Source: Escherichia coli | Lineage (GTDB): Bacteria > Pseudomonadota > Gammaproteobacteria > Enterobacterales > Enterobacteriaceae | Reading direction: 5' to 3' (one strand) | Length of the DNA: 64,000 nucleotides | Assembly (NCBI RefSeq): GCF_003790525.1 | Contig: NZ_CP033635.1 | Shown: piece after piece, positions 1 to 64,000 of the stretch | How positions within the stretch are numbered: the first letter of the stretch is position 1 | Layout: each line of letters opens with the position of its first letter | Notes under the pieces: model-generated | The model's input: the letters and a program-made list of their open reading frames with translations, nothing else | What the model was told of the DNA's origin: nothing | The model's database searches: none | Position numbers and translations under genes: made by a program

Positions 1-335
1 CTGTATATAGCGCCGCACAAGGGTTATTAGCCGCGCTGGCAGGGGCAAAATATGTTGCTCCGTATGTTAACCGCGTCGACGCCCAGGGCGGTGACGGCAT
101 TCGTACGGTTCAGGAGCTGCAAGCGCTGTTGGAAATGCACGCGCCAGAAAGCATGGTGCTGGCAGCCAGCTTTAAAACGCCGCGTCAGGCGCTGGACTGT
201 TTACTGGCAGGATGTGAATCCATCACCCTGCCCTTAGATGTAGCGCAACAAATGCTCAACACCCCTGCGGTAGAGTCAGCTATAGAGAAGTTCGAACACG
301 ACTGGAATGCCGCATTTGGCACTACTCATCTCTAA
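1..335 (+). CDS. fsaB: Fructose-6-phosphate aldolase 2, C-terminal part (5' end outside window; first full codon at 3)
   Basis: Frame-3 translation open from the window start and ending ...[16 protein letters not shown]; position upstream of gldA as in K-12. Confidence 0.8.
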
Positions 336-345
336 AGGAGCAATT

Positions 346-1449
346 ATGGACCGCATTATTCAATCACCGGGTAAATACATCCAGGGCGCTGATGTGATTA
401 ATCGTCTGGGCGAATACCTGAAGCCACTGGCGGAACGCTGGTTAGTGGTGGGTGACAAATTTGTTTTAGGTTTTGCTCAATCCACTGTCGAGAAAAGCTT
501 TAAAGATGCTGGACTGGTAGTAGAAATTGCGCCGTTTGGCGGTGAATGTTCGCAAAATGAGATCGACCGTCTGCGTGGCATCGCGGAGACTGCGCAGTGT
601 GGCGCAATTCTCGGTATCGGTGGCGGAAAAACCCTCGATACTGCCAAAGCACTGGCACATTTCATGGGTGTTCCGGTAGCGATCGCACCGACTATCGCCT
701 CTACCGACGCACCGTGCAGTGCGTTGTCTGTTATCTACACCGATGAGGGTGAGTTTGACCGCTATCTGATGTTGCCAAATAACCCGAATATGGTCATTGT
801 CGACACCAAAATCGTCGCTGGCGCACCTGCACGTCTGTTAGCGGCGGGTATCGGCGATGCGCTGGCAACCTGGTTTGAAGCACGCGCCTGTTCCCGTAGC
901 GGCGCTACCACCATGGCGGGCGGCAAGTGCACTCAGGCGGCGCTGGCACTGGCAGAACTGTGCTACAACACTCTGCTGGAAGAAGGCGAAAAAGCGATGC
1001 TTGCCGCCGAACAGCATGTAGTGACTCCGGCGCTGGAACGCGTGATTGAAGCGAACACCTATTTGAGCGGTGTTGGTTTTGAAAGCGGCGGGCTGGCGGC
1101 GGCACACGCGGTACATAACGGCCTGACCGCTATCCCGGACGCGCATCACTATTATCATGGTGAAAAAGTGGCATTTGGTACGCTGACGCAGCTGGTACTG
1201 GAAAATGCGCCGGTGGAGGAAATCGAAACCGTAGCTGCCCTTAGCCATGCGGTAGGTTTGCCAATAACGCTCGCTCAACTGGATATTAAAGAAGATGTCC
1301 CGGCGAAAATGCGAATTGTGGCAGAAGCGGCATGTGCAGAAGGTGAAACCATCCACAACATGCCTGGCGGCGCAACGCCAGATCAGGTTTACGCCGCACT
1401 GCTGGTAGCTGACCAGTATGGACAACGTTTCCTGCAAGAGTGGGAATAA
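346..1449 (+). CDS. gldA: Glycerol dehydrogenase
   Basis: Translation [32 protein letters not shown]... matches GldA; start trimmed from the ORF-track 307 to the ATG at 346. Confidence 0.95.
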
Positions 1450-1457
1450 CCTACTCC

Positions 1458-1595
1458 AAACTCCCGGCTTGTCCGGGAGTTTGAACGCAAAATTGCCTGA
1501 TGCGCTACGCTTATCAGGCCTACGCAATCTCTGCAATATATTGAATTTGCGTGCTTTTGTAGGCCGGATAAGGCGTTCACGCCGCATCCGGCACT
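1458..1595. repeat. gldA terminator hairpin followed by REP/BIME palindromic units
   Basis: Hairpin aaactcccggcttgtccgggagttt, then REP-like palindromes gcctgatgcgctacgcttatcaggcctac and gtaggccggataaggcgttcacgccgcatccggca. Confidence 0.6.
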
Positions 1596-1723
1596 CTGTG
1601 CCAGTAATCTGAAACTCCCACGTTGTTCAGGAATTTTTTATCCGCTTCTGGACATTTTCTCTACAGAACAATCGTTAGCCCGGAAGGTCGAATCTGTGAC
1701 TCTTATTTTCACGGACGAACCAG

Positions 1724-2341
1724 ATGAAAGCTTCACTGGTGCTGGTCAGCCTGCTAACGGCAATTACCAGCCACTCCTTAAAATCTCCCGCCGTTCCACC
1801 AACCGTGGTACAGATCCAGGCCAACACCAACCTTGCCATCGCAGACGGTGCCAGACAGCAAATCGGCAGCACGCTATTTTACGATCCGGCGTATGTGCAG
1901 CTTACCTATCCTGGCGGTGATGTCCCGCAAGAACGCGGCGTATGTTCCGATGTGGTGATCCGTGCATTGCGCAGCCAGAAGGTCGATTTGCAGAAACTGG
2001 TGCACGAAGATATGGCGAAGAATTTTGCTGCGTACCCGCAAAAATGGCAGTTAAAGCGCCCGGACAGCAACATCGATCACCGTCGGGTGCCTAATCTGGA
2101 AACCTGGTTTACCCGCCACGATAAAACACGCCCCACCAGCAAGAACCCCAGTGACTATCAAGCGGGCGATATTGTCTCCTGGCGATTAGATAACGGGCTG
2201 GCACATATTGGGGTGGTGTCAGATGGCTTTGCCCGCGACGGTACGCCGCTGGTGATACATAACATTGGCGCAGGCACGCAGGAAGAAGATGTACTGTTTA
2301 GCTGGCGGATGGTGGGGCACTATCGGTATTTTGCTAAATGA
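1724..2341 (+). CDS. yijF: DUF1287-family protein YijF
   Basis: 205-aa ORF with N-terminal signal peptide; synteny between gldA and yijE. Confidence 0.8.
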   Translation: MKASLVLVSLLTAITSHSLKSPAVPPTVVQIQANTNLAIADGARQQIGSTLFYDPAYVQLTYPGGDVPQERGVCSDVVIRALRSQKVDLQKLVHEDMAKNFAAYPQKWQLKRPDSNIDHRRVPNLETWFTRHDKTRPTSKNPSDYQAGDIVSWRLDNGLAHIGVVSDGFARDGTPLVIHNIGAGTQEEDVLFSWRMVGHYRYFAK

Positions 2342-2365
2342 GCGCTCGCCCCACATGTAAAAAAT

Positions 2366-3271
2366 TCAGATCCTTTTTACGCTGACGGCTTCTTTTTTCT
2401 TACGGCTCACCAGCGCCAGTGCCAGCACAATCAGCACAATGCCGCTACCTTCAACGGCCCCCGGATTTTCACCGAGCAGCCACCAGGAAAAGAGTACGCC
2501 GCAAACGGGAACGGCCAGTGTGCTTAAGCTGGCAATACTGGCAGGCAAGTTTTTCAATACAAACAACCATAAGCTCCACGCCAGCGCTGTCGCCAGAATC
2601 GCACTGTAGGCCAGCGCCCAGAACACGGTGGGTTGCCAGTCAATTTCACGTTGCGGCACCAGTAAAGCGACCACGCTCATCACCAGCGCCGCATACAGCA
2701 TCTGCCAGGATGTTAGCGACAATAAATCCACGCGCGGATGGCGGGCATACAGACGTTTAGCAACAATCGCGCTCGCCCCCCAACTCACACCGGAGAGGAT
2801 TGCCAGCATGGCGCTTTTCATCGAAGAGAAATCGAGTTGCCACGGCTGCAACACCAAAAATAAGCCGAAAGCGGCAATCAGAATCGCGAAATATTGTCCG
2901 CGTCGCAGGCGTTCACCGAGAAACAACGCGGCGAAAATTACCACCCAGAACGGCATGGTATAGCTCAGGATTGCCACCTTCCCCGCTCCTCCGCTGACCA
3001 GCGCCCACTGCGCCAGGCCGACCATCCCGCAGGTTTGTAACAGGGCAATGGCTAAGGTGTATTTAAACGGCGTCGGGCGCATGCCGCGACCGCGTAATAA
3101 AAGGACGATGAATAAAACGAGAGCGCCGAAAATGCAGCGTAAGGCGGTAAAGTCGAAGGCACCGATGTAGCTGGTGACTTGCTTCATGAAAATCCAGCTA
3201 TAACTCCAGATAAGTGTGAGCACAACCAGGCCACTGATTGCCAGTGGGTTGCTCTTTCCTGCGGCAGACAT
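2366..3271 (-). CDS. yijE: EamA/DMT-family inner membrane transporter YijE
   Basis: Polytopic membrane protein; start trimmed to [15 protein letters not shown]...; synteny next to katG. Confidence 0.8.
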
Positions 3272-3364
3272 GAGAGATCCAGTGTGTAGTTTTCCTGTGG
3301 ACACTATACGCCGGTAAAGAAACTTCAGCGACTGCCTGAAAGGCAGTCGCTGAAGAAGGTCAGA

Positions 3365-5660
<2,296 letters not shown>

Positions 5661-5873
5661 ATGTAGATCAAATTGATCGTAATTAAGCTTTTTTGATTAT
5701 GTCCGAATTCGGACAAATGCTTTATAAAAAAGGATTTTAGCTTCATATCCTTCAAGTAATGAGGGAGAAAACAAGGCTGACAACCTTATTTTCCCGCCCT
5801 CATTTCGAGGCAGCATTTTGTGCTCTGTTTAAAATTTGTGATCACTGTGTGATTTTCACAAAAGCCACACTAT

Positions 5874-6767
<894 letters not shown>

Positions 6768-6804
6768 TTACCTCATCAATCGCTTGTAGTTATATGTTGT
6801 GTTG

Positions 6805-6840
6805 TGAACATCTATCCATTTAGACGTCCAGATGTAAAGA
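6805..6840 (-). promoter_or_regulatory. metF operator region with MetJ met-box-like repeats
   Basis: tagacgtccagatgt contains adjacent 8-mers resembling the AGACGTCT met box, upstream of metF. Confidence 0.45.
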
Positions 6841-7145
6841 TGAAGGAAAAGCCGAGGGGCGTCAACCGAAAAATGACCAATGATGGTGAGGAAAAATCAG
6901 GGAAGTTGAAAAAAACTCATCTTAATTAGAGGCGATAAAAGATTTCTCTATAGCGCAATCCACCTCGCACGTTTTGACTGATATTCTGACAACACAGCGA
7001 CACCTGGGCTTATTCGAAAAACAACGTCCTGCCACCGGATGGTGATGCTAAGGCATCTGATTCGGCCTGCGCCCTCGCGTAGGCCGAATACTGGATCTGC
7101 AAAATCAACTGGTAACAAACAGATGAATCAACTCAATACGTACTT

Positions 7146-8705
7146 TTACTTGATATCTTTCACGCGCATACCGTTGATCTGTTCATCCGTGATGGTGTTA
7201 CCCGCTTTGAAGTAATCAACCACGGCGTGATAAACGTAATAACCGCCCGTTGTGTTACGCGCTTTCCCTTCGGTAAAGGCGGTAAAACCATCTCCACCAT
7301 CAGCAAGGAAACTCTGAGTAGCAATGTGGTAAATCGTCGCATCTTCAATGGGTTTGCCATTCAGAGTCAGCGTGATTACCCGCTGACCAACCGGCTTACT
7401 GCTGTCGTACTTCATTTCCAGGCCTTTCGATACCTGTAAAACGCCATTACTCAAACTTGCGCCGTGTTCCATCAAACTGCGTAATTGTTTACCCGTGAGA
7501 TCCATCGTCACCAGTTCGTTGGGGAACGGGAAGGTACTGATGACGCCACCCATCGTAATTGCACCCGCCGGGATCTCATTGCGAATCCCGCCAGAGTTGG
7601 TTAACGCCAACTGGGTATTTTTACCCGCCGCTGCCAGCAAAGCGTCTGCCGCCAGGTTCCCGAGAGAAGCTGATTCACCATAGGCACGTTTTAGTTCAAC
7701 CGGCGATTGCGCCACCGTTTGTTGCACGACTTCATCCAGCTTTTTGTTCCAACTATCAATCACCTGTTTCGTTTGCGGATCGGGCTTCCACTCATCGGCG
7801 TAAAGGGTTTTAAGCTCGAAGTTTTTCACCGTAAAAGTGTGCGGCTTCTCTTTGTAGTCGAGAACCAGTTTACCGACATCAATCCCGCCGCTGTCAGTGG
7901 AGAGGATTAACGTATTGCCGACTTTAATCGGTTCCGGCGTACCCACATGTGCATGCCCGGTGATCAAAATATCCAACCCTTTCACCTGACTTGCCGTCTG
8001 AATATCTTTATCCAGTGCGCGACGCACATCCGTGCCTCCCATACTGGACTGGCGGGCCGGAACACCTTCGTGGATCAGGGCGACGGTTAGATCAACCTTG
8101 CCTTTGAGTTCATCGATATAACGTTGTAGCCATTTAATTTCATCACGCGCCTCAATACCCACTCGCGTTGCCGCAGATACCGTATCATTAAAGGCAAATA
8201 CACCGTGCAAACCAATCACGCCAATTTTCACGCCGTCTTTTTCAATGATGGTATAGGGCTTATCCCAGAATGATTTACTGCTGTTCTGATAAAAAACATT
8301 ACCCTGCACAATCGGGAATTTTGCCTGACTCAACTGTAATAACGTATTGTCCCAGCCGTGATCAAATTCATGATTACCTATAGTGACCGCATCGAATGGC
8401 ATGGTATTCATAATATCGATAATCGCCTTGCCTTTAGTCAGGCTGCTGATATACGGTCCGGTAAAATAGTCACCCGCATCAAAAAACCAGGTCGCTTTGT
8501 TTTTAGCTTTTTCTTGTTTAACAAGCGTAGTGATATTTGCCCAGCCGCCAATATCCCGTTTACCGTCAGCAATCCACGGCACTTTATAAGGCTCTACATG
8601 TGCATGGAGGTCGTTGGTATAAATGATGGTGACATCTTTGGCGCAAGCCCAAAACGGCAGTGTTAATGCGATACCCGCAGCAAGCATTTTAATTTTCATA
8701 AACAA
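7146..8705 (-). CDS. Secreted bifunctional metallophosphatase/5'-nucleotidase (UshA/YfkN family) paralog A
   Basis: Signal peptide then [33 protein letters not shown] metallophosphatase motifs and a C-terminal 5'-nucleotidase substrate-binding region. Confidence 0.85.
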
Positions 8706-8831
8706 TCCCTTCCAGTGAGATAAAGGATTGCTACATTACGTTCTGAAAGGCTTTTTTATGTGAGAATACTCACATCCAGAGGCGATAACTGTAGGACAAA
8801 ATCAACGACCTTATGAAATCGTTGGTGATAT

Positions 8832-9959
8832 ATGTCAAATCTGTTTGCGATTAATGTCTGTAAAACGTTCGGTTGTCGAAATTTGGGATTGGCCTCATCG
8901 GAAGATTACAGTTGGCCAGACTATAAACTGGGTTTTCCGGCACTGCACTGCCAGGCATGCGGAAGTTACCCCCCTTTGTTTGATGAACAACAATTTCGTG
9001 ACTGGTTGTCAGTTCACATGACTGCGTGTGCCATAGAAACAGGGCATTTTTGTCCATCATGCTATTGTAAAGAAAAGATTTTTTATGGCCACAACCCGCA
9101 GGGAACACAACGCGTTCAATGCCGTTCATGCAAAAAAGTCTGGACTCCGAAACAGCAGCCAGCAAGAGAAATTACGTATCCCCAGTCCATTGAAACCGTT
9201 CAACTGTTCATGCCCTTTCAAGGAGCCAGCGCAGTACAAAAGCTCTATGTTTTAGTCAGTCTTGACGCCACTCGTGGCAACATCCTTCATCTCTCCACGA
9301 ATTATACGCAACATCAGACAGGAGACAGTCTGCGGTACAGTTACAGAGGCAATACAGAACCAACTGAGCACCATAGCGATATTGTGCAGAGGGTAGATAT
9401 GCGTGAAGCGCAATTCTTGCGCCGGAGCCAGTTCGATGAAATTCAGTATGGCAGTGCTGTGCTCAAGCGCAACGGCAAGGGAGCCATACTACGCCCGGTT
9501 ATCACGGCACACGGGCATTTCAGAATACTGAAAATCCGCTTTCCACATGTCAAAACGCATATCATTTCACACGAATGTTTTCTGAGAGGCGCAATTATTA
9601 CAGCCTGGGCAGATCAGTTCCGCCAACAACAAGGCGAACTTTGGTTCGTAGAAGAAGAAATCAGCGACCGTAACGCTGATATTCCCTGGCATTTTCAGGG
9701 AACGACATACCATGGTTGGTGGCAAAATCAGTGGCAACGCTGGGGGCAGGGGAATAACAGCAAGATGGTCTGCCTGCTCACAGGAGTCTCCTTAGAAAGG
9801 GGCGCAAATGTTTCTCTGGCAACCAGTCGTTGCTTTATCACATGGCTGACAGACCAACACGACTTTACCCAAAGCGCGTTATTATCCGCAGGTCGCGTAA
9901 CGAAAATGCTGACCTCACTGGCGTTAAAATACAATGAATCGCTCACTCCATCTTGTTAG
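8832..9959 (+). CDS. Hypothetical Cys-rich protein with putative N-terminal zinc-ribbon
   Basis: 375-aa ORF; N-terminus has paired CxxC motifs (CQAC, CPSC, CRSC); no family confidently recognised. Confidence 0.55.
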   Translation: MSNLFAINVCKTFGCRNLGLASSEDYSWPDYKLGFPALHCQACGSYPPLFDEQQFRDWLSVHMTACAIETGHFCPSCYCKEKIFYGHNPQGTQRVQCRSCKKVWTPKQQPAREITYPQSIETVQLFMPFQGASAVQKLYVLVSLDATRGNILHLSTNYTQHQTGDSLRYSYRGNTEPTEHHSDIVQRVDMREAQFLRRSQFDEIQYGSAVLKRNGKGAILRPVITAHGHFRILKIRFPHVKTHIISHECFLRGAIITAWADQFRQQQGELWFVEEEISDRNADIPWHFQGTTYHGWWQNQWQRWGQGNNSKMVCLLTGVSLERGANVSLATSRCFITWLTDQHDFTQSALLSAGRVTKMLTSLALKYNESLTPSC

Positions 9960-10188
9960 TCAATACACTCGACAAACGACCATAAATTAATGGGATCACT
10001 ATTTCTCATTTAATTAAATATATGAATATATGACTGAAAAATATAATCACAGTCAATGTTTAATTAATAACATTATTTGTTACCAAGATCACATAATACT
10101 TTCCTGACCTATGCTTACATAAAAATAAGACACGGTGTTCCTTTTATTTAAATAATTCAACCAATGTAACAACCCCTATCAAGGAGGG

Positions 10189-11741
10189 ATGATGAGAACT
10201 GTATTTACGACTTTATCAGTCATATTCAGCGTGATGTTTTCTCACAGTATACTAGCTCAGGACGTTACTATTTATTATACGAATGATATTCACGCACATG
10301 TCAATCCGGCAAAAATTCCCGCTGTTGATAAGAACAGACTTGTAGGTGGTATGGCTAATATTGCAGGCATCGTTAATGAAGCGAAGAAAAAAAACAAAGA
10401 TGTCTTTTTCTTTGATGCAGGCGACTATTTTACCGGTCCGTATATCAGTACCCTGACCAAAGGTGAAGCTATTATTGATATCATGAACACCATGCCCTTT
10501 GATGCGGTGTCCGTTGGTAATCACGAGTTCGATCACGGCGTGCCCAATATGGTATCTCAGTTATCAAAAGCAAAATTCCCCATTCTGCTGGGAAATATTT
10601 ACTACACCGATACAAATAAACCAGTTTGGGATCATCCGTGGACCATTATCGAAAAAGATGGTTTAAAGATTGGTGTGATTGGATTGCATGGTGCATTCGC
10701 TTTCTATGATACAGTCGCGGCAAAAGCACGTGAAGGCGTAGAAGCCAGAGACGAAATTAAATATTTAAATAAAGCACTTGCAGAATTAAAAGGTAAAGTC
10801 GACATTACCGTTTTGCTAATTCACGAAGGTGTTCCGGCGCGTCAATCAAGCTTTGGTAGTAAAGATGTGGAGCGGCTACTACAGGCAGATATTGAGACAG
10901 CTAAAAAAGTGAATGGTGTTGATGTCTTAATTACCGGTCACGCACATGTCGGAACACCGCAACCAATAAAAGTTAATAACACATTAATTGTATCTACCGA
11001 TGCATACGGCACCGACATCGGAAAACTTGTGCTTGATTACAATCCGAAAACAAAGAAAATTGATAGTTATAATGGTGAGTTAATCACCATCTTTGCAGAT
11101 CAATTTAAACCTGACACCATCGTTAAAATACTATCGATAAATGGAGCGTAAAGCTTAACAAAATAACACAGGAAGTTGTCGGCCATTCTCCCGTAGTTTT
11201 AACACGTGAGTATGGCAGTTCTTCTTCTACCGGTAATCTTATTCTGGATGCAATGATGGAAAAAACACCTGATGCCATTGCCGGATTTCAAAATAGCGGT
11301 GGGATGCGAGCTGATTTTCCTAAAGGTGATATCACACTGGGAGATGTTATTAGCACATTCCCCTTTAATAATGACCTCATCGAGATGGATTTGACGGGCC
11401 GCGATCTCAAATCGTTGATGACGCATGCAACCAATCTAACTAACGGTGTGTTACAGGTTTCAAAAAGCGTTGCGGTTGTCTATGACAGCAAAAAACCACT
11501 CAACCAACGGTTAATCTCTTTCACCATTAACGGCAAACCCGTGGAAGATAATCAAACATATCGTATTGCCACGCACTCCTTTTGTGCCAGTGGTGGTGAC
11601 GGTTTTGAAGCATTTTTGAATGGAAAAAATGTGAAGACGATACCGGGAACAACCTCGGCGGAATCTATCATCGATTATTTCAAAAATCATAAACCTGTCA
11701 CCCCAGACTTAACTAAACGAGTCATGGACGTCGCCAAATAA
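10189..11741 (+). pseudogene. 5'-nucleotidase paralog B, split by a frameshift
   Basis: Metallophosphatase domain ORF 10189..11151 and 5'-nucleotidase C-domain ORF 11253..11741; the C-domain frame stays open back to ~11127 and aligns with paralog A (IDKWSVKL vs IDSWNKKL), so a 1-nt indel near the A-tract at 11121-11130 is implied. Confidence 0.65.
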
Positions 11742-11775
11742 AATATCATTTATCAGTCTATATATTTAACAAGGA

Positions 11776-13401
11776 ATGCGAATGAAAACAGTGCAGCGTA
11801 CTTTACTTGCCGCAACATTGCTGACTATTTTTTCGGTCTCAGTCATGGCGCAGGATGTCACGATTATTTATACAAATGATCTTCACGCTCATGTGGATTC
11901 TTATAAAGTGCCGTATATCGCAGACGGAAAACGCGACATTGGCGGCTTTGCCAATATATCTACTTTAGTAAAACAGGAGAAAGCGAAAAATAAAGCCACC
12001 TTTTATTTTGATGCTGGAGACTATTTCACCGGCCCTTATATCAGCAGTCTGACAAAGGGCGAAGCAATAATTGACATTATGAATACCATGCCTTTTGACG
12101 CAGTATCAATCGGTAATCATGAGTTTGACCATGGCTGGGATAATGCCCTGCGACAATTAAGCAAAGCGAATTTTCCTGTTTTATTGGGCAATGTTTATCA
12201 TAAAGAGAGTGAGAACCCCTTCTGGAACAAGCCCTACACCATCCTGGAAAAAGATGGCATCAAGATTGGTATTATTGGGCTACACGGCGTATTTGCATTT
12301 AATGATACGGTCTCGGAGCTCTCTCTCCAGGGACTCGATAATGACAATAATAACCGCTTTGATAAATCTTCCGAGACCCTTAAGAATCAGGGGATTGAAG
12401 CACGTGATGAAGTGAAGTATTTGCAGCATTATATCGACGAGTTACGTGATAAGGTTGACCTCACTGTGGCGCTGGTTCATGAAGGCGTTCCGGCGCGTCA
12501 GTCCAGCATTGGCAATACAGATGTTAGACGCGCTCTTGATAAAGATATTCAAACCGCTAGCAAGGTGAAAGGATTGGATATTCTGATTACCGGGCATGCC
12601 CACGTCGGAACGCCAGAACCAATCAAAGTCGGCAACACCTTAATCCTTTCAACTGATAGTGGAGGTATCGATATTGGTAAATTAGTCCTTGATGTCAACC
12701 CTACAGCTCGTACCCATAAAATGAAGAGCTTTGAGCTGAAAACAGTTTATGCCGATGAATGGATACCCGATCCAACGACACAAAAAGTTATCAATGGCTG
12801 GAATAAAAAACTGGCGGATATTGTACGCCAACCAGTGGGTGAATCATCGATTGCATTAACTCGCGCCTATGGTGAGTCATCGCAACTAGGCAACCTGTTT
12901 ACCGATGCAATGCTTGTCGCTGCTCCGACTGCACAGATTGCATTGATAAACTCCGGCAGCTTACGTGCGGATATAAATGCAGGCACGATTACCTTTGGCG
13001 ACATTACCAGTACATTCCCCTTCAAGAATGAACTTACTGAAATGGATCTCAGCGGTAAGGATCTGCGTAACCTACTGGAACACGGGGCATCGCTTACCAA
13101 TGGCATCCTGCAAATGTCAAAAGGCGCAGAAATGCGCTATACCCCGCAGAAACCAGTAGGTCAGCGCATAGTATCTTTTAAAATTAATGGTGAAGAGATC
13201 GTTGATACGAATATTTACCATGTTGCAACAACGACTTTCCTTGCACTGGGGGGCGATGGTTTTCTGGCATTCAAAGAAGGGAAAAATGTTCAGGTCCGCG
13301 CCGGAAATAACATGTCCGATGTCGTGATCGATTATTTGAAGAAAGGCCACAAGATTACGCCTGCACAGGTAAATGAAATGCGGGTGGACGTTAGCAAATA
13401 A
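11776..13401 (+). CDS. Secreted bifunctional metallophosphatase/5'-nucleotidase (UshA/YfkN family) paralog C
   Basis: Signal peptide, same motif set as paralog A, with an extra D/N-rich insertion (DNDNNNRFDKSSETLKNQG). Confidence 0.85.
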   Translation: MRMKTVQRTLLAATLLTIFSVSVMAQDVTIIYTNDLHAHVDSYKVPYIADGKRDIGGFANISTLVKQEKAKNKATFYFDAGDYFTGPYISSLTKGEAIIDIMNTMPFDAVSIGNHEFDHGWDNALRQLSKANFPVLLGNVYHKESENPFWNKPYTILEKDGIKIGIIGLHGVFAFNDTVSELSLQGLDNDNNNRFDKSSETLKNQGIEARDEVKYLQHYIDELRDKVDLTVALVHEGVPARQSSIGNTDVRRALDKDIQTASKVKGLDILITGHAHVGTPEPIKVGNTLILSTDSGGIDIGKLVLDVNPTARTHKMKSFELKTVYADEWIPDPTTQKVINGWNKKLADIVRQPVGESSIALTRAYGESSQLGNLFTDAMLVAAPTAQIALINSGSLRADINAGTITFGDITSTFPFKNELTEMDLSGKDLRNLLEHGASLTNGILQMSKGAEMRYTPQKPVGQRIVSFKINGEEIVDTNIYHVATTTFLALGGDGFLAFKEGKNVQVRAGNNMSDVVIDYLKKGHKITPAQVNEMRVDVSK

Positions 13402-13409
13402 TAAAAAAA

Positions 13410-13442
13410 TTATAATGCCATTCATTCACTGAATGGCATTAT
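13410..13442 (+). terminator. Hairpin terminator after nucleotidase paralog C
   Basis: Inverted repeat aatgccattca ... tgaatggcatt followed by a T-rich run. Confidence 0.5.
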
Positions 13443-13478
13443 TTTCTCTAAATCAACAATAGATAATGAGATATATTT

Positions 13479-14339
13479 ATGTGTATAAAAAAGCACGGGA
13501 TAGCTTTATCGATTCTATTAATACCTTGCATTGGAAACGCTCAGGAAATTAAAAGTGAGGAAGGCTGGTTACATCAAAGCTTGAATGTCATTGGTCGCAC
13601 AGACTCTCGCTTTGGCCCAAGGCTGACTAACGACCTCTACCCTGAATATACTGTAGCAGGAAGAAAAGACTGGTTTGATTTTTATGGTTATGTTGATCTA
13701 CCAAAATTCTTTGGCGTCGGCAGTCACTATGATGTTGGGATCTGGGATGAGGGCTCACCACTATTTACGGAAATAGAACCTCGGTTTTCCATTGACAAAT
13801 TGACCGGATTAAATCTTGCGTTCGGCCCTTTTAAAGAATGGTTCATTGCAAACAACTATGTCTATGATATGGGTGACAACCAGTCATCCCGGCAAAGTAC
13901 ATGGTATATGGGGCTTGGTACAGATATCGACACGGGTCTACCAATTAAGCTTTCTGCCAATATATACGCCAAGTATCAGTGGCAAAACTATGGTGCCGCT
14001 AATGAAAATGAATGGGACGGATATCGATTCAAAATAAAATATAGCATTCCTCTTACCCATTTATTCGGAGGGCGATTGGTATACAATAGTTTTACTAACT
14101 TTGATTTTGGCTCCGATCTTGCGGACAAATCACACAATAATAAACGAACCAGTAATGCTATTGCTTCAAGCCATATCCTTTCCCTGCTATATGAACACTG
14201 GAAATTTGCATTTACACTACGTTATTTTCACAACGGTGGACAATGGAATGCTGGGGAGAAAGTTAACTTCGGAGATGGTCCATTTGAATTAAAAAACACA
14301 GGATGGGGAACCTATACTACTATTGGTTATCAATTTTAA
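13479..14339 (+). CDS. Tsx-family nucleoside-specific outer-membrane channel paralog
   Basis: Signal peptide; [64 protein letters not shown] blocks match E. coli Tsx as I recall it; C-terminal aromatic residue. Confidence 0.85.
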
Positions 14340-14519
14340 ATCAGGTGATGTTTTAGATATTTTTACTTAATGCCATTTTGTAATTGTCATAAATAACTTC
14401 ACCATTCACACTGTGAATTCATCGCTCAACACAAAAGCCCCCTTATTACCGGGGCACTGACCAAAGGCAAAATGACAATCAATCACCACCTCCGCAGGAG
14501 GTGGTTTAGAGGTGACAAC

Positions 14520-14543
14520 AAAAGCTGGCAACTGCCAGCTTTT
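14520..14543. terminator. Bidirectional hairpin at the metL 3' end
   Basis: aaaagctggcaactgccagctttt palindrome directly downstream of the metL stop. Confidence 0.55.
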
Positions 14544-27901: not shown

Positions 27902-28588
27902 ATGGACGTATTCATGCAAAATATTATTCTTTTATTTATATATTTATTACTTATAGTCGTTAACCATTTCCGCTACAAATTCCTTTTGTCTGGCAACACG
28001 GGTGAAATGATTTTATATTTTGCTAACGTATTTTTTAACCCACTTGCCTTATCATTTATTATCGCCACAATCATCTGTATAACGATAAAAAAAAGAAGCA
28101 GCCACAGCTTTATTCGCGGCACTTGTTGGTTAATGGGATTATTTCTTATCTATAGCAGCTATACAGTGTGGGAACGACACAGCACATGGGATTATACTTT
28201 CCCGGGGCCAGGTATCACCGTCACAGTTCCGAGCAAACAGTGGGTTGCCAATATAGTAAAACAAGGACCAATCCTGGTGACTCGGGATGCCCATGCTATT
28301 TTAGTTATTGTTGCCTTCTCACAAAATGAACTCGGTGTGCATTCAATCGAGGAACTTACCGCGACTCAAAACGGAACTGCAGAAATGCATGTTTGTGATG
28401 TTAAGGGATTTGCCTGCGCTTATCAGGAAGGAATTCAAACAATGAGTGATGGCAAAATAAGACATGCTATTTTCATGACTCTACTGGATAACACTAATTT
28501 GATACGACTGGTCGCAGCTATCGACCCAGATTATTTGGACGAATATCAAGAAGAAGTAATGAAAATGATACTTTCTGCCCATCAATAA
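27902..28588 (+). CDS. Hypothetical membrane-anchored protein, tandem paralog 1 (AT-rich islet)
   Basis: 228 aa; N-terminal hydrophobic helices then a soluble domain; shares LLSGxxG, IKKxxxxSFxRGxCW, WxYTF..ITVTxP, HVCxxKxFxCxYQ blocks with the next ORF. Confidence 0.6.
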   Translation: MDVFMQNIILLFIYLLLIVVNHFRYKFLLSGNTGEMILYFANVFFNPLALSFIIATIICITIKKRSSHSFIRGTCWLMGLFLIYSSYTVWERHSTWDYTFPGPGITVTVPSKQWVANIVKQGPILVTRDAHAILVIVAFSQNELGVHSIEELTATQNGTAEMHVCDVKGFACAYQEGIQTMSDGKIRHAIFMTLLDNTNLIRLVAAIDPDYLDEYQEEVMKMILSAHQ

Positions 28589-28620
28589 TCTGATGTGCAT
28601 GTTAATAATAAGGGATTGAT

Positions 28621-29337
28621 ATGAGATACGTTATCTTATTAATACTATGGATAATAACTACTTTTCTTAGTCATCTTCAGCACAGCAACCTACTGTCTGG
28701 AGATCCTGGCATGGTTGGCGAGTATATCGGTTCAGTATTTCTGGGGCCGTTGTTACTTCCCGTGCTTGTGTCAGGTATTCTGTGCGCATTTATTAAAAAA
28801 ACACGTAACTTCGCCAGTTTTACTCGCGGGTGCTGTTGGGTATTGGGAATCCTGCTTTTATCCAAAGTCGGCAATACGTTTCGTATGTTTACCCCGTGGC
28901 AATATACCTTTGAGAATGCTGCGATAACCGTGACTATCCCGAACCGACACTGGAATACGGTTTCCATTAGTACTAATGAAACCATTGATATAAGAAGTGA
29001 GGATAATAGCGTCTTCATTTCTGCTTTCCGCCTGCCCGCAGGACGTAGCGCCGATGACCCGCTGGAAGCGTTAAAGAAGAAGCAGCGAGACAATCTCAAG
29101 GATCAATACAATGAGGAAGCCTTCCAGTTTCATGTTTGTAATGCCAAACATTTCACCTGTAAGTATCAGGATGTGTTGATAAATTTTGATGGTCAGCAGA
29201 AAAGAACCATCAGTGTTTATCTTGAAGACACCCCCAGGGCTGTGGGGATCATTGCATTAATGGCGCCAGATACGGCAGATAAATATCGCCAACAGGCGAT
29301 GGAGATTATGCTTTCCGCTAAAAATGCAGTGAAGTAA
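28621..29337 (+). CDS. Hypothetical membrane-anchored protein, tandem paralog 2 (AT-rich islet)
   Basis: 238 aa; same architecture and motif blocks as paralog 1. Confidence 0.6.
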   Translation: MRYVILLILWIITTFLSHLQHSNLLSGDPGMVGEYIGSVFLGPLLLPVLVSGILCAFIKKTRNFASFTRGCCWVLGILLLSKVGNTFRMFTPWQYTFENAAITVTIPNRHWNTVSISTNETIDIRSEDNSVFISAFRLPAGRSADDPLEALKKKQRDNLKDQYNEEAFQFHVCNAKHFTCKYQDVLINFDGQQKRTISVYLEDTPRAVGIIALMAPDTADKYRQQAMEIMLSAKNAVK

Positions 29338-29366
29338 AAAATAAGGCGCCTTGCGGCGCCTCTGCA
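29338..29366. terminator. Bidirectional terminator shared by paralog 2 and zapB
   Basis: aaaaaataaggcgccttgcggcgcct: GC palindrome flanked by an A/T run. Confidence 0.6.
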
Positions 29367-29375
29367 TGGAAGAGA

Positions 29376-29669
<294 letters not shown>

Positions 29670-29924
29670 TTACCGGTGACGCCTTAATAAATACGAGCGC
29701 ACTTTAGTTAGCTCCGATTGTATGAAGCCGCGCCATCGCTGTCCAGCGGCACGCCTTGCAGATTACGGTTTGCCACACTTTTCATCCTTCTCCTGGTGAC
29801 ATAATCCACATCAATCGAAAATGTTAATAAATTTGTTGCGCGAATGATCTAACAAACATGCATCATGTACAATCAGATGGAATAAATGGCGCGATAACGC
29901 TCATTTTATGACGAAGCACACACA

Positions 29925-29970
29925 TTTTAAGTTCGATATTTCTCGTTTTTGCTCGTTAACGATAAGTTTA
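29925..29970 (+). promoter_or_regulatory. glpFKX promoter region with GlpR operator-like dyads
   Basis: aagttcgatatttctcg and tgctcgttaacgataag partial palindromes upstream of glpF. Confidence 0.4.
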
Positions 29971-30045
29971 CAGCATGCCTACAAGCATCGTGGAGGTCCG
30001 TGACTTTCACGCATACAACAAACATTAACTCTTCAGGATCCGATT

Positions 30046-32422
<2,377 letters not shown>

Positions 32423-32430
32423 TGTAAATG

Positions 32431-32495
32431 CCGGATGAAGCGTTTATGCCGCATCCGGTAGTCCTGAATCGTGCGGGGGCAACCCCGCACACATC
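32431..32495. repeat. REP-like palindromic element between glpK and glpX
   Basis: gccggatgaagcgtttatgccgcatccggta plus gcgggggcaaccccgcac palindromes. Confidence 0.5.
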
Positions 32496-32556
32496 AATAA
32501 TCCCGCCCTTCCCCTGTGCTACACTTCGCGCCATTCCTTACTGCTTAGAGTTTGCT

Positions 32557-33567
32557 ATGAGACGAGAACTTGCCATCGAATTTTCCCGCGTCACCGAATC
32601 TGCGGCGCTGGCTGGCTACAAATGGCTAGGACGCGGCGATAAAAACACCGCGGACGGCGCAGCGGTAAACGCCATGCGTATTATGCTCAACCAGGTCAAC
32701 ATTGACGGCACCATCGTTATTGGTGAAGGTGAAATCGACGAAGCACCGATGCTCTACATTGGTGAAAAAGTCGGTACTGGTCGCGGCGACGCGGTAGATA
32801 TTGCTGTTGATCCGATTGAAGGCACGCGCATGACGGCGATGGGCCAGGCTAACGCGCTGGCGGTGCTGGCTGTTGGCGATAAAGGCTGCTTCCTCAATGC
32901 GCCAGATATGTATATGGAGAAGCTGATCGTCGGACCGGGAGCCAAAGGCACCATTGATCTGAACCTGCCGCTGGCGGATAACCTGCGCAATGTTGCGGCG
33001 GCGCTCGGTAAACCGTTGAGCGAACTGACGGTAACAATTCTGGCTAAACCACGCCACGATGCCGTTATCGCTGAAATGCAGCAACTCGGCGTACGCGTAT
33101 TTGCTATTCCGGACGGCGACGTTGCGGCCTCAATTCTCACCTGTATGCCAGACAGCGAAGTTGACGTGCTGTACGGTATTGGTGGCGCGCCGGAAGGCGT
33201 GGTTTCTGCAGCGGTGATCCGCGCATTAGATGGTGACATGAACGGTCGTCTGCTGGCGCGTCATGACGTCAAAGGCGACAACGAAGAGAATCGTCGCATT
33301 GGCGAGCAGGAGCTGGCACGCTGCAAAGCAATGGGCATCGAAGCCGGTAAAGTATTGCGTCTGGGCGATATGGCGCGCAGCGATAACGTCATCTTCTCTG
33401 CCACCGGTATTACCAAAGGCGATCTGCTGGAAGGCATTAGCCGCAAAGGCAATATCGCGACTACCGAAACGCTGCTGATCCGCGGCAAGTCACGCACTAT
33501 TCGCCGCATTCAGTCCATCCACTATCTGGATCGCAAAGACCCGGAAATGCAGGTGCACATTCTCTGA
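32557..33567 (+). CDS. glpX: Fructose-1,6-bisphosphatase class II
   Basis: Start trimmed to MRRELAIEFSRVTESAALAGYKWLGRGDKN. Confidence 0.95.
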   Translation: MRRELAIEFSRVTESAALAGYKWLGRGDKNTADGAAVNAMRIMLNQVNIDGTIVIGEGEIDEAPMLYIGEKVGTGRGDAVDIAVDPIEGTRMTAMGQANALAVLAVGDKGCFLNAPDMYMEKLIVGPGAKGTIDLNLPLADNLRNVAAALGKPLSELTVTILAKPRHDAVIAEMQQLGVRVFAIPDGDVAASILTCMPDSEVDVLYGIGGAPEGVVSAAVIRALDGDMNGRLLARHDVKGDNEENRRIGEQELARCKAMGIEAGKVLRLGDMARSDNVIFSATGITKGDLLEGISRKGNIATTETLLIRGKSRTIRRIQSIHYLDRKDPEMQVHIL

Positions 33568-33588
33568 GTGATTTGATCGATTGAGCCT

Positions 33589-33617
33589 TCCAGTCCTTCG
33601 GGACTGGAATTTTTTTG
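33589..33617 (+). terminator. glpFKX operon terminator
   Basis: tccagtccttcgggactgga hairpin followed by attttttt. Confidence 0.7.
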
Positions 33618-33663
33618 TTCGGAGAACGAAGATAAGGCAAGTCAATCAAAACAGGAGAAAAAC

Positions 33664-34410
33664 ATGGCTGATTGGGTAACAGGCAAAGTCACTAAAGTGC
33701 AGAACTGGACCGACGCCCTGTTTAGTCTCACCGTTCACGCCCCCGTGCTTCCGTTTACCGCCGGGCAATTTACCAAGCTTGGCCTTGAAATCGACGGTGA
33801 ACGCGTCCAGCGCGCCTACTCCTATGTTAACTCGCCCGATAATCCCGATCTGGAGTTTTACCTGGTCACCGTCCCCGATGGCAAATTAAGCCCACGATTG
33901 GCGGCACTGAAACCGGGCGATGAAGTGCAGGTGGTTAGCGAAGCAGCTGGCTTCTTTGTTCTGGATGAAGTACCAGATTGCGAAACGCTATGGATGCTGG
34001 CAACCGGTACAGCGATTGGCCCTTATCTATCGATTCTGCAACTGGGTAAAGATTTAGATCGCTTCAAAAATCTGGTCCTGGTTCACGCCGCACGTTATGC
34101 CGCCGACTTAAGCTATTTGCCACTGATGCAAGAACTGGAAAAACGCTACGAAGGCAAACTGCGCATTCAGACGGTGGTCAGTCGGGAAACGGCTGCGGGT
34201 TCGCTCACTGGGCGGATACCGGCGTTAATTGAAAGTGGTGAACTGGAAAGCGCGGTTGGCCTGCCGATGAATAAAGAAACCAGCCATGTGATGCTGTGCG
34301 GCAATCCACAGATGGTGCGCGATACGCAACAGTTGCTGAAAGAGACCCGGCAGATGACGAAACATTTACGTCGCCGACCGGGCCATATGACAGCGGAGCA
34401 TTACTGGTAA
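33664..34410 (+). CDS. fpr: Ferredoxin/flavodoxin-NADP+ reductase
   Basis: 248 aa; RAYSYVNSP FAD-binding motif. Confidence 0.95.
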   Translation: MADWVTGKVTKVQNWTDALFSLTVHAPVLPFTAGQFTKLGLEIDGERVQRAYSYVNSPDNPDLEFYLVTVPDGKLSPRLAALKPGDEVQVVSEAAGFFVLDEVPDCETLWMLATGTAIGPYLSILQLGKDLDRFKNLVLVHAARYAADLSYLPLMQELEKRYEGKLRIQTVVSRETAAGSLTGRIPALIESGELESAVGLPMNKETSHVMLCGNPQMVRDTQQLLKETRQMTKHLRRRPGHMTAEHYW

Positions 34411-34414
34411 GCGG

Positions 34415-34843
34415 TTACTTATCGATAAACGGCACGATGAGCAAATCCGCACTCAACTTATTGATCATCCCGCGATATGCCGGCATCAAACGGTTGATAA
34501 ATGAGTGGTGATGACCACAGACAAGGAGGTCGCACTGCTCTTTTTGCATAATTTCCAGCAGTGTTTCCGGCATTTCTCCGCGTTCAATACGCAGTTTTGT
34601 CTTCGGCCATTGAATATTTTTCGTCAGTTTATACAGCTTGTTATCCGACTTATTCTTCAACAATTGAAGAATATCTTCTGTTGCAGGGAAGTAGATACCC
34701 GGATACAACTCGCTTAAGCCATCATCAATATGAATTAACGTCAGGTGAGCGTCATTATGTCTGGCGAGCTCCAGGGCTTTATTCACCAGTAAGGCATCTT
34801 CTTCATTCCCGGAAATTGCCACGCCAATGTGTTTATAAGCCAT
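34415..34843 (-). CDS. uspD: Universal stress protein D
   Basis: 142-aa Usp-fold translation [40 protein letters not shown]... Confidence 0.9.
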
Positions 34844-34869
34844 GTTTAACTCCTTCTAAAGCAACTCCA

Positions 34870-35169
34870 TCAAGCTAACGAACGCAGTGATAACTCAAAA
34901 ATAATCATCTCGGCCTGGCATGAGAAGGTGAAGGCCGCATCAAGCTCAACTTGCCCTTCCAGATCCTTAATCTTATAGGCTACGCTGGCCCCTTCATCTG
35001 CAGAGGATGCAGCGGCGGCAAGCTCTTTCAGTTTGGTCATAAAGGACTCTGCTTCTTCGCGGGTGGCAAAAAAGCGCGAAAACTTACTGGTACAGTTGTC
35101 GTTATCAATCACCGTACCGATATCAATCGCACATCCTTTAGTACTGCATTTATCTACGACATCTTTCAT
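34870..35169 (-). CDS. yiiS: DUF406-type protein YiiS
   Basis: 99-aa ORF; synteny uspD-yiiS-yiiR. Confidence 0.8.
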
Positions 35170-35380
35170 AGGGCACCTCTGTATATTCGCCTCTCTGTCG
35201 ATTACGACTTAAGAATAATGCGCCGTTAAAGGAAGAACAAACAAGTAATGATCTTATGGATTACCATTTTTTTTGATATTGCTTAAGGTGAAGAGTTCAG
35301 AAGGATTTTCCGGGCATTGTCACTTGCATCGTGGAAATAACAATCCCGGAAAAAAATAGCAGTAAGAGATATATTAAAGG

Positions 35381-35821
35381 TTAATTACTTGATTTATTGT
35401 CGGCTTTATACTTCACATCCTGGGTATCTTTACCATATTTATTTTCGCCTTGTGTGCCAACAAACGCACCAAGATCGATAAGCATCATCACCAGAATCAA
35501 TGTCGGGACAAAACGCCCCACCGCCCATTGCCAGACACCCGGTAAAATCGCCCAGTTACCCGCCAGCAGCATCCACGCCACAATCATCAGAAATGCCCAT
35601 GCGCCGGAACGCCCGCGATCATGCAAGCGCTTAACGGTTACTGCCGCTGTTGGCCAAAGCAAGCACACAAGGCAAAACGCCGCGGTCTGAATATCGAGTA
35701 AATTTTTACCCGCCAGTGAGAAAAGCACCAGCATGCCTGCGAACCACAGGCCTATCCAAATCCAGAAATCACGGCGTCCAATACGCCCTTTAAATGAGAA
35801 TAACCATTGCTGTATGGTCAT
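35381..35821 (-). CDS. yiiR: DUF805 inner membrane protein YiiR
   Basis: 146-aa hydrophobic protein; synteny. Confidence 0.8.
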   Translation of the reverse strand: MTIQQWLFSFKGRIGRRDFWIWIGLWFAGMLVLFSLAGKNLLDIQTAAFCLVCLLWPTAAVTVKRLHDRGRSGAWAFLMIVAWMLLAGNWAILPGVWQWAVGRFVPTLILVMMLIDLGAFVGTQGENKYGKDTQDVKYKADNKSSN

Positions 35822-35921
35822 GTAAGTTCCTTGATGGTTGTCTTTTCCAGGATTCTACCCTTTTGACAAGGGCGACAGATATCGTTTTAATCGGAGCCAG
35901 TCATAACAAAAGGTACTGTCA

Positions 35922-36521
35922 ATGAAGCCAGGGTGTACGCTGTTTTTTCTCTTATATTCTGCATTAACCGTTACAACAACGGCGCATGCACAAACACCAG
36001 ATACGGCAACGACCGCGCCTTATCTGCTGGCTGGAGCCCCTACTTTCGATCTCTCCATCAGCCAGTTTCGAGAAGACTTTAACAGCCAGAATCCCAGCCT
36101 GCCACTGAACGAATTTCGTGCCATCGACAGCAGTCCCGACAAAGCCAATCTCACTCGTGCTGCCAGTAAAATTAACGAGAACTTGTATGCTTCTACAGCG
36201 CTGGAGCGCGGTACCTTAAAAATCAAAAGCATTCAAATGACCTGGCTACCCATCCAGGGGCCAGAGCAAAAAGCCGCGAAAGCGAAAGCTCAGGAATACA
36301 TGGCAGCGGTGATCCGCACACTCACCCCATTAATGACCAAAACACAAAGCCAGAAAAAACTGCAGTCGCTACTAACGGCGGGGAAAAACAAACGTTATTA
36401 CACCGAGACAGAAGGTGCACTGCGTTATGTTGTCGCGGACAACGGCGAAAAGGGGCTGACCTTCGCTGTTGAACCGATTAAGCTGGCACTATCTGAATCG
36501 CTTGAAGGTTTGAATAAATGA
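35922..36521 (+). CDS. yiiQ: Periplasmic protein YiiQ (DUF1454-type)
   Basis: 199 aa with signal peptide; synteny upstream of tpiA. Confidence 0.8.
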   Translation: MKPGCTLFFLLYSALTVTTTAHAQTPDTATTAPYLLAGAPTFDLSISQFREDFNSQNPSLPLNEFRAIDSSPDKANLTRAASKINENLYASTALERGTLKIKSIQMTWLPIQGPEQKAAKAKAQEYMAAVIRTLTPLMTKTQSQKKLQSLLTAGKNKRYYTETEGALRYVVADNGEKGLTFAVEPIKLALSESLEGLNK

Positions 36522-36628
36522 CAAAAAGCAAAGCCTTTGTGCCGATGAATCTCTATACTGTTTCACAGACCTGCTGCCCTGCGGGGCGGCCATCTTCCTT
36601 TATTCGCTTATAAGCGTGGAGAATTAAA

Positions 36629-37396
36629 ATGCGACATCCTTTAGTGATGGGTAACTGGAAACTGAACGGCAGCCGCCACATGGTTCACGAGCTGGTTTCT
36701 AACCTGCGTAAAGAGCTGGCAGGTGTTGCTGGCTGTGCGGTTGCAATCGCACCACCGGAAATGTACATCGATATGGCGAAGCGCGAAGCTGAAGGCAGCC
36801 ACATCATGCTGGGTGCGCAAAACGTGGACCTGAACCTGTCCGGCGCATTCACCGGTGAAACCTCTGCTGCTATGCTGAAAGACATCGGCGCACAGTACAT
36901 CATCATCGGCCACTCTGAACGTCGTACTTACCACAAAGAGTCTGACGAACTGATCGCGAAAAAATTCGCGGTGCTGAAAGAGCAGGGACTGACTCCGGTT
37001 CTGTGCATCGGTGAAACCGAAGCGGAAAACGAAGCGGGCAAAACTGAAGAAGTTTGTGCACGTCAGATCGACGCGGTACTGAAAACTCAGGGGGCTGCGG
37101 CATTCGAAGGTGCGGTTATCGCTTACGAACCTGTATGGGCAATCGGTACTGGCAAATCTGCAACTCCGGCTCAGGCACAGGCTGTTCACAAATTCATCCG
37201 TGACCACATCGCTAAAGTTGACGCTAACATCGCTGAACAAGTGATCATCCAGTACGGCGGCTCTGTAAACGCGTCTAACGCTGCAGAACTGTTTGCTCAG
37301 CCAGACATCGACGGCGCGCTGGTTGGCGGTGCTTCTCTGAAAGCTGACGCTTTCGCAGTGATCGTTAAAGCTGCAGAAGCGGCTAAACAGGCTTAA
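36629..37396 (+). CDS. tpiA: Triosephosphate isomerase
   Basis: 255-aa translation [33 protein letters not shown]...; [11 protein letters not shown] active-site motif. Confidence 0.95.
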
Positions 37397-37405
37397 GTCT
37401 GACAG

Positions 37406-37428
37406 GTGCCGGATTTCATATCCGGCAC
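37406..37428. terminator. Bidirectional hairpin between tpiA and cdh
   Basis: gtgccggatttcatatccggcac palindrome. Confidence 0.55.
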
Positions 37429-37450
37429 TTACTTTCCTTAACTCCTCGCC

Positions 37451-38206
37451 TTAACGCAAAATCTCACACTGATGATCCTGGATTTCCTCGGCTGAAGCAC
37501 GGTTCAGCGTCAGTAGATTTCGTTGTGTCGCCAGCAATACAAATGAGTTATCACTCTGCCGTACCATTGCCAGCCCGTAGCTTCCCATATGTTCCCGCGC
37601 CTCAGGCACTTCTTCTGCAAGCATCATAAATGGGCTGCGTTGTACCAGTTCGCTTTCCGTTACCCGACGCGCCAGGTACTCATGCCCACGCAAACCACCT
37701 GGCAGTGGCAACCAGCGGCTACTGATGTTCGCCAGATTGTTATCCAGCTGTTCGCGCACATCAGGACGAATACAAGAAATATGAATATGAAAATGGTTTT
37801 GCGTACGCCCGGTGCGAGAGTTGATCGCCAAAGAAACCGCGCGATCGGGAACCGGCTGGCCGTATTTTTTGCTCATAAAATCACGCGCCTGCCAGGCCAA
37901 CCAAAAGAAGTTCGGCGTTGAAGGATCGGTCAACAAAGGACTTTCAGTACCGTTAATACGATACGTTGGCATCAACAGATATTGCAGTGGGCCATTAAGA
38001 TCTTTTAAAACCACGTATCCGGCGTTGGGTTTGACTTCCGCACATGGCGAAGGATTTTGATTTTGCTGCTGATTGGGCAAACATTCCTCAAGGACAATCT
38101 TACGTAATGTATCCGACTCTTCACCGGTTAATTTCCAGTAACCAATACCGGCAGCCACAACGGCGATAACTATCATCACCAAAAAAAGAAGACCCGCTTT
38201 TTTCAT
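37451..38206 (-). CDS. cdh: CDP-diacylglycerol pyrophosphatase
   Basis: Start trimmed to [26 protein letters not shown] (CAT at 38204-38206). Confidence 0.9.
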
Positions 38207-38312
38207 CTTTTTTTCCCTGTACCTCAAAGAGATGCAAGGGTAACGCAAAATCGTGACAAATAAAAAACCCGGTCGCGAGAAACCACCGGGTTTGATAATT
38301 ATCCTGGAGAAA

Positions 38313-39302
38313 TCAGCGTTTGCTGATCTGATCGAACGTACCGCCGTTAGCAAAATGCTCTTTTTGCGCTTTCGTCCAGCCGCCGAACTCTTCATCAATG
38401 GTGAATAACTTCAGCTTTGGAAACGCATTTTCGTACTTTTTCGCCACCTCAGCATCGCGCGGACGGTAGTAGTTTTTCGCGGCAATTTCCTGACCTTCTG
38501 GCGAGTAGAGATATTTCAGGTAGGCTTCCGCCACCTCTTTGGTGCCTTTTTTCTCGACCACTTTATCGACCACCGACACGGTTGGCTCTGCGAGGATAGA
38601 CTCACTCGGCGTGACGATTTCGAATTTATCTTTCCCCAGTTCATTCGCTGCCAGCAGAGCTTCGTTTTCCCAGGCGATCAGTACATCGCCAATTCCGCGC
38701 TCGACAAAAGTGTTAGTGGAGCCGCGCGCGCCAGAATCCAGAACTTCGACGTTTTTATACAGTGCCCGAACAAAATCCTGTGCTTTTGCCTGATCGTTGT
38801 TGTTGTGATGCAGCGCGTAGCCCCAGGCAGCCAGGTAGTTCCAGCGCGCGCCACCAGAGCTTTTCGGATTAGGCGTGATCACCGAAACACCCGGTTTAAT
38901 CAGATCGTTCCAGTCATGGATCTGCTTCGGATTGCCCTTACGTACCAGGAAAACAATGGTGGAAGTGTACGGTGCGGAGTTATCCGGCAGACGTTTGATC
39001 CACTCTTTATCAATCCGCCCGCGTTCCGCAATTGCGTCCACGTCATAGGCCAGAGCCAGAGTGACAACATCAGCTTCAATACCATTGATTACCGACGTCG
39101 CTTGTTTGCCTGAACCACCGTGGGACTGACGGATCACCACGTTATCGCCAGTTTGCTGTTTCCAGTGGGCGCTGAATGCCTTGTTGTACTGTTCGTACAA
39201 TTCGCGCGTTGGATCATATGAAACGTTAAGAAGCTGAATATCCTTTGCCATAACGCTGGTTGCCGCCAGCAAAAATGTTAACCCTACGCCCCACTTGTTC
39301 AT
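38313..39302 (-). CDS. sbp: Periplasmic sulfate-binding protein
   Basis: 329-aa translation [43 protein letters not shown]... Confidence 0.95.
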
Positions 39303-39454
39303 CGCCCGACTCTCTTATGTTGTGTTGTGATGAGCAAAGCGTGCCAGAAGGTTAACCAAACATTAAAGAATAAAAAAAGATTGGCTATAACTTGCGGGTA
39401 TATGTTGAGGGATTAAAAAGGCGGAAGAAATCCGCCTCATATTGCTGACAAAGT

Positions 39455-39570
39455 GCGCTTTGTCCATGCCGGATGCGGCGCGAACGCCTTATCCGGCCTA
39501 CAAAAGTTTGCAAATTCAATAAATTGCAGAATTCATGTAGGCCTGATAAGCGAAGCGCATCAGGCATTTT
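39455..39570. repeat. REP/BIME palindromic units between sbp and pfkA
   Basis: gccggatgcggcgcgaacgccttatccggcctac and gtaggcctgataagcgaagcgcatcaggc. Confidence 0.6.
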
Positions 39571-39621
39571 TGCTTCTGTCATCGGTTTCAGGCTAAAGGA
39601 ATCTGCCTTTTTCCGAAATCA

Positions 39622-40584
39622 TTAATACAGTTTTTTCGCGCAGTCCAGCCAGTCGCCTTTGAACGGACGCTTCATGTTTTCGATAGCGTCGATGATGTCG
39701 TGGTGAACCAGCTGTTCGTTCTGGATACCTACGCAACGACCGCCGTAGCCTGCCAGCAGCAGATCGATAGCGTAAGCGCCCATACGGGAAGCCAGAATAC
39801 GGTCGTAAGGCACCGGAGAACCACCGCGCTGGATGTGGCCCAGCACAGTTGCGCGGGTTTCACGACCGGTTTCTTTCTCGATGAAATGCGCCAGTTCGTC
39901 AACATCACACATATGTTCGGTAATCGCCACGATCGCGTGTTTTTTACCTTTCGCGATACCCGCTTTGATTTCGTTTACCAGGTCTTCACGGCTGAATTCA
40001 ACTTCCGGAACTACAACGAATTCACAGCCACCAGCAATAGCCGCAGCCAACGTCAGATCGCCACAATAACGACCCATCACTTCCACCACGGAAATACGCT
40101 GGTGAGAAGAAGAGGTGTCACGCAGACGGTCGATCGCTTCTACAACGGTGCTCAGCGCAGTGAAGAAACCGATAGTGTAGTCAGTGCCTTTGATGTCGTT
40201 GTCGATAGTGCCCGGCAGGCCGATGCACGGGAAGCCCATTTCGGTCAGACGCATTGCACCCATGTAGGAACCGTCACCGCCGATAACCACCAGCGCATCG
40301 ATCCCACGTTTTTTCAGGTTTTCGATAGCCACGGCGCGGATGTTCTCGTCGCGGAATTCCGGGAAACGCGCAGAACCGAGGAACGTACCGCCACGGTTGA
40401 TCATGTCAGAAACGCTGTAACGGTCTAGCTGTACCATACGGTCTTCATACAGACCCAGATAGCCGTCATAAATGCCCATTACTTCCAGACCTTCTGTCAG
40501 CGCAGAACGAACAACCCCGCGAATTGCGGCGTTCATGCCTGGCGCATCACCGCCGCTTGTCAACACACCGATTTTCTTAATCAT
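39622..40584 (-). CDS. pfkA: 6-phosphofructokinase I
   Basis: Start trimmed to [25 protein letters not shown] (CAT at 40582-40584). Confidence 0.95.
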
Positions 40585-40764
40585 GACTACCTCTGAACTT
40601 TGGAATGCAAAATGAAATCTGTTGCCGGAAGTCTTCTTGCACATCGAAGTGATCCAACGAATGTGCAAATAGTATAACAATCACTTCCTGCTGAATTGAT
40701 TCAGGTCAGGCCAAATGGCGGTATTTTATACACAAAATGCGGGTCTGGCTCTCTTTTATACTGA

Positions 40765-41667
40765 TTATGAAAGCATAGACCGTTTACCCTCCCTGGGTAC
40801 GACGGAACAGGGGTCCTGATGGATAATCACATCCGATCCCGGAAAACGCCGTAAAATAGCCTGCTCTACCTGATCCGCCACCATATGTGCCTGAACCAAA
40901 GGCAGAGAGTCTTCCATTTCCAAATGAATCTGAATAAAGCGGGTCGGCCCTGACTGCCGCGTGCGAAGATCGTGAGCGCCGCTAACACCCGGCCAGGAAG
41001 TCACGATATCAATAATTTCTTGCCGTTCTTCATCAGGCAATGCGCGATCCAGTAATGACTGTACCGCCTCATATCCCATGCGTAACGCGCTATATAAAAT
41101 ATAGATGCCGATTCCCAATGCAAACAGAGCATCGGCGCGATGCCAGCCGTACCAGGACAACCCCAGCGCCAGCAGAATTGCGCCGTTCATCATAACATCA
41201 GACTGGTAATGTAGCATATCAGCCCGCACCGCCTGGCTTTGCGTCCGGCGCACCACCCACCGCTGAAACGAGACAAGGATAATCGTACAAATTAGCGCCA
41301 CAATTGTCACGATAACCCCGACGCCTGGATCTGTCATCGGTGTTGGAGATACCAGATGTTGAATACCCGTCAAAAACAGGAATAGTGCCGAACCGGAGAT
41401 AAACATACTTTGCGCCAGCGCCGCGAGGGACTCAGCTTTACCGTGACCAAACGAGTGATTATCGTCGGCAGGTTGCAGGGAATATCGCACCACCAGTAAA
41501 TTCGTCAACGACGCGCCGATATCCACCAGCGAATCCACCAGCGCGGCGAGAATACTCACCGACCCGGTATACCACCATGCAAAAATTTTAATCAGCAATA
41601 GCAGCGAAGCCATCGCCGTCGCAGCAATCGCCGCCCGACTGACCAGCCGTCCATAAGATTGATTCAT
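40765..41667 (-). CDS. fieF: Cation-diffusion-facilitator Fe/Zn efflux transporter
   Basis: Start trimmed to [42 protein letters not shown]; CDF-family features. Confidence 0.9.
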
Positions 41668-41748
41668 AAATACTCCCGCTATCAACTGACGGTAGTATAA
41701 CGGAAGCAAATCATCTGCAATGCATTAAGCAGCAAGCAAATTGAGGAT

Positions 41749-41776
41749 AAAAAAAACCCCCACATCATGTGGGGGA
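41749..41776 (-). terminator. Strong rho-independent terminator upstream of fieF (minus-strand sense)
   Basis: Minus strand reads cccccacatgatgtggggg followed by tttttttt; it sits where a cpxP-type 3' end would be expected, but no cpxP coding sequence follows. Confidence 0.55.
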
Positions 41777-41878
41777 AGACAGGGATGGTGTCACAAAAAA
41801 TCACCTAACCTACTGATATAAATGGATTTATATAAACCACTGTCCACATAGCGTCCACATCGACCATAAATAAAGCCC

Positions 41879-41891
41879 CTCAACTGAGGGG
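41879..41891. repeat. IS4 target-site duplication, left copy (CTCAACTGAGGGG)
   Basis: 13 bp identical to 43318..43330, directly abutting the IS4 end. Confidence 0.8.
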
Positions 41892-43317
41892 TAATGCCGA
41901 TCAGTTAAGGATCAGTTGACCGATCCAGTGGCTGTGTAAGAATCCGGAAACGCTCACTTGTTTCCGGATTTTTTTATGCACATTGGACAGGCTCTTGATC
42001 TGGTATCCCGTTACGATTCTCTGCGTAACCCACTGACTTCTCTGGGGGATTACCTCGACCCCGAACTCATCTCTCGTTGCCTTGCCGAATCAGGTACTGT
42101 AACGCTACGCAAGCGCCGTCTTCCCCTCGAAATGATGGTCTGGTGTATTGTTGGCATGGCGCTTGAGCGTAAAGAACCTCTTCACCAGATTGTGAATCGC
42201 CTGGACATCATGCTGCCGGGCAATCGCCCCTTCGTTGCCCCCAGTGCCGTTATTCAGGCCCGCCAGCGCCTGGGAAGTGAGGCTGTCCGCCGCGTGTTCA
42301 CGAAAACAGCGCAGCTCTGGCATAACGCCACGCCGCATCCGCACTGGTGCGGCCTGACCCTGCTGGCCATCGATGGTGTGTTCTGGCGCACACCGGATAC
42401 ACCAGAGAACGATGCAGCCTTCCCCCGCCAGACACATGCCGGGAACCCGGCGCTCTACCCGCAGGTCAAAATGGTCTGCCAGATGGAACTGACCAGCCAT
42501 CTGCTGACGGCTGCAGCCTTCGGCACGATGAAGAACAGCGAAAATGAGCTTGCTGAGCAACTTATAGAACAAACCGGCGATAACACTCTGACGTTAATGG
42601 ATAAAGGTTATTACTCACTGGGACTGTTAAATGCCTGGAGCCTGGCGGGAGAACACCGCCACTGGATGATACCTCTCAGAAAGGGAGCGCAATATGAAGA
42701 GATCAGAAAACTGGGTAAAGGCGATCATCTGGTGAAGCTGAAAACCAGCCCGCAGGCACGAAAAAAGTGGCCGGGACTGGGAAATGAAGTGACAGCCCGC
42801 CTGCTGACCGTGACGCGCAAAGGAAAAGTCTGCCATCTGCTGACGTCGATGACGGACGCCATGCGCTTCCCCGGAGGAGAAATGGCGGATCTGTACAGTC
42901 ATCGCTGGGAAATCGAACTGGGATACAGGGAGATAAAACAGACGATGCAACTGAGCAGGCTGACGCTGAGAAGTAAAAAACCGGAGCTTGTGGAGCAAGA
43001 GCTGTGGGGTGTCTTACTGGCTTATAATCTGGTGAGATATCAGATGATTAAAATGGCGGAATATCTGAAAGGTTACTGGCCGAATCAACTGAGTTTCTCA
43101 GAATCATGTGGAATGGTGATGAGAATGCTGATGACATTGCAGGGCGCTTCACCGGGACGTATACCGGAGCTGATGCGCGATCTTGCAAGTATGGGACAAC
43201 TTGTGAAATTACCGACAAGAAGGGAAAGGGCCTTCCCGAGAGTGGTAAAGGAGAGGCCCTGGAAATACCCCACAGCCCCGAAAAAGAGCCAGTCAGTTGC
43301 TTAACTGACTGGCATTA
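41892..43317 (+). mobile_element. Insertion sequence IS4 (1426 bp, apparently intact)
   Basis: Terminal inverted repeats taatgccgatcagttaagg (left) and gcttaactgactggcatta (right, reverse complement taatgccagtcagttaagc); single transposase ORF; 13-bp direct repeats on both sides. Confidence 0.9.
41976..43304 (+). CDS. insG: IS4 transposase
   Basis: 442-aa translation [40 protein letters not shown]... matches IS4 transposase as I recall it. Confidence 0.9.
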
Positions 43318-43330
43318 CTCAACTGAGGGG
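43318..43330. repeat. IS4 target-site duplication, right copy (CTCAACTGAGGGG)
   Basis: Identical to 41879..41891. Confidence 0.8.
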
Positions 43331-43342
43331 CTATTTTTGTGA

Positions 43343-43561
43343 TCACATCCACATAATTTGCTGCCCTGACGGCAACGGGTGCGGCCTCACGGCGTGGACT
43401 TCTCCCGGCTTCACGATGTATCTCTGTACCGACTCATAAGTGATGAACGTGGCGCTGCAATTCACGTTCTGGCACTGGTGATAACGCTCTTTTGTCGTGT
43501 CAGTGATATAGCGGCTTGTACGCGCATGTGCGGCATGCTGGCATAAAGGACAATGAAACAT
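43343..43561 (-). CDS. ogr: P2 late-gene transcription activator Ogr (zinc-finger)
   Basis: 72-aa translation MFHCPLCQHAAHARTSRYITDTTKERYHQCQNVNCSATFITYESVQRYIV...; Cys4 zinc finger. Confidence 0.95.
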   Translation of the reverse strand: MFHCPLCQHAAHARTSRYITDTTKERYHQCQNVNCSATFITYESVQRYIVKPGEVHAVRPHPLPSGQQIMWM

Positions 43562-43642
43562 CGCGAGCACCTCTTCCGGTTTTGTTGATAGTGCCATTTT
43601 AGTTAAATTATCATTATAAAACAAAAAGATAAACAAAAGACA

Positions 43643-44806
43643 TCACTCATAATCTTCTGTTTCGTACTCCACATCAGAAAGCCTGACCTCAAGCTCTAAG
43701 GACGTCGTGAAGCCGCTATTATTCAGAAAATGTGTCACCTTAGTGACTGTCCAGTCCTGCTCGTCTATGACGCGCTTAAAGCCTGACACTCTGACCGGTG
43801 TTTCCGTGTAAATATCTGCACGACCGGTAGCCAGGATGATGGAGAACTCCGCAACGCCCCGTTGCAGTTTATCCCACTTCGCCTGAGCAGCACGCATGGC
43901 CTGTGCTTTCGTGGCATATACCGTGGTCAGGGCAAAAACGTTGTCAGCCTCACCGGCCATGTATTCACCTTCGCGCGCTTCCGGTACTTTTGGCGCTTTC
44001 TTCTGCGTGACTGGTTTCGCTTTCGGGTGCTCCAGTGCGCGCAGGTGTTTTTCTTTCTTTTTGCGTTTCAGTTTTACCTTCTGCTTTTGCGGCTTCGGGT
44101 CTTTGGTGTGAAGCCACTTTGCCGTTACGCCGGTATAGGCTCCACGGTCAGCAATCGCAAAATGATGACGGTCGCCGTCGCTGCGGGTGATGGTAATCTG
44201 CGGGATTTTTTTACCGCTGGCCGTCACCCCCTGCCCCGCTTTGAGAAACAACAGTTTTCCCATTTTTACCGACACCTCACCGCCGTTGCGTTCAGCAAGG
44301 CGGGTCAGGAATTTTGCATCAGACTCCTGCGACTGGTCGATGTGCGGGATTTTAATTCCGGCCAGTGACGGAGCGACACTGGCTTCCAGCCTGTTACGGG
44401 AGGCTATCGCCTCAACAATCGCACCGAGCGTGGTGTCATGCCAGGAGCCTTCACGGCGGGAATTGAGCGTGCCACGAAAATCTGCACTCCGGGCCCGGAT
44501 GGCGACCACATCCGGCGTGCCCCGGTGTTCTACCTCATCAACGGTGAATTTCCCTTTGCATACCAGGGCAAAACCTTTCCAGCCGATATACACCGTCAGA
44601 ACAGCGCCACGAACCGGCAGTTCGACCTGCCCGTCGGCATCGTTCAGTTCAATATCAAGCTGATCAGCCTCAAAGCCCCGGTTATCCGTCAGGGTCATGC
44701 TCATCAGACGGTCGCTGATATTGCCGGTAATATCCCTGCTGTCGAGCATCAGCATGTAATCCGGCGTCAGCGTACTGCCTGCATCAAATGTCAGCGCATC
44801 CAGCAT
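43643..44806 (-). CDS. D: P2 gpD-like tail protein
   Basis: 387 aa; position between U and ogr. Confidence 0.85.
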   Translation of the reverse strand: MLDALTFDAGSTLTPDYMLMLDSRDITGNISDRLMSMTLTDNRGFEADQLDIELNDADGQVELPVRGAVLTVYIGWKGFALVCKGKFTVDEVEHRGTPDVVAIRARSADFRGTLNSRREGSWHDTTLGAIVEAIASRNRLEASVAPSLAGIKIPHIDQSQESDAKFLTRLAERNGGEVSVKMGKLLFLKAGQGVTASGKKIPQITITRSDGDRHHFAIADRGAYTGVTAKWLHTKDPKPQKQKVKLKRKKKEKHLRALEHPKAKPVTQKKAPKVPEAREGEYMAGEADNVFALTTVYATKAQAMRAAQAKWDKLQRGVAEFSIILATGRADIYTETPVRVSGFKRVIDEQDWTVTKVTHFLNNSGFTTSLELEVRLSDVEYETEDYE

Positions 44807-45285
44807 TATTCCGCCCCCGTCATCCCCGTGAATCTGGTCGCCAGACTACCGGCCTTACCGATGAGCGACTCCGCCTGTTTACCGATATCGCCATAAAGCG
44901 CGGCCAGTGATTCATCAACGCGGGTGAGCGACAGCGTAAAATCAATTTTTCGGGGTGTGCCGTCTGCAAAGAAAATACTCCCTGTTTCACTCACCTTGCT
45001 GATGACATACATGCCGTAAATCATGCCTGTGCCATCCAGCAACGGCCACGCCCGGCCTTCCTCTGCCATCAGCCTGAGCGTGGTCATCGTCAGCTTGCCG
45101 CCGGTCAGTTCGGGATAAAGCACGCCGGCAAGCGTAATGTTTTCCTCACCCACACCGAGAAACTGAAAGGCATCCCGTTTACCGATACGGGAATTTGACG
45201 GCCAGCGATAATCTGATTCGCGCTGCATGGTCTGGTGTGGCAGCGTCTGGCGCATAAAAACAAACATACCTAACGCGAGCATCAT
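44806..45285 (-). CDS. U: P2 gpU-like tail protein
   Basis: 159 aa; position between T and D. Confidence 0.85.
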   Translation of the reverse strand: MMLALGMFVFMRQTLPHQTMQRESDYRWPSNSRIGKRDAFQFLGVGEENITLAGVLYPELTGGKLTMTTLRLMAEEGRAWPLLDGTGMIYGMYVISKVSETGSIFFADGTPRKIDFTLSLTRVDESLAALYGDIGKQAESLIGKAGSLATRFTGMTGAE

Positions 45286-45299
45286 TTTTAGTCACCTCC

Positions 45300-47747
45300 T
45301 TAACCGTCATGCATCATGCTGGCACGGGCGCGCACACGTTTATCCCGCTCGTATTTTTCGAGCGCATCCTGTAACTGGCGGTCGAGCTGTGTCCCCGGCG
45401 CAGTACCACCCGTCAGGCTGATGTGATATTCGTTTTTACTCTGGTCCACATAAGAGCGGCCAGCCGGTGCCGTGACCGGCTGATAAGCCTGATAGCCTGC
45501 ATAAGAGCTGGTCGCCGGAATATAACCACCGCTGCCATACGTGGCGGCTTGAGTTCTGGCGGCGGTCTGGTCAAGTGTGTCTGACTCTTTGTTGATAACA
45601 CCGAGTTTTTCCAGTACCCAGTCAATACCGCTGCGCAGTTTGTTGAACGCATTAAGCGGCAGCATCAGCGCGTCAGCCAGTGCCTGCCCGAACATGACCC
45701 CCGTGTCACGGCAACTGTTCAGGGAGTCCTGAGTGGCTTTGACCGGGGCAATCAGGTTTTTAAACCACTGCCACGCGGCCTGTAACTTTTCACCCAGCCA
45801 GTCAAACACCGGCTTAAGTGGCGTGAACAGTTCCCCCACCGGCGCAAATGCCACTTTCAGCCCTTCAACCACACCGCCAAAGAATGCGCTGACAGGCTCC
45901 CAGTATTTACGGATAAGCAACGCCCCGGCGACAATTGCGGCCACCACGGCCACAACCGGCCAGCTAATAACCCCGATGGCGGTCATAACAGCACTGCCAA
46001 CCGTCGTGAAGACTGCCCCCATTGCGCCTGCTGCCGCGATGATGGCATTGATGCCGGTGATAACCGGCCAGGCTACGAGGCCAATGGCACCGATGATGCC
46101 AGTCAGCGCCAGCGCGCCACCGGCAATGATGCCGATGGTTGACGCCAGTGATTTGTTTTTCTGGATCCAGCCGTCGAGTTTTAACACATACTTTGTGGTC
46201 GTCTGCGTGAGCTTACGCAGCGCGCCTTCCTGCTGGTCAAACAGGTCAGTCCCCACTGCCTCATAAGCGGACTGAAACTCTTTAAAGTCACCGCCTAGGT
46301 TGTCCTGCATGATATTTACCAGCTCGGCGGTCTTCCCGTCTGAGGATTTAAACGCAGCGGTCAGTTTGTCCAGCTTTCCGGTTGAGGCGGCAGTCATCAG
46401 CACGGCGGCGGCTGAGCTGGCCTCCTCCCCGAAAATAGTTTTCATGTATTCAGCCTGCTGGGCAGTACCGAGCCGGTTTTTCTCAAAACTGGCCTGCATT
46501 TCTTTCAGAATGGTAAATATTGGCCGGGTGTTTCCCTTGCTGTCTGAGGTTTTCACTCCAAGCTCTTTGAGTGCATCCCATGCTTTTCCCGTCGGTGCCT
46601 GCAGGCGGCTTAACACGGCACGGCTTCCCGTCCCCGCCATTGAGCCTGTGATTTTTGCATCATGCAGCGCCCCGACCATTGCGGCGGTTTCTTCAATGCT
46701 GACACCGGCATTTTTTGCCACAGGTGCGGCATAGGTCAGCGCATCGCTCATGCCGTCAAAATCGGCGGCGGTTTTGTTCATCGTCATGGAGAGAACATCC
46801 CCGATATGAGCGACCTTATCGTTTGAAAGCTGAAAGGCGGATTTCATCCCCATCAACAGGGCGGCGTTTTCTTCCATCGTGCGGCGGTTCGCCAGCGCCA
46901 TATTCAGCGTGACCGGCGTTGCCGCCTGAATGGCATCAACATCCCCACCCGCTTTCGCGATGATTATCTGTGCACCGGCCGCATCATCCGCCGAGGCGGC
47001 GGTATTGTCGCCGAGCTGGCGCGCCTGTTTGCGTAGTGCGGTCATTTCGGCGGAGTCTTTTGCCACTCCGAGCACGGCCAGCAATTCTGAGTTTTTCTGC
47101 GCAAACTCATAACCTGGCATCAGCAACTTAACTCCGGCCATCGTTCCCGCCGCCGCAATCCCCACACCGGCAGCGCCCACTGAGGCCATATTTCCGGCCA
47201 GTTCCTTGCCTGCCTGATAACGCTGTTTTACTGCGTTAAGTTTTGCCTGTTGCGCACTGACACGCGCCAGCGCGTCACGCTGACGGTTAAGCTGTGCGGT
47301 GGTTTCACTGATACGGTTTTTCAGTCCCTGCTCATCATGTGCAAGATTGCGGGTATTAATTCCCACAACGGCCAGTTCCCGCTGCTGGCGTTTAACGGAA
47401 TCCGTCAGGCGGTTATATTTCGCCTGTAAGTCCTCCGCCGCACGCTTCGCGGATTCCAGCACTTTCGCCTGAGCACGTGTCGGACGTTCGGTGTTTTTAA
47501 ACTGTGTGGCAAGGGCTTCGGCCTCCTGCCGTGCCTTTTCAAGTGCATGACCAGTCACGGCGAGCTGTGCACTGGTCTTGCGAAATCCCTCAATACGGGA
47601 TGCCTGACCGTTCAGCTCACGCAGTGATTTTTGTGTTTCCCGGATATCCCCCGACAGCGATTTGCTCGCTGTGCGGATGGATTTAAACGGGCGGGATGCC
47701 TGGTCAACAGCCCTGAGCAATACCTGTAATTTTACATTGTTACTCAT
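45300..47747 (-). CDS. T: Tail tape measure protein (gpT)
   Basis: 815 aa, coiled-coil N-half, Gly/Ala-rich hydrophobic segments; downstream of E/E'. Confidence 0.9.
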   Translation of the reverse strand: MSNNVKLQVLLRAVDQASRPFKSIRTASKSLSGDIRETQKSLRELNGQASRIEGFRKTSAQLAVTGHALEKARQEAEALATQFKNTERPTRAQAKVLESAKRAAEDLQAKYNRLTDSVKRQQRELAVVGINTRNLAHDEQGLKNRISETTAQLNRQRDALARVSAQQAKLNAVKQRYQAGKELAGNMASVGAAGVGIAAAGTMAGVKLLMPGYEFAQKNSELLAVLGVAKDSAEMTALRKQARQLGDNTAASADDAAGAQIIIAKAGGDVDAIQAATPVTLNMALANRRTMEENAALLMGMKSAFQLSNDKVAHIGDVLSMTMNKTAADFDGMSDALTYAAPVAKNAGVSIEETAAMVGALHDAKITGSMAGTGSRAVLSRLQAPTGKAWDALKELGVKTSDSKGNTRPIFTILKEMQASFEKNRLGTAQQAEYMKTIFGEEASSAAAVLMTAASTGKLDKLTAAFKSSDGKTAELVNIMQDNLGGDFKEFQSAYEAVGTDLFDQQEGALRKLTQTTTKYVLKLDGWIQKNKSLASTIGIIAGGALALTGIIGAIGLVAWPVITGINAIIAAAGAMGAVFTTVGSAVMTAIGVISWPVVAVVAAIVAGALLIRKYWEPVSAFFGGVVEGLKVAFAPVGELFTPLKPVFDWLGEKLQAAWQWFKNLIAPVKATQDSLNSCRDTGVMFGQALADALMLPLNAFNKLRSGIDWVLEKLGVINKESDTLDQTAARTQAATYGSGGYIPATSSYAGYQAYQPVTAPAGRSYVDQSKNEYHISLTGGTAPGTQLDRQLQDALEKYERDKRVRARASMMHDG

Positions 47748-47891
47748 TCGTGTTTCCGCTTCGCCGGAGCGCCTTTTCGCGCCATGTGATGAGTTCGGTC
47801 AGGCTCATGGGATACAGTTCTGATGGCGGCCAGTGAAATATCACTGCCACATCCGCCATCAGGTCATCGACCGAGAGATTTTTCGGAAACG

Positions 47892-48167
47892 TCACTGCAC
47901 CGAGTTCGGCGACAAAAAACCGACCACCTTACCGGCCAGCGCCACAAGGTCAGGCAGTTCCAGCGCGGCGACCTCCTGTTCGGTCAGCATCGGTGCCGTC
48001 ATGCGCGGCAGCACTTTAATCAGTGCATCGACTTCGGAGTTCGCGACCGCAGCCAGACTGACACCGCGCAGCGTCCCGGCATTGGGTTTCATCAGCGTGA
48101 CCTGTTCGATAACCTGCTCACCACGCTTGACCGGATTGTCCAGGGTAATCACATTTTCTTTGTTCAT
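47892..48167 (-). CDS. E: Tail assembly chaperone gpE (E' made by -1 frameshift)
   Basis: 91-aa ORF between FII and T; slippery heptamer near its 3' end. Confidence 0.8.
   Translation of the reverse strand: MNKENVITLDNPVKRGEQVIEQVTLMKPNAGTLRGVSLAAVANSEVDALIKVLPRMTAPMLTEQEVAALELPDLVALAGKVVGFLSPNSVQ
47913..47919 (-). other. Candidate programmed -1 frameshift slippery site (T TTT TTG) for E/E'
   Basis: Minus-strand ggttttttgtc about 7 codons before the gpE stop; P2 makes E+E' by -1 frameshift at TTTTTTG. Confidence 0.5.
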
Positions 48168-48223
48168 GGTTTTCTCACTTCTGAATCAGGGTTAACCGGT
48201 CAGCCTGGCTGACCGGATGAAAA

Positions 48224-48742
48224 TCACAGGCCGATATTGCGGCGGTGTTGCTCCAGCCGGTCGACGCCGTTCACCTTCTCAATCATGTTGATGGTGTCGA
48301 TTTCGACCAGCTCCTTACCGTCCATCGTCAGCCGGAAATAGGTGCAGACCACGGAGATTTTCGACTCAGTGTCTTCTCCCTGTTTACCCTCGCCAGTGTC
48401 GATTTCTTTCTGACGTCCACGCATGACCACTTCGACGGCCACCGTTTCGCCGGTATCGTCACGCTGGTAAGAGCCTGCAAAACGAATCGGCACAGCATCC
48501 ACACCGGTTGCGGCGTAAAGCTCCCAGATAACCGAATCCGGGAAGCCACCGAGTGACCACTCCATTGACAGCGCATCGTCATCAAGGCCGAGGTCTACCG
48601 GTGCGCTGCCGTTCATCCCCGCACCGCGATAGTTTTCGAGCTTACGGGTCAGTTTTGGCAGCGTGACGGACTTTGCAACGCCCTGATAGCTGTAGCCGTT
48701 CAGAAAGACGTTCATTAACTTGAGTTTGCGCGGCATTGCCAT
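48224..48742 (-). CDS. FII: Tail tube protein (gpFII)
   Basis: 172 aa; position after FI. Confidence 0.9.
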   Translation of the reverse strand: MAMPRKLKLMNVFLNGYSYQGVAKSVTLPKLTRKLENYRGAGMNGSAPVDLGLDDDALSMEWSLGGFPDSVIWELYAATGVDAVPIRFAGSYQRDDTGETVAVEVVMRGRQKEIDTGEGKQGEDTESKISVVCTYFRLTMDGKELVEIDTINMIEKVNGVDRLEQHRRNIGL

Positions 48743-48754
48743 CGGTCAGGCTCC

Positions 48755-49945
48755 TTAATTGCTGTTAACCGAGGTGACCAGATTTGCCAGGTATTTATCG
48801 GTAATACGCTGGCGCAGGGTCAGGTTTTCAAGAGGAGGCACCGGGGTATAGTCGTAGTCGATATACAGTTTTCCGGCCTTAAGGGTTTCCGCATCGTTGG
48901 ATTCTTCGCTGAACCAGCAGGTCGCATCCACGATATAGCCGTTTGTTTTCAGCTCACGGAATTTGGCATTGATGCCGTCAACGATGTCGCGAATCAGCGT
49001 TGCGGTGATGGGCTTGTCCACCGCCCACATGTGCGCCTCAGCCATCGTGTCGGCCAGCACCTGCGCGGTGCGGGTGTAGTTTTCAAAGAGGAACAGCGGG
49101 TCATCAGAGCAGGTACGGTTACCCCAGAATCGGAAACCGTCGCGGCGAATCAGCGTAGTGACGCCTGACTCGTTAAGCAGGTCAGCATCGGTGCCGGACT
49201 CCTGCAAATCCCAGAATACAGATGCGCTGATGCCGGTAACACCGTTCACCCCGACATTGGACAGCGTTTTATGCCAGCCCTGCTCCTGGTCGATTCTGGC
49301 ACGCAGACCCAGCGCACGGGCGGTGGCATACGCGGTGGCGGTGGTGCTGGTGACCGTATCCCATGCGAGGAAATCCGGCCAGATGACCATCAGCTCACGC
49401 TGGCTGAAATTCTGGCGGTAGGCTTTCACCTCGGAAATGGTTTTACAGCCCCATGCGCTGATATACCCGAAAGCGCGCAGCTTCTGACAGACTGATGCCA
49501 GTGCAACAGCCACCTCTTTGGTATCCAGCCCCGGCACGCCGAGAATACGCGGTTTAACACCGGTTACCGACTCCGCCGCCAGCAGGGCTTTCAGTCCGGT
49601 GTACTGACCGTTTTCGTCGGTGGTGCCGATGATATTGGAAACGGTCTGCGCAAGTTTCGTTTCCTCGTCGTCGCCGGTGCCGTCTTCCACACGCACGACA
49701 ACGGTGACCGGTTTTGACTGGTCGGCGATGGCCTGCAACGATGCCGCCAGCGTGCCTTTTTTACCGGCCTTTGCAATTGCGCTCTGCACATTGGTAATCA
49801 GCACTGGTTTATTGAGGGGGAAGATTTCCGCATCCGCATCGCTGGCCGTGCAGACCATGCCAACAATGGCGGTGGATACGGTGGAAATGACGCGGGTGCC
49901 GTCGTTAATCTCCAGCACCTGCACGCCGTGATGATAGTCACTCAT
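48755..49945 (-). CDS. FI: Contractile tail sheath protein (gpFI)
   Basis: 396 aa; MSDYHHGVQVLEINDGTRVISTVSTAIVGMV...; position before FII. Confidence 0.9.
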   Translation of the reverse strand: MSDYHHGVQVLEINDGTRVISTVSTAIVGMVCTASDADAEIFPLNKPVLITNVQSAIAKAGKKGTLAASLQAIADQSKPVTVVVRVEDGTGDDEETKLAQTVSNIIGTTDENGQYTGLKALLAAESVTGVKPRILGVPGLDTKEVAVALASVCQKLRAFGYISAWGCKTISEVKAYRQNFSQRELMVIWPDFLAWDTVTSTTATAYATARALGLRARIDQEQGWHKTLSNVGVNGVTGISASVFWDLQESGTDADLLNESGVTTLIRRDGFRFWGNRTCSDDPLFLFENYTRTAQVLADTMAEAHMWAVDKPITATLIRDIVDGINAKFRELKTNGYIVDATCWFSEESNDAETLKAGKLYIDYDYTPVPPLENLTLRQRITDKYLANLVTSVNSN

Positions 49946-50041
49946 CCGTTTAACTCCGTGGTTAATGGGTGCAACTATTTTCTGTTGGGCAGTGCATGAG
50001 ACGCTATTTGACCTGGCTGGTCAGTGGATGAAACAACAGAT

Positions 50042-50072
50042 AAAGAAAAGGCAGGCAATTCGCCCGCCTGTC
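50042..50072 (-). terminator. Putative terminator downstream of the G/FI cargo gene
   Basis: Minus strand caggcgggcgaattgcctgcc followed by ttttctttatc. Confidence 0.45.
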
Positions 50073-50264
50073 CTGATTTGTACTCACTCATTTTCCGACT
50101 GACAATTTACATAGCCAAAACGCTATCAAATCTGACAGTCTGCTTTGAGCGAGGAGCAGAGGTTAGTTTTAGTTAACCAAAATGATAAAAAGCAGTAGAA
50201 AAATCCGCTCATTACGTTATGGTTATAAGCCGCACATAATCATCCGAGCCAAATCCTCTTGATT

Positions 50265-51164
50265 TCAAAGAATTAGCACTTGCTCTTCACTAGAAACTAT
50301 GGTTCTGACTTCACGCTCAAATATTGGATCCATTATCATTTTTCTATTTGTTGGAATAGTAAATTTACCGAGTACCATGACAATGCTACTCAACGGAAAT
50401 AATTTTGGAGTAACATTTCCTAATTGAATCGTAGGATATATATTAAAGCCCCCTTTTATCCTCATTGGCGAACCTTCAATGAAGTGTCGATAATTAAATT
50501 TCGCCATAGGGATTCTCGCCACATGCACTTTCATAATTACAGCAACCTGAGCTATTTTTACTTTCTGGAGGTAAGTTGACAATCGTTCTAACTGCGTTGT
50601 TTCATAGAAAAAATCAGACCACGTTACAGTACTTGTTCCAGTAACAATTTTTATGCTGTTTCTCTTGTTGGGGTGAGCTTTTCCATATTCATAGATCTCC
50701 CGTAAGCTATCCATGTTCTTCACATAAGGGGCTTTCCGACCTCTCTTGACATAAACGCGGTCTGTAGTATCAGAAGGTGGATTTGCCTGCATAGCTGCAG
50801 CTTTTCTGCTTAATTTAGAGATATCATCTTCATCGAGTATATGTATACGGAATATATTATTACCTGTGGCAAGCGCACGGCTGATATCATGACTGGAATC
50901 ACTTGCATAAATTGTATTCAATCCTGAAGTTCCATACTGGCATAATTTGTCATGCGTGAAATTTTTTTCCAGTCTAAAGAAGGCGGGGATATGCAAGGTT
51001 TTATTAAAACTCCGACGAATATGGCTTTTGACATACACCAAATGAGCAGAGCAATTTGGGTCAGGACATTTGAGTGGATAGGGATTAACACTATAATTAA
51101 AAGTATTTACATTTACTAAAATCTGATTGTTATCAATAGCCTGAGTTATACGAATACCACTCAT
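50265..51164 (-). CDS. AT-rich cargo (moron) protein at the P2 Z/fun position between G and FI; candidate phage-exclusion protein
   Basis: 299-aa ORF with markedly lower GC than flanking tail genes; occupies the slot where P2 carries the T5-exclusion gene Z/fun; no family recognised. Confidence 0.6.
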   Translation of the reverse strand: MSGIRITQAIDNNQILVNVNTFNYSVNPYPLKCPDPNCSAHLVYVKSHIRRSFNKTLHIPAFFRLEKNFTHDKLCQYGTSGLNTIYASDSSHDISRALATGNNIFRIHILDEDDISKLSRKAAAMQANPPSDTTDRVYVKRGRKAPYVKNMDSLREIYEYGKAHPNKRNSIKIVTGTSTVTWSDFFYETTQLERLSTYLQKVKIAQVAVIMKVHVARIPMAKFNYRHFIEGSPMRIKGGFNIYPTIQLGNVTPKLFPLSSIVMVLGKFTIPTNRKMIMDPIFEREVRTIVSSEEQVLIL

Positions 51165-51379
51165 TACTCCTCCATAAAGATAGGCGCAAGCATTTAGTAA
51201 TAAACCATTAACATGCCGAGATCATACCCGATCATTGAAATGTAAACACTCCCCTAAGACGGCTGCTGGCATAATATTTTATGACATCAGCAATGCCCAC
51301 CTCTGGCACAGAGTGGACTGTCAGATTAGGCTTTACTCTGTGCCATAGATATGTAAGCCCACACTAGAGCTCATACAAC

Positions 51380-51907
51380 TTATTGCGGCATTTCCGGCCA
51401 TTCAGGATTTGCAGGATCCACACGACTGACCAGAACACTATAGCGTTCCCATGCCTCCAGTCGACTACGCTCCTCATCTGTTGCCATATTCAGCCTGACC
51501 GCGCGCTCCAGCGGCAAAATCACGGATTCAGCTTCGGAAAGCAAAGCTGCCTTATGTAATTCCGCCAGTTTCTGCTGTTCGTCTGCCGTATAAATCCGCT
51601 TAATCACGGCACCATCCTTAAACATCCATTTACCTGAGTCGTCAGCACGTCGGTTGGAGGTAATATCAGGAACCTCAACAACGCTAAAACCTTCAGGATT
51701 AAGCGTTGAAGCATCTCTGGTGATAGCGACAATAATATTATTTTCATCGTAAACAATCTTTATTGTGTCTGGCTGAAAGTTCTTCACTTCCTCATACCAG
51801 TTTTTTCCGTCCTCAGAGTAAAGCCAGATAACTCCGTGTTTCTTTGTTAACTCATACTGTTCCAGTGTTTTAGCGTTACCCGCTTTTATGTTCTTTAAGT
51901 GCATCAT
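51380..51907 (-). CDS. G: Tail fiber assembly protein (gpG)
   Basis: 175 aa immediately downstream of the tail fiber gene. Confidence 0.85.
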
Positions 51908-51908
51908 A

Positions 51909-53930
51909 TTAAACGCTCGCTACATTATACCAGGTGCCATTTATATACTTTTGAACGGGTCTGTAATAAACGCCCGCTATATTATCGGCAGAGTTGGACC
52001 CTGTATCCTGAACATTAATACCAGACAATACATGACCTGACGGGCACTGGAAATTCCATGTTTGCCAGTTGTTCACTCCATAATATTGCTGTGACCCAAG
52101 TCGAACATCTTTCACATATCTGGAATCAAAATTGCCATAGTTGCCAGGAATAACTTGCGAGCCACAAAGCCAGTTACCGTTATTATCCATGTACGCCTGA
52201 CCATCGGTGCCATTGGCTGTCCTTGAGTTATTAATCATGTAGATGCCAAATTGCTTGTTCCCCAGTCCACCTATCATGAACTTGCGGTCAGCGTGATTCT
52301 GGCGAAGCAACGCCTGAGCGCTATCAGTGTTAACTATATTTTTCCCAAAGATAGCGTTGTTATCGCGCATCTGAATCCACATACCATTACTGCTGTTAAT
52401 AGCAAAACGGTCTGAAAGCGTCTCCCCTGAAACATTAAGGCCACGCCCCATCGAAACAGCGCCAGTAGCGTTATTAATCCATAATGGCCTTAATCCGTTA
52501 TAAGTCCCCATGTTGTCACCGGAGTTTGTCAACATGAAGTATGTATTTGAACCATCATTACGAATAAAGAATCCGTAATTACCATAAGCAATACGTAGGC
52601 CGTTTGCTGATTTTGATATGACTTCGCCATTTACAATGGCATTGACAAGAACATACAAAGCATCCCATTTAAGATTCATCAGGTCTTTTGTTGTAGTACT
52701 CTGGCGGCTTCTCCATTTGAAATATTCATTGCCGTTATCCCCCGTTTCAAACCACATGAATGAATCAGTGTCACCATCGGCATCATTTTTAAATCCAATC
52801 TTCGCCCAGTCAGTATTTCGAATCCAGGCAAGGATTGAGTCGTTTTCAAAAGTAAGTCCACCGGACAAGGTATCGCCATTTTTTTGCACGGCGTTCCCGG
52901 CTCGGTTTACCGTTTCCTGTAAACCGAGATATTCGATAACGGCGGCAACGGTCGATTTAGCCAGAATATCCCGCCCGACTTTTGTCAGGGTTGCCAAGCT
53001 GGCAACATCATTCCCAATAAAATACGGAAACCTGTCTGCCGCAGTAGCAAGCCCCGCCAGTGCCGTCAGGGTGGCATCTTTCGGTTGCTTACCCGCAAGC
53101 GCATTAGTCATGGTGGTAGCAAAATTCGGGTCATTGCCCAGCGCCGCCGCCAGCTCGTTCAGCGTATTCAGTGCGTCAGGCGACGAGTCTACAAGGGCGG
53201 CAATCGCGGCCATAACGAAAGCCGTGTTTGCGATCTGAGTATTATTCGTTCCCTGTCGCGCAGTTGGCGTCGTTGGCGTTCCGGTCAGTGCAGGGCTGTT
53301 TAATGGCGCTTTCTTGTTCGTTTCATCCATTACCGTCTTAACGGCTTTCGGCGTTGCAGCCAGTGTTTCAGACGTGCTGTTGGTCGCACTGCTTAACTGA
53401 GTAAAACCTTTTGCGGTCAGCGAGGCGTCAGGGTGACGTCGTGACTGTTCATGTTCTGCAATTTTGTCATCAACGTAATCCTGCGTCGCCATCACCGTTG
53501 TGGTGTCGATGGTCAGATCCACTGAGGCTACACTGCTGACGATAATGACCATGCGGCAGGTCTGCGAACGTCCTGAGCCTTCGGCAAGGGCTGGCTTATA
53601 ACTTTCGGCCATGTTCGCCACGGCAATTAACGTTCCCGCATCATCGTACAGGCCAAGCTCACGCATCCAGAAACCGCCCACCTCCGGCGGAATAACCAGC
53701 TCTGCGATAATATAATTACTGTTTCGTTTGTCCTGGCTGATTTTGTTCAGCGCATGTCGCCAGACTTCGTGGATAAGCCCGGTCTGTCCGGCATCCGGGA
53801 CAGGCAATTTACCACCGCCATCCCCGACGGCCATCGTGGTAATGTTGACCTTCCGCCCTCCCGGCGCGGTTGCCGCTGCCAGCTTTGCTGCACCGGCAGT
53901 GGTGATAACGGTTTTGAATTTTGTGCTCAT
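51909..53930 (-). CDS. H: Tail fiber protein (gpH)
   Basis: 673 aa; N-terminus [41 protein letters not shown]... Confidence 0.9.
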
Positions 53931-53940
53931 TATTCCTCAC

Positions 53941-54471
53941 TTATCCGGGGTAAACCGTAATTACATCGCCGTCATAAGCCACACCACCGGCAAACAGGTA
54001 GCCGGGAATGTCCCGGGTAATGTTCAGACCAATAAGGTGGCGGCTTGCAGGTTTGGCATCAGCAATCAGCCGTTCCATTTCCTGATACATTGCCTCTGTG
54101 ATGCCGCTTTCCAGTACACCAATATCAAGCCGGAAGGTGCCGGGCGGGTCACTGTTTTCCCACCACTCCGTCACGTTGATGAGATAGCCGAGCGGCTCCA
54201 CCACACGCCGGATTGCACCTATTGTGCCTTTATGACAGTGGATGAAATAGGCATCGCGGATAACGGCGCGTTTTGTCGCTTCCGGCCACTTTTCATCCCA
54301 CCTGTCGACCGAAAACGCCCACGCCAGCCACGGCAGCAGATTTGCCGGACAGGTATCCGGGTTCCACAGCTCACGAATACTGACCGGCGTTTTTTCAATT
54401 TCCGCACAGGCTTTTGCGGCGGCGACTTCAAGCGGTGATGAGCCGGTCGGCAGCAGTCGCGAATCACTCAT
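53941..54471 (-). CDS. I: Baseplate assembly protein (gpI)
   Basis: 176 aa; position between J and H. Confidence 0.85.
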   Translation of the reverse strand: MSDSRLLPTGSSPLEVAAAKACAEIEKTPVSIRELWNPDTCPANLLPWLAWAFSVDRWDEKWPEATKRAVIRDAYFIHCHKGTIGAIRRVVEPLGYLINVTEWWENSDPPGTFRLDIGVLESGITEAMYQEMERLIADAKPASRHLIGLNITRDIPGYLFAGGVAYDGDVITVYPG

Positions 54472-55372
54472 CCGAGCCTCCGGTCACGACGCTGTATTCG
54501 GTACAGAAAGACGCCTGCGTATTGTTGAGCACGATGTCGGCCAGCGGTGCAGCCAGTTCGACACGCTGCACGCCTTCCACATGCAAAGCGGCATAAATGG
54601 CAGACAGACGGATGTCGCGCCCCAGCCGGTGCTGTGCCGTGATGTATGCTTCCAGTTTTTTCACGGCGGCCGCGCGGATGGGTTCACTTTCGGGACCAGG
54701 GTAAAGGTAAAGCGTGGCGTTTATCTGGTATTCAACAATGGCGGCAGACTGCACGGTCACGCGGTCGGCCACCGGTCTGACGTCCTCGCCATTCAGGGCG
54801 TTACGCACCACCGCCAGCAGGTCTTTGGATGCGACACCGTTATTCTCACGTGACAGCACAGAGATGGTGACGCAGGCCGGAGACGGACTGGTGACAGAGA
54901 TATCCGCGACACGCCCGTCAGCACTGCGACCATGATACTGATAGGCACCCACCGACCCGGCGACGCTTAAACCTTCAAACGCCTGCTGAATACGCAGACG
55001 ATAATCGGTATCAGATTCCATCACTGCCGGTGTCGGCGGGATGGTCGAATCATCTGCCGGGGTGATAGTCAGACGCGTGGTGTTGTAATTGGCACCAATC
55101 ACATCAAGGTCATTACCGGCGGCACAGGCCAGCATCACCGCCCGTGCGGCCTCATTCACACGCTGACGCCAGATAAGCTCACGATAAGCATTTTCTTCCA
55201 GCAGTTTGACGAGAGGCTCAGATTCCAGTGTCAGGGTACGGGCGACCGCCTCCTGCTGGTCTTCCGGGTAAAGGGAAATCAGTGTCGCCTTGCGTTCGGC
55301 GAGAATGGTTTCAAAGTCCAGCTCCTCGACCACATCCGGTGCGGGTAGCTGGTTCAGGTCGATAATCGGCAT
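54464..55372 (-). CDS. J: Baseplate assembly protein (gpJ)
   Basis: 302 aa; position between W and I. Confidence 0.9.
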   Translation of the reverse strand: MPIIDLNQLPAPDVVEELDFETILAERKATLISLYPEDQQEAVARTLTLESEPLVKLLEENAYRELIWRQRVNEAARAVMLACAAGNDLDVIGANYNTTRLTITPADDSTIPPTPAVMESDTDYRLRIQQAFEGLSVAGSVGAYQYHGRSADGRVADISVTSPSPACVTISVLSRENNGVASKDLLAVVRNALNGEDVRPVADRVTVQSAAIVEYQINATLYLYPGPESEPIRAAAVKKLEAYITAQHRLGRDIRLSAIYAALHVEGVQRVELAAPLADIVLNNTQASFCTEYSVVTGGSDE

Positions 55373-55376
55373 GGTT

Positions 55377-55724
55377 TCAACTCACAGGGATGGTTAACGA
55401 AAGTGGCTGGCCGGTGTCGTTGTGCTGACCGGTTAACGTGACCGTCATTCGCCCGTCAAAACTGCGCGCCGTGGTGACGGATGACAGGGTGACGCGGGGT
55501 TCCCATTTCAGCACTGCCATGTAACAGGCGACCTTAATCTGCAACTCAAGCGCCGGGGTCTGCGGCTGGTCAATCATTGACGCCAGCAACGAGCCGTAAT
55601 CACGACGCATCACCCGTGAGCCGACGGGGGTACGCAGGATATCGCCGATACTCTGGCTGATATGCTCAAGGTCAGTGACAGTCAGGCCATCACTGCGATT
55701 CATTCCGAGATAACGCGCAGTCAT
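55377..55724 (-). CDS. W: Baseplate protein (gpW)
   Basis: 115 aa; position between V and J. Confidence 0.85.
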   Translation of the reverse strand: MTARYLGMNRSDGLTVTDLEHISQSIGDILRTPVGSRVMRRDYGSLLASMIDQPQTPALELQIKVACYMAVLKWEPRVTLSSVTTARSFDGRMTVTLTGQHNDTGQPLSLTIPVS

Positions 55725-56356
55725 AGAGGTCCCCCGGTTGTGCCGCCGCTGTCGCCGGGGTGTTTATGGGTATGCAGTACCTTACCGTTTGATGAGAGCT
55801 CACCGCCGGTGTGTTCAATGTTGCCGCGCATCGTCCCGCCCTTCTGCACTTCCAGCGTGCCGGTAATCAGCCTGTTGGTGCAGACCACCTCCGGTGTGTC
55901 CAGGGTGATGCGGGTTGATGCTTTCACCATGACCACCGGCACCGTGGCAGTAACAGAATCAGAAGCCGTCACGCTGGCCGTTTTAACTCCGCTTACCGTG
56001 AGCGCGCTGGTTTCAGGTTCATACTCAATCACCGCCCCGTCAGGGAAACGGATATGCAGGGCATCCGCCGACGCAGACGGCGCGGGGTTATCGCCGGAAT
56101 AAATCCCCGGCAGAACGAACGCCGTGTCGAGTTCACCACCCACGGCCAGAATCAGCACCTGTTCCCCCACGGAAGGTGCCCACCATGTGCGCGAACGCCC
56201 GGCGCGATGGGTCAGCCACTGAAGCCAGTCGGTGCACATGCCGCCGGTCTGCACACGGCAGCGACCGGCATTAAGGTCGGTTTCGACGATAATGCCGGTG
56301 CGGATCATGTTGCGCAGTGCGCGCGCGAGTTCCTGAATATTTGCGAGAGTGTTCAT
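55721..56356 (-). CDS. V: Baseplate spike/assembly protein (gpV)
   Basis: Start trimmed to MNTLANIQELARALRNMIRTGIIVETDLNAGRCRVQTGG (CAT at 56354-56356). Confidence 0.85.
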   Translation of the reverse strand: MNTLANIQELARALRNMIRTGIIVETDLNAGRCRVQTGGMCTDWLQWLTHRAGRSRTWWAPSVGEQVLILAVGGELDTAFVLPGIYSGDNPAPSASADALHIRFPDGAVIEYEPETSALTVSGVKTASVTASDSVTATVPVVMVKASTRITLDTPEVVCTNRLITGTLEVQKGGTMRGNIEHTGGELSSNGKVLHTHKHPGDSGGTTGGPL

Positions 56357-56439
56357 GCGTGTGAGATTGCACAATATATAAAAGTTATGCTATCTGGATT
56401 CATTTGTAGAACGACCATACAACATTCGAGGAGAGCGTA

Positions 56440-57225
56440 ATGTTCAGTGATAATGTGACTAATGCGTGGTGGTTTATCTCTTTGTATCTATTTTTATTAA
56501 TAGCATTAACATTTGTTACCTTTGGTAAAAGTAATCTTATGAGGTTTATTGCACATCATTTCAATCTTGAGTATTCAGACAGAAAGTTAAAAATGCTCGA
56601 CAAAAAATGGCGCGACATTCAACTATTTAAAATAATTAACGGAATCAATGTATCAGGCATCGAAGATGTGAGAATGATACAGCAGGGGCTGATTGATGGA
56701 AAACTAAAAACATCGTATTTTTTCCTTACTCGCTTCTGGGGTGACATAACAAAACCACCACACATAATTAAAACAACAATTGTAATTCTGGCCAGTATTA
56801 TTTATATTCTCTTCGCATGTTATATACACAATGAACAATCCGCTATAGTAAGGGATGCCATAGGTATACCATATAAAAATATGATGTACTATGTTTATAG
56901 TGACAAAGTTCTTTTATCCTTCAAAAATAAAACGGTTGAATTTAATAAAACTTATAGCCTTGCCGATTGCAAGAGTCTGCAAAACGTATTTATAAAAGAC
57001 ACACTTCCCGAGATCGCCTGCAATAAGCTCTTACAGCTAAACAAGGAGGACTCCGAATGGTTAAGTCAGGAGATTAAAGATAATAACAGCCACAGAAAAA
57101 CATTATTAATAATATCCCTAACCTATTTCATTTCAGGTCTGCTTATATTCCTGTCATATACAAAATTCCTTTACGCCAATAAGAAGGTTTTAGAATACAA
57201 AGCATCAAATAAAAACCACTCATAA
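56440..57225 (+). CDS. AT-rich cargo (moron) membrane protein at the P2 orf30 position between S and V, opposite strand to the late operon
   Basis: 261 aa, about three predicted TM helices, very AT-rich, divergent from V; no family recognised. Confidence 0.6.
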   Translation: MFSDNVTNAWWFISLYLFLLIALTFVTFGKSNLMRFIAHHFNLEYSDRKLKMLDKKWRDIQLFKIINGINVSGIEDVRMIQQGLIDGKLKTSYFFLTRFWGDITKPPHIIKTTIVILASIIYILFACYIHNEQSAIVRDAIGIPYKNMMYYVYSDKVLLSFKNKTVEFNKTYSLADCKSLQNVFIKDTLPEIACNKLLQLNKEDSEWLSQEIKDNNSHRKTLLIISLTYFISGLLIFLSYTKFLYANKKVLEYKASNKNHS

Positions 57226-57236
57226 ACCTCTAAATA

Positions 57237-57261
57237 TTGAGCGACCAGCACGGCCGCTCAA
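57237..57261. terminator. Hairpin between the S/V cargo gene and S
   Basis: ttgagcg accagcacggc cgctcaa inverted repeat; weak flanking T-run. Confidence 0.35.
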
Positions 57262-57296
57262 TGCTTAATTGCGCATCAGCCTCTGCCTTGATAAAA

Positions 57297-57749
57297 CTAA
57301 CGCTCAAGGTGAGCCAGGATAATCTCTTCAATCATCTGCACATCCTCACCGGTAAAGCCGAGCAGAGGACGCGCCGGATAATCAATTTTCTTACCGTCTT
57401 TCCGGTTTTCTTCCGACAGACCGAACTGATGCACACTGGCGATTTTCGGTGACTTCCCGCCGTAAAACTCCATTGATGCCTGTTCCGGGCTGGCGCGGAT
57501 ATGCAAAAAACGACTGGTGATAAGTTTCGCAAACATTTTTCGCTTAACACGACCGGTCTTTTTTCTGGCGCTCTGCTGCTGGCGTGGCGCGTAGGGTGTG
57601 CCGTCCGGAGCTTTCTGTGCCATCACCCGACGCTGCTGACTCTGCCGCAGGCGTTTCGCCAGTTCGGCACTCAGTCGCCGACGCCCTGACGGTGACAGCG
57701 ATTCAATCAGTCCGGTCAGCCGGTCTTCAAAACGCTTAAACTCATTCAT
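57297..57749 (-). CDS. S: Tail completion protein (gpS)
   Basis: 150 aa; position after R. Confidence 0.85.
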   Translation of the reverse strand: MNEFKRFEDRLTGLIESLSPSGRRRLSAELAKRLRQSQQRRVMAQKAPDGTPYAPRQQQSARKKTGRVKRKMFAKLITSRFLHIRASPEQASMEFYGGKSPKIASVHQFGLSEENRKDGKKIDYPARPLLGFTGEDVQMIEEIILAHLER

Positions 57750-58209
57750 CCCACTTGCTCACCAGTTCGCCATTGATATACAGCTCCATCGGGCGGGTGA
57801 CCGGCTCCGGCGGCGGAGGTTCCGGGATATTCTTCACATGCAGCGCGCCGTCCACCTCACTGACCAGCGTGCGCTCGGTCAGCATCAGGCTGATACTGAT
57901 ATCAAAGCTGCTGTCATTGTTGATGTCCGCATAAAACGTGAAGCCCTTTTTCTGGCCTGCGTCGGTGGTCATGATGTCGGGCTGATTTTCCCGCAGCCAC
58001 GCCAGCACCGGCACGATGAGCAGGTCAAAATCACCGGTAAAGTCGGTCACAATGACATTGAGCGTGTAACGCTTTTCAAATGACAGCGACCTCGCCAGTG
58101 TGGAGGCAATACTCCCGTTATCCACGAATATCCGCAGCATCTCGGGACTGGTTTTCAGCACCGTGACAGCATCAGTCAGCGCCCTGCGCAGGCTGTCGGG
58201 TTTGAGCAT
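57742..58209 (-). CDS. R: Tail completion protein (gpR)
   Basis: 155 aa; position after the lysis genes. Confidence 0.85.
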   Translation of the reverse strand: MLKPDSLRRALTDAVTVLKTSPEMLRIFVDNGSIASTLARSLSFEKRYTLNVIVTDFTGDFDLLIVPVLAWLRENQPDIMTTDAGQKKGFTFYADINNDSSFDISISLMLTERTLVSEVDGALHVKNIPEPPPPEPVTRPMELYINGELVSKWDE

Positions 58210-58462
58210 CGTTTTCGTCCTGACAGTGTTTAATCATTTTTACCTGGCTGGCACAGCGTGCCAGCGCGTTCTCAAGCTGCCGGATATCAGCACTTAAATC
58301 GCCGTTCGTCTCCGGGTCACTGCCCGGCATCGGGCAAAGGCTCACTTTCGGGCAGGCGTTGTGGACAATCACTGGCGTCGGCGCAGGCCGGGCGCTGGTG
58401 CAACCGGCGCACAGCATCAGGCAGGTCAGCGCCGTACCAGCGGCGAAAATCTTCGTTTTCAT
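58172..58462 (-). CDS. lysC: LysC, Rz1-like outer-membrane lipoprotein spanin embedded in the lysB region
   Basis: MKTKIFAAGTALTCLMLCAGCTSARP lipobox-like signal followed by a Pro-rich region; alternative frame overlapping lysB and the start of R. Confidence 0.6.
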   Translation of the reverse strand: MKTKIFAAGTALTCLMLCAGCTSARPAPTPVIVHNACPKVSLCPMPGSDPETNGDLSADIRQLENALARCASQVKMIKHCQDENDAQTRQPAQGAD

Positions 58463-58742
58463 TAAGTAACCTCGTGATGGTTTTCTCGCGCTGTGCTTCA
58501 CGCTTCGCGGCGTTCTCCAGCTCCTGACGCAGTGCCACCTGCGCCAGCTCGTTTTTGTCTGCCCTGGTAAGGGCAACATGAAGCTGATTTTTCAGCATGG
58601 TGATGGTCGTCTGCTGTTCACTGGCGACGTTGTTCGCCCTGTCCAGCGAGGCGCGCAGGCTGGCATTTTTGTGTTTCACCAGAAACAGACCGGCCACCGC
58701 CAGTGATAACAACACGACCAGCACAATCATCAGCTTTGACAT
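58317..58742 (-). CDS. lysB: LysB, Rz-like inner-membrane spanin
   Basis: 141 aa; N-terminal TM then coiled-coil region. Confidence 0.8.
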   Translation of the reverse strand: MSKLMIVLVVLLSLAVAGLFLVKHKNASLRASLDRANNVASEQQTTITMLKNQLHVALTRADKNELAQVALRQELENAAKREAQREKTITRLLNENEDFRRWYGADLPDAVRRLHQRPACADASDCPQRLPESEPLPDAGQ

Positions 58743-59155
58743 GGTTCCCGCCCCTCAAAACGCTGACAGCAGGCCGTACGTATCAGCCGGAAGAACACCG
58801 ATGCCACGAGATAAATCAGCGCGGTAAAAATCCACCCGGCAGCGACCAGCGAGATAAACGTCGCCACCATCACTACCAGAGCCACTGACCGCCTGCGCCA
58901 CGGCACCGGCTGCAAAAACAGCGCCGTGACAATCTTCACGGCCAGCGATTCCGGCGGCAGCTCCCGCCCGTAGCGTTCCAGTACATACTCAGTGGCATAC
59001 ACGCCGACACCACCGGCAACCACACAGATAACCGTCGCCAGAATCGCCCAGGCGGCGACAAAACTGACGGCCACGCTCTGCGGGTAAATCAGGGACAGTG
59101 CCAGCATCAGCGCCAGCGACACGTTCAGCATCAGTGAAAGGGATAATTTCTTCAT
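58730..59155 (-). CDS. lysA: LysA lysis-timing membrane protein
   Basis: 141-aa multi-TM protein between K and lysB. Confidence 0.8.
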   Translation of the reverse strand: MKKLSLSLMLNVSLALMLALSLIYPQSVAVSFVAAWAILATVICVVAGGVGVYATEYVLERYGRELPPESLAVKIVTALFLQPVPWRRRSVALVVMVATFISLVAAGWIFTALIYLVASVFFRLIRTACCQRFEGREPCQS

Positions 59156-59169
59156 GGTGTTTACTCCGT

Positions 59170-59667
59170 TTAAGCCAGTACGCCGCCAGCGGTACGCCAG
59201 ACGGTGAACAGTTTTTCCAGTGAATGCTCACGCTGACCGTAACCGGCACCCGGCAGGGACGCCCAGATATTGCGACAGCGTGAAATGGCGCGCTCAATGC
59301 GTCCCGCCCGGATGTCATCCAGTGCACCGCGTTCGCGGATCAACTGAATGGCGAGTCTGTCCTGTGACAACGGACTGAAATCAGGCAGGGCAAGCTGTTT
59401 GCGGTAGTGCGGCCAGAACAGGTAAAGCTGCTGATAGCGACCGGAGGCCGTGGATTTTTCACCGCGACGGTTAAACACCTTCGCCGGTCGGCCATGCGCG
59501 AACGGGTGGTCACTGTAGTCGGTGAAAATTTCCGGCTTCCCGTCCAGTCCGGTGACTATCACGTCATAGCCCCGGTTTTTCGTCAGCGGATGATTCGCCG
59601 TCCCTTCGGACACGGCCAGCATGTCGAGAAAGGCGGCGATATTCTGGTGCGTGTTAATTACCGGCAT
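59170..59667 (-). CDS. K: Endolysin (gpK)
   Basis: 165-aa translation MPVINTHQNIAAFLDMLAVSEGTANHPLTKNRGYDVIVTG... (lysozyme-like). Confidence 0.9.
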   Translation of the reverse strand: MPVINTHQNIAAFLDMLAVSEGTANHPLTKNRGYDVIVTGLDGKPEIFTDYSDHPFAHGRPAKVFNRRGEKSTASGRYQQLYLFWPHYRKQLALPDFSPLSQDRLAIQLIRERGALDDIRAGRIERAISRCRNIWASLPGAGYGQREHSLEKLFTVWRTAGGVLA

Positions 59668-59948
59668 TACGGTTTCCCCCTGCCCTTAAAGCGGCGCTGA
59701 ATGGCAATCTCAATCACCTGATAACCGGCGATACCCAGCATGGAGCCGATGCCGCAAACCGCAGGCAGTGACAGGTCAGGAAACTGCACCAGAACAACAC
59801 CGGCAACCATCGAGACAAAACCACCGAGCAACATGCGCCCGATAAACAGACGCGGGGTGATGGGTTCACCACCGGTAAGCACCTTGCCGACAACAATCAG
59901 CACCCCAATCATGAAAAGCGACAGGACGCTTTTTTCTTCTGCTGTCAT
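59667..59948 (-). CDS. Y: Holin (gpY)
   Basis: 93-aa small TM protein directly upstream of the endolysin. Confidence 0.85.
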   Translation of the reverse strand: MTAEEKSVLSLFMIGVLIVVGKVLTGGEPITPRLFIGRMLLGGFVSMVAGVVLVQFPDLSLPAVCGIGSMLGIAGYQVIEIAIQRRFKGRGKP

Positions 59949-59951
59949 GCG

Positions 59952-60155
59952 TTACTCCCACAGATTGACAGTTTCAGCCACGGGCGCGGTCTGAACGTCG
60001 GGCAGTTCGACGGCGGTGCCATGTGGCAGCACCGCACCCAGTTCAGCCAGTCCCGGATTTGCGACGAGCACGGTCTCAACCACGCCCTCAGTGCGCCCGT
60101 AATACCGGACACAAATGGCGTCGAGCGTGTCGCCCTGTAGCGCAAAGGTCTTCAT
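59952..60155 (-). CDS. X: Tail protein gpX (LysM-like)
   Basis: Start trimmed to MKTFALQGDTLDAICVRYYGRTEGVVETVLVANPGL. Confidence 0.85.
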   Translation of the reverse strand: MKTFALQGDTLDAICVRYYGRTEGVVETVLVANPGLAELGAVLPHGTAVELPDVQTAPVAETVNLWE

Positions 60156-60664
60156 CAGATTTGACTCACGATGCAGCGCGGCTTGTCCTGGATACGCGCC
60201 ACCGCCCAGCGCATATCCCGCCACAGTTCATCAATGGTGCTGTCAATGCTGTCAGCCTTCTTGTCACCTTTCGCACTGGCATCCACGCCGCGATAACGCT
60301 CATAAAGCGACGCGGTCGCCATCGCACACACGGCGCGCTCGTAGTAAAAAACTTTGATGCTTTCACCGTCGATGTCGTCCGCCGGGACGTCCGCCAGACG
60401 CGTAAAACCGGCGGCAATTTTCTGTTCGCGGTACTCGTACAGCTCCGCATTCGTCTCCGCCATGCCTGACTTGATGGCCTCACGCAGACGGGCGGGGGCG
60501 ACGGTCTGCTCAAGGCGCATACGTTCCCGGACGCGCTTCGGGTCGATATCGGGAAAAAAGAACGTGTTTTTAATCACCGGCTCGTCGCCTGCCGGTTGCG
60601 GGATGACCACCGTACCCTCACCGGACACGGGAGCCTCCTTTCGCGGAATAATCAGCGTCATCAT
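60155..60664 (-). CDS. L: Head completion/stabilisation protein (gpL)
   Basis: Start trimmed to MMTLIIPRKEAPVSGEG...; position between M and X. Confidence 0.85.
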   Translation of the reverse strand: MMTLIIPRKEAPVSGEGTVVIPQPAGDEPVIKNTFFFPDIDPKRVRERMRLEQTVAPARLREAIKSGMAETNAELYEYREQKIAAGFTRLADVPADDIDGESIKVFYYERAVCAMATASLYERYRGVDASAKGDKKADSIDSTIDELWRDMRWAVARIQDKPRCIVSQI

Positions 60665-60763
60665 GACTACCTCTGAAAAGTCGGGCGGTGGACGCCGGTG
60701 CAATGTCAGGTAATTCACCCTCACTGACCGGCGTGCCGCCCTGGCGCGGGGCGCATTCGGTTG

Positions 60764-61507
60764 TTAACTGGCTTTCTTTTTCGGGCGTCCACGTTTTGCC
60801 GGTGTCACGCTCCGGGTCTTACGCGGGGTACGGGTGGCCGCTTTTGGCTGCGGCTCCGGCTTCGGTTTCAGCTCCCGCTCCAGTCGTTCAATCTCTTTTT
60901 TGACGCCTGCCTGACAGTCGAGCTGTGTCGCACGTTGCAGGTGAGCCAGCGCACCGGCGGCATCACCAGCGTCACGCAGAAACAGACCGGTGATTTTGTG
61001 CAGCTTTGCGCGCACTTCATCAGGCATGTCAGCCGTGGCGGTCAGTTCAATGGTCTCCGTCAGCAGGCGGGTATCCACAGACTCACCGGCAGCGTGAGCA
61101 CGCATGGCCGCGAGCGCCACCTCCTCGGTGAACATGTACGGCGGGGGGCGGCGGTGTTTACCCGGCATGGTCAGACCGTACTTCAGGGCATAACGGGCAA
61201 TCTCCAGCGCACCGGCAATATCGCCGGTATCCAGACGCCACAGCATGACCGTCATCAGAATGTCATCCTGTGCACCTTTGCCCTGCTCCAGCACGCCGTT
61301 CACCCACGGCAACCAGAACGGCAGCAGTTCGCGTTTTTTCGCGGCCTTCAGCTCTTTTGAATAAATCGCTTTCAGTGTGCGCTGGTCTGCGGCCAGCTTG
61401 ACCAGCATCTGCTCATAGACAGTTGCATGTCGCAGCGGGGCGGCTTCCCGCTGCGCGGTCATCGCTGCCGAGACCCGCATCATGTGGCGCTGTGCGGGAC
61501 TCGTCAT
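60764..61507 (-). CDS. M: Terminase endonuclease (small) subunit (gpM)
   Basis: 247 aa with basic C-terminus; position after N. Confidence 0.85.
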   Translation of the reverse strand: MTSPAQRHMMRVSAAMTAQREAAPLRHATVYEQMLVKLAADQRTLKAIYSKELKAAKKRELLPFWLPWVNGVLEQGKGAQDDILMTVMLWRLDTGDIAGALEIARYALKYGLTMPGKHRRPPPYMFTEEVALAAMRAHAAGESVDTRLLTETIELTATADMPDEVRAKLHKITGLFLRDAGDAAGALAHLQRATQLDCQAGVKKEIERLERELKPKPEPQPKAATRTPRKTRSVTPAKRGRPKKKAS

Positions 61508-61510
61508 CGG

Positions 61511-62584
61511 TCACGCTCCCGGCTCTGCGGTCGCCCTGGCCGGTGTGGAGAAATCACCGACCTTAATTTTTTCCACCAGACAACCGGCGGCGTAGTCTTC
61601 CACCACGTAATCAATGTTCATTGACTCGTAGTTCTCCACGCGGTCGAGTTTCGGGTTTTCCACAATCACGCGGCGATGGCTGTCATCCATGTAGTAGATG
61701 GACAGGTTTTCCAGCTTCGTGATGAGCATCGCATCCGCCGGGAAGTACGGGACGCGTACCGCTGGCAGGTTGCCGATGCGTTTCTGGCTGATGATGACGT
61801 CAGCGGCCAGCATTTCGCTGTTGTCCTGCTCCTTGTTGACGATGGGAAAATACTTGTCCGCCAGTAGCTGACGTCCCACAATCACCACAAGGTCAGGGTC
61901 TTCCTGATACCACGGCTCAATCAGGTTGTTGGTCGCATCCATCACCAGTGCATCAAGGCTGGCATAATCACCGCCCTTACCCACGCGGATGACCTCAGAG
62001 GTGGTGTGCCCTTCCTCGTCAGTGACCTTGCTCATCACGCGCGCCGGGGCTTCATTGCGGTATTTCTGCAGCCAGCCGACCGCCACATCCTGCAGCATCG
62101 GATTGCTGCTGCGGTCAGAGGTTTCGGCACGCTTCACGCCGTTAAAACCGGCCATGATGAAATCAAGGGACTGGCGTTTGATAATGGCGTTACGGACACG
62201 GAGCTGGAAATCCTGATAACGCGCCCACAGGTCCAGCGTTTTGTAGCGGATATAAAAATCGAAGTTAATCTGGTCGCATTCGTACTTGTTTGACGCCAGC
62301 TTCGAGAAGTCCTTCGGCTGACGCTCGGTGCCACCGGCGGTGTCGGTGGTGCTGGCGATGGAGCCGGTGACACCAATACCAATTTTTTCCCCTTTCATTT
62401 CGCTGACCGGCACAATGTTGATGCGGGTCAGAAAGTCAGAGGACTCCTGCATGGTGTTCATCAGGGTCTGGGTGACCGACGGTTCAACGGTGAATTTTTT
62501 CGACACATCACCGGCGTCGATGCCGTTCAGTTCGGCAACACGGGACAGGTAGGCATTAAATTTAAAGCGGGTTTCCTGGCGCAT
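61511..62584 (-). CDS. N: Major capsid protein (gpN)
   Basis: 357 aa; position O-N-M. Confidence 0.9.
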   Translation of the reverse strand: MRQETRFKFNAYLSRVAELNGIDAGDVSKKFTVEPSVTQTLMNTMQESSDFLTRINIVPVSEMKGEKIGIGVTGSIASTTDTAGGTERQPKDFSKLASNKYECDQINFDFYIRYKTLDLWARYQDFQLRVRNAIIKRQSLDFIMAGFNGVKRAETSDRSSNPMLQDVAVGWLQKYRNEAPARVMSKVTDEEGHTTSEVIRVGKGGDYASLDALVMDATNNLIEPWYQEDPDLVVIVGRQLLADKYFPIVNKEQDNSEMLAADVIISQKRIGNLPAVRVPYFPADAMLITKLENLSIYYMDDSHRRVIVENPKLDRVENYESMNIDYVVEDYAAGCLVEKIKVGDFSTPARATAEPGA

Positions 62585-62642
62585 AGTTTTTCCTGAAATT
62601 AAGGGTTAATCGTGAAGGTTTTCCCGGACTGACTGACGCCGG

Positions 62643-63497
62643 TCAGCAGTTCGTCATCAGGGCGTCACCGCCACCGCCGGTGGCTTTGCTGCGGCGCTGC
62701 TGGGTCAGACTTTCGGTGTGGTCGAGACTGTTTTTCAGGCGGGTGAATGCCTGACTGGTTTCATCCGCCCTGTCAGTCACATCCTGCTTAAGTGCGGAAA
62801 AGGCGGTTTCCATCTCAGCAAGGCGCTGCTCAGTGGCGCTCAGTTTTTCCTGCACATGCTCAGCGACAGCGGTCACCGCTTCATGCACGTCATTCAGACG
62901 GGCGTCATCGCTGGCCTGTTTGCGGCCAAAAATGGATTTCACCTTTTCGGTCAGGGCGGTGAACACGGTTTCAGGCAGGTCTTCAAATTCCAGCTCAACG
63001 GGCGTTGCCACTGAAATCAGGTTTTCAGGGCTTAATTTGAAGCGGTTCAGGGGGTTGTGTTTTGCCGTGCGGCAGAATTCCAGATATTCCGTGCCGAGGC
63101 TTGCCGGGTCATCGGTGACGGCCAGACCCACCAGATAACATTTGCCGGTGTTGGCAAAGTTCGGCTGAATTTCCATTGAGGTGTAGACCTTCTGTGCGGC
63201 CTTGTTCATCGCGATAAGGTCATCGGTCGGGGTGATTTTCGCAAACAGCGCCCATTTGCCTTTCAGCGCCGAATCATCGTCAATCTTTTCGGCCTTCAGT
63301 TCGACCACATCGCCATAACGTTTAAAAATGCCGTCAGGCAGGATGCCTCGCAGATGTTCCAGGTTAATACGGCAACCATAGACACGCGGGTCAAAGGTTT
63401 CCGCCATTTCCTGAATATCCTGCGCACTGATGACACGCCCGTCACAGGTGTCACCCTCAACGCCGATACGAAAGAATTTTGAGACTTTTTTTGCCAT
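62643..63497 (-). CDS. O: Capsid scaffolding protein (gpO)
   Basis: Start trimmed to MAKKVSKFFRIGVEGDTCDGRVISAQDIQEMAETFDPR. Confidence 0.9.
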   Translation of the reverse strand: MAKKVSKFFRIGVEGDTCDGRVISAQDIQEMAETFDPRVYGCRINLEHLRGILPDGIFKRYGDVVELKAEKIDDDSALKGKWALFAKITPTDDLIAMNKAAQKVYTSMEIQPNFANTGKCYLVGLAVTDDPASLGTEYLEFCRTAKHNPLNRFKLSPENLISVATPVELEFEDLPETVFTALTEKVKSIFGRKQASDDARLNDVHEAVTAVAEHVQEKLSATEQRLAEMETAFSALKQDVTDRADETSQAFTRLKNSLDHTESLTQQRRSKATGGGGDALMTNC

Positions 63498-63670
63498 TGT
63501 CAGGAGTCCTGAATAGTGATTAGAGGAGTCACATGTCGGCATCAGTTTCCCGACGATGCGCATCCTCCGCCATCAGTCCCGGATGGCTTATCACTGACAC
63601 AACAGCACCTTAGCGAATCGCGGGGCGCGACTCAGTAGCCTTGCCGTGTATTCATCACGGCGAGGTATTC

Positions 63671-64000
63671 ATGACCATCACCACAGACACCACTCTTTTA
63701 CACGACCCGCGTCGTCAGGCGGCGCTGCTGTACTGGCAGGGGTTTTCCGTGCCGCAGATTGCCGCCATGTTGCAGATGAAACGCCCGACGGTGCAGAGCT
63801 GGAAACAGCGCGACGGCTGGGACAGCGTTGCCCCCATCAGCCGTGTCGAAATGAGTCTGGAAGCGCGGCTGACCCAGCTCATCATCAAACCGCAGAAAAC
63901 CGGCGGTGACTTCAAGGAAATTGACCTGCTGGGACGCCAGATTGAACGACTGGCACGGGTCAACCGCTACAGTCAGACCGGCAACGAGGCAGACCTTAAT
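63671..64000 (+). CDS. P: Terminase ATPase (large) subunit gpP, N-terminal part (3' end outside window)
   Basis: Frame-2 ORF from the ATG at 63671, open to the window end (MTITTDTTLLHDPRRQAALLYWQGFSVPQIAAMLQM...); divergent from O as in P2; absent from the ORF track because no stop lies in the window. Confidence 0.75.
   Translation, partial: MTITTDTTLLHDPRRQAALLYWQGFSVPQIAAMLQMKRPTVQSWKQRDGWDSVAPISRVEMSLEARLTQLIIKPQKTGGDFKEIDLLGRQIERLARVNRYSQTGNEADLN

What the first reader, a model, noticed from the sequence alone, without database searches (positions are those of the whole stretch)
47750..48167. Candidate -1 programmed frameshift site for tail chaperone E/E'
The minus strand carries the slippery heptamer T TTT TTG (47913-47919) about 7 codons before the gpE stop, with an overlapping -1 frame that could extend toward the start of T. 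This matches the conserved tail-assembly chaperone frameshift of P2 and other long-tailed phages, and means the true E' product is missed by plain ORF calling.
Basis: partly seen in the sequence, partly recalled or inferred. Interest (0 to 1): 0.3.

Follow-up and report, generated by a model that had tools for sequence, protein, structure and literature searches.

The report
Known P2 tail-chaperone frameshift site

Summary
On the minus strand, gene E (48167-47892, 91 aa) contains T_TTT_TTG (47919-47913) in the slippery phase, six sense codons before its stop. The -1 frame then stays open for 57 codons, to a TAA (47742-47740) that overlaps the start of tape-measure gene T.

The predicted 142-aa fusion differs from P2 gpE+E' by one residue. 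The DNA is identical to P2 from E codon 66 to beyond the T start, and RefSeq P2 annotates a -1 frameshift at this heptamer.

The heptamer alone is not unusual (20 in the window, 18.8 expected). The context is what counts:
- The -1 peptide matches Pfam Phage_P2_GpE (E 2e-22) and E matches Phage_TAC_7.
- The pair lies between the tube and tape-measure genes.
- All 252 related loci examined carry an in-frame X_XXY_YYZ heptamer in the overlap (244 T_TTT_TTG), with synonymous sites frozen.

Verdict: already known, low interest.

One small untested lead: an anti-Shine-Dalgarno-complementary AGGUGGUC sits 2 nt upstream of this intrinsically weak heptamer. It is kept in many clades but not all. No conserved downstream structure was found.

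RefSeq E. coli genomes annotate E' as a separate 51-aa gene, so the fusion is indeed missed by plain ORF calling.

The parts
47892..48167 (-). Gene E (91 aa, 9.7 kDa), the zero-frame tail assembly chaperone; stop TGA at 47894-47892
   Evidence: ORF list and translation. Pfam PF10109 Phage_TAC_7 E 2.6e-12. PHROG 103 'tail protein' E 2.6e-45. Annotated gene E in P2.
47913..47919 (-). Slippery heptamer T_TTT_TTG (Phe84-Leu85 of E), the site of the -1 shift
   Evidence: Sequence. Same position as the 'site of -1 translational frameshift' in NC_001895. In-frame X_XXY_YYZ present in 252 of 252 related loci, 244 of them TTTTTTG. Third codon positions of GGT and TTT invariant and of TTG nearly invariant in 65 distinct P2-type sequences in which half of all columns vary.
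47740..47913 (-). E' extension read in the -1 frame (G47913 read twice; 57 aa; stop TAA 47742-47740). The E+E' CDS is join(48167..47913, 47913..47740) on the minus strand, 142 aa, 15.5 kDa
   Evidence: Translation. Pfam PF06528 Phage_P2_GpE E 2e-22. PHROG 1756 E 1.4e-28. One residue different from P2 E+E'. tblastn of the fusion finds 418 phage records, each of the 40 listed matching in two frames.
47740..47895 (-). Stand-alone 51-aa 'GpE family phage tail protein' ORF from GTG 47895, as produced by ORF callers. It is judged an annotation artefact, being part of the E' extension
   Evidence: ORF list. RefSeq annotation of the identical segment. Weak anti-SD complementarity upstream of the GTG, -5.4 kcal/mol. 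Conserved -1 frame residues (VAE.G) lie upstream of this GTG.
47922..47931 (-). UAAGGUGGUC, an internal Shine-Dalgarno-like element 2 nt upstream of the heptamer. It is a candidate 5' stimulator and is unproven
   Evidence: Duplex with the 16S 3' end is -14.0 kcal/mol, in the top 2 % of 24-nt windows of the locus. That is stronger than the ribosome-binding sites of E, T, FI and FII. Kept in 30 of 32 distinct P2-type upstream variants. The synonymous-randomisation test is only suggestive: p 0.056 for the P2 cluster, median 0.24 over 25 clusters, against 0.70 elsewhere in E.
45300..47747 (-). Gene T, tape measure protein (815 aa); its ATG overlaps the E' stop by 8 nt
   Evidence: ORF list. Pfam PF10145 PhageMin_Tail E 2.4e-45. 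Annotated T in P2.
48224..48742 (-). Gene FII, tail tube protein (172 aa), immediately upstream of E
   Evidence: ORF list. Pfam PF04985 Phage_tube E 2.3e-60.

Best explanation
This is the E / E+E' programmed -1 ribosomal frameshift site of the FI-FII-E-T-U-D tail operon of a P2-type (Peduovirus) prophage in an E. coli chromosome.

Most ribosomes translate E to its TGA stop and make the 91-aa chaperone gpE. A minority slip while tRNA-Phe sits on UUU in the P site and tRNA-Leu on UUG in the A site. Both tRNAs re-pair one base upstream (UUU UUU), and translation continues in the -1 frame from GUC. The result is the 142-aa protein gpE+E' (...VVGFL-VAELGAV...), which ends 8 nt inside gene T.

By analogy with lambda G/GT (inferred, not tested here), the shared E part coats the tape measure protein T. 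The rare E' domain recruits tail tube protein FII, so that the fixed low ratio of the two products controls tail assembly. Neither protein is expected in the finished virion.

Shown here: the sequence anatomy, identity with P2, both domain families, synteny, and deep conservation of the heptamer and the -1 ORF.

Taken from the literature and the P2 annotation: the frameshift actually occurs and the product is essential.

Inferred: the protein-protein roles.
For: 1. The heptamer is in the slippery phase and the -1 frame is open for 57 codons.
2. The segment is 100 % identical to P2 across the site, and P2 RefSeq annotates E+E' with a -1 frameshift there. The fusion differs from the P2 product by one residue.
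3. PMC3091744 states that in P2 the -1 frameshift occurs at TTTTTTG and yields the 91-aa E and the 142-aa E+E', citing Christie 2002 and Xu 2004.
4. The -1 peptide is a recognised protein domain (PF06528, E 2e-22) and E is a tail-assembly-chaperone family member (PF10109).
5. The pair lies between the tube and tape-measure genes.
6. All 252 related loci, in 25 clusters at 70 % identity and down to about 30 % identity to the query, have an in-frame X_XXY_YYZ heptamer in the overlap and an open -1 ORF. Distant relatives use other classical heptamers: A_AAT_TTT, G_GGA_AAG and T_TTT_TTC.
7. Synonymous sites of the heptamer are frozen while neighbouring sites vary.
8. AlphaFold (pLDDT 91) gives one compact model with a helix (residues 71-89) running across the junction. 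Weak fold matches include the HK97 tail assembly chaperone 2ob9 and YqbN 3klu, and phage 'tape measure chaperone' models.
9. The roles of lambda G/GT are described in PMC5009743.
Against: - There is no expression or protein data for this prophage, so the occurrence and efficiency of the shift rest on identity with P2.
- U_UUU_UUG is intrinsically weak in E. coli reporters: 0.118 % without a stimulator, 0.247 % with the IS911 stimulators and 0.765 % with the IS3 pseudoknot (Sharma 2014, Table S3).
- No conserved 3' structure was found, so how the needed level is reached is not explained.
- RefSeq annotates E' as a separate gene.
- The primary paper (Christie et al. 2002) could not be read here.
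Confidence: 0.95

Rival explanations
1. E' is an independent small gene, translated from the GTG at 47895 into a free 51-aa 'GpE family' protein, as RefSeq and several phage records annotate it. No recoding is involved.
For: An ORF with a GTG start exists at 47895-47740 and is annotated this way in E. coli SMS-3-5 and other records.
Against: - The GTG has only weak anti-SD complementarity upstream (-5.4 kcal/mol).
- The annotated starts of this ORF differ between relatives and some records have none.
- Conserved -1 frame residues (VAE.G) lie between the heptamer and the GTG.
- This rival does not explain why the in-frame heptamer is kept in 252 of 252 loci with frozen synonymous sites.
- P2 is annotated with the fusion as an essential protein.
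Confidence: 0.03
2. The frame change is made by RNA polymerase slipping on the T6/A6 run (one extra U in a share of the mRNAs), not by the ribosome. The product would then read ...GFFVAEL... with Phe at position 85.
For: The site contains a homopolymeric run of six T. Transcriptional slippage is used by some bacterial and phage genes, as reviewed in PMC5009743.
Against: - From general knowledge, six residues is short for productive slippage by E. coli RNA polymerase.
- The seventh base is constrained: G in 244 of 252 loci.
- Distant homologues replace the run by A_AAT_TTT or G_GGA_AAG. These are ribosomal slippery heptamers and not homopolymer runs.
- P2 is annotated as a translational frameshift.
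Confidence: 0.03
3. The heptamer is a chance feature of the Gly-Phe-Leu codons, and this prophage copy no longer makes any extended product.
For: TTTTTTG is as frequent in the window as in shuffled sequence, 20 against 18.8. The heptamer is weak in reporters.
Against: - All tail operon ORFs are intact and have the P2 lengths.
- The whole FI-to-ogr block is 97 % identical to P2 over 6657 bp.
- The -1 ORF is open and identical to that of P2.
- The segment occurs in 1582 of 5426 complete E. coli genomes, mostly at 95 % identity or more.
Confidence: 0.01

Closest known systems
Bacteriophage P2 gpE / gpE+E' (NC_001895, genes E and E+E'; Christie et al. 2002, J Bacteriol 184:6522)
   Same: Same heptamer at the same codons. 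The DNA is identical from E codon 66 through the T start. Both products have the same lengths (91 and 142 aa), with one amino-acid difference in the whole fusion. The neighbours are the same: FI, FII, T, U, D and ogr.
   Different: Nothing of substance. There is an N29/S29 substitution and ten further base differences in the 531-bp aligned segment (eight silent changes in E, two in the upstream non-coding stretch). The cargo gene upstream of FI differs: a 299-aa ORF replaces fun(Z).
Bacteriophage lambda gpG / gpGT tail assembly chaperones (Levin 1993; Xu, Hendrix and Duda 2004, 2013, 2014)
   Same: Same logic. Two products share an N terminus and are made by a low-level -1 shift near the end of the gene that lies between the major tail and tape-measure genes. 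The short form binds the tape measure, the extension binds the tube protein, and neither is in the virion (PMC5009743).
   Different: No detectable sequence similarity: the Pfam families differ and no lambda hit appeared. Lambda has a non-contractile tail. The protein roles of P2 E and E' are inferred by analogy, not tested here.
E. coli dnaX tau/gamma -1 frameshift (A_AAA_AAG with an upstream SD-like element and a downstream hairpin)
   Same: A -1 shift on an X_XXY_YYZ heptamer with an internal anti-SD-complementary element upstream.
   Different: The heptamer here is much weaker. No 3' hairpin lies at a working distance. The SD-like core is 8 nt from the heptamer in the dnaX register, just outside the 9-14 nt reported for -1 stimulation, and its pairing could extend to 2 nt from the heptamer. 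Its role is untested.

Membership tests
P2-type gpE / gpE+E' tail assembly chaperone pair with programmed -1 frameshift | Located between the tail tube gene and the tape measure gene of a long-tailed phage | tested here: met
   FII (PF04985) at 48224-48742 and T (PF10145) at 45300-47747 flank the pair.
P2-type gpE / gpE+E' tail assembly chaperone pair with programmed -1 frameshift | Upstream ORF belongs to a tail assembly chaperone family | tested here: met
P2-type gpE / gpE+E' tail assembly chaperone pair with programmed -1 frameshift | Second ORF in the -1 frame, overlapping the end of the first, encoding the conserved GpE (E') domain | tested here: met
   The -1 frame is open for 57 codons. 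PF06528 scores 78.7 bits against a cut-off of 23.
P2-type gpE / gpE+E' tail assembly chaperone pair with programmed -1 frameshift | In-phase slippery heptamer X_XXY_YYZ inside the overlap | tested here: met
   T_TTT_TTG at 47919-47913. Present in 252 of 252 related loci. Synonymous sites are frozen.
P2-type gpE / gpE+E' tail assembly chaperone pair with programmed -1 frameshift | The fused product is actually made and is needed for tail assembly | not testable with these tools
   Reported for P2 (annotation notes; PMC3091744 citing Christie 2002). The window is identical to P2 over the signal. There are no data for this prophage.
dnaX-like -1 frameshift signal (heptamer with a 5' SD-like and a 3' hairpin stimulator) | SD-like element 9-14 nt upstream of the heptamer | tested here: inconclusive
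   AGGUGGUC is present at -14.0 kcal/mol. It lies 8 nt away in the dnaX register, and the possible pairing reaches to 2 nt from the heptamer. It is enriched relative to the rest of E (MWU p 3e-6), but only p 0.056 against synonymous shuffles for the P2 cluster, and it is absent from the KSP20-type clade.
dnaX-like -1 frameshift signal (heptamer with a 5' SD-like and a 3' hairpin stimulator) | Stable stem-loop or pseudoknot 5-9 nt downstream of the heptamer | tested here: not met
   The 60 nt downstream give z -0.01. Mean z is -0.09 over 25 clusters. The one strong hairpin starts 50 nt downstream and is not kept in distant relatives.

The most novel reading that the evidence does not exclude
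The intrinsically weak U_UUU_UUG heptamer of P2-type phages may be boosted by a so far undescribed 5' stimulator. This would be the internal Shine-Dalgarno-like element AGGUG(G/A)UC, 2 nt upstream (window 47929-47922), which pairs with the 3' end of 16S rRNA in the elongating ribosome.

For this reading: the element is kept at the nucleotide level across clades whose amino acids differ (Lys, Glu or Gln, but always NAG-GUG).

Against it, or neutral: it is missing in one large clade, and much of it is explained by the encoded amino acids.
Probability: 0.3. Interest if true: 0.3.

Novelty: already known. Interest (0 to 1): 0.1.

Why it matters
For biology it changes nothing. The E/E+E' frameshift of P2 was described in 2002 and is the P2 counterpart of lambda G/GT.

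Its practical value is for annotation. The segment occurs in 1582 of 5426 complete E. coli genomes. In every RefSeq E. coli record listed for it, the essential 142-aa product is not annotated; a 51-aa fragment with an arbitrary GTG start is annotated in its place. A recoding-aware annotator would correct every such record.

The only open mechanistic point is how a heptamer that shifts about 0.1 % of ribosomes in reporters reaches a useful level. The upstream SD-like element is a cheap hypothesis to test.

Tried and rejected
1. Heptamer enrichment: TTTTTTG is at chance frequency in the window, so the motif alone carries no weight.

2. Downstream stimulator:
- The 60 nt after the heptamer fold no better than shuffles (z -0.01).
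- A strong hairpin (CUGAUGGCGG...CCGCCAUCAG, 47862-47820, -23.7 kcal/mol, z -3.3 in its 100-nt context) starts 50 nt downstream, which is too far to act on the slipping ribosome. It is kept only in close enteric relatives.
- Over 16 diverse phages, 61 % of its cells are paired against 58 % in shuffles.
- Over 25 clusters the 45 nt downstream have mean z -0.09.
- I therefore rejected it as a conserved stimulator. A small GCCGAAnnnGGC hairpin right after the heptamer recurs, but it follows from the conserved Ala-Glu-x-Gly codons and would lie inside the ribosome during the slip.

3. NCBIfam gave no hit for E, E' or the fusion.

5. The primary paper (Christie 2002) is not held, so no efficiency figure for P2 is quoted.

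6. Independent initiation of E' and transcriptional slippage were considered and rejected (see the rival explanations).

7. The SD-like element was tested by synonymous randomisation. It is suggestive but not significant for the P2 cluster on its own, so it is reported only as a lead.

Full report
**1. Observation**

The minus strand of the window reads ...GGT AAG GTG GTC GGT TTT TTG TCG CCG AAC TCG GTG CAG TGA. TTTTTTG lies at 47919-47913, phased (GG)T TTT TTG in the frame of a 91-aa ORF at 48167-47892. Six sense codons separate the TTG from the TGA stop.

Read in the -1 frame from the heptamer, the sequence stays open for 57 codons (VAELGAVTFPKNLSVDDLMADVAVIFHWPPSELYPMSLTELITWREKALRRSGNTNE). 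It stops at TAA 47742-47740, inside the ATGAGTAA that also holds the ATG of the next gene at 47747.

The heptamer by itself is not remarkable. There are 20 copies in the window against 18.8 +/- 4.3 in dinucleotide shuffles.

**2. What it is**

- A 551-bp query around the site is 95-100 % identical to 74 phage records, all P2-like (Peduovirus), including pro483 at 100 %.
- The same query matches 1582 of 5426 complete E. coli genomes.
- Against the P2 reference the region is 99 % identical, and identical from E codon 66 to beyond the T start.
- The whole FI-FII-E-T-U-D-ogr block is 96.95 % identical over 6657 bp.
- NC_001895 annotates gene E, a two-piece CDS 'E+E'' ('shares amino terminus with gpE; -1 frameshift; essential tail protein') and a 'site of -1 translational frameshift' at this heptamer.
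- The fusion built from the window (85 codons of E through TTG, then the -1 frame with the G read twice) is 142 aa and 15.5 kDa. It differs from the P2 product only at residue 29.
- PMC3091744 summarises the primary work: in P2 the -1 shift occurs at TTTTTTG and gives the 91-aa E and the 142-aa E+E'.

**3. Independent support from the sequence**

- E matches Pfam PF10109 (Phage_TAC_7, 'tail assembly chaperone proteins E, or 41 or 14').
- The -1 peptide matches PF06528 (Phage_P2_GpE) at E 2e-22. PHROGs agree.
- The neighbours are the sheath, tube, tape measure, gpU and gpD genes, all with the P2 lengths.

**4. Comparative support**

tblastn of the fusion finds 418 phage records, and each of the 40 listed matches as two pieces in two frames.

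I fetched 15 diverse Peduoviridae loci and three sets of IMG/VR loci. That gave 252 analysable loci, 150 distinct 75-nt contexts and 25 clusters at 70 % protein identity. Every one of the 252 has an in-phase X_XXY_YYZ heptamer inside the overlap between E and the -1 frame:

| Heptamer | Loci |
|---|---|
| T_TTT_TTG | 244 |
| T_TTT_TTC | 4 |
| T_TTT_TTT | 1 |
| T_TTT_TTA | 1 |
| A_AAT_TTT | 1 |
| G_GGA_AAG | 1 |

The -1 extension is 30-76 aa (median 57) and carries the conserved motif DDLxADIAxxFHWPP...EL..WRERA..RSG.

Within 65 distinct P2-type sequences, half of all columns vary. Yet the third positions of GGT and TTT are invariant and that of TTG nearly so, and the -1 frame is open in all 65. 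This is selection on the nucleotide sequence, as expected of a recoding signal.

**5. Mechanism**

The general view of -1 shifts on such heptamers is tandem slippage after the A-site codon has been decoded in the zero frame (PMC4066793). Here that means tRNA-Phe moving from UUU to UUU and tRNA-Leu from UUG to UUU, so the product reads ...GFL-VAEL....

The roles of the proteins are inferred from lambda G/GT. The shared part binds the tape measure, and the extension binds the tube subunit and starts its polymerisation. The low ratio is essential, and neither protein is in the virion (PMC5009743).

An AlphaFold model of the fusion is confident (pLDDT 91, pTM 0.81) and has a helix (residues 71-89) running through the junction. 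Its weak structural neighbours include the HK97 tail assembly chaperone and YqbN, and phage 'tape measure chaperone' models. This is consistent with the chaperone role but is not strong evidence.

**6. Stimulators**

U_UUU_UUG is a poor shifter in E. coli reporters: 0.118 % alone, 0.247 % with the IS911 stimulators and 0.765 % with the IS3 pseudoknot (PMC4066793, Table S3).

I found no conserved 3' structure. The one strong hairpin starts 50 nt downstream and is not kept in distant relatives.

Upstream, however, UAAGGUGGUC (47931-47922) can pair with the 3' end of 16S rRNA:

- The duplex energy is -14.0 kcal/mol, in the top 2 % of windows in the locus. That is stronger than the ribosome-binding sites of E, T, FI and FII.
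- Comparable elements occur in 11 of 16 diverse loci.
- They occur in 30 of 32 distinct P2-type upstream variants, with the Val codon always GUG and the preceding Lys, Glu or Gln codon almost always NAG.
- A synonymous-codon randomisation gives p 0.056 for the P2 cluster. The median is 0.24 over 25 non-independent clusters (Fisher 0.005). At 390 other positions in E the median is 0.70 and 0.8 % fall below 0.05 (MWU 3e-6).
- The KSP20-type clade (80 loci) lacks the element altogether.
- In the dnaX register the core lies 8 nt from the heptamer, just outside the 9-14 nt reported to stimulate -1 shifts.

I rate this an untested lead (probability about 0.3), not a finding.

**7. Rivals**

- *Independent initiation of E' at GTG 47895.* This is how RefSeq annotates it. 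It is unlikely because the upstream SD complementarity is weak, the annotated starts are not conserved, conserved -1 residues lie upstream of the GTG, and it gives no reason for the frozen heptamer.
- *Transcriptional slippage on T6.* This is unlikely because the seventh base is constrained, and because distant homologues use heptamers that are not homopolymers.
- *A dead remnant.* This is unlikely because the operon is intact.

**8. Verdict**

The feature is already known and annotated in the P2 reference. Interest is low. The practical point is that genome annotation pipelines still split the product.

Noticed in passing
window 50265-51164 (- strand): A 299-aa ORF lies between tail-fibre assembly gene G and sheath gene FI, where P2 carries fun(Z), a gene that blocks phage T5. 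Its GC content is 37-40 % against about 55 % for the tail genes. It has no Pfam and no PADLOC hit. It is 99.7 % identical to gp44 of phage Wphi and is named 'hypothetical protein' everywhere. Homology to P2 stops exactly at the F-operon transcription start. It is a candidate uncharacterised cargo or anti-phage gene in a known variable locus.
   Followed up: partly
window 47820-47862 (- strand): A strong hairpin lies inside the E' coding region (CUGAUGGCGG...CCGCCAUCAG; -23.7 kcal/mol; z -3.3 in its 100-nt context). It starts 50 nt downstream of the heptamer and is formed by the codons for LMAD and PPSE. It is kept in close enteric relatives only, and there is no convincing covariation in 16 diverse phages. 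Its function, if any, is unknown.
   Followed up: yes
window 41958-43304 (+ strand) and 43343-43561 (- strand): An IS4-family transposase ORF (448 aa) lies directly next to ogr at the end of the prophage. E. coli SMS-3-5 has the same arrangement. Homology to P2 ends at about 43318.
   Followed up: partly
L009 (Ralstonia phage RSY1, AB981169) 349-819; also L005, L013, L014, L015: Public records treat this gene pair inconsistently. RSY1 annotates one long ORF that is really the -1 frame, open by chance in GC-rich DNA. Other records annotate E only, or E plus a separate small 'GpE family' gene. Only a few records (P2, L-413C, FLC10) annotate the joined CDS.
   Followed up: partly
L084, L018, L155, L159 and one P2-type locus: A few relatives carry T_TTT_TTC or T_TTT_TTA instead of T_TTT_TTG. 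In E. coli reporters UUUUUUC shifts about ten times more than UUUUUUG when a pseudoknot is present. The near-universal choice of the weakest variant therefore suggests selection for a very low E+E': E ratio.
   Followed up: no

What the first reader, a model, noticed from the sequence alone, without database searches (positions are those of the whole stretch)
50265..51164. Uncharacterised AT-rich cargo gene at the P2 Z/fun slot (between tail-fiber assembly G and sheath FI)
A 299-aa ORF with conspicuously lower GC than its neighbours sits exactly where P2 carries the non-essential Z/fun gene (T5 exclusion), a position recognised as a hotspot for anti-phage cargo in P2-like prophages. It is flanked by its own intergenic regions (about 215 bp upstream, about 320 bp downstream containing a terminator-like hairpin) rather than being translationally coupled to tail genes. 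I could not assign it to any known defence family; Cys pairs near the N-terminus (CPDPNC ... LCQYG) may form a small metal-binding element. It is the most likely place in this window for an undescribed single-gene phage-exclusion function, unless it is simply the P2 Z/fun allele.
Basis: partly seen in the sequence, partly recalled or inferred. Interest (0 to 1): 0.8.

Follow-up and report, generated by a model that had tools for sequence, protein, structure and literature searches.

The report
Uncharacterised zinc/OB-fold cargo gene in P2 prophage
A real, well-conserved 299-residue gene of unknown function occupies the swap-prone "Z/fun" slot of a P2-like prophage; it is unrelated to P2's Z/fun, matches no described defence or protein family, and looks like a zinc-bound nucleic-acid-binding protein that travels between prophages and defence islands, which makes it a reasonable but untested anti-phage candidate.

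Summary
A 299-aa ORF (50265-51164, minus strand, GC 0.37 against about 0.57 in the flanks) lies between tail-fibre assembly gene G and sheath gene FI of a P2-like prophage. A 1,139-bp cassette (50165-51303) replaces the 2,079-bp fun(Z) cassette of reference P2.

It is not Z/fun, which is 528 aa, on the opposite strand and shows no similarity. It is the same gene as phage Wphi orf44 (99.7% aa). It occurs in 116 of 5,426 complete E. coli genomes, always in this slot and always annotated "hypothetical".

PADLOC, NCBIfam and PDB sequence searches gave nothing for this protein, and Pfam gave nothing for it or any of 133 family members. A profile search found at least 152 clusters across several phyla.

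No acidic catalytic residues are conserved family-wide. dN/dS is 0.11-0.22.

Relatives sit in other prophage types, integrative or conjugative elements and defence islands (Gabija, AbiTii, GmrSD, type I and II R-M), with no conserved partner gene.

Best reading: a mobile single-gene cargo, probably an anti-phage factor acting on nucleic acid. The function is untested.

The parts
50265..51164 (-). The cargo gene, 299 aa, pI 9.8. It equals Wphi orf44 and WP_000014361.1, annotated hypothetical.
   Evidence: ORF list. 100% nt identity to OU784549/NC_070904 gp22 and 99.7% aa identity to Wphi gp44. RefSeq accession. dN/dS 0.11-0.22. pI.
50165..51303 (.). Swapped cassette of 1,139 bp (GC about 0.37) with no homology to reference P2. 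It replaces the 2,079-bp fun(Z) cassette.
   Evidence: blastn of the window against NC_001895: matches end at window 50164 and resume at 51304. GC profile.
50931..51077 (-). Putative zinc-ribbon module (residues about 30-78) with ligands C33, C38, H71 and C75. It also carries the conserved F63-R64-L65 strand.
   Evidence: H71 and C75 are invariant; C33 and C38 are present in 131 of 133 members. Four short beta-strands at 41-65 in the AF2 model.
50556..51164 (-). Conserved N-terminal two-thirds (residues 1-203). It holds the conserved residues R50, R64, S90, R106, Y147, W182 and F185. Within the P2-borne subfamily it also holds the motif F105-R106-x-H108-x-x-D111-x-D113-D114.
   Evidence: Column statistics. 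Most distant profile hits cover only profile positions 1 to about 200.
50268..50555 (-). C-terminal beta-barrel (residues 204-299) with OB-fold strand topology. It is the most variable part of the family; only Q295 is conserved.
51169..51173 (-). Shine-Dalgarno sequence GGAGG, 4 nt before the ATG.
   Evidence: Read directly from the sequence.
51271..51299 (-). Sigma-70 promoter-like site TGGGCA-17-TATTAT, about 105 nt upstream of the ATG. Consensus match only.
   Evidence: Promoter scan, 9 of 12 matches. Not tested.
51294..51333 (-). 10-bp inverted repeat GGCACAGAGT...ACTCTGTGCC downstream of G, at the cassette junction. It has no U-tract.
   Evidence: Sequence. RNA fold centroid (z = -1.8, weak).
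50049..50069 (-). Intrinsic terminator (9-bp stem, 6 G-C pairs, U-run) about 195 nt after the stop codon. It lies in the backbone shared with P2.
   Evidence: Terminator scan. Fold z = -3.8. P2 homology begins at 50164.
51380..51907 (-). Flank: tail-fibre assembly gene G.
   Evidence: 87.7% nt identity to P2 G. Annotation in SMS-3-5.
48755..49945 (-). Flank: tail sheath gene FI.
   Evidence: 95% nt identity to P2 FI. Annotation.

Best explanation
The gene is a self-contained, horizontally mobile accessory gene (a moron) in the Z/fun hotspot of a P2-like prophage. It encodes a basic protein of about 34 kDa. The protein has a conserved N-terminal core with a Cys2-His-Cys zinc ribbon in a thermonuclease-like/OB-type fold, followed by a variable C-terminal OB barrel.

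Its most likely role is single-protein exclusion of other phages or mobile DNA. In this model the conserved, arginine- and aromatic-rich zinc/OB core binds phage nucleic acid, such as single-stranded or replication-intermediate DNA, or RNA. It may also cleave it in the P2-borne subfamily, which keeps an SNase-like FR-x4-D-x2-D motif. The divergent C-terminal OB domain would set what is recognised.

Shown here: gene reality, slot, mobility, family breadth, zinc-ligand conservation, OB-type fold and defence-island neighbourhoods. Inferred: nucleic-acid binding, any nuclease activity and the anti-phage phenotype.
For: Slot and cassette swap relative to P2. The fun locus is a documented second P2 defence hotspot that held three validated systems (PMC9519451; bioRxiv 10.1101/2024.10.15.618418).

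The gene is present in 116 E. coli genomes, always between G and FI, and is under purifying selection.

Relatives lie in unrelated mobile or defence contexts with no conserved partner:
- a lambdoid-type contig after O/P-like replication genes
- a Serratia integrase island two genes downstream of type I HsdR
- Gabija GajA/GajB in Photorhabdus
- AbiTii
- the end of a P2/186-like prophage, with a GmrSD_N protein two genes downstream
- type II R-M plus RT/PRTase on a serine-recombinase element
- RelE/HTH with an RT-trypsin gene about 7 kb away
- conjugative elements
- partner comparisons negative

The CCHC ligands and R50, R64, R106, Y147, W182 and F185 are conserved. The pI is 9.8. Distant members conserve mainly positions 1 to about 200, so the C-terminal barrel is the variable part.
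Against: No phenotype exists for this gene or any homologue I could find: the accession search and the supplements of one preprint were empty.

No PADLOC hit for the query, and only isolated weak hits for 3 of 10 relatives. No acidic residue is conserved family-wide, so an enzymatic effector is unsupported. The SNase resemblance is at fold level only: hhalign probability was 0.9% and no member hit Pfam SNase.

The Z/fun hotspot is mixed-purpose and also carries non-defence cargo. Co-orientation with the late tail operons, with no detected terminator after G, would equally suit a function used during the phage's own lytic cycle. Guilt by association came from only about 11 informative neighbourhoods that were not sampled systematically.
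Confidence: 0.45

Rival explanations
1. It is a counter-defence or establishment factor serving the mobile element itself. For example, it could be a DNA-binding protein that shields incoming or replicating element DNA from host nucleases or restriction, expressed with the late or leading genes.
For: The gene is co-oriented with the V and F late operons, with no terminator detected between G and the ORF. Two distant relatives sit beside relaxase/ParB_N or inside conjugative transfer regions. The OB/zinc architecture lacks conserved catalytic acids.
Against: Several relatives are in chromosomal islands next to R-M, Gabija or Abi genes rather than in entry-region gene sets. The cassette carries its own promoter-like site and strong SD. 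The slot in P2 is classically a lysogenic-conversion slot.
Confidence: 0.17
2. It is a lysogenic-conversion or regulatory gene unrelated to phage conflict. For example, it could be a zinc-finger nucleic-acid-binding regulator that alters host physiology.
For: Zinc ribbon plus OB modules occur in many regulators and RNA- or DNA-binding proteins. P2 hotspots also hold toxins, partition systems and other non-defence cargo (PMC9122126).
Against: The distribution across phyla is patchy, always on mobile or variable DNA, with recurrent defence neighbours. No helix-turn-helix or other known regulator domain was found.
Confidence: 0.13
3. It is an active thermonuclease-like (SNase-type) nuclease that degrades nucleic acid. 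In that case it would be an abortive-infection toxin or a nutritional or competence-type nuclease. This overlaps the best explanation: it is the version in which the protein cleaves rather than only binds.
Against: The acidic positions are not conserved outside the close subfamily. hhalign probability is 0.9%. No member hit Pfam SNase. There is no antitoxin or immunity partner and no signal peptide was noted.
Confidence: 0.2
4. It is simply an allele of P2 Z/fun, the T5-exclusion gene.
For: It occupies the same slot between G and FI.
Against: Fun(Z) is 528 aa and lies on the opposite strand. The best BLASTP E-value is 3.6 over 31 residues. The two cassettes share no DNA homology.
Confidence: 0.01
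5. It is a chance ORF or a decaying remnant in AT-rich spacer DNA.
For: It is AT-rich with no annotated function.
Against: dN/dS is 0.11-0.22. Members down to 65% identity keep the 299-aa length. There are at least 152 clusters. The fold prediction is confident. The gene is intact in 114 of 116 E. coli copies.
Confidence: 0.01

Closest known systems
Phage Wphi orf44 (gp44), PHROG 7195, RefSeq WP_000014361.1
   Same: This is the same gene: 99.7% aa identity, the same slot between G and FI, and a full-length PHROG match.
   Different: Nothing differs. All of these records are annotated hypothetical or unknown function.
P2 Fun(Z) (NP_046777, T5 exclusion, FUdR sensitivity)
   Same: Same hotspot between G and FI. 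It is a non-essential, AT-rich cargo cassette.
   Different: 528 aa against 299 aa, opposite strand, no protein or DNA similarity.
Thermonuclease / staphylococcal-nuclease-like (TNase, SNase) OB-fold domains
   Different: No sequence-level relationship. The catalytic acids are not conserved across the family. This protein has an extra zinc ribbon and a second OB barrel.
Zinc-bearing OB modules of replication proteins (MCM N-terminal domain, MCM10, RPA70 DBD-C, BRCA2 OB folds)
   Different: No sequence similarity, no ATPase or helicase partner, bacterial mobile-element context.
Validated defence systems in the P2 fun hotspot (three of the PD- systems of Vassallo et al. 2022, PMC9519451; that text does not name which)
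   Same: Same hotspot and the same kind of small, promoter-bearing cargo.
   Different: No HMM match to any PADLOC model for the query. Ten relatives gave only isolated weak hits (ThsB TIR-like, MTase_II, REase_II), none to a PD- model. No phenotype is known for this gene.
CoiA-like competence proteins
   Same: One AFDB family member carries this name. Both have an N-terminal Cys...Cys...His...Cys pattern; for CoiA this rests on my recollection of its N-terminus and was not tested.
   Different: No member matches any CoiA Pfam model. The family has no conserved PD-(D/E)xK residues.

Membership tests
P2 Fun(Z) | Sequence homology to NP_046777 (528 aa) | tested here: not met
   Best BLASTP E = 3.6 over 31 residues.
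P2 Fun(Z) | Gene between G and FI, transcribed antisense to the tail operons | tested here: not met
   The slot is the same, but the gene is on the same strand as G and FI.
P2 Fun(Z) | Blocks T5 growth and confers FUdR sensitivity | not testable with these tools
   Needs plaque assays.
Any PADLOC-DB v2.0.0 defence or candidate family | HMM match to a model of the family | tested here: not met
   0 families at E <= 1 for the query. Ten relatives gave only isolated weak hits: ThsB TIR-like E = 3e-4, REase_II E = 1e-5, MTase_II E = 0.04, each in a single member. Systems described after 2023 could not be checked.
Pfam / NCBIfam families | Profile match | tested here: not met
   No Pfam hit for the query even at E <= 10. 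No consistent Pfam family in 133 members. NCBIfam gave none for the query and nothing near cut-off for relatives.
Thermonuclease (SNase) family | OB barrel plus helices fold | tested here: inconclusive
Thermonuclease (SNase) family | Conserved catalytic set (Arg35, Arg87, Glu43, Asp21, Asp40) | tested here: not met
   Arginines are conserved, but no acidic residue is conserved family-wide. D111 and D114 occur only in the close subfamily.
Thermonuclease (SNase) family | Sequence or profile similarity to SNase | tested here: not met
   hhalign probability 0.9%. No PF00565 hit.
CoiA-like | CoiA N-terminal, nuclease and C-terminal Pfam domains with PD-(D/E)xK residues | tested here: not met
   No CoiA hits among 133 members. 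No conserved D/E-x-K motif.
Zinc-ribbon / treble-clef metal site | Four conserved Cys/His ligands in a C-x4-C ... H-x3-C arrangement on short beta-hairpins | tested here: met
   H71 and C75 in 133 of 133 members, C33 and C38 in 131 of 133. Strands 41-65. Metal content itself was not tested.
Defence-island / hotspot cargo (operational class) | Recurrent location next to known defence genes or in mobile-element hotspots, in unrelated genomes | tested here: met
   Six of about 11 informative neighbourhoods have R-M, Gabija, AbiTii, GmrSD, RT/PRTase or TA genes, in most cases within three genes. All 11 are on mobile or variable DNA. The sample is small and not random.
Defence-island / hotspot cargo (operational class) | Measured protection against a phage | not testable with these tools

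The most novel reading that the evidence does not exclude
The gene founds an undescribed, widespread family of single-protein anti-phage factors. Its architecture is a Cys2-His-Cys zinc ribbon in an SNase-like/OB core, followed by a variable OB sensor barrel. Because it has no conserved catalytic acids, it would act in an unusual way for a defence protein: stoichiometric binding or sequestration of a phage nucleic-acid intermediate, or of a phage single-strand-binding or replication factor, rather than a standard enzymatic effector.
Probability: 0.35. Interest if true: 0.65.

Novelty: new variant of a known kind. Interest (0 to 1): 0.5.

Why it matters
P2-like prophages are present in about a third of complete E. 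coli genomes. Their two hotspots have repeatedly yielded new immune systems.

This cassette fills about 6% of the Z/fun slots. It belongs to a family of at least 152 sequence clusters across several phyla that no domain or defence database covers.

If it protects against phage, it adds a compact defence family of about 300 aa with a zinc/OB architecture and possibly a non-enzymatic mode of action. It would also give a phenotype to Wphi orf44, a gene left unannotated since that genome was sequenced.

If it does not protect, it is a useful negative example for guilt-by-hotspot inference.

Tried and rejected
1. P2 Z/fun identity was rejected.

2. Known defence families. PADLOC was negative on the query. 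Ten relatives gave only isolated weak hits (ThsB TIR-like, REase_II, MTase_II), none recurring across members.

3. Pfam on the query, on 133 members and on 8 longer members gave nothing consistent. The only strong hit (NeuB/SAF in one long member) looks like a gene-fusion artefact.

4. NCBIfam gave nothing for the query and only hits far below cut-off for two of ten relatives.

5. PDB sequence and profile searches gave nothing.

6. The first AF2 run, with 12 close sequences, gave an unusable model (pLDDT 51). It was replaced by a 133-sequence alignment (pLDDT 93).

7. Conserved partner gene. The downstream genes of three relatives are unrelated to each other and to the query.

8. Internal duplication of the protein: none.

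9. SNase homology by hhalign is not significant.

10. An RNA element in the flanks: Rfam found nothing meaningful.

11. Literature. The accession does not appear in any paper, nor in the supplements of the 2026 P2/P4 hotspot preprint. A Wphi/orf44 search returned only repressor and Cox papers. Nilsson et al. 2004 (10.1093/molbev/msg223), which may describe this slot in Wphi, is not held.

12. The search for related loci with the broad alignment failed for lack of conserved peptide stretches.

Full report
**1. What is in the sequence**

It runs 50265..51164 on the minus strand, starts with ATG and encodes 299 aa.

Its GC is 0.37, and 300-nt windows across it read 0.35-0.42. The neighbouring tail genes read 0.55-0.61.

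The gene lies between G (tail-fibre assembly, 51380..51907) and FI (sheath, 48755..49945). All three are on the minus strand, with 215 bp upstream and 319 bp downstream of the ORF.

A GGAGG Shine-Dalgarno sequence lies 4 nt before the ATG. A sigma-70-like site, TGGGCA-17-TATTAT, lies about 105 nt upstream; this is a consensus match only. A strong intrinsic terminator lies at 50049-50069.

I detected no terminator between G and the ORF.

**2. The slot**

The surrounding genes are a P2-like prophage running D-U-T-E-FII-FI-[cargo]-G-H-I-J-W-V... on the minus strand.

Alignment with reference P2 (NC_001895) shows homology up to window 50164 and again from 51304. The 1,139 bp between replace P2 15350-17428, which is the fun(Z) cassette. 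So this is the Z/fun slot.

The gene is nevertheless not Z/fun. Fun(Z) is 528 aa, lies on the opposite strand, and gives no similarity (best BLASTP E = 3.6).

**3. Who else has it**

The cassette is 100% identical in a record labelled Peduovirus P2 (OU784549/NC_070904, gp22 "hypothetical"). The 2-kb G-to-FI segment that contains it is 97% identical in Yersinia phage HQ103 and 95.5% in phage Wphi. At protein level Wphi orf44 is 99.7% identical.

These are the only three distinct phages among 50,697 phage records that carry it.

- It matches PHROG 7195 (unknown function) end to end.
- It occurs at 99% identity or more in 116 of 5,426 complete E. coli genomes.
- All 116 carry it with both the G and FI flanks.
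- It is annotated as hypothetical protein WP_000014361.1.
- P2-type sheath genes occur at about 2,020 places in 1,720 genomes, so the cassette fills roughly 6% of these slots.
- In two genomes an IS3 element is annotated within the matched segment.

**4. The family**

A word-indexed search found only 12 clusters, all Enterobacterales, at 65% identity or more and nearly all 299 aa.

A full HMM search with their alignment found 152 clusters (50% identity representatives) at E <= 1e-3, mostly 295-330 aa. AFDB matches show members in Gamma-, Beta- and Alphaproteobacteria, Campylobacterota, Bacillota, Actinomycetota and Bacteroidota. All are "uncharacterized" except one labelled CoiA-like.

No family library recognises this protein. 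Pfam gave nothing for the query or for any of 133 members. NCBIfam gave nothing for the query and nothing near cut-off for relatives. PADLOC gave nothing for the query, and only isolated weak hits in 3 of 10 relatives. PDB sequence and profile searches gave nothing.

dN/dS against relatives at 88, 74 and 65% identity is 0.11, 0.14 and 0.22. The gene is therefore under purifying selection.

AT-richness is kept in those relatives (GC 0.33-0.41), which come from Serratia, Proteus and a metagenomic phage contig.

**5. Anatomy of the protein**

In the 133-member alignment, H71 and C75 are invariant and C33 and C38 are present in 131 of 133. This gives a C-x4-C ... H-x3-C set on four short strands (residues 41-65), which I read as a zinc ribbon.

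Other strongly conserved residues are basic or aromatic: R50, R64, R106, Y147, W182 and F185, plus S90 and Q295. No acidic residue is conserved family-wide; the best is E188, with D/E in 74% of members. The protein's pI is 9.8.

AlphaFold2 with only the 12 close sequences failed (pLDDT 51). With 133 sequences it gave a confident model (pLDDT 93, pTM 0.87).

- The C-terminal 95 residues have the strand order of an OB barrel. This is the least conserved part, because most distant profile hits cover only positions 1 to about 200.

In the P2-borne subfamily the strand F105-R106-I-H-I-L-D111-E-D113-D114 mirrors SNase F34-R35-L-L-L-V-D40-T-P-E43, and hhalign picks out exactly this stretch. The probability is only 0.9%, and the Asp positions are not kept in distant members.

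So the fold says [quoted passage not shown]. It does not establish an active nuclease.

I found no internal repeat and no informative domain fusions.

**6. Neighbourhoods of relatives**

| Relative (identity to query) | Context |
|---|---|
| 88% | Lambdoid-type viral contig, downstream of O-like and P-like replication genes, a methyltransferase and an HNH protein |
| 74% (Serratia) | Integrase island, two genes downstream of a type I HsdR |
| 65% (Proteus) | Beside a colicin-type DNase and its immunity gene |
| 40% | Directly after an AbiTii protein, near UmuDC |
| 38% (Photorhabdus) | One transposase gene after Gabija GajA/GajB |
| 33% | Follows the integrase at the end of a P2/186-like prophage, with a GmrSD_N protein two genes downstream |
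| More distant | Between a type II R-M pair and an RT/PRTase pair on a serine-recombinase element |
| More distant | Beside a RelE/HTH pair, with an RT-trypsin gene about 7 kb away |
| More distant | Near an integrase |
| More distant | On conjugative elements, next to relaxase/ParB_N or TraG/PrgI/sortase |

The adjacent genes differ every time, and three downstream neighbours are unrelated to one another. The gene therefore travels alone.

All of the roughly 11 informative contexts are mobile or variable DNA. Six contain recognised defence genes, in most cases within three genes. This sample is small and was not drawn at random.

**7. What the literature says**

- Vassallo et al. 2022 (PMC9519451) noted the fun locus as a second defence-enriched P2 hotspot that held three of their validated systems.
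- Rousset et al. 2022 (PMC9122126) analysed only the old/tin hotspot.
- The iLund4u preprint (10.1101/2024.10.15.618418) describes the Z/fun hotspot as mixed-purpose: tail-fibre swaps, invertases and defence-like genes.
- A 2026 preprint (10.64898/2026.02.27.708500) found that 6 of 8 randomly chosen unknown-function loci in P4 hotspots protected against phage. It predicted antiviral signal for 15-32% of unknown P2 hotspot proteins.
- I found no paper or supplement mentioning this protein.

**8. Interpretation**

The best-supported reading is a mobile, single-gene accessory cassette whose product binds nucleic acid through a zinc-ribbon/OB core. It most likely serves in conflict between mobile elements, that is, exclusion of other phages. 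The variable C-terminal barrel would act as the specificity element.

I put this at about 0.45. The remainder is split among:

- a counter-defence or establishment role for the element itself, supported by co-orientation with the late operons and by the conjugative-element contexts;
- an unrelated lysogenic-conversion or regulatory role;
- within the defence reading, an open question of whether the protein cleaves (SNase-like) or only binds.

The Z/fun-allele and chance-ORF readings are excluded.

**9. Verdict**

As a sequence the gene is already catalogued as Wphi orf44 and PHROG 7195. As a protein family it is undescribed, widespread and structurally well defined. It is a good, inexpensive candidate for a phage-challenge experiment, but there is nothing yet beyond context to say that it defends.

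Interest is 0.5.

Noticed in passing
window 56440-57225 (+): A second AT-rich cargo ORF in the same prophage: 261 aa, GC 0.31-0.34 against about 0.58 in the flanks. It is antisense to the tail genes and lies between the virion-morphogenesis gene (57297-57749) and baseplate gene V (55721-56374). From memory, this is the P2 orf30 position. It matches PHROG 2407 (unknown function) and has no PADLOC hit.
   Followed up: partly
window 51550-52900: The C-terminal part of tail-fibre gene H and the N-terminal part of G have low GC (0.39-0.47). G is only 87.7% identical to P2 G, whereas FI is 95% identical. In relatives carrying the same cargo, H is 71-79% identical. This looks like a swapped receptor-binding module next to the cargo slot.
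   Followed up: partly
window 41958-43304 (+): A 448-aa ORF corresponds to an IS4-family transposase that abuts the ogr end of the prophage. fieF lies just beyond it, at 40765-41709 (-). This matches the arrangement annotated in E. coli SMS-3-5.
   Followed up: partly
L030 (NC_010498.1 4415184-4418671), outside the window: In E. coli SMS-3-5, the old/tin hotspot of the same prophage carries a DNA cytosine methyltransferase, a 345-aa hypothetical protein and a ParB-N-terminal-domain protein instead of old/tin.
   Followed up: no
window 51294-51333 (-): A 10-bp perfect inverted repeat, GGCACAGAGT...ACTCTGTGCC, with a 20-nt loop lies just after G, exactly at the junction between the P2-homologous backbone and the cassette. 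It has no U-tract, so it is not an obvious terminator. It may mark a recombination junction or a regulatory site.
   Followed up: partly
OU784549.1 / NC_070904.1 (L001): A public record named 'Peduovirus P2' (33,562 bp) carries this cassette instead of fun(Z). At this locus it is therefore not the classical P2 of NC_001895.
   Followed up: no
L008 7010-9051 and L012 4481-6926, 7996-8997: Unannotated genes of 333-495 aa flank family members next to GmrSD_N and AbiTii genes. These may be further uncharacterised defence candidates.
   Followed up: no

Follow-up and report, generated by a model that had tools for sequence, protein, structure and literature searches.

Mobile insertion cassettes, or 'transporter' derivatives of insertion sequences, carry passenger genes between transposon ends without a transposase, as in MIC231 of Bacillus cereus. 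The ends of Mu, Tn7, Tn552 and the IS481–IS21 group, all elements of the DDE type, read 5′-TG…CA-3′, are long and structured, differ between left and right, and are bordered by a short target duplication. The locus that we describe here, the slot between genes G and FI of a P2-like prophage in E. coli, belongs to a family that resembles both. With mobile insertion cassettes this slot family shares terminal inverted repeats, a target duplication, small passengers, the lack of an internal transposase and the occurrence of copies in many replicons; it differs from them in that the sequences are unrelated, its two kinds of end have an unusual length of ~90 bp, and its 7-bp duplication is centred on TAA or TGA. 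With the ends of Mu, Tn7, Tn552 and IS481–IS21 it shares TG…CA termini, TGTCAG boxes, ends that differ from each other and a short duplication, but it holds no transposase, ATPase or targeting gene, and the likeness is one of end anatomy.

In P2-like phages the slot is described as 'moron position 2', morons being extra transcription units between essential phage genes (PMC3573123), and as the Z/fun defence hotspot, in which exchangeable accessory genes lie between G and FI (10.1101/2022.05.12.491691; 10.1101/2024.10.15.618418). The accessible parts of these three papers deal with the same locus and the same idea of accessory genes and describe gene content; flanking repeats, termini and a duplication are not mentioned in those parts. 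Full-text literature searches with the repeat sequences returned nothing relevant. Flanking repeats are nevertheless already on record, and the feature is thus known, since the GenBank entries for the Z-regions of P2-EC31 (AJ512677) and P2-EC53 (AJ512682) annotate a 'left inverted repeat' and a 'right inverted repeat'. The annotated sequence is the same as ours: the left repeat (3–115) reaches from the end of G as far as …GCGGAC/GCGGAA and includes the dyad that is the subject of this analysis, and the right repeat ends at the terminator. The limits differ, because the annotated left repeat starts inside G, whereas we place the outer limits at TGTA/TACA with the 7-bp duplication. The stretch analysed here, 64,000 nucleotides in length and called the window below, has another cargo, of the Wphi orf44 type; nothing essential differs. 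We presume that both entries stem from Nilsson, Karlsson and Haggard-Ljungquist (Mol Biol Evol, 2004).

Taken alone, the hairpin matters little, being one structural element of a repeat that public records of the P2 Z-region have annotated for some twenty years. Its setting matters more: the G–FI slot is one of the recognized anti-phage gene reservoirs of E. coli. Transposon anatomy, plasmid relatives with defence cargo and the presence of the inner repeat in CP4-type islands together suggest a concrete and testable route of gene flow between phages, islands and plasmids, and the ~90-bp ends could be used as search handles for new cargo genes. We consider it likely that the dyad is a conserved sub-terminal part of the ~88-bp G-side end repeat of an ancient non-autonomous element, which is the Z/fun slot of P2-like phages. 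Because no transposase was found, the element is read as a transposon from its ends, duplications and empty sites only.

The dyad and the slot in the window

All genes from H to FII lie on the minus strand. Genes H (51909–53930) and FII (48224–48742) were taken from the list of open reading frames, as was G (51380–51907), which encodes the tail fibre assembly protein (Pfam Caudo_TAP, E=1.2e-34); the first backbone gene past the slot is FI (48755–49945), for the tail sheath (Pfam Phage_sheath_1). The TAA stop codon of G (51380–51382) falls inside the G-side copy of the 7-bp target duplication, AATAAGT on the minus strand (51378–51384). The whole transposon-like insert, which is the Z/fun slot, follows on the minus strand and measures 1299 bp (50079–51377). 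Its G-side ('A-type', left) terminal inverted repeat of ~88 bp occupies 51290–51377 on the minus strand, and its FI-side ('B-type', right) counterpart of ~90 bp occupies 50079–50167 on the plus strand. Each end contains a 36-bp inner repeat, IRL (AATCTGACAGTCCACTCTGTGCCAGAGGTGGGCATT; 51293–51328, minus strand) on the G side and IRR (50129–50164, plus strand), inverted with respect to IRL, on the FI side. Beyond the insert lie the FI-side duplication copy, AATCAGG on the minus strand (50072–50078), and a canonical intrinsic terminator found by the terminator scan, consisting of AGGCGGGCGAATTGCCTGCCT followed by TTTCTTT (50049–50069, minus strand).

The cargo is an open reading frame of 299 amino acids (50265–51164, minus strand) that corresponds to orf44/gp44 in the Wphi annotation and to PHROG 7195, a family of unknown function; the protein gave no Pfam or PADLOC match. 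It stood in a P2 context at all nine distinct places shown among the 30 contigs read, including truncated prophages beside ogr, and it is listed in 4292 blocks of the assembly collection.

The dyad, arms and spacer together, covers 51304–51345 and has no strand; it sits between the stop codon of G and the start of the cargo (ATG at 51164, minus strand). A preliminary description of this DNA had reported a perfect inverted repeat with a 20-nt spacer, and both are present, although the position it gave (51295–51334) is off by 10 nt. The perfect arms are 11 bp long (51304–51314 and 51335–51345, around a spacer at 51315–51334), with ggcacagagt and actctgtgcc at 51305–51314 and 51335–51344, and pairing extends to 14 nt at 93% (51301–51314 and 51335–51348). 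IRL spans the cargo-side arm plus the adjoining 3′ portion of the spacer, and contains a small hairpin of its own.

First-order Markov simulations gave 0.42 expected perfect 11-bp inverted repeats with loops of at most 30 nt per 64-kb window, and apart from the dyad the window holds none with a loop of 15 nt or more. On window statistics alone it is a borderline excess over chance; that it is more than chance follows from its recurrence at homologous junctions and in unrelated replicons, with some compensatory changes in the arms. Folded as DNA, the 48-nt dyad segment reached −11.9 and −11.0 kcal/mol on the two strands (z −4.5 and −4.1) and beat 200 of 200 shuffles; in an 81-nt RNA context its folding was unremarkable (z −1.4 and −2.2). 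An Rfam scan gave no covariance-model match at the dyad even at E≤10. A 13-codon mini-ORF across the first arm was set aside, as several lineages have no ATG for it.

The position of the dyad, about 35 nt past the stop of G in the transcribed 3′ flank and with no terminator between, would suit a hairpin in the late V-W-J-I-H-G mRNA that stabilizes the 3′ end or acts as a weak terminator or insulator before the cargo. The innermost pair also fits such a role, being U·G on the G-sense strand, and so tolerated in RNA only, in 68 of 72 P2-type sequences. However, A·C mismatches, which become G·U only on the opposite strand, are common too (16 cells). The dyad resembles an intrinsic terminator in having a G+C-containing stem past a stop codon, but it differs in its 20-nt loop and in lacking a T-run on either strand, and the terminator scan gave no call there. 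The true terminator at 50049–50069 is 1.2 kb further on, so the preliminary description was right to say that the dyad is not a typical one; in the P2 record, the terminator of the V operon is annotated elsewhere. The dyad is also entirely absent from phages without cargo, and plasmids and other phages carry it at transposon ends whatever gene comes before. We therefore regard a function in the late mRNA as very improbable.

Two further perfect 10-bp inverted repeats lie in the window. One, at 47820–47862 in the E / E′ / T overlap region, has a 23-nt loop (CTGATGGCGG…CCGCCATCAG) and is close to the tail-chaperone frameshift region, which may or may not be meaningful. The other, at 52901–52928 inside gene H, is CTCGGTTTAC-N8-GTAAACCGAG and includes TTCCTGTAAACCGAG, which resembles the crossover sites of the Gin/Cin/Pin invertases in tail-fibre segments of the Mu/P1 type.

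One end beside many cargos

Used as a query, the 215-bp spacer between G and the cargo matched 711 of 5426 complete E. coli genomes, and the dyad stands at the homologous junction in about 680–710 of the 5426. The cargo side is shared by only 116 of the matching genomes; in the others, similarity ends at the arm of the dyad nearer the cargo or a little beyond it. P2, Wphi, L-413C and many further Peduoviridae likewise have the dyad at this junction, again with different cargo beyond, so that its conservation at the Z/fun-slot boundary of other P2-like prophages, a point raised in the preliminary description, is borne out. Among 80 IMG/VR loci collected through the G protein and 120 collected through the spacer motif, ~88 nt 3′ of the G stop are constant and the sequence beyond varies (a G-protein search of the species genome set gave only 4 loci). 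Between these two constant ends, the 112 loci in which both boundaries are present carry cargo of 43 unrelated clusters.

We found a second conserved segment, of ~90 nt, just upstream of the terminator (57 distinct P2-type sequences). It is absent from P2-like phages that have no cargo. Three of these, two from IMG/VR (L061 and L063) and one from Hafnia alvei (L206), have the terminator immediately after the G stop, then the FI promoter region, and lack both the repeats and the cargo. The dyad travels with the G-side end rather than with the cargo, as two 3′ ends of G in a single phage contig (L097) each bear it. The preliminary description had also offered the dyad as a recombination footprint left by cargo exchange. 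It was correct to tie the dyad to the arrival of cargo; the dyad is no exchange scar, though, and belongs instead to the ~88-bp terminal inverted repeat as one of its integral parts.

The same comparisons bear on the proposal, also made in the preliminary description, that the dyad binds a protein that controls cargo expression, that is, that it is an operator for a regulator of the cargo promoter. The sole promoter-like match, a sigma-70-like TGGGCA-17-TATTAT (51299–51271, minus strand), does begin 5 nt past the dyad on its downstream side, within that portion of the repeat which is nearer the cargo, and might be the cargo promoter, although it is a consensus match only. But one and the same dyad stands beside at least 43 unrelated cargos, which does not support a cargo-specific operator, and it is present in other replicons near different genes. 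The orientation of the cargo varies as well: fun(Z) of P2 is opposite to the cargo of the window and convergent with G. Nor does the dyad match the element that we take to mark Ogr/delta-dependent late promoters of P2, a TGT-N12-ACA dyad ~55 nt upstream of the late start, because it reads ACA…TGT with other spacing. By these sequence comparisons the operator is largely refuted, and we give it hardly any chance.

Two features of the G-side boundary were seen in passing. In L097 (6566–6675 and 7774–7883), and also in L164, two G-type 3′ ends lie 1.2 kb apart in one phage contig, each followed by the left repeat; the stop codon TAA of the second copy in L097 is replaced by GAA, so that the frame is 3 codons longer. 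Eight different cargos (L012, L015, L018, L021, L038, L097, L119 and L170) share a further stretch ~45 nt inside the left repeat, rTTGmTrACAT…GTTAAT…GGGAGCAGGTCA, with a weak −35/−10-like arrangement. The left boundary is thus nested and has no single point.

Termini, target duplications and empty sites

The termini of the insert are TGTA…TACA, reading 5′-TGTATGAG…GAGTACA-3′ on the minus strand. The consensus of IRL and that of reverse-complemented IRR agree at 31 of 36 positions, with a score of 47 against 13.3±2.2 for shuffles (z ~15), and the 22-nt core of the inner repeat has two copies in the 64-kb window, where none is expected. Over the longer ends, the G-side and FI-side copies of the window are identical at 58 of 87 positions, and the two ends of a plasmid element (L224) match each other at 65 of 89. 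When the window was compared with this plasmid element, its G-side end matched the A-type end at 61/90 (score 88; shuffles 30±5) and its FI-side end matched the B-type end at 59/92 (score 85; shuffles 29±5), a full-length z of ~12 for both. Similarity between the outer 52/57 nt of the two ends was not significant by simple local alignment and is clear only by way of family members.

The target duplication AATAAGT/AATCAGG is decayed, with 5 of 7 positions kept in the window and in 77 loci. Better copies exist: one P2-type locus has 6/7 (L087, AATAAAT/AATAAAG), as has one other insertion (L237, ATTAAGT/ATCAAGT), and 7/7 are kept in L224 (GCTAAGG), L238 (GCTGAAT) and L293 (GTTATAC). In the cargo-less phages L061 and L063 the empty site reads CAATAAAT|ACAGGCGGGCGG, just what results when the two flanks of a filled site are joined, left to right. 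In 16 of 22 non-P2 A-type flanks, T[AG]A or its complement stands exactly 2 nt from the terminus. Targets centred on TAA/TGA explain why the P2 insert is positioned at a stop codon.

Among the same flanks we observed the stop triplet itself exactly 2 nt before the terminus in 10 of 22, and its complement in 6 more (for example L237, L246, L294 and L328). At four non-P2 insertions that stop closes a long open reading frame, the situation of G in P2.

Several other kinds of element were considered and set aside. An invertible DNA segment was rejected, as cargo in both orientations occurred nowhere among the 81 distinct cargo sequences, which gave no minus-strand match of at least 200 nt to one another; the list of open reading frames has no invertase in the slot of the window. 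By eye the repeats are unlike the gix/cix consensus and unlike the Xer dif-like/pdif and integron attC consensus sequences, and no IntI gene lies near the slot. A 'split palindrome' was rejected because in no IMG/VR phage do the two inner repeats adjoin directly. Within-phage correlation gave no sign of concerted evolution or long-range pairing of the left and right copies (p=0.74). The ends of ISEc12, of the IS21 family, are unrelated to those of the insert, and the enterobacterial repeats RU-2/YPAL and RU-3 have unrelated sequences and a TA duplication instead. An 11-nt match to ERIC was seen.

These observations suggest how the slot may have arisen. The element would have inserted once in the P2 lineage, with a DDE-type transposase supplied in trans. 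The dyad and its flanking TGTCAG boxes may have been recognized by that transposase or by a host factor, or may have formed a hairpin at that end. The P2 copy would now be immobile and would change its cargo through recombination with other family members, by way of the nearly invariant inner part of the repeats, and in the prophage the dyad probably has no role in the expression of the cargo. Both the mode of action of the dyad (enzyme binding or hairpin) and the mode of cargo replacement (homologous or site-specific exchange between copies) are inferred.

Relatives in islands, plasmids and other phages

The P2 consensus of the inner repeat is identical at 38 of 38 positions to a site in CP4-type islands of E. 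coli, where all the surroundings differ. In the islands the site lies upstream of the GTPase–Ag43 backbone and bounds variable regions; it is paired with an inverted second site, and units sometimes stand in tandem. A query of the island end (the site plus 89 nt of backbone) matched 2133 of 5426 E. coli genomes, ~40%. The site is absent upstream of yfjP in CP4-57 of K-12. The version of the dyad at CP4-type ends is shortened and degenerate, and a comparison of the P2 and CP4 slots for common cargo gave distant homologues only (24–27% identity) and one 115-nt match.

We noted tandem cassettes in two islands, L210 (4732–4800 and 5789–5813) and L211 (3270–9033). An iron-uptake operon, with a TonB receptor and an ABC transporter, forms one cassette with the same two site types in both strains; in L210 its A-type site is 12 nt from the site of the next cassette.

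Identity of this kind in otherwise different surroundings could mean that the inner repeats are two heterospecific site-specific recombination sites, the dyad overlapping one of them, at which a dedicated recombinase swaps cassettes among P2 phages, CP4-type islands and plasmids. The architecture of the inner repeat is suggestive, with 8-bp arms around an 8-nt spacer and with four fixed differences between IRL and IRR that fall mostly in the spacer and are stable in 51 phages. Inverted cargo was never seen, polymorphisms linked to cargo begin within the repeat, and the iron-uptake cassette joins different neighbours right after …AGCGGAC in L210 and L211, where cassettes are in tandem. However, no recombinase gene is consistently nearby, breakpoints are scattered over 10–25 nt with no single position, and the perfect 7-bp duplications and TG…CA termini already account for the insertions. 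Across the wider family, pairing in the small inner hairpin stands at only 75.7%, less well preserved than in the dyad. Moreover, 36–38 bp of identity suffices for homologous exchange by phage recombinases, which counts against a dedicated enzyme. We consider such paired recombination sites unlikely.

Outside P2 phages and islands, the site was found on 442 plasmids of Klebsiella, Pantoea, Enterobacter, E. coli, Salmonella, Yersinia and others. Plasmid and metagenome copies form a complete unit, with two ~90-bp ends of two kinds, the termini TGTATTAGCTCAG…CTGAGCTAATACA and the perfect 7-bp direct duplications listed above (6 of 7 in L237); relatives with such ends and duplications are also present in CP4-type islands of E. 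coli and in other phages. The lambdoid CDT-I phage cdtI (L347, AB285204) has the same type of end at 6001–6074, after a 2.1-kb hypothetical gene beside the integrase, and the Klebsiella Reipivirus Kp4847-1 (L348) has both site types ~1.6 kb apart (4454–6085). The cargos scanned include a DRT type 8 system, a nucleotidyltransferase (NTP_transf_6), an LmuA-like protein and unknowns. No protein family, and no transposase, recurs among 36 loci outside P2 and CP4, and the only transposase among the scanned cargos is an IS110-family passenger in L238; with no recurrent transposase inside, the elements are non-autonomous.

More speculatively, the Z/fun slot could be one fixed copy of a widespread, unnamed, transposase-less cassette family of Enterobacterales, with ~90-bp ends of two kinds, TGTA…TACA termini and a 7-bp duplication on TAA/TGA, that moves accessory genes, those for defence among them, between P2-like phages, CP4-type islands, plasmids and further phages. 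The dyad would be the recognition element for an enzyme acting in trans, and the unlike ends would block inversion yet allow swaps of cargo. We put this forward tentatively, as a possibility about which we retain considerable doubt.

IS110-family transposase genes were seen just inside an element end (L238, 5897–7327) and beside the island backbone (ISEc20; L209, 10342–11538). Their presence at the repeats may reflect targeted insertion or coincidence.

We compared pairing of the dyad within P2 and across the wider family. In 72 P2-type sequences, 94% of dyad cells are paired and covariation does not go beyond that of shuffles; the same holds for covariation in the small hairpin GTCCGCT-N10-AGCGGAC that overlaps the dyad. 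Set against synonymous sites at the adjacent end of G, the dyad has no extra conservation (pi 0.087 vs 0.143, p=0.30). Within P2, a sign of present-day constraint on the dyad is absent.

In the wider family, 88.7% of dyad cells are paired among 67 distinct A-type ends. The covariation score is 0.099, against 0.081±0.005 for shuffles, of which 0 of 500 reach it, and at most 0.055 for slid controls, given a shuffle control that ignores relatedness and a first arm fixed in part by the search pattern with which the set was collected. Cells with double changes number 11, against 5.6±1.8 (1 of 500 shuffles). Stricter measures were weaker, with 58 of 500 shuffles for double-change pairs and 15 of 500 for further pair types. 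Complementarity of the arms fits a symmetric protein site and a hairpin equally well. Compensated arms, GGCACAGACC/GGTCTGTGCC, occur in a Salmonella contig (L223), and in phage cdtI the arms of the dyad are kept and the spacer has diverged.

What the first reader, a model, noticed from the sequence alone, without database searches (positions are those of the whole stretch)
56440..57225. Opposite-strand AT-rich membrane-protein cargo gene at the P2 S/V (orf30) slot
A 261-aa ORF with roughly three TM helices and very low GC is inserted between tail-completion gene S and baseplate gene V, transcribed divergently from the late operon. P2 itself carries an uncharacterised, compositionally deviant orf30 here. 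A small membrane protein at a moron site is typical of abortive-infection or superinfection-exclusion factors. Its function is, to my knowledge, unassigned.
Basis: partly seen in the sequence, partly recalled or inferred. Interest (0 to 1): 0.7.

Follow-up and report, generated by a model that had tools for sequence, protein, structure and literature searches.

The report
Phage P2 orf30 membrane-protein gene
This is an allele of orf30, the long-annotated, nonessential, AT-rich gene of phage P2; it encodes a three-helix inner-membrane protein of still unknown function, belongs to a fast-evolving family confined to accessory sites of P2-like prophages, and is a reasonable but untested candidate for a prophage protection factor.

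Summary
There is a 261-aa ORF at 56440-57225 (+) with GC 0.33 against 0.54-0.60 in the flanks. It has three hydrophobic helices, lies between baseplate gene V and tail-completion gene S, and is on the opposite strand.

It is not new cargo in the orf30 slot. It is P2 orf30 itself: 84% protein identity to AAD03281.1 (annotated "nonessential"), a full-length match to phrog_2407, and 100% DNA identity to E. coli SMS-3-5.

The gene is real. No shuffle of the segment gave so long an ORF, it has a strong ribosome-binding site, and dN/dS is about 0.45. It sits in a 938-bp AT-rich segment that replaces 64 bp in empty-slot relatives. About 27% of E. coli P2-type prophages carry it.

Relatives only 20-34% identical occupy the same slot in distant P2-like prophages, or lie beside the integrase. 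They share a cytoplasmic motif and a periplasmic cysteine pair.

I found no match to any known defence, lysis or solved-structure family, and no paper assigning a function.

My best guess is a lysogen-expressed inner-membrane exclusion protein, analogous but not homologous to P22 SieA (confidence about 0.35). This is inference only.

The gene is already known and of modest interest.

The parts
56440..57225 (+). orf30 coding sequence (261 aa). Predicted inner-membrane protein with the N-terminus outside and the C-terminus inside. TM1 is about residues 9-28, followed by a cytoplasmic helical loop (29-107) carrying the motif D-x-Q-L-F-K/R-x-x-N-G-I-N-V. TM2 is about 108-130, followed by a periplasmic alpha/beta loop (131-219) with the C177/C194 pair. 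TM3 is about 220-240, followed by a Lys-rich tail.
   Evidence: ORF list; 84% identity over 261 aa to P2 Orf30; phrog_2407 match over 1-261 of 261, E 3.8e-142; hydropathy and charge counts; family alignment A1; AlphaFold model with pLDDT 84 and pTM 0.72; dN/dS 0.45.
56357..57294 (.). 938-bp AT-rich (GC 0.34) S-V intergenic segment. It carries orf30, a P2-type version of the V promoter region and a hairpin. It replaces a 64-bp segment in P2-like phages whose slot is empty.
   Evidence: In blastn of the window against phage pro483, homology stops exactly at the V start codon (56356) and resumes at 57295. Alignment A2. The same 874-bp length difference appears in dozens of Peduovirus records.
56429..56433 (+). 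Shine-Dalgarno sequence AGGAG of orf30, 6 nt upstream of the ATG.
   Evidence: Read from the sequence and located by script.
56398..56425 (-). Ogr activator binding site of the late V-operon promoter (a TGT...ACA dyad at 56405-56424), only about 15 nt from the orf30 start codon. It belongs to the neighbouring late operon but constrains where an orf30 promoter can lie.
   Evidence: Transferred by position from the AF063097 annotation 'activator binding site; activation of pV promoter'. The motif was located, and a CACAAC(A) half-site is kept in the homologous loci.
57236..57262 (.). GC-rich hairpin between the convergent orf30 and S genes. In P2 it is annotated as the putative rho-independent terminator of the O operon (- strand). 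It could also end orf30 transcripts (+ strand).
   Evidence: P2 annotation. Folding gave -15.9 kcal/mol (z -2.4) on the + strand and an 11-bp stem on the - strand.
55721..56356 (-). Gene V (baseplate spike), the left flank and first gene of the V late operon.
   Evidence: 97% identical to P2 gpV; PHROG baseplate/spike hits; RefSeq annotation.
57297..57749 (-). Gene S (tail completion), the right flank and last gene of the O late operon.
   Evidence: 99% identical to P2 gpS; phrog_26; RefSeq annotation.

Best explanation
Identity (near certain). This is the orf30 gene of a complete P2-type prophage of E. coli SMS-3-5. It is a genuine, nonessential, single-gene accessory cassette. Its product is a member of phrog_2407, a family that evolves quickly and is found only in accessory sites of P2-like prophages.

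Anatomy (predicted). The protein is an inner-membrane protein with three membrane helices. A conserved helical domain faces the cytoplasm. A small alpha/beta domain faces the periplasm and is probably held by a C177-C194 disulfide.

Function (inferred, not shown). The most likely role is a lysogenic-conversion factor made from the prophage. It would sit in the inner membrane and block a step of infection by other phages at the envelope, most plausibly delivery of the genome across the inner membrane. That would make it a superinfection-exclusion protein that works like P22 SieA without being related to it.

The confidence given (0.35) is for the functional part. The identity part is about 0.98.
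For: Identity.

Real gene under selection: none of 2000 shuffles gave so long an ORF. It has a strong SD. All 7 alleles keep an intact 786-bp frame, with median dN/dS 0.45 overall and about 0.3 in both soluble loops. 460 of 463 E. coli matches cover at least 80% of the gene.

Accessory, not needed by the phage: it is annotated as nonessential in P2. It is present at only 481 of 1809 V-gene places in E. coli and in 20 of 76 Peduovirus records, most of the rest having an empty slot.

Cargo-like behaviour: relatives 20-34% identical occupy the same V-adjacent slot on the opposite strand in distant P2-like or 186-like prophages. Others lie at the integrase-att end (+96) or between int and ogr. That end is a place where defence genes of P2 are reported (bioRxiv 10.64898/2026.02.27.708500). 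Intact copies survive in decayed prophage remnants.

Fast evolution, as expected in conflict: between genera Orf30 is 22-32% identical, against 59-84% for V and 45-65% for S. Among E. coli and Yersinia alleles dN is 6-10 times that of the flanks.

Topology: a positive-inside charge pattern and a conserved Cys pair in the loop predicted to be periplasmic.

Analogy: P22 sieA is also a 3-TM inner-membrane protein gene. It is AT-rich (GC 0.337 against 0.44-0.475), lies on the opposite strand between late structural genes, and exists as types less than 30% identical (PMC10883804).
Against: No experiment or dataset bears on expression or phenotype. No convincing sigma-70 promoter lies upstream in the P2-type allele. 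The only room for one overlaps the late V promoter and its Ogr box.

There is no homology to SieA (hhalign probability 0.2%) and none to any PADLOC model.

18 E. coli genomes carry two orf30 copies (481 places in 463 genomes). From my own knowledge of the classical literature, P2 lysogens can be superinfected by P2 to give double lysogens. Exclusion of P2-type phages themselves is therefore unlikely to be complete.

From my own knowledge, the three classical exclusion phenotypes of P2 lysogens (against lambda, T-even phages and T5) are already assigned to old, tin and fun(Z). None is left over for orf30.
Confidence: 0.35

Rival explanations
1. Abortive-infection membrane effector. Orf30 would stay inert in the inner membrane until an infection cue makes it permeabilise or depolarise the membrane. 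The cell would die before the invading phage matures, in the manner of RexB or the SLATT and 2TM effectors of CBASS-type systems.
For: It is a multi-helix membrane protein in a prophage accessory slot. UniRef names one family member (Rahnella, WP_217150542.1) 'SMODS and SLOG-associating 2TM effector domain-containing protein'. Both soluble domains are conserved and could act as a sensor and a gate.
Against: Pfam, which holds the SLATT families, and NCBIfam found no SLATT match in that very protein or in any of 25 members. The label is probably an automatic name. No sensor or nucleotide-cyclase partner gene is present, because the cassette holds a single gene between tail genes. PADLOC gave 0 hits. 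The two first helices are 80 residues apart, not a 2TM hairpin.
Confidence: 0.2
2. Lysogenic-conversion envelope factor unrelated to phage defence. Examples would be immunity or tolerance to a bacteriocin, tailocin or contact-dependent toxin, or a stress or colonisation function that benefits the host.
For: The accessory distribution, the retention in decayed prophages, the AT-rich foreign composition and the membrane location are the same as for the best explanation. Nothing ties the protein specifically to phage infection.
Against: The family was found only in P2-like elements in all 12 context look-ups (11 informative, one too short). It was not seen next to toxin or bacteriocin genes. Its fast evolution fits an antagonist that also evolves.
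Confidence: 0.2
3. Phage-cycle function during lytic growth. Examples would be modulating lysis, or protecting the producing cell or its debris from re-injection by progeny. Expression would be tied to the adjacent late V promoter region.
For: The position next to V and the Ogr box is strikingly conserved across very divergent P2-like phages. No independent sigma-70 promoter is evident in the P2-type allele. The lysis genes lie nearby.
Against: It is on the opposite strand to all late genes. The Ogr site centre is only about 30 bp from the start codon, too close for activation from -55. The gene is nonessential and missing from about 73% of P2-type prophages. Relatives also sit at the integrase end and in remnants that have lost the late genes. 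There is no PHROG lysis hit.
Confidence: 0.12
4. Non-functional ORF: a decaying or selfish AT-rich insertion with no current role.
For: It is dispensable, and no function has been found since it was annotated (literature searches). dN/dS is about 1.2 in the first 30 codons.
Against: The frame is intact in all alleles examined. dN/dS is 0.3 in both loops. Residues G68, G87, C194 and I212 are invariant across members 20% identical. The SD is strong. The fold is predicted with confidence and recurs in AFDB relatives with TM-scores of 0.7-0.8.
Confidence: 0.03

Closest known systems
Bacteriophage P2 Orf30 (AAD03281.1; PHROG phrog_2407)
   Same: It is the same gene. It has the same length (261 aa) and 84% identity without gaps. 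It has the same slot, strand, AT-richness and neighbouring terminator and Ogr box.
   Different: It differs only as an allele, by 41 substitutions concentrated in the N-terminus and TM1 and in TM2/TM3. The function of the reference protein is itself unknown.
Salmonella phage P22 SieA (superinfection exclusion, inner membrane)
   Same: Both are single genes for a 3-TM inner-membrane protein. Both are AT-rich relative to the phage and lie on the opposite strand between late structural genes. Both exist as sequence types less than 30% identical.
   Different: There is no detectable sequence relationship (hhalign probability 0.2%). SieA is 162-164 aa and lacks the two roughly 80-90-residue soluble domains. 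SieA has an annotated promoter and a proven DNA-injection block. Orf30 has neither.
Pfam DUF6216 (PF19723), uncharacterised proteobacterial membrane proteins
   Same: There are weak HMM matches to the N-terminal half (TM1, cytoplasmic loop, TM2) in 3 of 25 family members at E<=0.001 and 6 of 25 at E<=0.1. Foldseek finds 270-310-aa uncharacterised proteins of Pseudomonas, Xanthomonas and others with TM-scores of about 0.5.
   Different: The window protein itself does not match. DUF6216 has no known function, so the link adds no mechanism.
P2 accessory exclusion genes old, tin and fun(Z), and the defence hotspots of P2-like prophages
   Same: These are also AT-rich, nonessential cargo at fixed gaps between core genes of P2. 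The orf30 site is listed with the TO and Z regions as one of three horizontal-transfer sites (PMC3091744).
   Different: The recent hotspot surveys I read do not mention the S/V slot or orf30. The slot is mostly either empty or holds this one family, rather than a large rotating repertoire. R18C is an exception, with unrelated cargo.

Membership tests
P2 Orf30 / phrog_2407 | Full-length sequence match to the family profile and to the P2 reference protein | tested here: met
   phrog_2407 E 3.8e-142 over residues 1-261 of 261. BLASTP gives 84% identity, no gaps, E 4e-167.
P2 Orf30 / phrog_2407 | Location between S and V of a P2-like genome, on the strand opposite to the late genes | tested here: met
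   The same arrangement is seen in distant members.
Pfam DUF6216 (PF19723) | HMM match at or above Pfam significance | tested here: inconclusive
   The window protein has no hit at E<=10. 3 of 25 relatives match at E<=0.001, with a best value of 1.3e-05.
SLATT (SMODS and SLOG-associating 2TM effector) domain | Match to a SLATT profile (Pfam SLATT_1-6 or NCBIfam SLATT models) | tested here: not met
   There is no SLATT hit for the window protein, for the UniRef-labelled member P0048, or for 25 members scanned singly.
SLATT (SMODS and SLOG-associating 2TM effector) domain | Genomic association with SMODS, SLOG or other nucleotide-signalling genes | tested here: not met
   It is a single-gene cassette flanked by tail genes. 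No such neighbours appear in 12 context look-ups.
P22 SieA-type superinfection exclusion proteins | Sequence homology to SieA types A-C, including the cytoplasmic motif FxRYPxEAxxFNK | tested here: not met
   hhalign of family alignment A1 against P22 SieA gave probability 0.2%. The motif described in PMC10883804 is absent from A1.
P22 SieA-type superinfection exclusion proteins | Integral inner-membrane protein with about three membrane helices | tested here: inconclusive
   Predicted from hydropathy, charge bias and the AlphaFold helices. There is no localisation experiment.
P22 SieA-type superinfection exclusion proteins | Expressed from the repressed prophage and sufficient to block DNA injection by target phages | not testable with these tools
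   This needs transcript mapping and phage challenge. I found no published data.
Known anti-phage defence systems (PADLOC-DB 2.0) | Match to any defence-protein model | tested here: not met
   0 families at E<=1 for the window protein and for 10 diverse relatives.
Phage lysis proteins (holin, antiholin, spanin) | Match to a lysis-category family, or placement and orientation within the lysis cassette | tested here: not met
   The only PHROG hits are of unknown function. The gene lies outside the Y-K-lysA-lysB-lysC block and on the other strand.

The most novel reading that the evidence does not exclude
The Orf30 family (phrog_2407) is an unrecognised single-protein inner-membrane anti-phage determinant, acting by exclusion or abortive infection. 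It would be specific to the P2 lineage and maintained for a long time at the S/V gap. That gap would then be a third defence locus of P2, one that current defence catalogues (PADLOC, and by implication the hotspot surveys) miss. It is present in about 8.5% of complete E. coli genomes.
Probability: 0.45. Interest if true: 0.6.

Novelty: already known. Interest (0 to 1): 0.3.

Why it matters
P2 is the type phage of a very common prophage lineage, and its other AT-rich accessory genes (old, tin, fun) all turned out to be anti-phage factors. orf30 is the one classical P2 cargo gene still without a function, and it sits in 463 of 5426 complete E. coli genomes. This work adds three things: the gene belongs to a conserved, fast-evolving membrane-protein family; it has a defined predicted topology; and it keeps its place across genera. 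That turns "hypothetical protein" into a set of cheap, specific experiments. If it proves to be a new exclusion or abortive-infection protein, it would add a defence class that today's catalogues do not detect. If not, it is simply a known orphan gene.

Tried and rejected
- **Family libraries.** Pfam, NCBIfam and PADLOC scans of the protein and of 10-25 relatives gave nothing beyond weak DUF6216 matches.
- **Predicted structures.** Foldseek against viral structures found nothing at E<=0.001. Foldseek against AFDB50 found only uncharacterised proteins.
- **SLATT lead.** I followed up the SLATT label on one UniRef entry and it was not reproduced.
- **SieA.** I tested homology to P22 SieA and rejected it.
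- **RNA.** An Rfam scan of 56000-57700 found nothing.
- **Promoter.** A promoter scan found no candidate upstream of orf30. The sites it did find lie inside the AT-rich ORF and are expected from its composition.
- **Wider locus search.** I did not obtain a genome-wide taxonomic census.
- **Second type in E. coli.** I looked for a second divergent Orf30 type (the P0026 type) in E. coli complete genomes and found none.
- **Literature.** Searches for any functional study of orf30 found only statements of "unknown" or "nonessential".

Full report
**1. The observation**

An ATG-initiated ORF of 261 codons runs from 56440 to 57225 on the + strand. I shuffled the 940-bp segment between S and V 2000 times. 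The longest stop-free stretch averaged 71 codons and never exceeded 183, against 271 observed. An AGGAG Shine-Dalgarno sequence lies 6 nt before the ATG.

The ORF has GC 0.327. That compares with 0.604 for V, 0.541 for S and 0.514 for the window. Hydropathy gives three clear membrane-helix peaks at about residues 9-28, 108-130 and 220-240.

The flanks are V (55721-56356, -) and S (57297-57749, -). The orientation is divergent from the V operon and convergent with S.

**2. What it is**

The DNA from 56300 to 57400 is 92.7% identical to reference P2 (AF063097) and 99.6% identical to another Peduovirus P2 record. In AF063097 the matching CDS is "orf30, Orf30, nonessential". It lies between an annotated Ogr activator site for the V promoter and an annotated terminator of the O operon.

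The proteins are 84% identical over all 261 residues, without gaps. The protein also matches phrog_2407 (unknown function) end to end, with E 3.8e-142.

The ORF is 100% identical to ECSMS35_RS21845 of E. coli SMS-3-5. There it lies in a complete P2-type prophage between cpxP and fieF. So this is not a new gene occupying the orf30 slot. It is an orf30 allele.

**3. The cassette and its distribution**

I compared the window with phage pro483, whose slot is empty. Homology stops exactly at the V start codon (56356) and resumes at 57295. In between, 938 bp of GC 0.34 replace 64 bp.

This segment carries three things:
- a P2-type version of the V promoter region, with the Ogr box at 56398-56425
- orf30
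- a hairpin at 57236-57262 that can fold on either strand

The distribution is as follows:
- Of 76 Peduovirus records that match the flanks, 20 carry orf30. Nearly all the others show the same 874-bp length difference, meaning an empty slot.
- Phage R18C carries an unrelated 246-aa ORF (phrog_10503) in the late-gene orientation (PMC6823313).
- In complete E. coli genomes, orf30 occurs at 481 places in 463 of 5426 genomes. It is always chromosomal and always annotated "hypothetical protein".
- The neighbouring V gene occurs at 1809 places in 1580 genomes, so orf30 accompanies about 27% of them.

**4. It is a real gene under selection, and it evolves fast**

Seven alleles from E. coli and Yersinia phages and prophages all keep an intact 786-bp frame. 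Median pairwise dN/dS values were as follows.

| Gene or region | dN/dS |
|---|---|
| orf30 (whole) | 0.45 |
| V | 0.11 |
| S | 0.07 |
| orf30, cytoplasmic loop | 0.33 |
| orf30, periplasmic loop | 0.31 |
| orf30, N-terminus plus TM1 | about 1.2 |

Mean dN of orf30 is 6 to 10 times that of the flanks.

**5. The wider family**

- **Close relatives.** A word-seeded search of 5.8 billion proteins found only five clusters.
- **Distant relatives.** An exhaustive HMMER search of 1.84 billion representatives found 40 proteins at E<=0.001. Many are full length (250-270 aa) at 20-34% identity. All ten that I tested fall in phrog_2407.
- **Conserved residues.** In the 25-sequence alignment A1, G68, G87, C194 and I212 are invariant, and G29, Q61, D76 and K254 nearly so.
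- **Conserved motifs.** The motif D-x-Q-L-F-R/K-x-x-N-G-I/V-N-V lies in the first loop. A Cys pair (C177, C194) lies in the second loop.
- **Topology.** Charge counts (14 K/R in loop 1 and a Lys-rich C-tail) place loop 1 and the tail in the cytoplasm. The Cys-bearing loop would then be periplasmic, where a disulfide can form. This is inference.
- **Structure.** AlphaFold2 on A1 gives a confident model (pLDDT 84, pTM 0.72). It shows TM1, a four-helix cytoplasmic region, TM2, a four-stranded sheet with two short helices, and a 59-residue helix that includes TM3.

**6. Genomic context of relatives**

The long-contig relatives lie next to V on the opposite strand in divergent P2-like or 186-like prophages:
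- P0007, P0026, P0030 and P0048 (Rahnella) sit alone in the slot.
- P0033 shares the slot with a DUF4062 gene.
- P0028 sits in tandem with a paralogue, P0043, in a decayed prophage.

The other relatives lie at other accessory positions of P2-like elements:
- P0025 lies between the integrase and the chromosome junction.
- P0013 lies after an integrase remnant.
- P0037 lies between int and ogr.
- P0021 is on contigs too short to judge.

Between genera, Orf30 relatives are 22-32% identical, while V is 59-84% and S is 45-65%. Every relative is AT-rich, with GC 0.30-0.345.

The family is thus tied to the P2 lineage. It usually keeps its place and behaves as cargo. It also survives when the phage decays.

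**7. Comparison with what is known**

- PADLOC gave nothing for the protein or for ten relatives.
- NCBIfam and Pfam gave nothing for the protein.
- A few relatives weakly match DUF6216, itself uncharacterised. The one paper that mentions DUF6216 appears unrelated, judging by its title and abstract.
- One UniRef entry in the family is named as a SLATT 2TM effector. Neither Pfam nor NCBIfam reproduces this on that sequence, and there are no SMODS or SLOG neighbours. I treat it as an automatic label.
- The literature I could search describes orf30 only as unknown, nonessential, and one of three horizontal-transfer sites of P2. The recent surveys of P2 defence hotspots do not mention it.

The best functional analogue is P22 sieA. 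It encodes a 162-164-aa inner-membrane protein with three membrane helices. The gene is AT-rich (0.337 against 0.44-0.475) and lies on the opposite strand between late genes 16 and 9. It is known in three types less than 30% identical, and it blocks DNA injection. There is no sequence relationship between it and Orf30 (hhalign probability 0.2%).

**8. How it most likely works**

These points are shown:
- It is a real, selected, dispensable gene.
- It is a single-gene, AT-rich cassette.
- It belongs to a P2-lineage family.
- It evolves fast.

These points are predicted:
- It is an inner-membrane protein with the N-terminus outside and the C-terminus inside.
- It has one conserved domain on each side of the membrane.

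This point is inferred by analogy only. It would be a lysogen-expressed factor that interferes with infection by other phages at the inner membrane, most simply by blocking genome entry.

Several points weigh against that reading:
- I found no promoter. In the P2-type allele the 83 bp upstream are filled by the late V promoter and its Ogr box.
- 18 genomes hold two orf30 copies.
- From my own knowledge, P2 lysogens accept superinfecting P2, and the classical exclusion phenotypes of P2 are already assigned to old, tin and fun.

The rivals are listed with their tests in the rival-explanations section: an abortive-infection effector, a non-defence envelope function, a lytic-cycle role, and a dead gene.

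**9. Verdict**

Its function is still open. What is added here is a family-level picture and a set of testable predictions, not a discovery of a new kind of element. I score interest at 0.3. The most novel reading not excluded is a new P2-lineage inner-membrane defence class, with probability about 0.45.

Noticed in passing
window 50265-51164 (-): The Z/fun accessory slot of the same prophage, between the tail-fibre assembly gene and the tail sheath gene, holds a 299-aa AT-rich ORF (GC 0.35-0.41). RefSeq annotates it as a hypothetical protein. It matches phrog_7195 (unknown function) end to end and has no PADLOC hit. It is another uncharacterised cargo gene at a known defence hotspot.
   Followed up: partly
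window 41958-43304 (+): An IS4 family transposase gene (448-aa ORF) lies immediately outside ogr at the prophage end, between the prophage and fieF.
   Followed up: no
L003 30454-33492 (E. coli SMS-3-5, just beyond the window's right end): The old/tin (TO) hotspot of this prophage carries three genes. The first is a ParB-N-domain protein whose first ~150 residues match PADLOC PD-Lambda-5_A models (E 2.5e-24), with a longer match (residues 41-327) to PDC-M38A. The others are a 345-aa hypothetical protein with no PADLOC hit and a DNA cytosine methyltransferase.
   Followed up: partly
L019 7877-9214 (-): In one distant P2-like prophage, the S/V slot holds a 445-aa DUF4062 protein (phrog_9489, unknown function, no PADLOC hit) beside the orf30 relative. 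The slot can therefore accumulate a second cargo gene.
   Followed up: partly
L020 7001-8658 (+): Two tandem orf30-family paralogues (P0028, 256 aa, and P0043, 252 aa) sit next to V in a decayed P2-like remnant. Its J gene is truncated and abuts a chemoreceptor gene.
   Followed up: no
L031 681-1421 (+) (phage R18C, MN016939.1 9380-10120): Phage R18C fills the same S/V slot with an unrelated 246-aa ORF (phrog_10503, unknown function, no PADLOC hit). It is in the same orientation as the late genes.
   Followed up: partly
L013 2166-3405: In a 186-like prophage that carries a distant orf30 relative, the Z/fun slot holds a cupin-like gene and a divergent PAS-LuxR (GerE) regulator gene.
   Followed up: no

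Follow-up and report, generated by a model that had tools for sequence, protein, structure and literature searches.

The overlapped lysB/lysC spanin genes of a P2 prophage in Escherichia coli

Spanin systems fall into three classes, embedded, overlapped and separated, and phage P2 is the prototype of the overlapped class and an experimentally tested example of it (PMC6139136). In that class the o-spanin gene begins out of frame within the i-spanin gene and continues past the stop of the latter; no spanin family mixes embedded with overlapped members (PMC6139136). P2 lysC has its start in the lysB +1 frame and its stop inside gene R, an arrangement that has been contrasted with that of lambda Rz1 (PMC3091744). 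That paper cites Markov et al. 2004, who defined lysC as the Rz1 homologue.

The lambda counterpart is differently arranged. Rz1 (46186-46368) lies wholly inside Rz (45966-46427), whereas lysC exceeds lysB and enters R. The two systems share an inner-membrane type II protein partnered with an outer-membrane lipoprotein, the same mode of action, and a lipoprotein gene that is in the +1 frame of its partner and is the final gene of the lysis cassette. The P2 genes are said to have complemented lambda Rz/Rz1 nulls, in the 2004 work of Markov and colleagues.

Identity and gene layout of the locus

The window analyzed here, a 64,000-nt stretch of E. coli DNA, contains a partial P2 prophage. Positions 43318-64000 align to P2 from its position 24281 down to 2664, and the prophage adjoins E. 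coli chromosomal genes, those for a cation-efflux (CDF-family) transporter and an IS4-family transposase. Positions 57700-59200 are 99.9% identical to the record 'Peduovirus P2' NC_070904 and 96–97% identical to dozens of P2-like phages. The segment from lysB to lysC is 100% identical to NC_070904 and shares 553 of its 571 nt (96.8% identity) with NC_001895, the reference P2 genome, leaving 18 differences. Among 5426 complete E. coli genomes, 1608 carry the same 701 nt.

All of the features lie on the minus strand, which the initial annotation had not stated. The lysis cassette runs along this one strand, in P2 gene order, as the Y holin gene (59948..59667; PF04550 holin, E=7e-42), the K endolysin gene (59667..59170), lysA (59155..58730), lysB and lysC, with the spanin pair last; K and lysA were placed by gene order and open reading frame. 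The gene lysB (58742..58317, ATG to TGA) encodes a 141-aa i-spanin, the inner-membrane subunit, and lysC (58462..58172, ATG to TGA) encodes the o-spanin, an outer-membrane lipoprotein subunit with a 96-aa precursor and a 76-aa mature form. The N-terminus of LysC reads MKTKIFAAGTALTCLMLCAGC (also given as MKTKIFAAGTALTCLMLCAGCTSARPAP). The tail completion gene R (58209..57742; PF06891 P2_Phage_GpR, E=9.8e-45) is a neighbour outside the spanin. The span 58172-58742 singled out by the initial annotation runs exactly from the lysB start to the lysC stop.

The lysC ATG lies 280 nt into lysB, and lysC occupies the +1 frame of lysB; R is in turn in the +1 frame relative to lysC. The two genes of the pair share 146 nt (58317..58462), a dual-coding zone that specifies the LysB C-terminus in one frame and the LysC signal peptide and Pro-rich linker in the other. 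At its 3' end lysC overlaps the start of R by 38 nt (58172..58209). A further 107 nt, from the lysB stop to the R start, are coded by lysC only. In a mechanical listing of open reading frames the lysC frame is open upstream as far as 58579. The geometry agrees with the original description of a lysC that begins out of frame inside lysB and runs into the start of R.

We found that the assignment to P2 LysB and LysC, for which the initial annotation had called for a comparison with P2 LysC, is borne out both by NC_001895 and by family models. In NC_001895 lysB is annotated at 7922-8347 and lysC at 8202-8492, with the same bounds, frames and overlaps as here, and the lysC start that had been proposed (MKTKIF...) is the curated start in that record and in SpaninDB, which includes a P2 entry. 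These are the same genes as those of phage P2, differing only by allelic substitutions: 4 of 141 residues in LysB and 5 of 96 in LysC, where K2R, A11V, R25P, H34P and E51Q distinguish the protein here from the reference and leave invariant columns untouched. Two equivalog models gave strong matches, LysC scoring 127.4 bits (cut-off 27) on NCBIfam NF038368, 'P2_Rz1, Rz1-like lysis system protein LysC', and LysB scoring 172.5 bits (cut-off 92.75) on TIGR03495 phage_LysB. LysC also matched Pfam PF23793 LysC (E=3.7e-17; 62.4 bits, cut-off 27) and LysB matched phrog_89, 'Rz-like spanin' (E=8.8e-61); the PHROG spanin families concur with NCBIfam and Pfam.

The lysB/lysC pair is overlapped and not embedded: 145 of the 291 nt of lysC, half of the gene, are downstream of the lysB stop. 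P2 is the textbook case of the overlapped class. The wording 'Rz/Rz1-type embedded', with lysC 'nested' in lysB, does not hold for this locus. SpaninDB labels the P2 system 'ovl', and the PGAP note on lysC reads 'substantially overlapping although not fully embedded'. Nor could we find sequence similarity to the lambda proteins. Single-pair BLASTP gave no significant similarity between LysC and Rz1 (E=0.093) or between LysB and Rz (E=0.35), and a Pfam search at E<=0.01 gave no lambda-type Rz/Rz1 family for either one, LysC matching only PF23793 and LysB only a DUF below threshold. As judged from these comparisons, LysB and LysC are functional analogues of Rz and Rz1, with no detectable homology.

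Conservation and constraint of the overlapping frames

We collected 13 Peduoviridae loci from nine genera by LysB similarity alone, using tblastn against a phage collection, which makes the choice of relatives independent of lysC. They come from Peduovirus, Eganvirus (186, PSP3 and EtG), Firavirus, Graikaemvirus, Tigrvirus, Arsenicumvirus, Felsduovirus, Gegevirus and Kayeltresvirus, together with an unclassified Klebsiella phage. A LysC homologue is encoded in the lysB +1 frame in 13 of 13, and R is in the lysC +1 frame in each. Among them lysC starts 140–164 nt before the lysB stop, passes that stop by 112–157 nt, and ends 8–62 nt inside R. The initial annotation had named a nested frame that was not conserved in related P2-like phages as the outcome that would count against its reading; instead the +1 frame, the lipobox Cys and the layout were all retained in 13 of 13 Peduoviridae.

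Named examples of the same +1-frame overlapped layout are Orf27/Orf28 of phage 186, orf11/12 of PSP3, gp32/gp31 of the Burkholderia phage KL3, and the pairs in RE-2010 (Felsduovirus) and in the Shewanella phage M16-3. In these homologues too the lipobox Cys is present, along with four conserved Cys in the periplasmic part, and lysC stops inside the R homologue; the overlap lengths vary, and LysC protein identity to the other Peduoviridae homologues is 39–74%. Of the two proteins, LysC is the more conserved one in 10 of the 11 divergent relatives; in phage 186, for instance, its identity is 72% versus 62% for LysB, and in the Shewanella phage 42% versus 28%. The LysC columns that are invariant across the 13 relatives are M1, G9, L15, C21, C37, V40, C43, N53, A66, C70, C80 and Q81.

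For the substitution analysis the window was compared with 186, PSP3 or EtG. In the lysC-only zone (35 codons; DNA identity 69–70%), pN was 0.18 and pS 0.71–0.77 in the lysC frame, while pN/pS was about 2 in the other two frames. In the lysB/lysC overlap (DNA identity 78–80%), dN/dS was 0.33–0.45 in the lysB frame and 0.40–0.57 in the lysC frame, against 3–5 in the third frame. DNA identity in the lysB-only zone was 60–62%. The dual-coded overlap is the most conserved DNA segment in comparison with the 186 group, which is the signature expected of two coding constraints acting at once. These patterns show that the lysC frame is under selection, with purifying selection acting in both frames of the overlap.

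At closer range, IMG/VR and GenBank supplied 69 distinct haplotypes for comparison, taken from LysB relatives at 96–100% identity. The lysC start, Cys21 and the lysC stop were intact in 69 of 69. The lysB stop was lost in five of them; this does not turn the layout into an embedded one, as LysB is lengthened by only 6–15 aa. In this shallow sample, 14 changes within the overlap altered LysC but not LysB, against 7 of the opposite kind, so the LysC signal peptide and linker are only loosely constrained. The changes that were non-silent in lysC fall in these two parts of the protein, which tolerate conservative replacements.

The P2 lysB/lysC genes are real, conserved and ordinary, and are already known from the literature and databases. 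With all three forward frames in use within ~300 nt, and dual-coded DNA more conserved than either flank, lysB/lysC/R would serve as a clean positive control for methods that detect overlapping genes.

Signals in LysC and proposed action of the spanin

Translation of lysC has its own apparent initiation signals. A Shine-Dalgarno sequence GAGGT (58469..58473, minus strand) places GAGG 7 nt 5' of the ATG, with ...CACGAGGTTACTTA-ATG as the upstream context, and SpaninDB marks the same Shine-Dalgarno for P2 lysC. GAGG or a near-variant (AAGG, GGAG) precedes lysC in most of the 13 relatives.

The signal peptide comprises residues 1-20, MKTKIFAAGTALTCLMLCAG|C, encoded with the Cys21 codon (58402..58400) at 58400..58462; it has an n-region, an h-region and the lipobox Cys, in the form C-A-G|C. 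We scanned for such signals with a relaxed lipobox definition (K/R in the n-region, an uncharged hydrophobic h-region, [GAS] at -1 and Cys at residues 15-30). Over the six frames of the window this gave five candidates including lysC, where Markov-simulated windows average 1.1, and the odds of a chance lipoprotein-signal match inside the 146-nt overlap are estimated at about 1 in 1000. The lipoprotein signal described by the initial annotation was thereby recovered in the relaxed scan but not by stricter definitions: the LysC lipobox fails both the strict consensus [LVI][ASTVI][GAS]C and a PROSITE-style pattern, with the Cys at -3 as the sole offender. SpaninDB records LipoP cleavage at 20 and 17 for P2 LysC, along with 'No hit by Prosite', and several relatives have the canonical L-S-G-C in the lipobox column instead of C-A-G-C. 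Because the aligned Cys is invariant, relatives have LSGC and SpaninDB reports the same miss, we do not count the PROSITE-style failure against lipidation. The residue following Cys21 is Thr. Under the +2 sorting rule Thr at this position is compatible with outer-membrane sorting, and with Thr there, not Asp, the precursor would be sorted to the outer membrane.

LysC had also been described as Pro-rich. This fits the first 30 mature residues, which contain 7 of the 8 Pro, but not the 76-residue mature protein overall, at 10.5% Pro; mature lambda Rz1, of ~40 residues, has 10 Pro (25%). AlphaFold2, run on the 13-sequence LysC alignment, gave a mean pLDDT of 69.5 and predicted a signal helix at residues 7-23, then a Pro-rich linker (24-55) that is disordered, then a helix spanning 56-89, over which pLDDT is 80–90. 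This predicted 34-residue C-terminal helix and four invariant periplasmic Cys set LysC apart from lambda Rz1. The four, Cys37, Cys43, Cys70 and Cys80, are invariant in the 13 relatives and available for intermolecular disulfides. LysB has cysteines at 120 and 126. Its only hydrophobic segment is at residues 4-22 (mean KD 3.12 in a 19-residue window), the remainder being polar and charged; LysB has one N-terminal transmembrane segment followed by a charged domain, periplasmic in the predicted N-in/C-out topology.

We consider it almost certain that lysB and lysC are the two-component spanin genes of a P2 prophage, in overlapped arrangement. By this account the pair would be transcribed within the late O operon, downstream of the holin (Y), endolysin (K) and lysA genes. 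LysB would be anchored in the inner membrane by its single N-terminal helix, with a helical periplasmic domain pointing outward. LysC, translated from its own GAGG and ATG in the +1 frame, would be exported as a precursor and lipidated at Cys21; after its cleavage by signal peptidase II, Lol would deliver it to the outer membrane, from which it would extend the Pro-rich linker and the long C-terminal helix. The periplasmic domains of LysB and LysC would then bind to form a complex that spans the periplasm and may be disulfide-linked. Once holin Y and endolysin K have removed the peptidoglycan, disruption of the outer membrane by this complex, probably through fusion with the inner one, would release the progeny. 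The function as a spanin is drawn from published work on P2 and lambda, and the membrane topology, the lipidation of Cys21, the disulfide-linked complex and the fusion step are proposed by analogy with lambda.

Other readings of the locus fare poorly by comparison. The view of lysB/lysC as a lambda-like embedded pair draws on the fact that lysC does begin in the +1 frame of lysB, as Rz1 does in Rz, and on the analogous function; yet with just 146 of the 291 nt of lysC within lysB the geometry refutes it, P2 has been placed in the distinct overlapped class (PMC6139136), and significant Rz/Rz1 sequence similarity was lacking in our comparisons, leaving it highly improbable. A non-coding lysC, open by chance in GC-rich DNA, we regard as next to impossible. 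Long open reading frames in alternative frames are common in the region, and those of at least 100 codons are frequent enough in this GC-rich DNA that length is uninformative; we dropped it as evidence of coding for that reason. A chance frame, however, would have to account for a frame, start and lipobox Cys kept in 13/13 distant relatives and 69/69 haplotypes, for pN far below pS in the lysC frame downstream of lysB, for matches to curated family models, and for a lipoprotein signal of a kind rare by chance. A further proposal, that LysB and LysC act mainly as regulators of lysis timing and not as machinery for outer-membrane disruption, has its source in older annotation: NC_001895 carries the notes 'nonessential; affects timing of lysis' and 'regulation of lysis', and several records still say 'lysis regulatory proteins'. 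We hold it to be very unlikely. The lambda Rz/Rz1 spanins appear non-essential under laboratory conditions, so that the seeming non-essentiality of the P2 genes in the laboratory is behaviour already familiar from lambda. The topology signals fit a pair bridging the inner and outer membranes, and in later publications the P2 pair is classed as a two-component spanin that has been tested by experiment (PMC6139136; PMC3091744).

The lysC start and its annotation

The initial annotation held that single-frame annotation misses lysC. This is true of part of the record: PGAP and many phage entries shorten or omit the gene, whereas the curated reference P2, NC_001895, carries the full 96-aa lysC. 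In RefSeq E. coli, PGAP starts lysC at Met16, giving 81 aa with just 5 residues before the lipobox Cys. The entries for NC_070904, PhiR44_1 and EtG start it at Met45 (52 aa), PhiBP82.2 is similarly clipped, and lysC is missing from the annotations of vB_YenM_42.18, vB_YenM_31.17, RE-2010 and ST512-KPC3phi13.6. The 62-residue profile phrog_952 matches only LysC residues 36-96, and that family looks as though it was built from shortened lysC calls. Kongari et al. (PMC6139136) reported the same kinds of problem more widely: among 528 systems, 196 o-spanins were unannotated and 64 had a wrong start. The main value of the present analysis lies here, in setting the full lysC against its shortened or omitted calls.

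These shorter calls, 81 aa in RefSeq E. coli and 52 aa in several phage records, are, with the phrog_952 match, what could be said for a true lysC start that is internal, at Met16 (58417, 81 aa) or Met45 (58330, 52 aa), in which case the lysB overlap would be non-coding in the lysC frame. Such a product would have no usable signal peptide, since Met16 leaves 5 residues before the Cys and Met45 none; the 96-aa form is the only one with both a signal peptide and a lipobox. GAGG precedes Met1. The first 20 residues can be aligned over nine genera, M1, G9, L15 and C21 being invariant, and pN is below pS in the lysC frame throughout the overlap. The NCBIfam model NF038368 aligns from LysC residue 4, and both curated P2 and SpaninDB use Met1. 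An internal true start is on these grounds scarcely credible, and we retain Met1 as the lysC start.

A weaker proposal is that Met16 or Met45 is used in vivo and, separately, that a hairpin at 58265..58247 attenuates transcription into the tail genes R and S. With the codons and the hairpin themselves as its basis, this seems quite improbable. Were the internal starts used, the product would be a signal-less, non-lipidated LysC fragment keeping the conserved C-terminal helix, which could modulate spanin assembly or the timing of lysis; a dual start of this kind would be comparable to lambda S107/S105. The hairpin itself (58247..58265, minus strand) is a 19-nt element with an 8-bp stem inside lysC. 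A terminator scan did not pick it up, and an Rfam scan of 56300-60300 returned nothing relevant, only a sub-threshold miRNA match. The stem folds, with an unremarkable z-score of -0.57 and no U-run 3' of it. The attenuator role is a putative and unverified annotation, carried by the equivalent positions of NC_001895 (8399-8417) as 'putative transcription attenuator; O operon'.

Start of lysC and product name of lysA in public records

The annotated start of lysC, the spanin gene on the minus strand that overlaps lysB, was found to differ between public records. The curated P2 record begins at Met1 (58462), giving a 96-aa product; PGAP RefSeq annotation of E. coli begins at Met16 (58417), giving 81 aa, and many phage records begin at Met45 (58330), leaving 52 aa. 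The differing calls include those at L095:1884–2129 and L001:2371–2529, and lysC annotation was absent altogether from four fetched relatives. The match of PHROG 952, a profile of 62 positions, is limited to residues 36–96 of LysC, and this family looks to have been derived from truncated lysC calls.

Upstream of lysB, the lysA gene (58730–59155, minus strand) presents a naming problem. RefSeq phage records and PHROG 162 both name its product 'endolysin', and the NCBIfam name is only 'DNZ54_00345 family'. Hydrophobic segments dominate the LysA sequence and no glycosidase match was obtained; according to PMC3091744, LysA has four transmembrane domains and is an antiholin. The 'endolysin' name is probably an error that spread between records.

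Loss of the lysB stop codon and a hairpin within lysC

In 5 of 69 close haplotypes (L009, L046, L049, L066 and L078) the lysB stop codon, equivalent to 58317–58319, was mutated from TGA to CGA or TGG, lengthening LysB to 147 or 156 aa; lysC was intact in all five. Further along lysC, a hairpin with an 8-bp stem (58247–58265, minus strand) lies within the ALARCAS codons, and the equivalent position of reference P2 (NC_001895) is labeled 'putative transcription attenuator; O operon'. The hairpin folds, yet is unexceptional (z = −0.57); it has no U-run downstream and was not detected by the terminator scan.

Prophage edge and variable segments

An IS4-family transposase gene with Nterm_IS4 and DDE_Tnp_1 domains (41958–43304, plus strand) is flanked by a chromosomal cation-efflux gene with Cation_efflux and ZT_dimer domains (40765–41709, minus strand) and by the ogr/att prophage end. 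Alignment to P2 record NC_070904 begins at 41746, whereas that to reference P2 begins only at 43318. Part of the H/G tail-fibre region (51953–52638 and 51304–51953) was either unaligned to reference P2 or only 88% identical to it, which suggests a putative exchanged host-range segment.

Between S and V lies a visibly AT-rich homolog of Orf30 (261 aa; 56440–57225), on the plus strand, opposite to the late genes. Pfam, NCBIfam and PADLOC gave nothing above threshold for it, its sole match being PHROG 2407, of unknown function.

The fun(Z) locus of P2 is replaced (50168–51304), with ∼1.1 kb at this position compared to ∼2.1 kb in reference P2. An ORF here (50265–51164, minus strand) encodes a 299-aa protein with no match in Pfam or PADLOC. 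Since fun(Z) is a known variable site among P2-like prophages, this ORF may be a lysogenic-conversion or defence gene.
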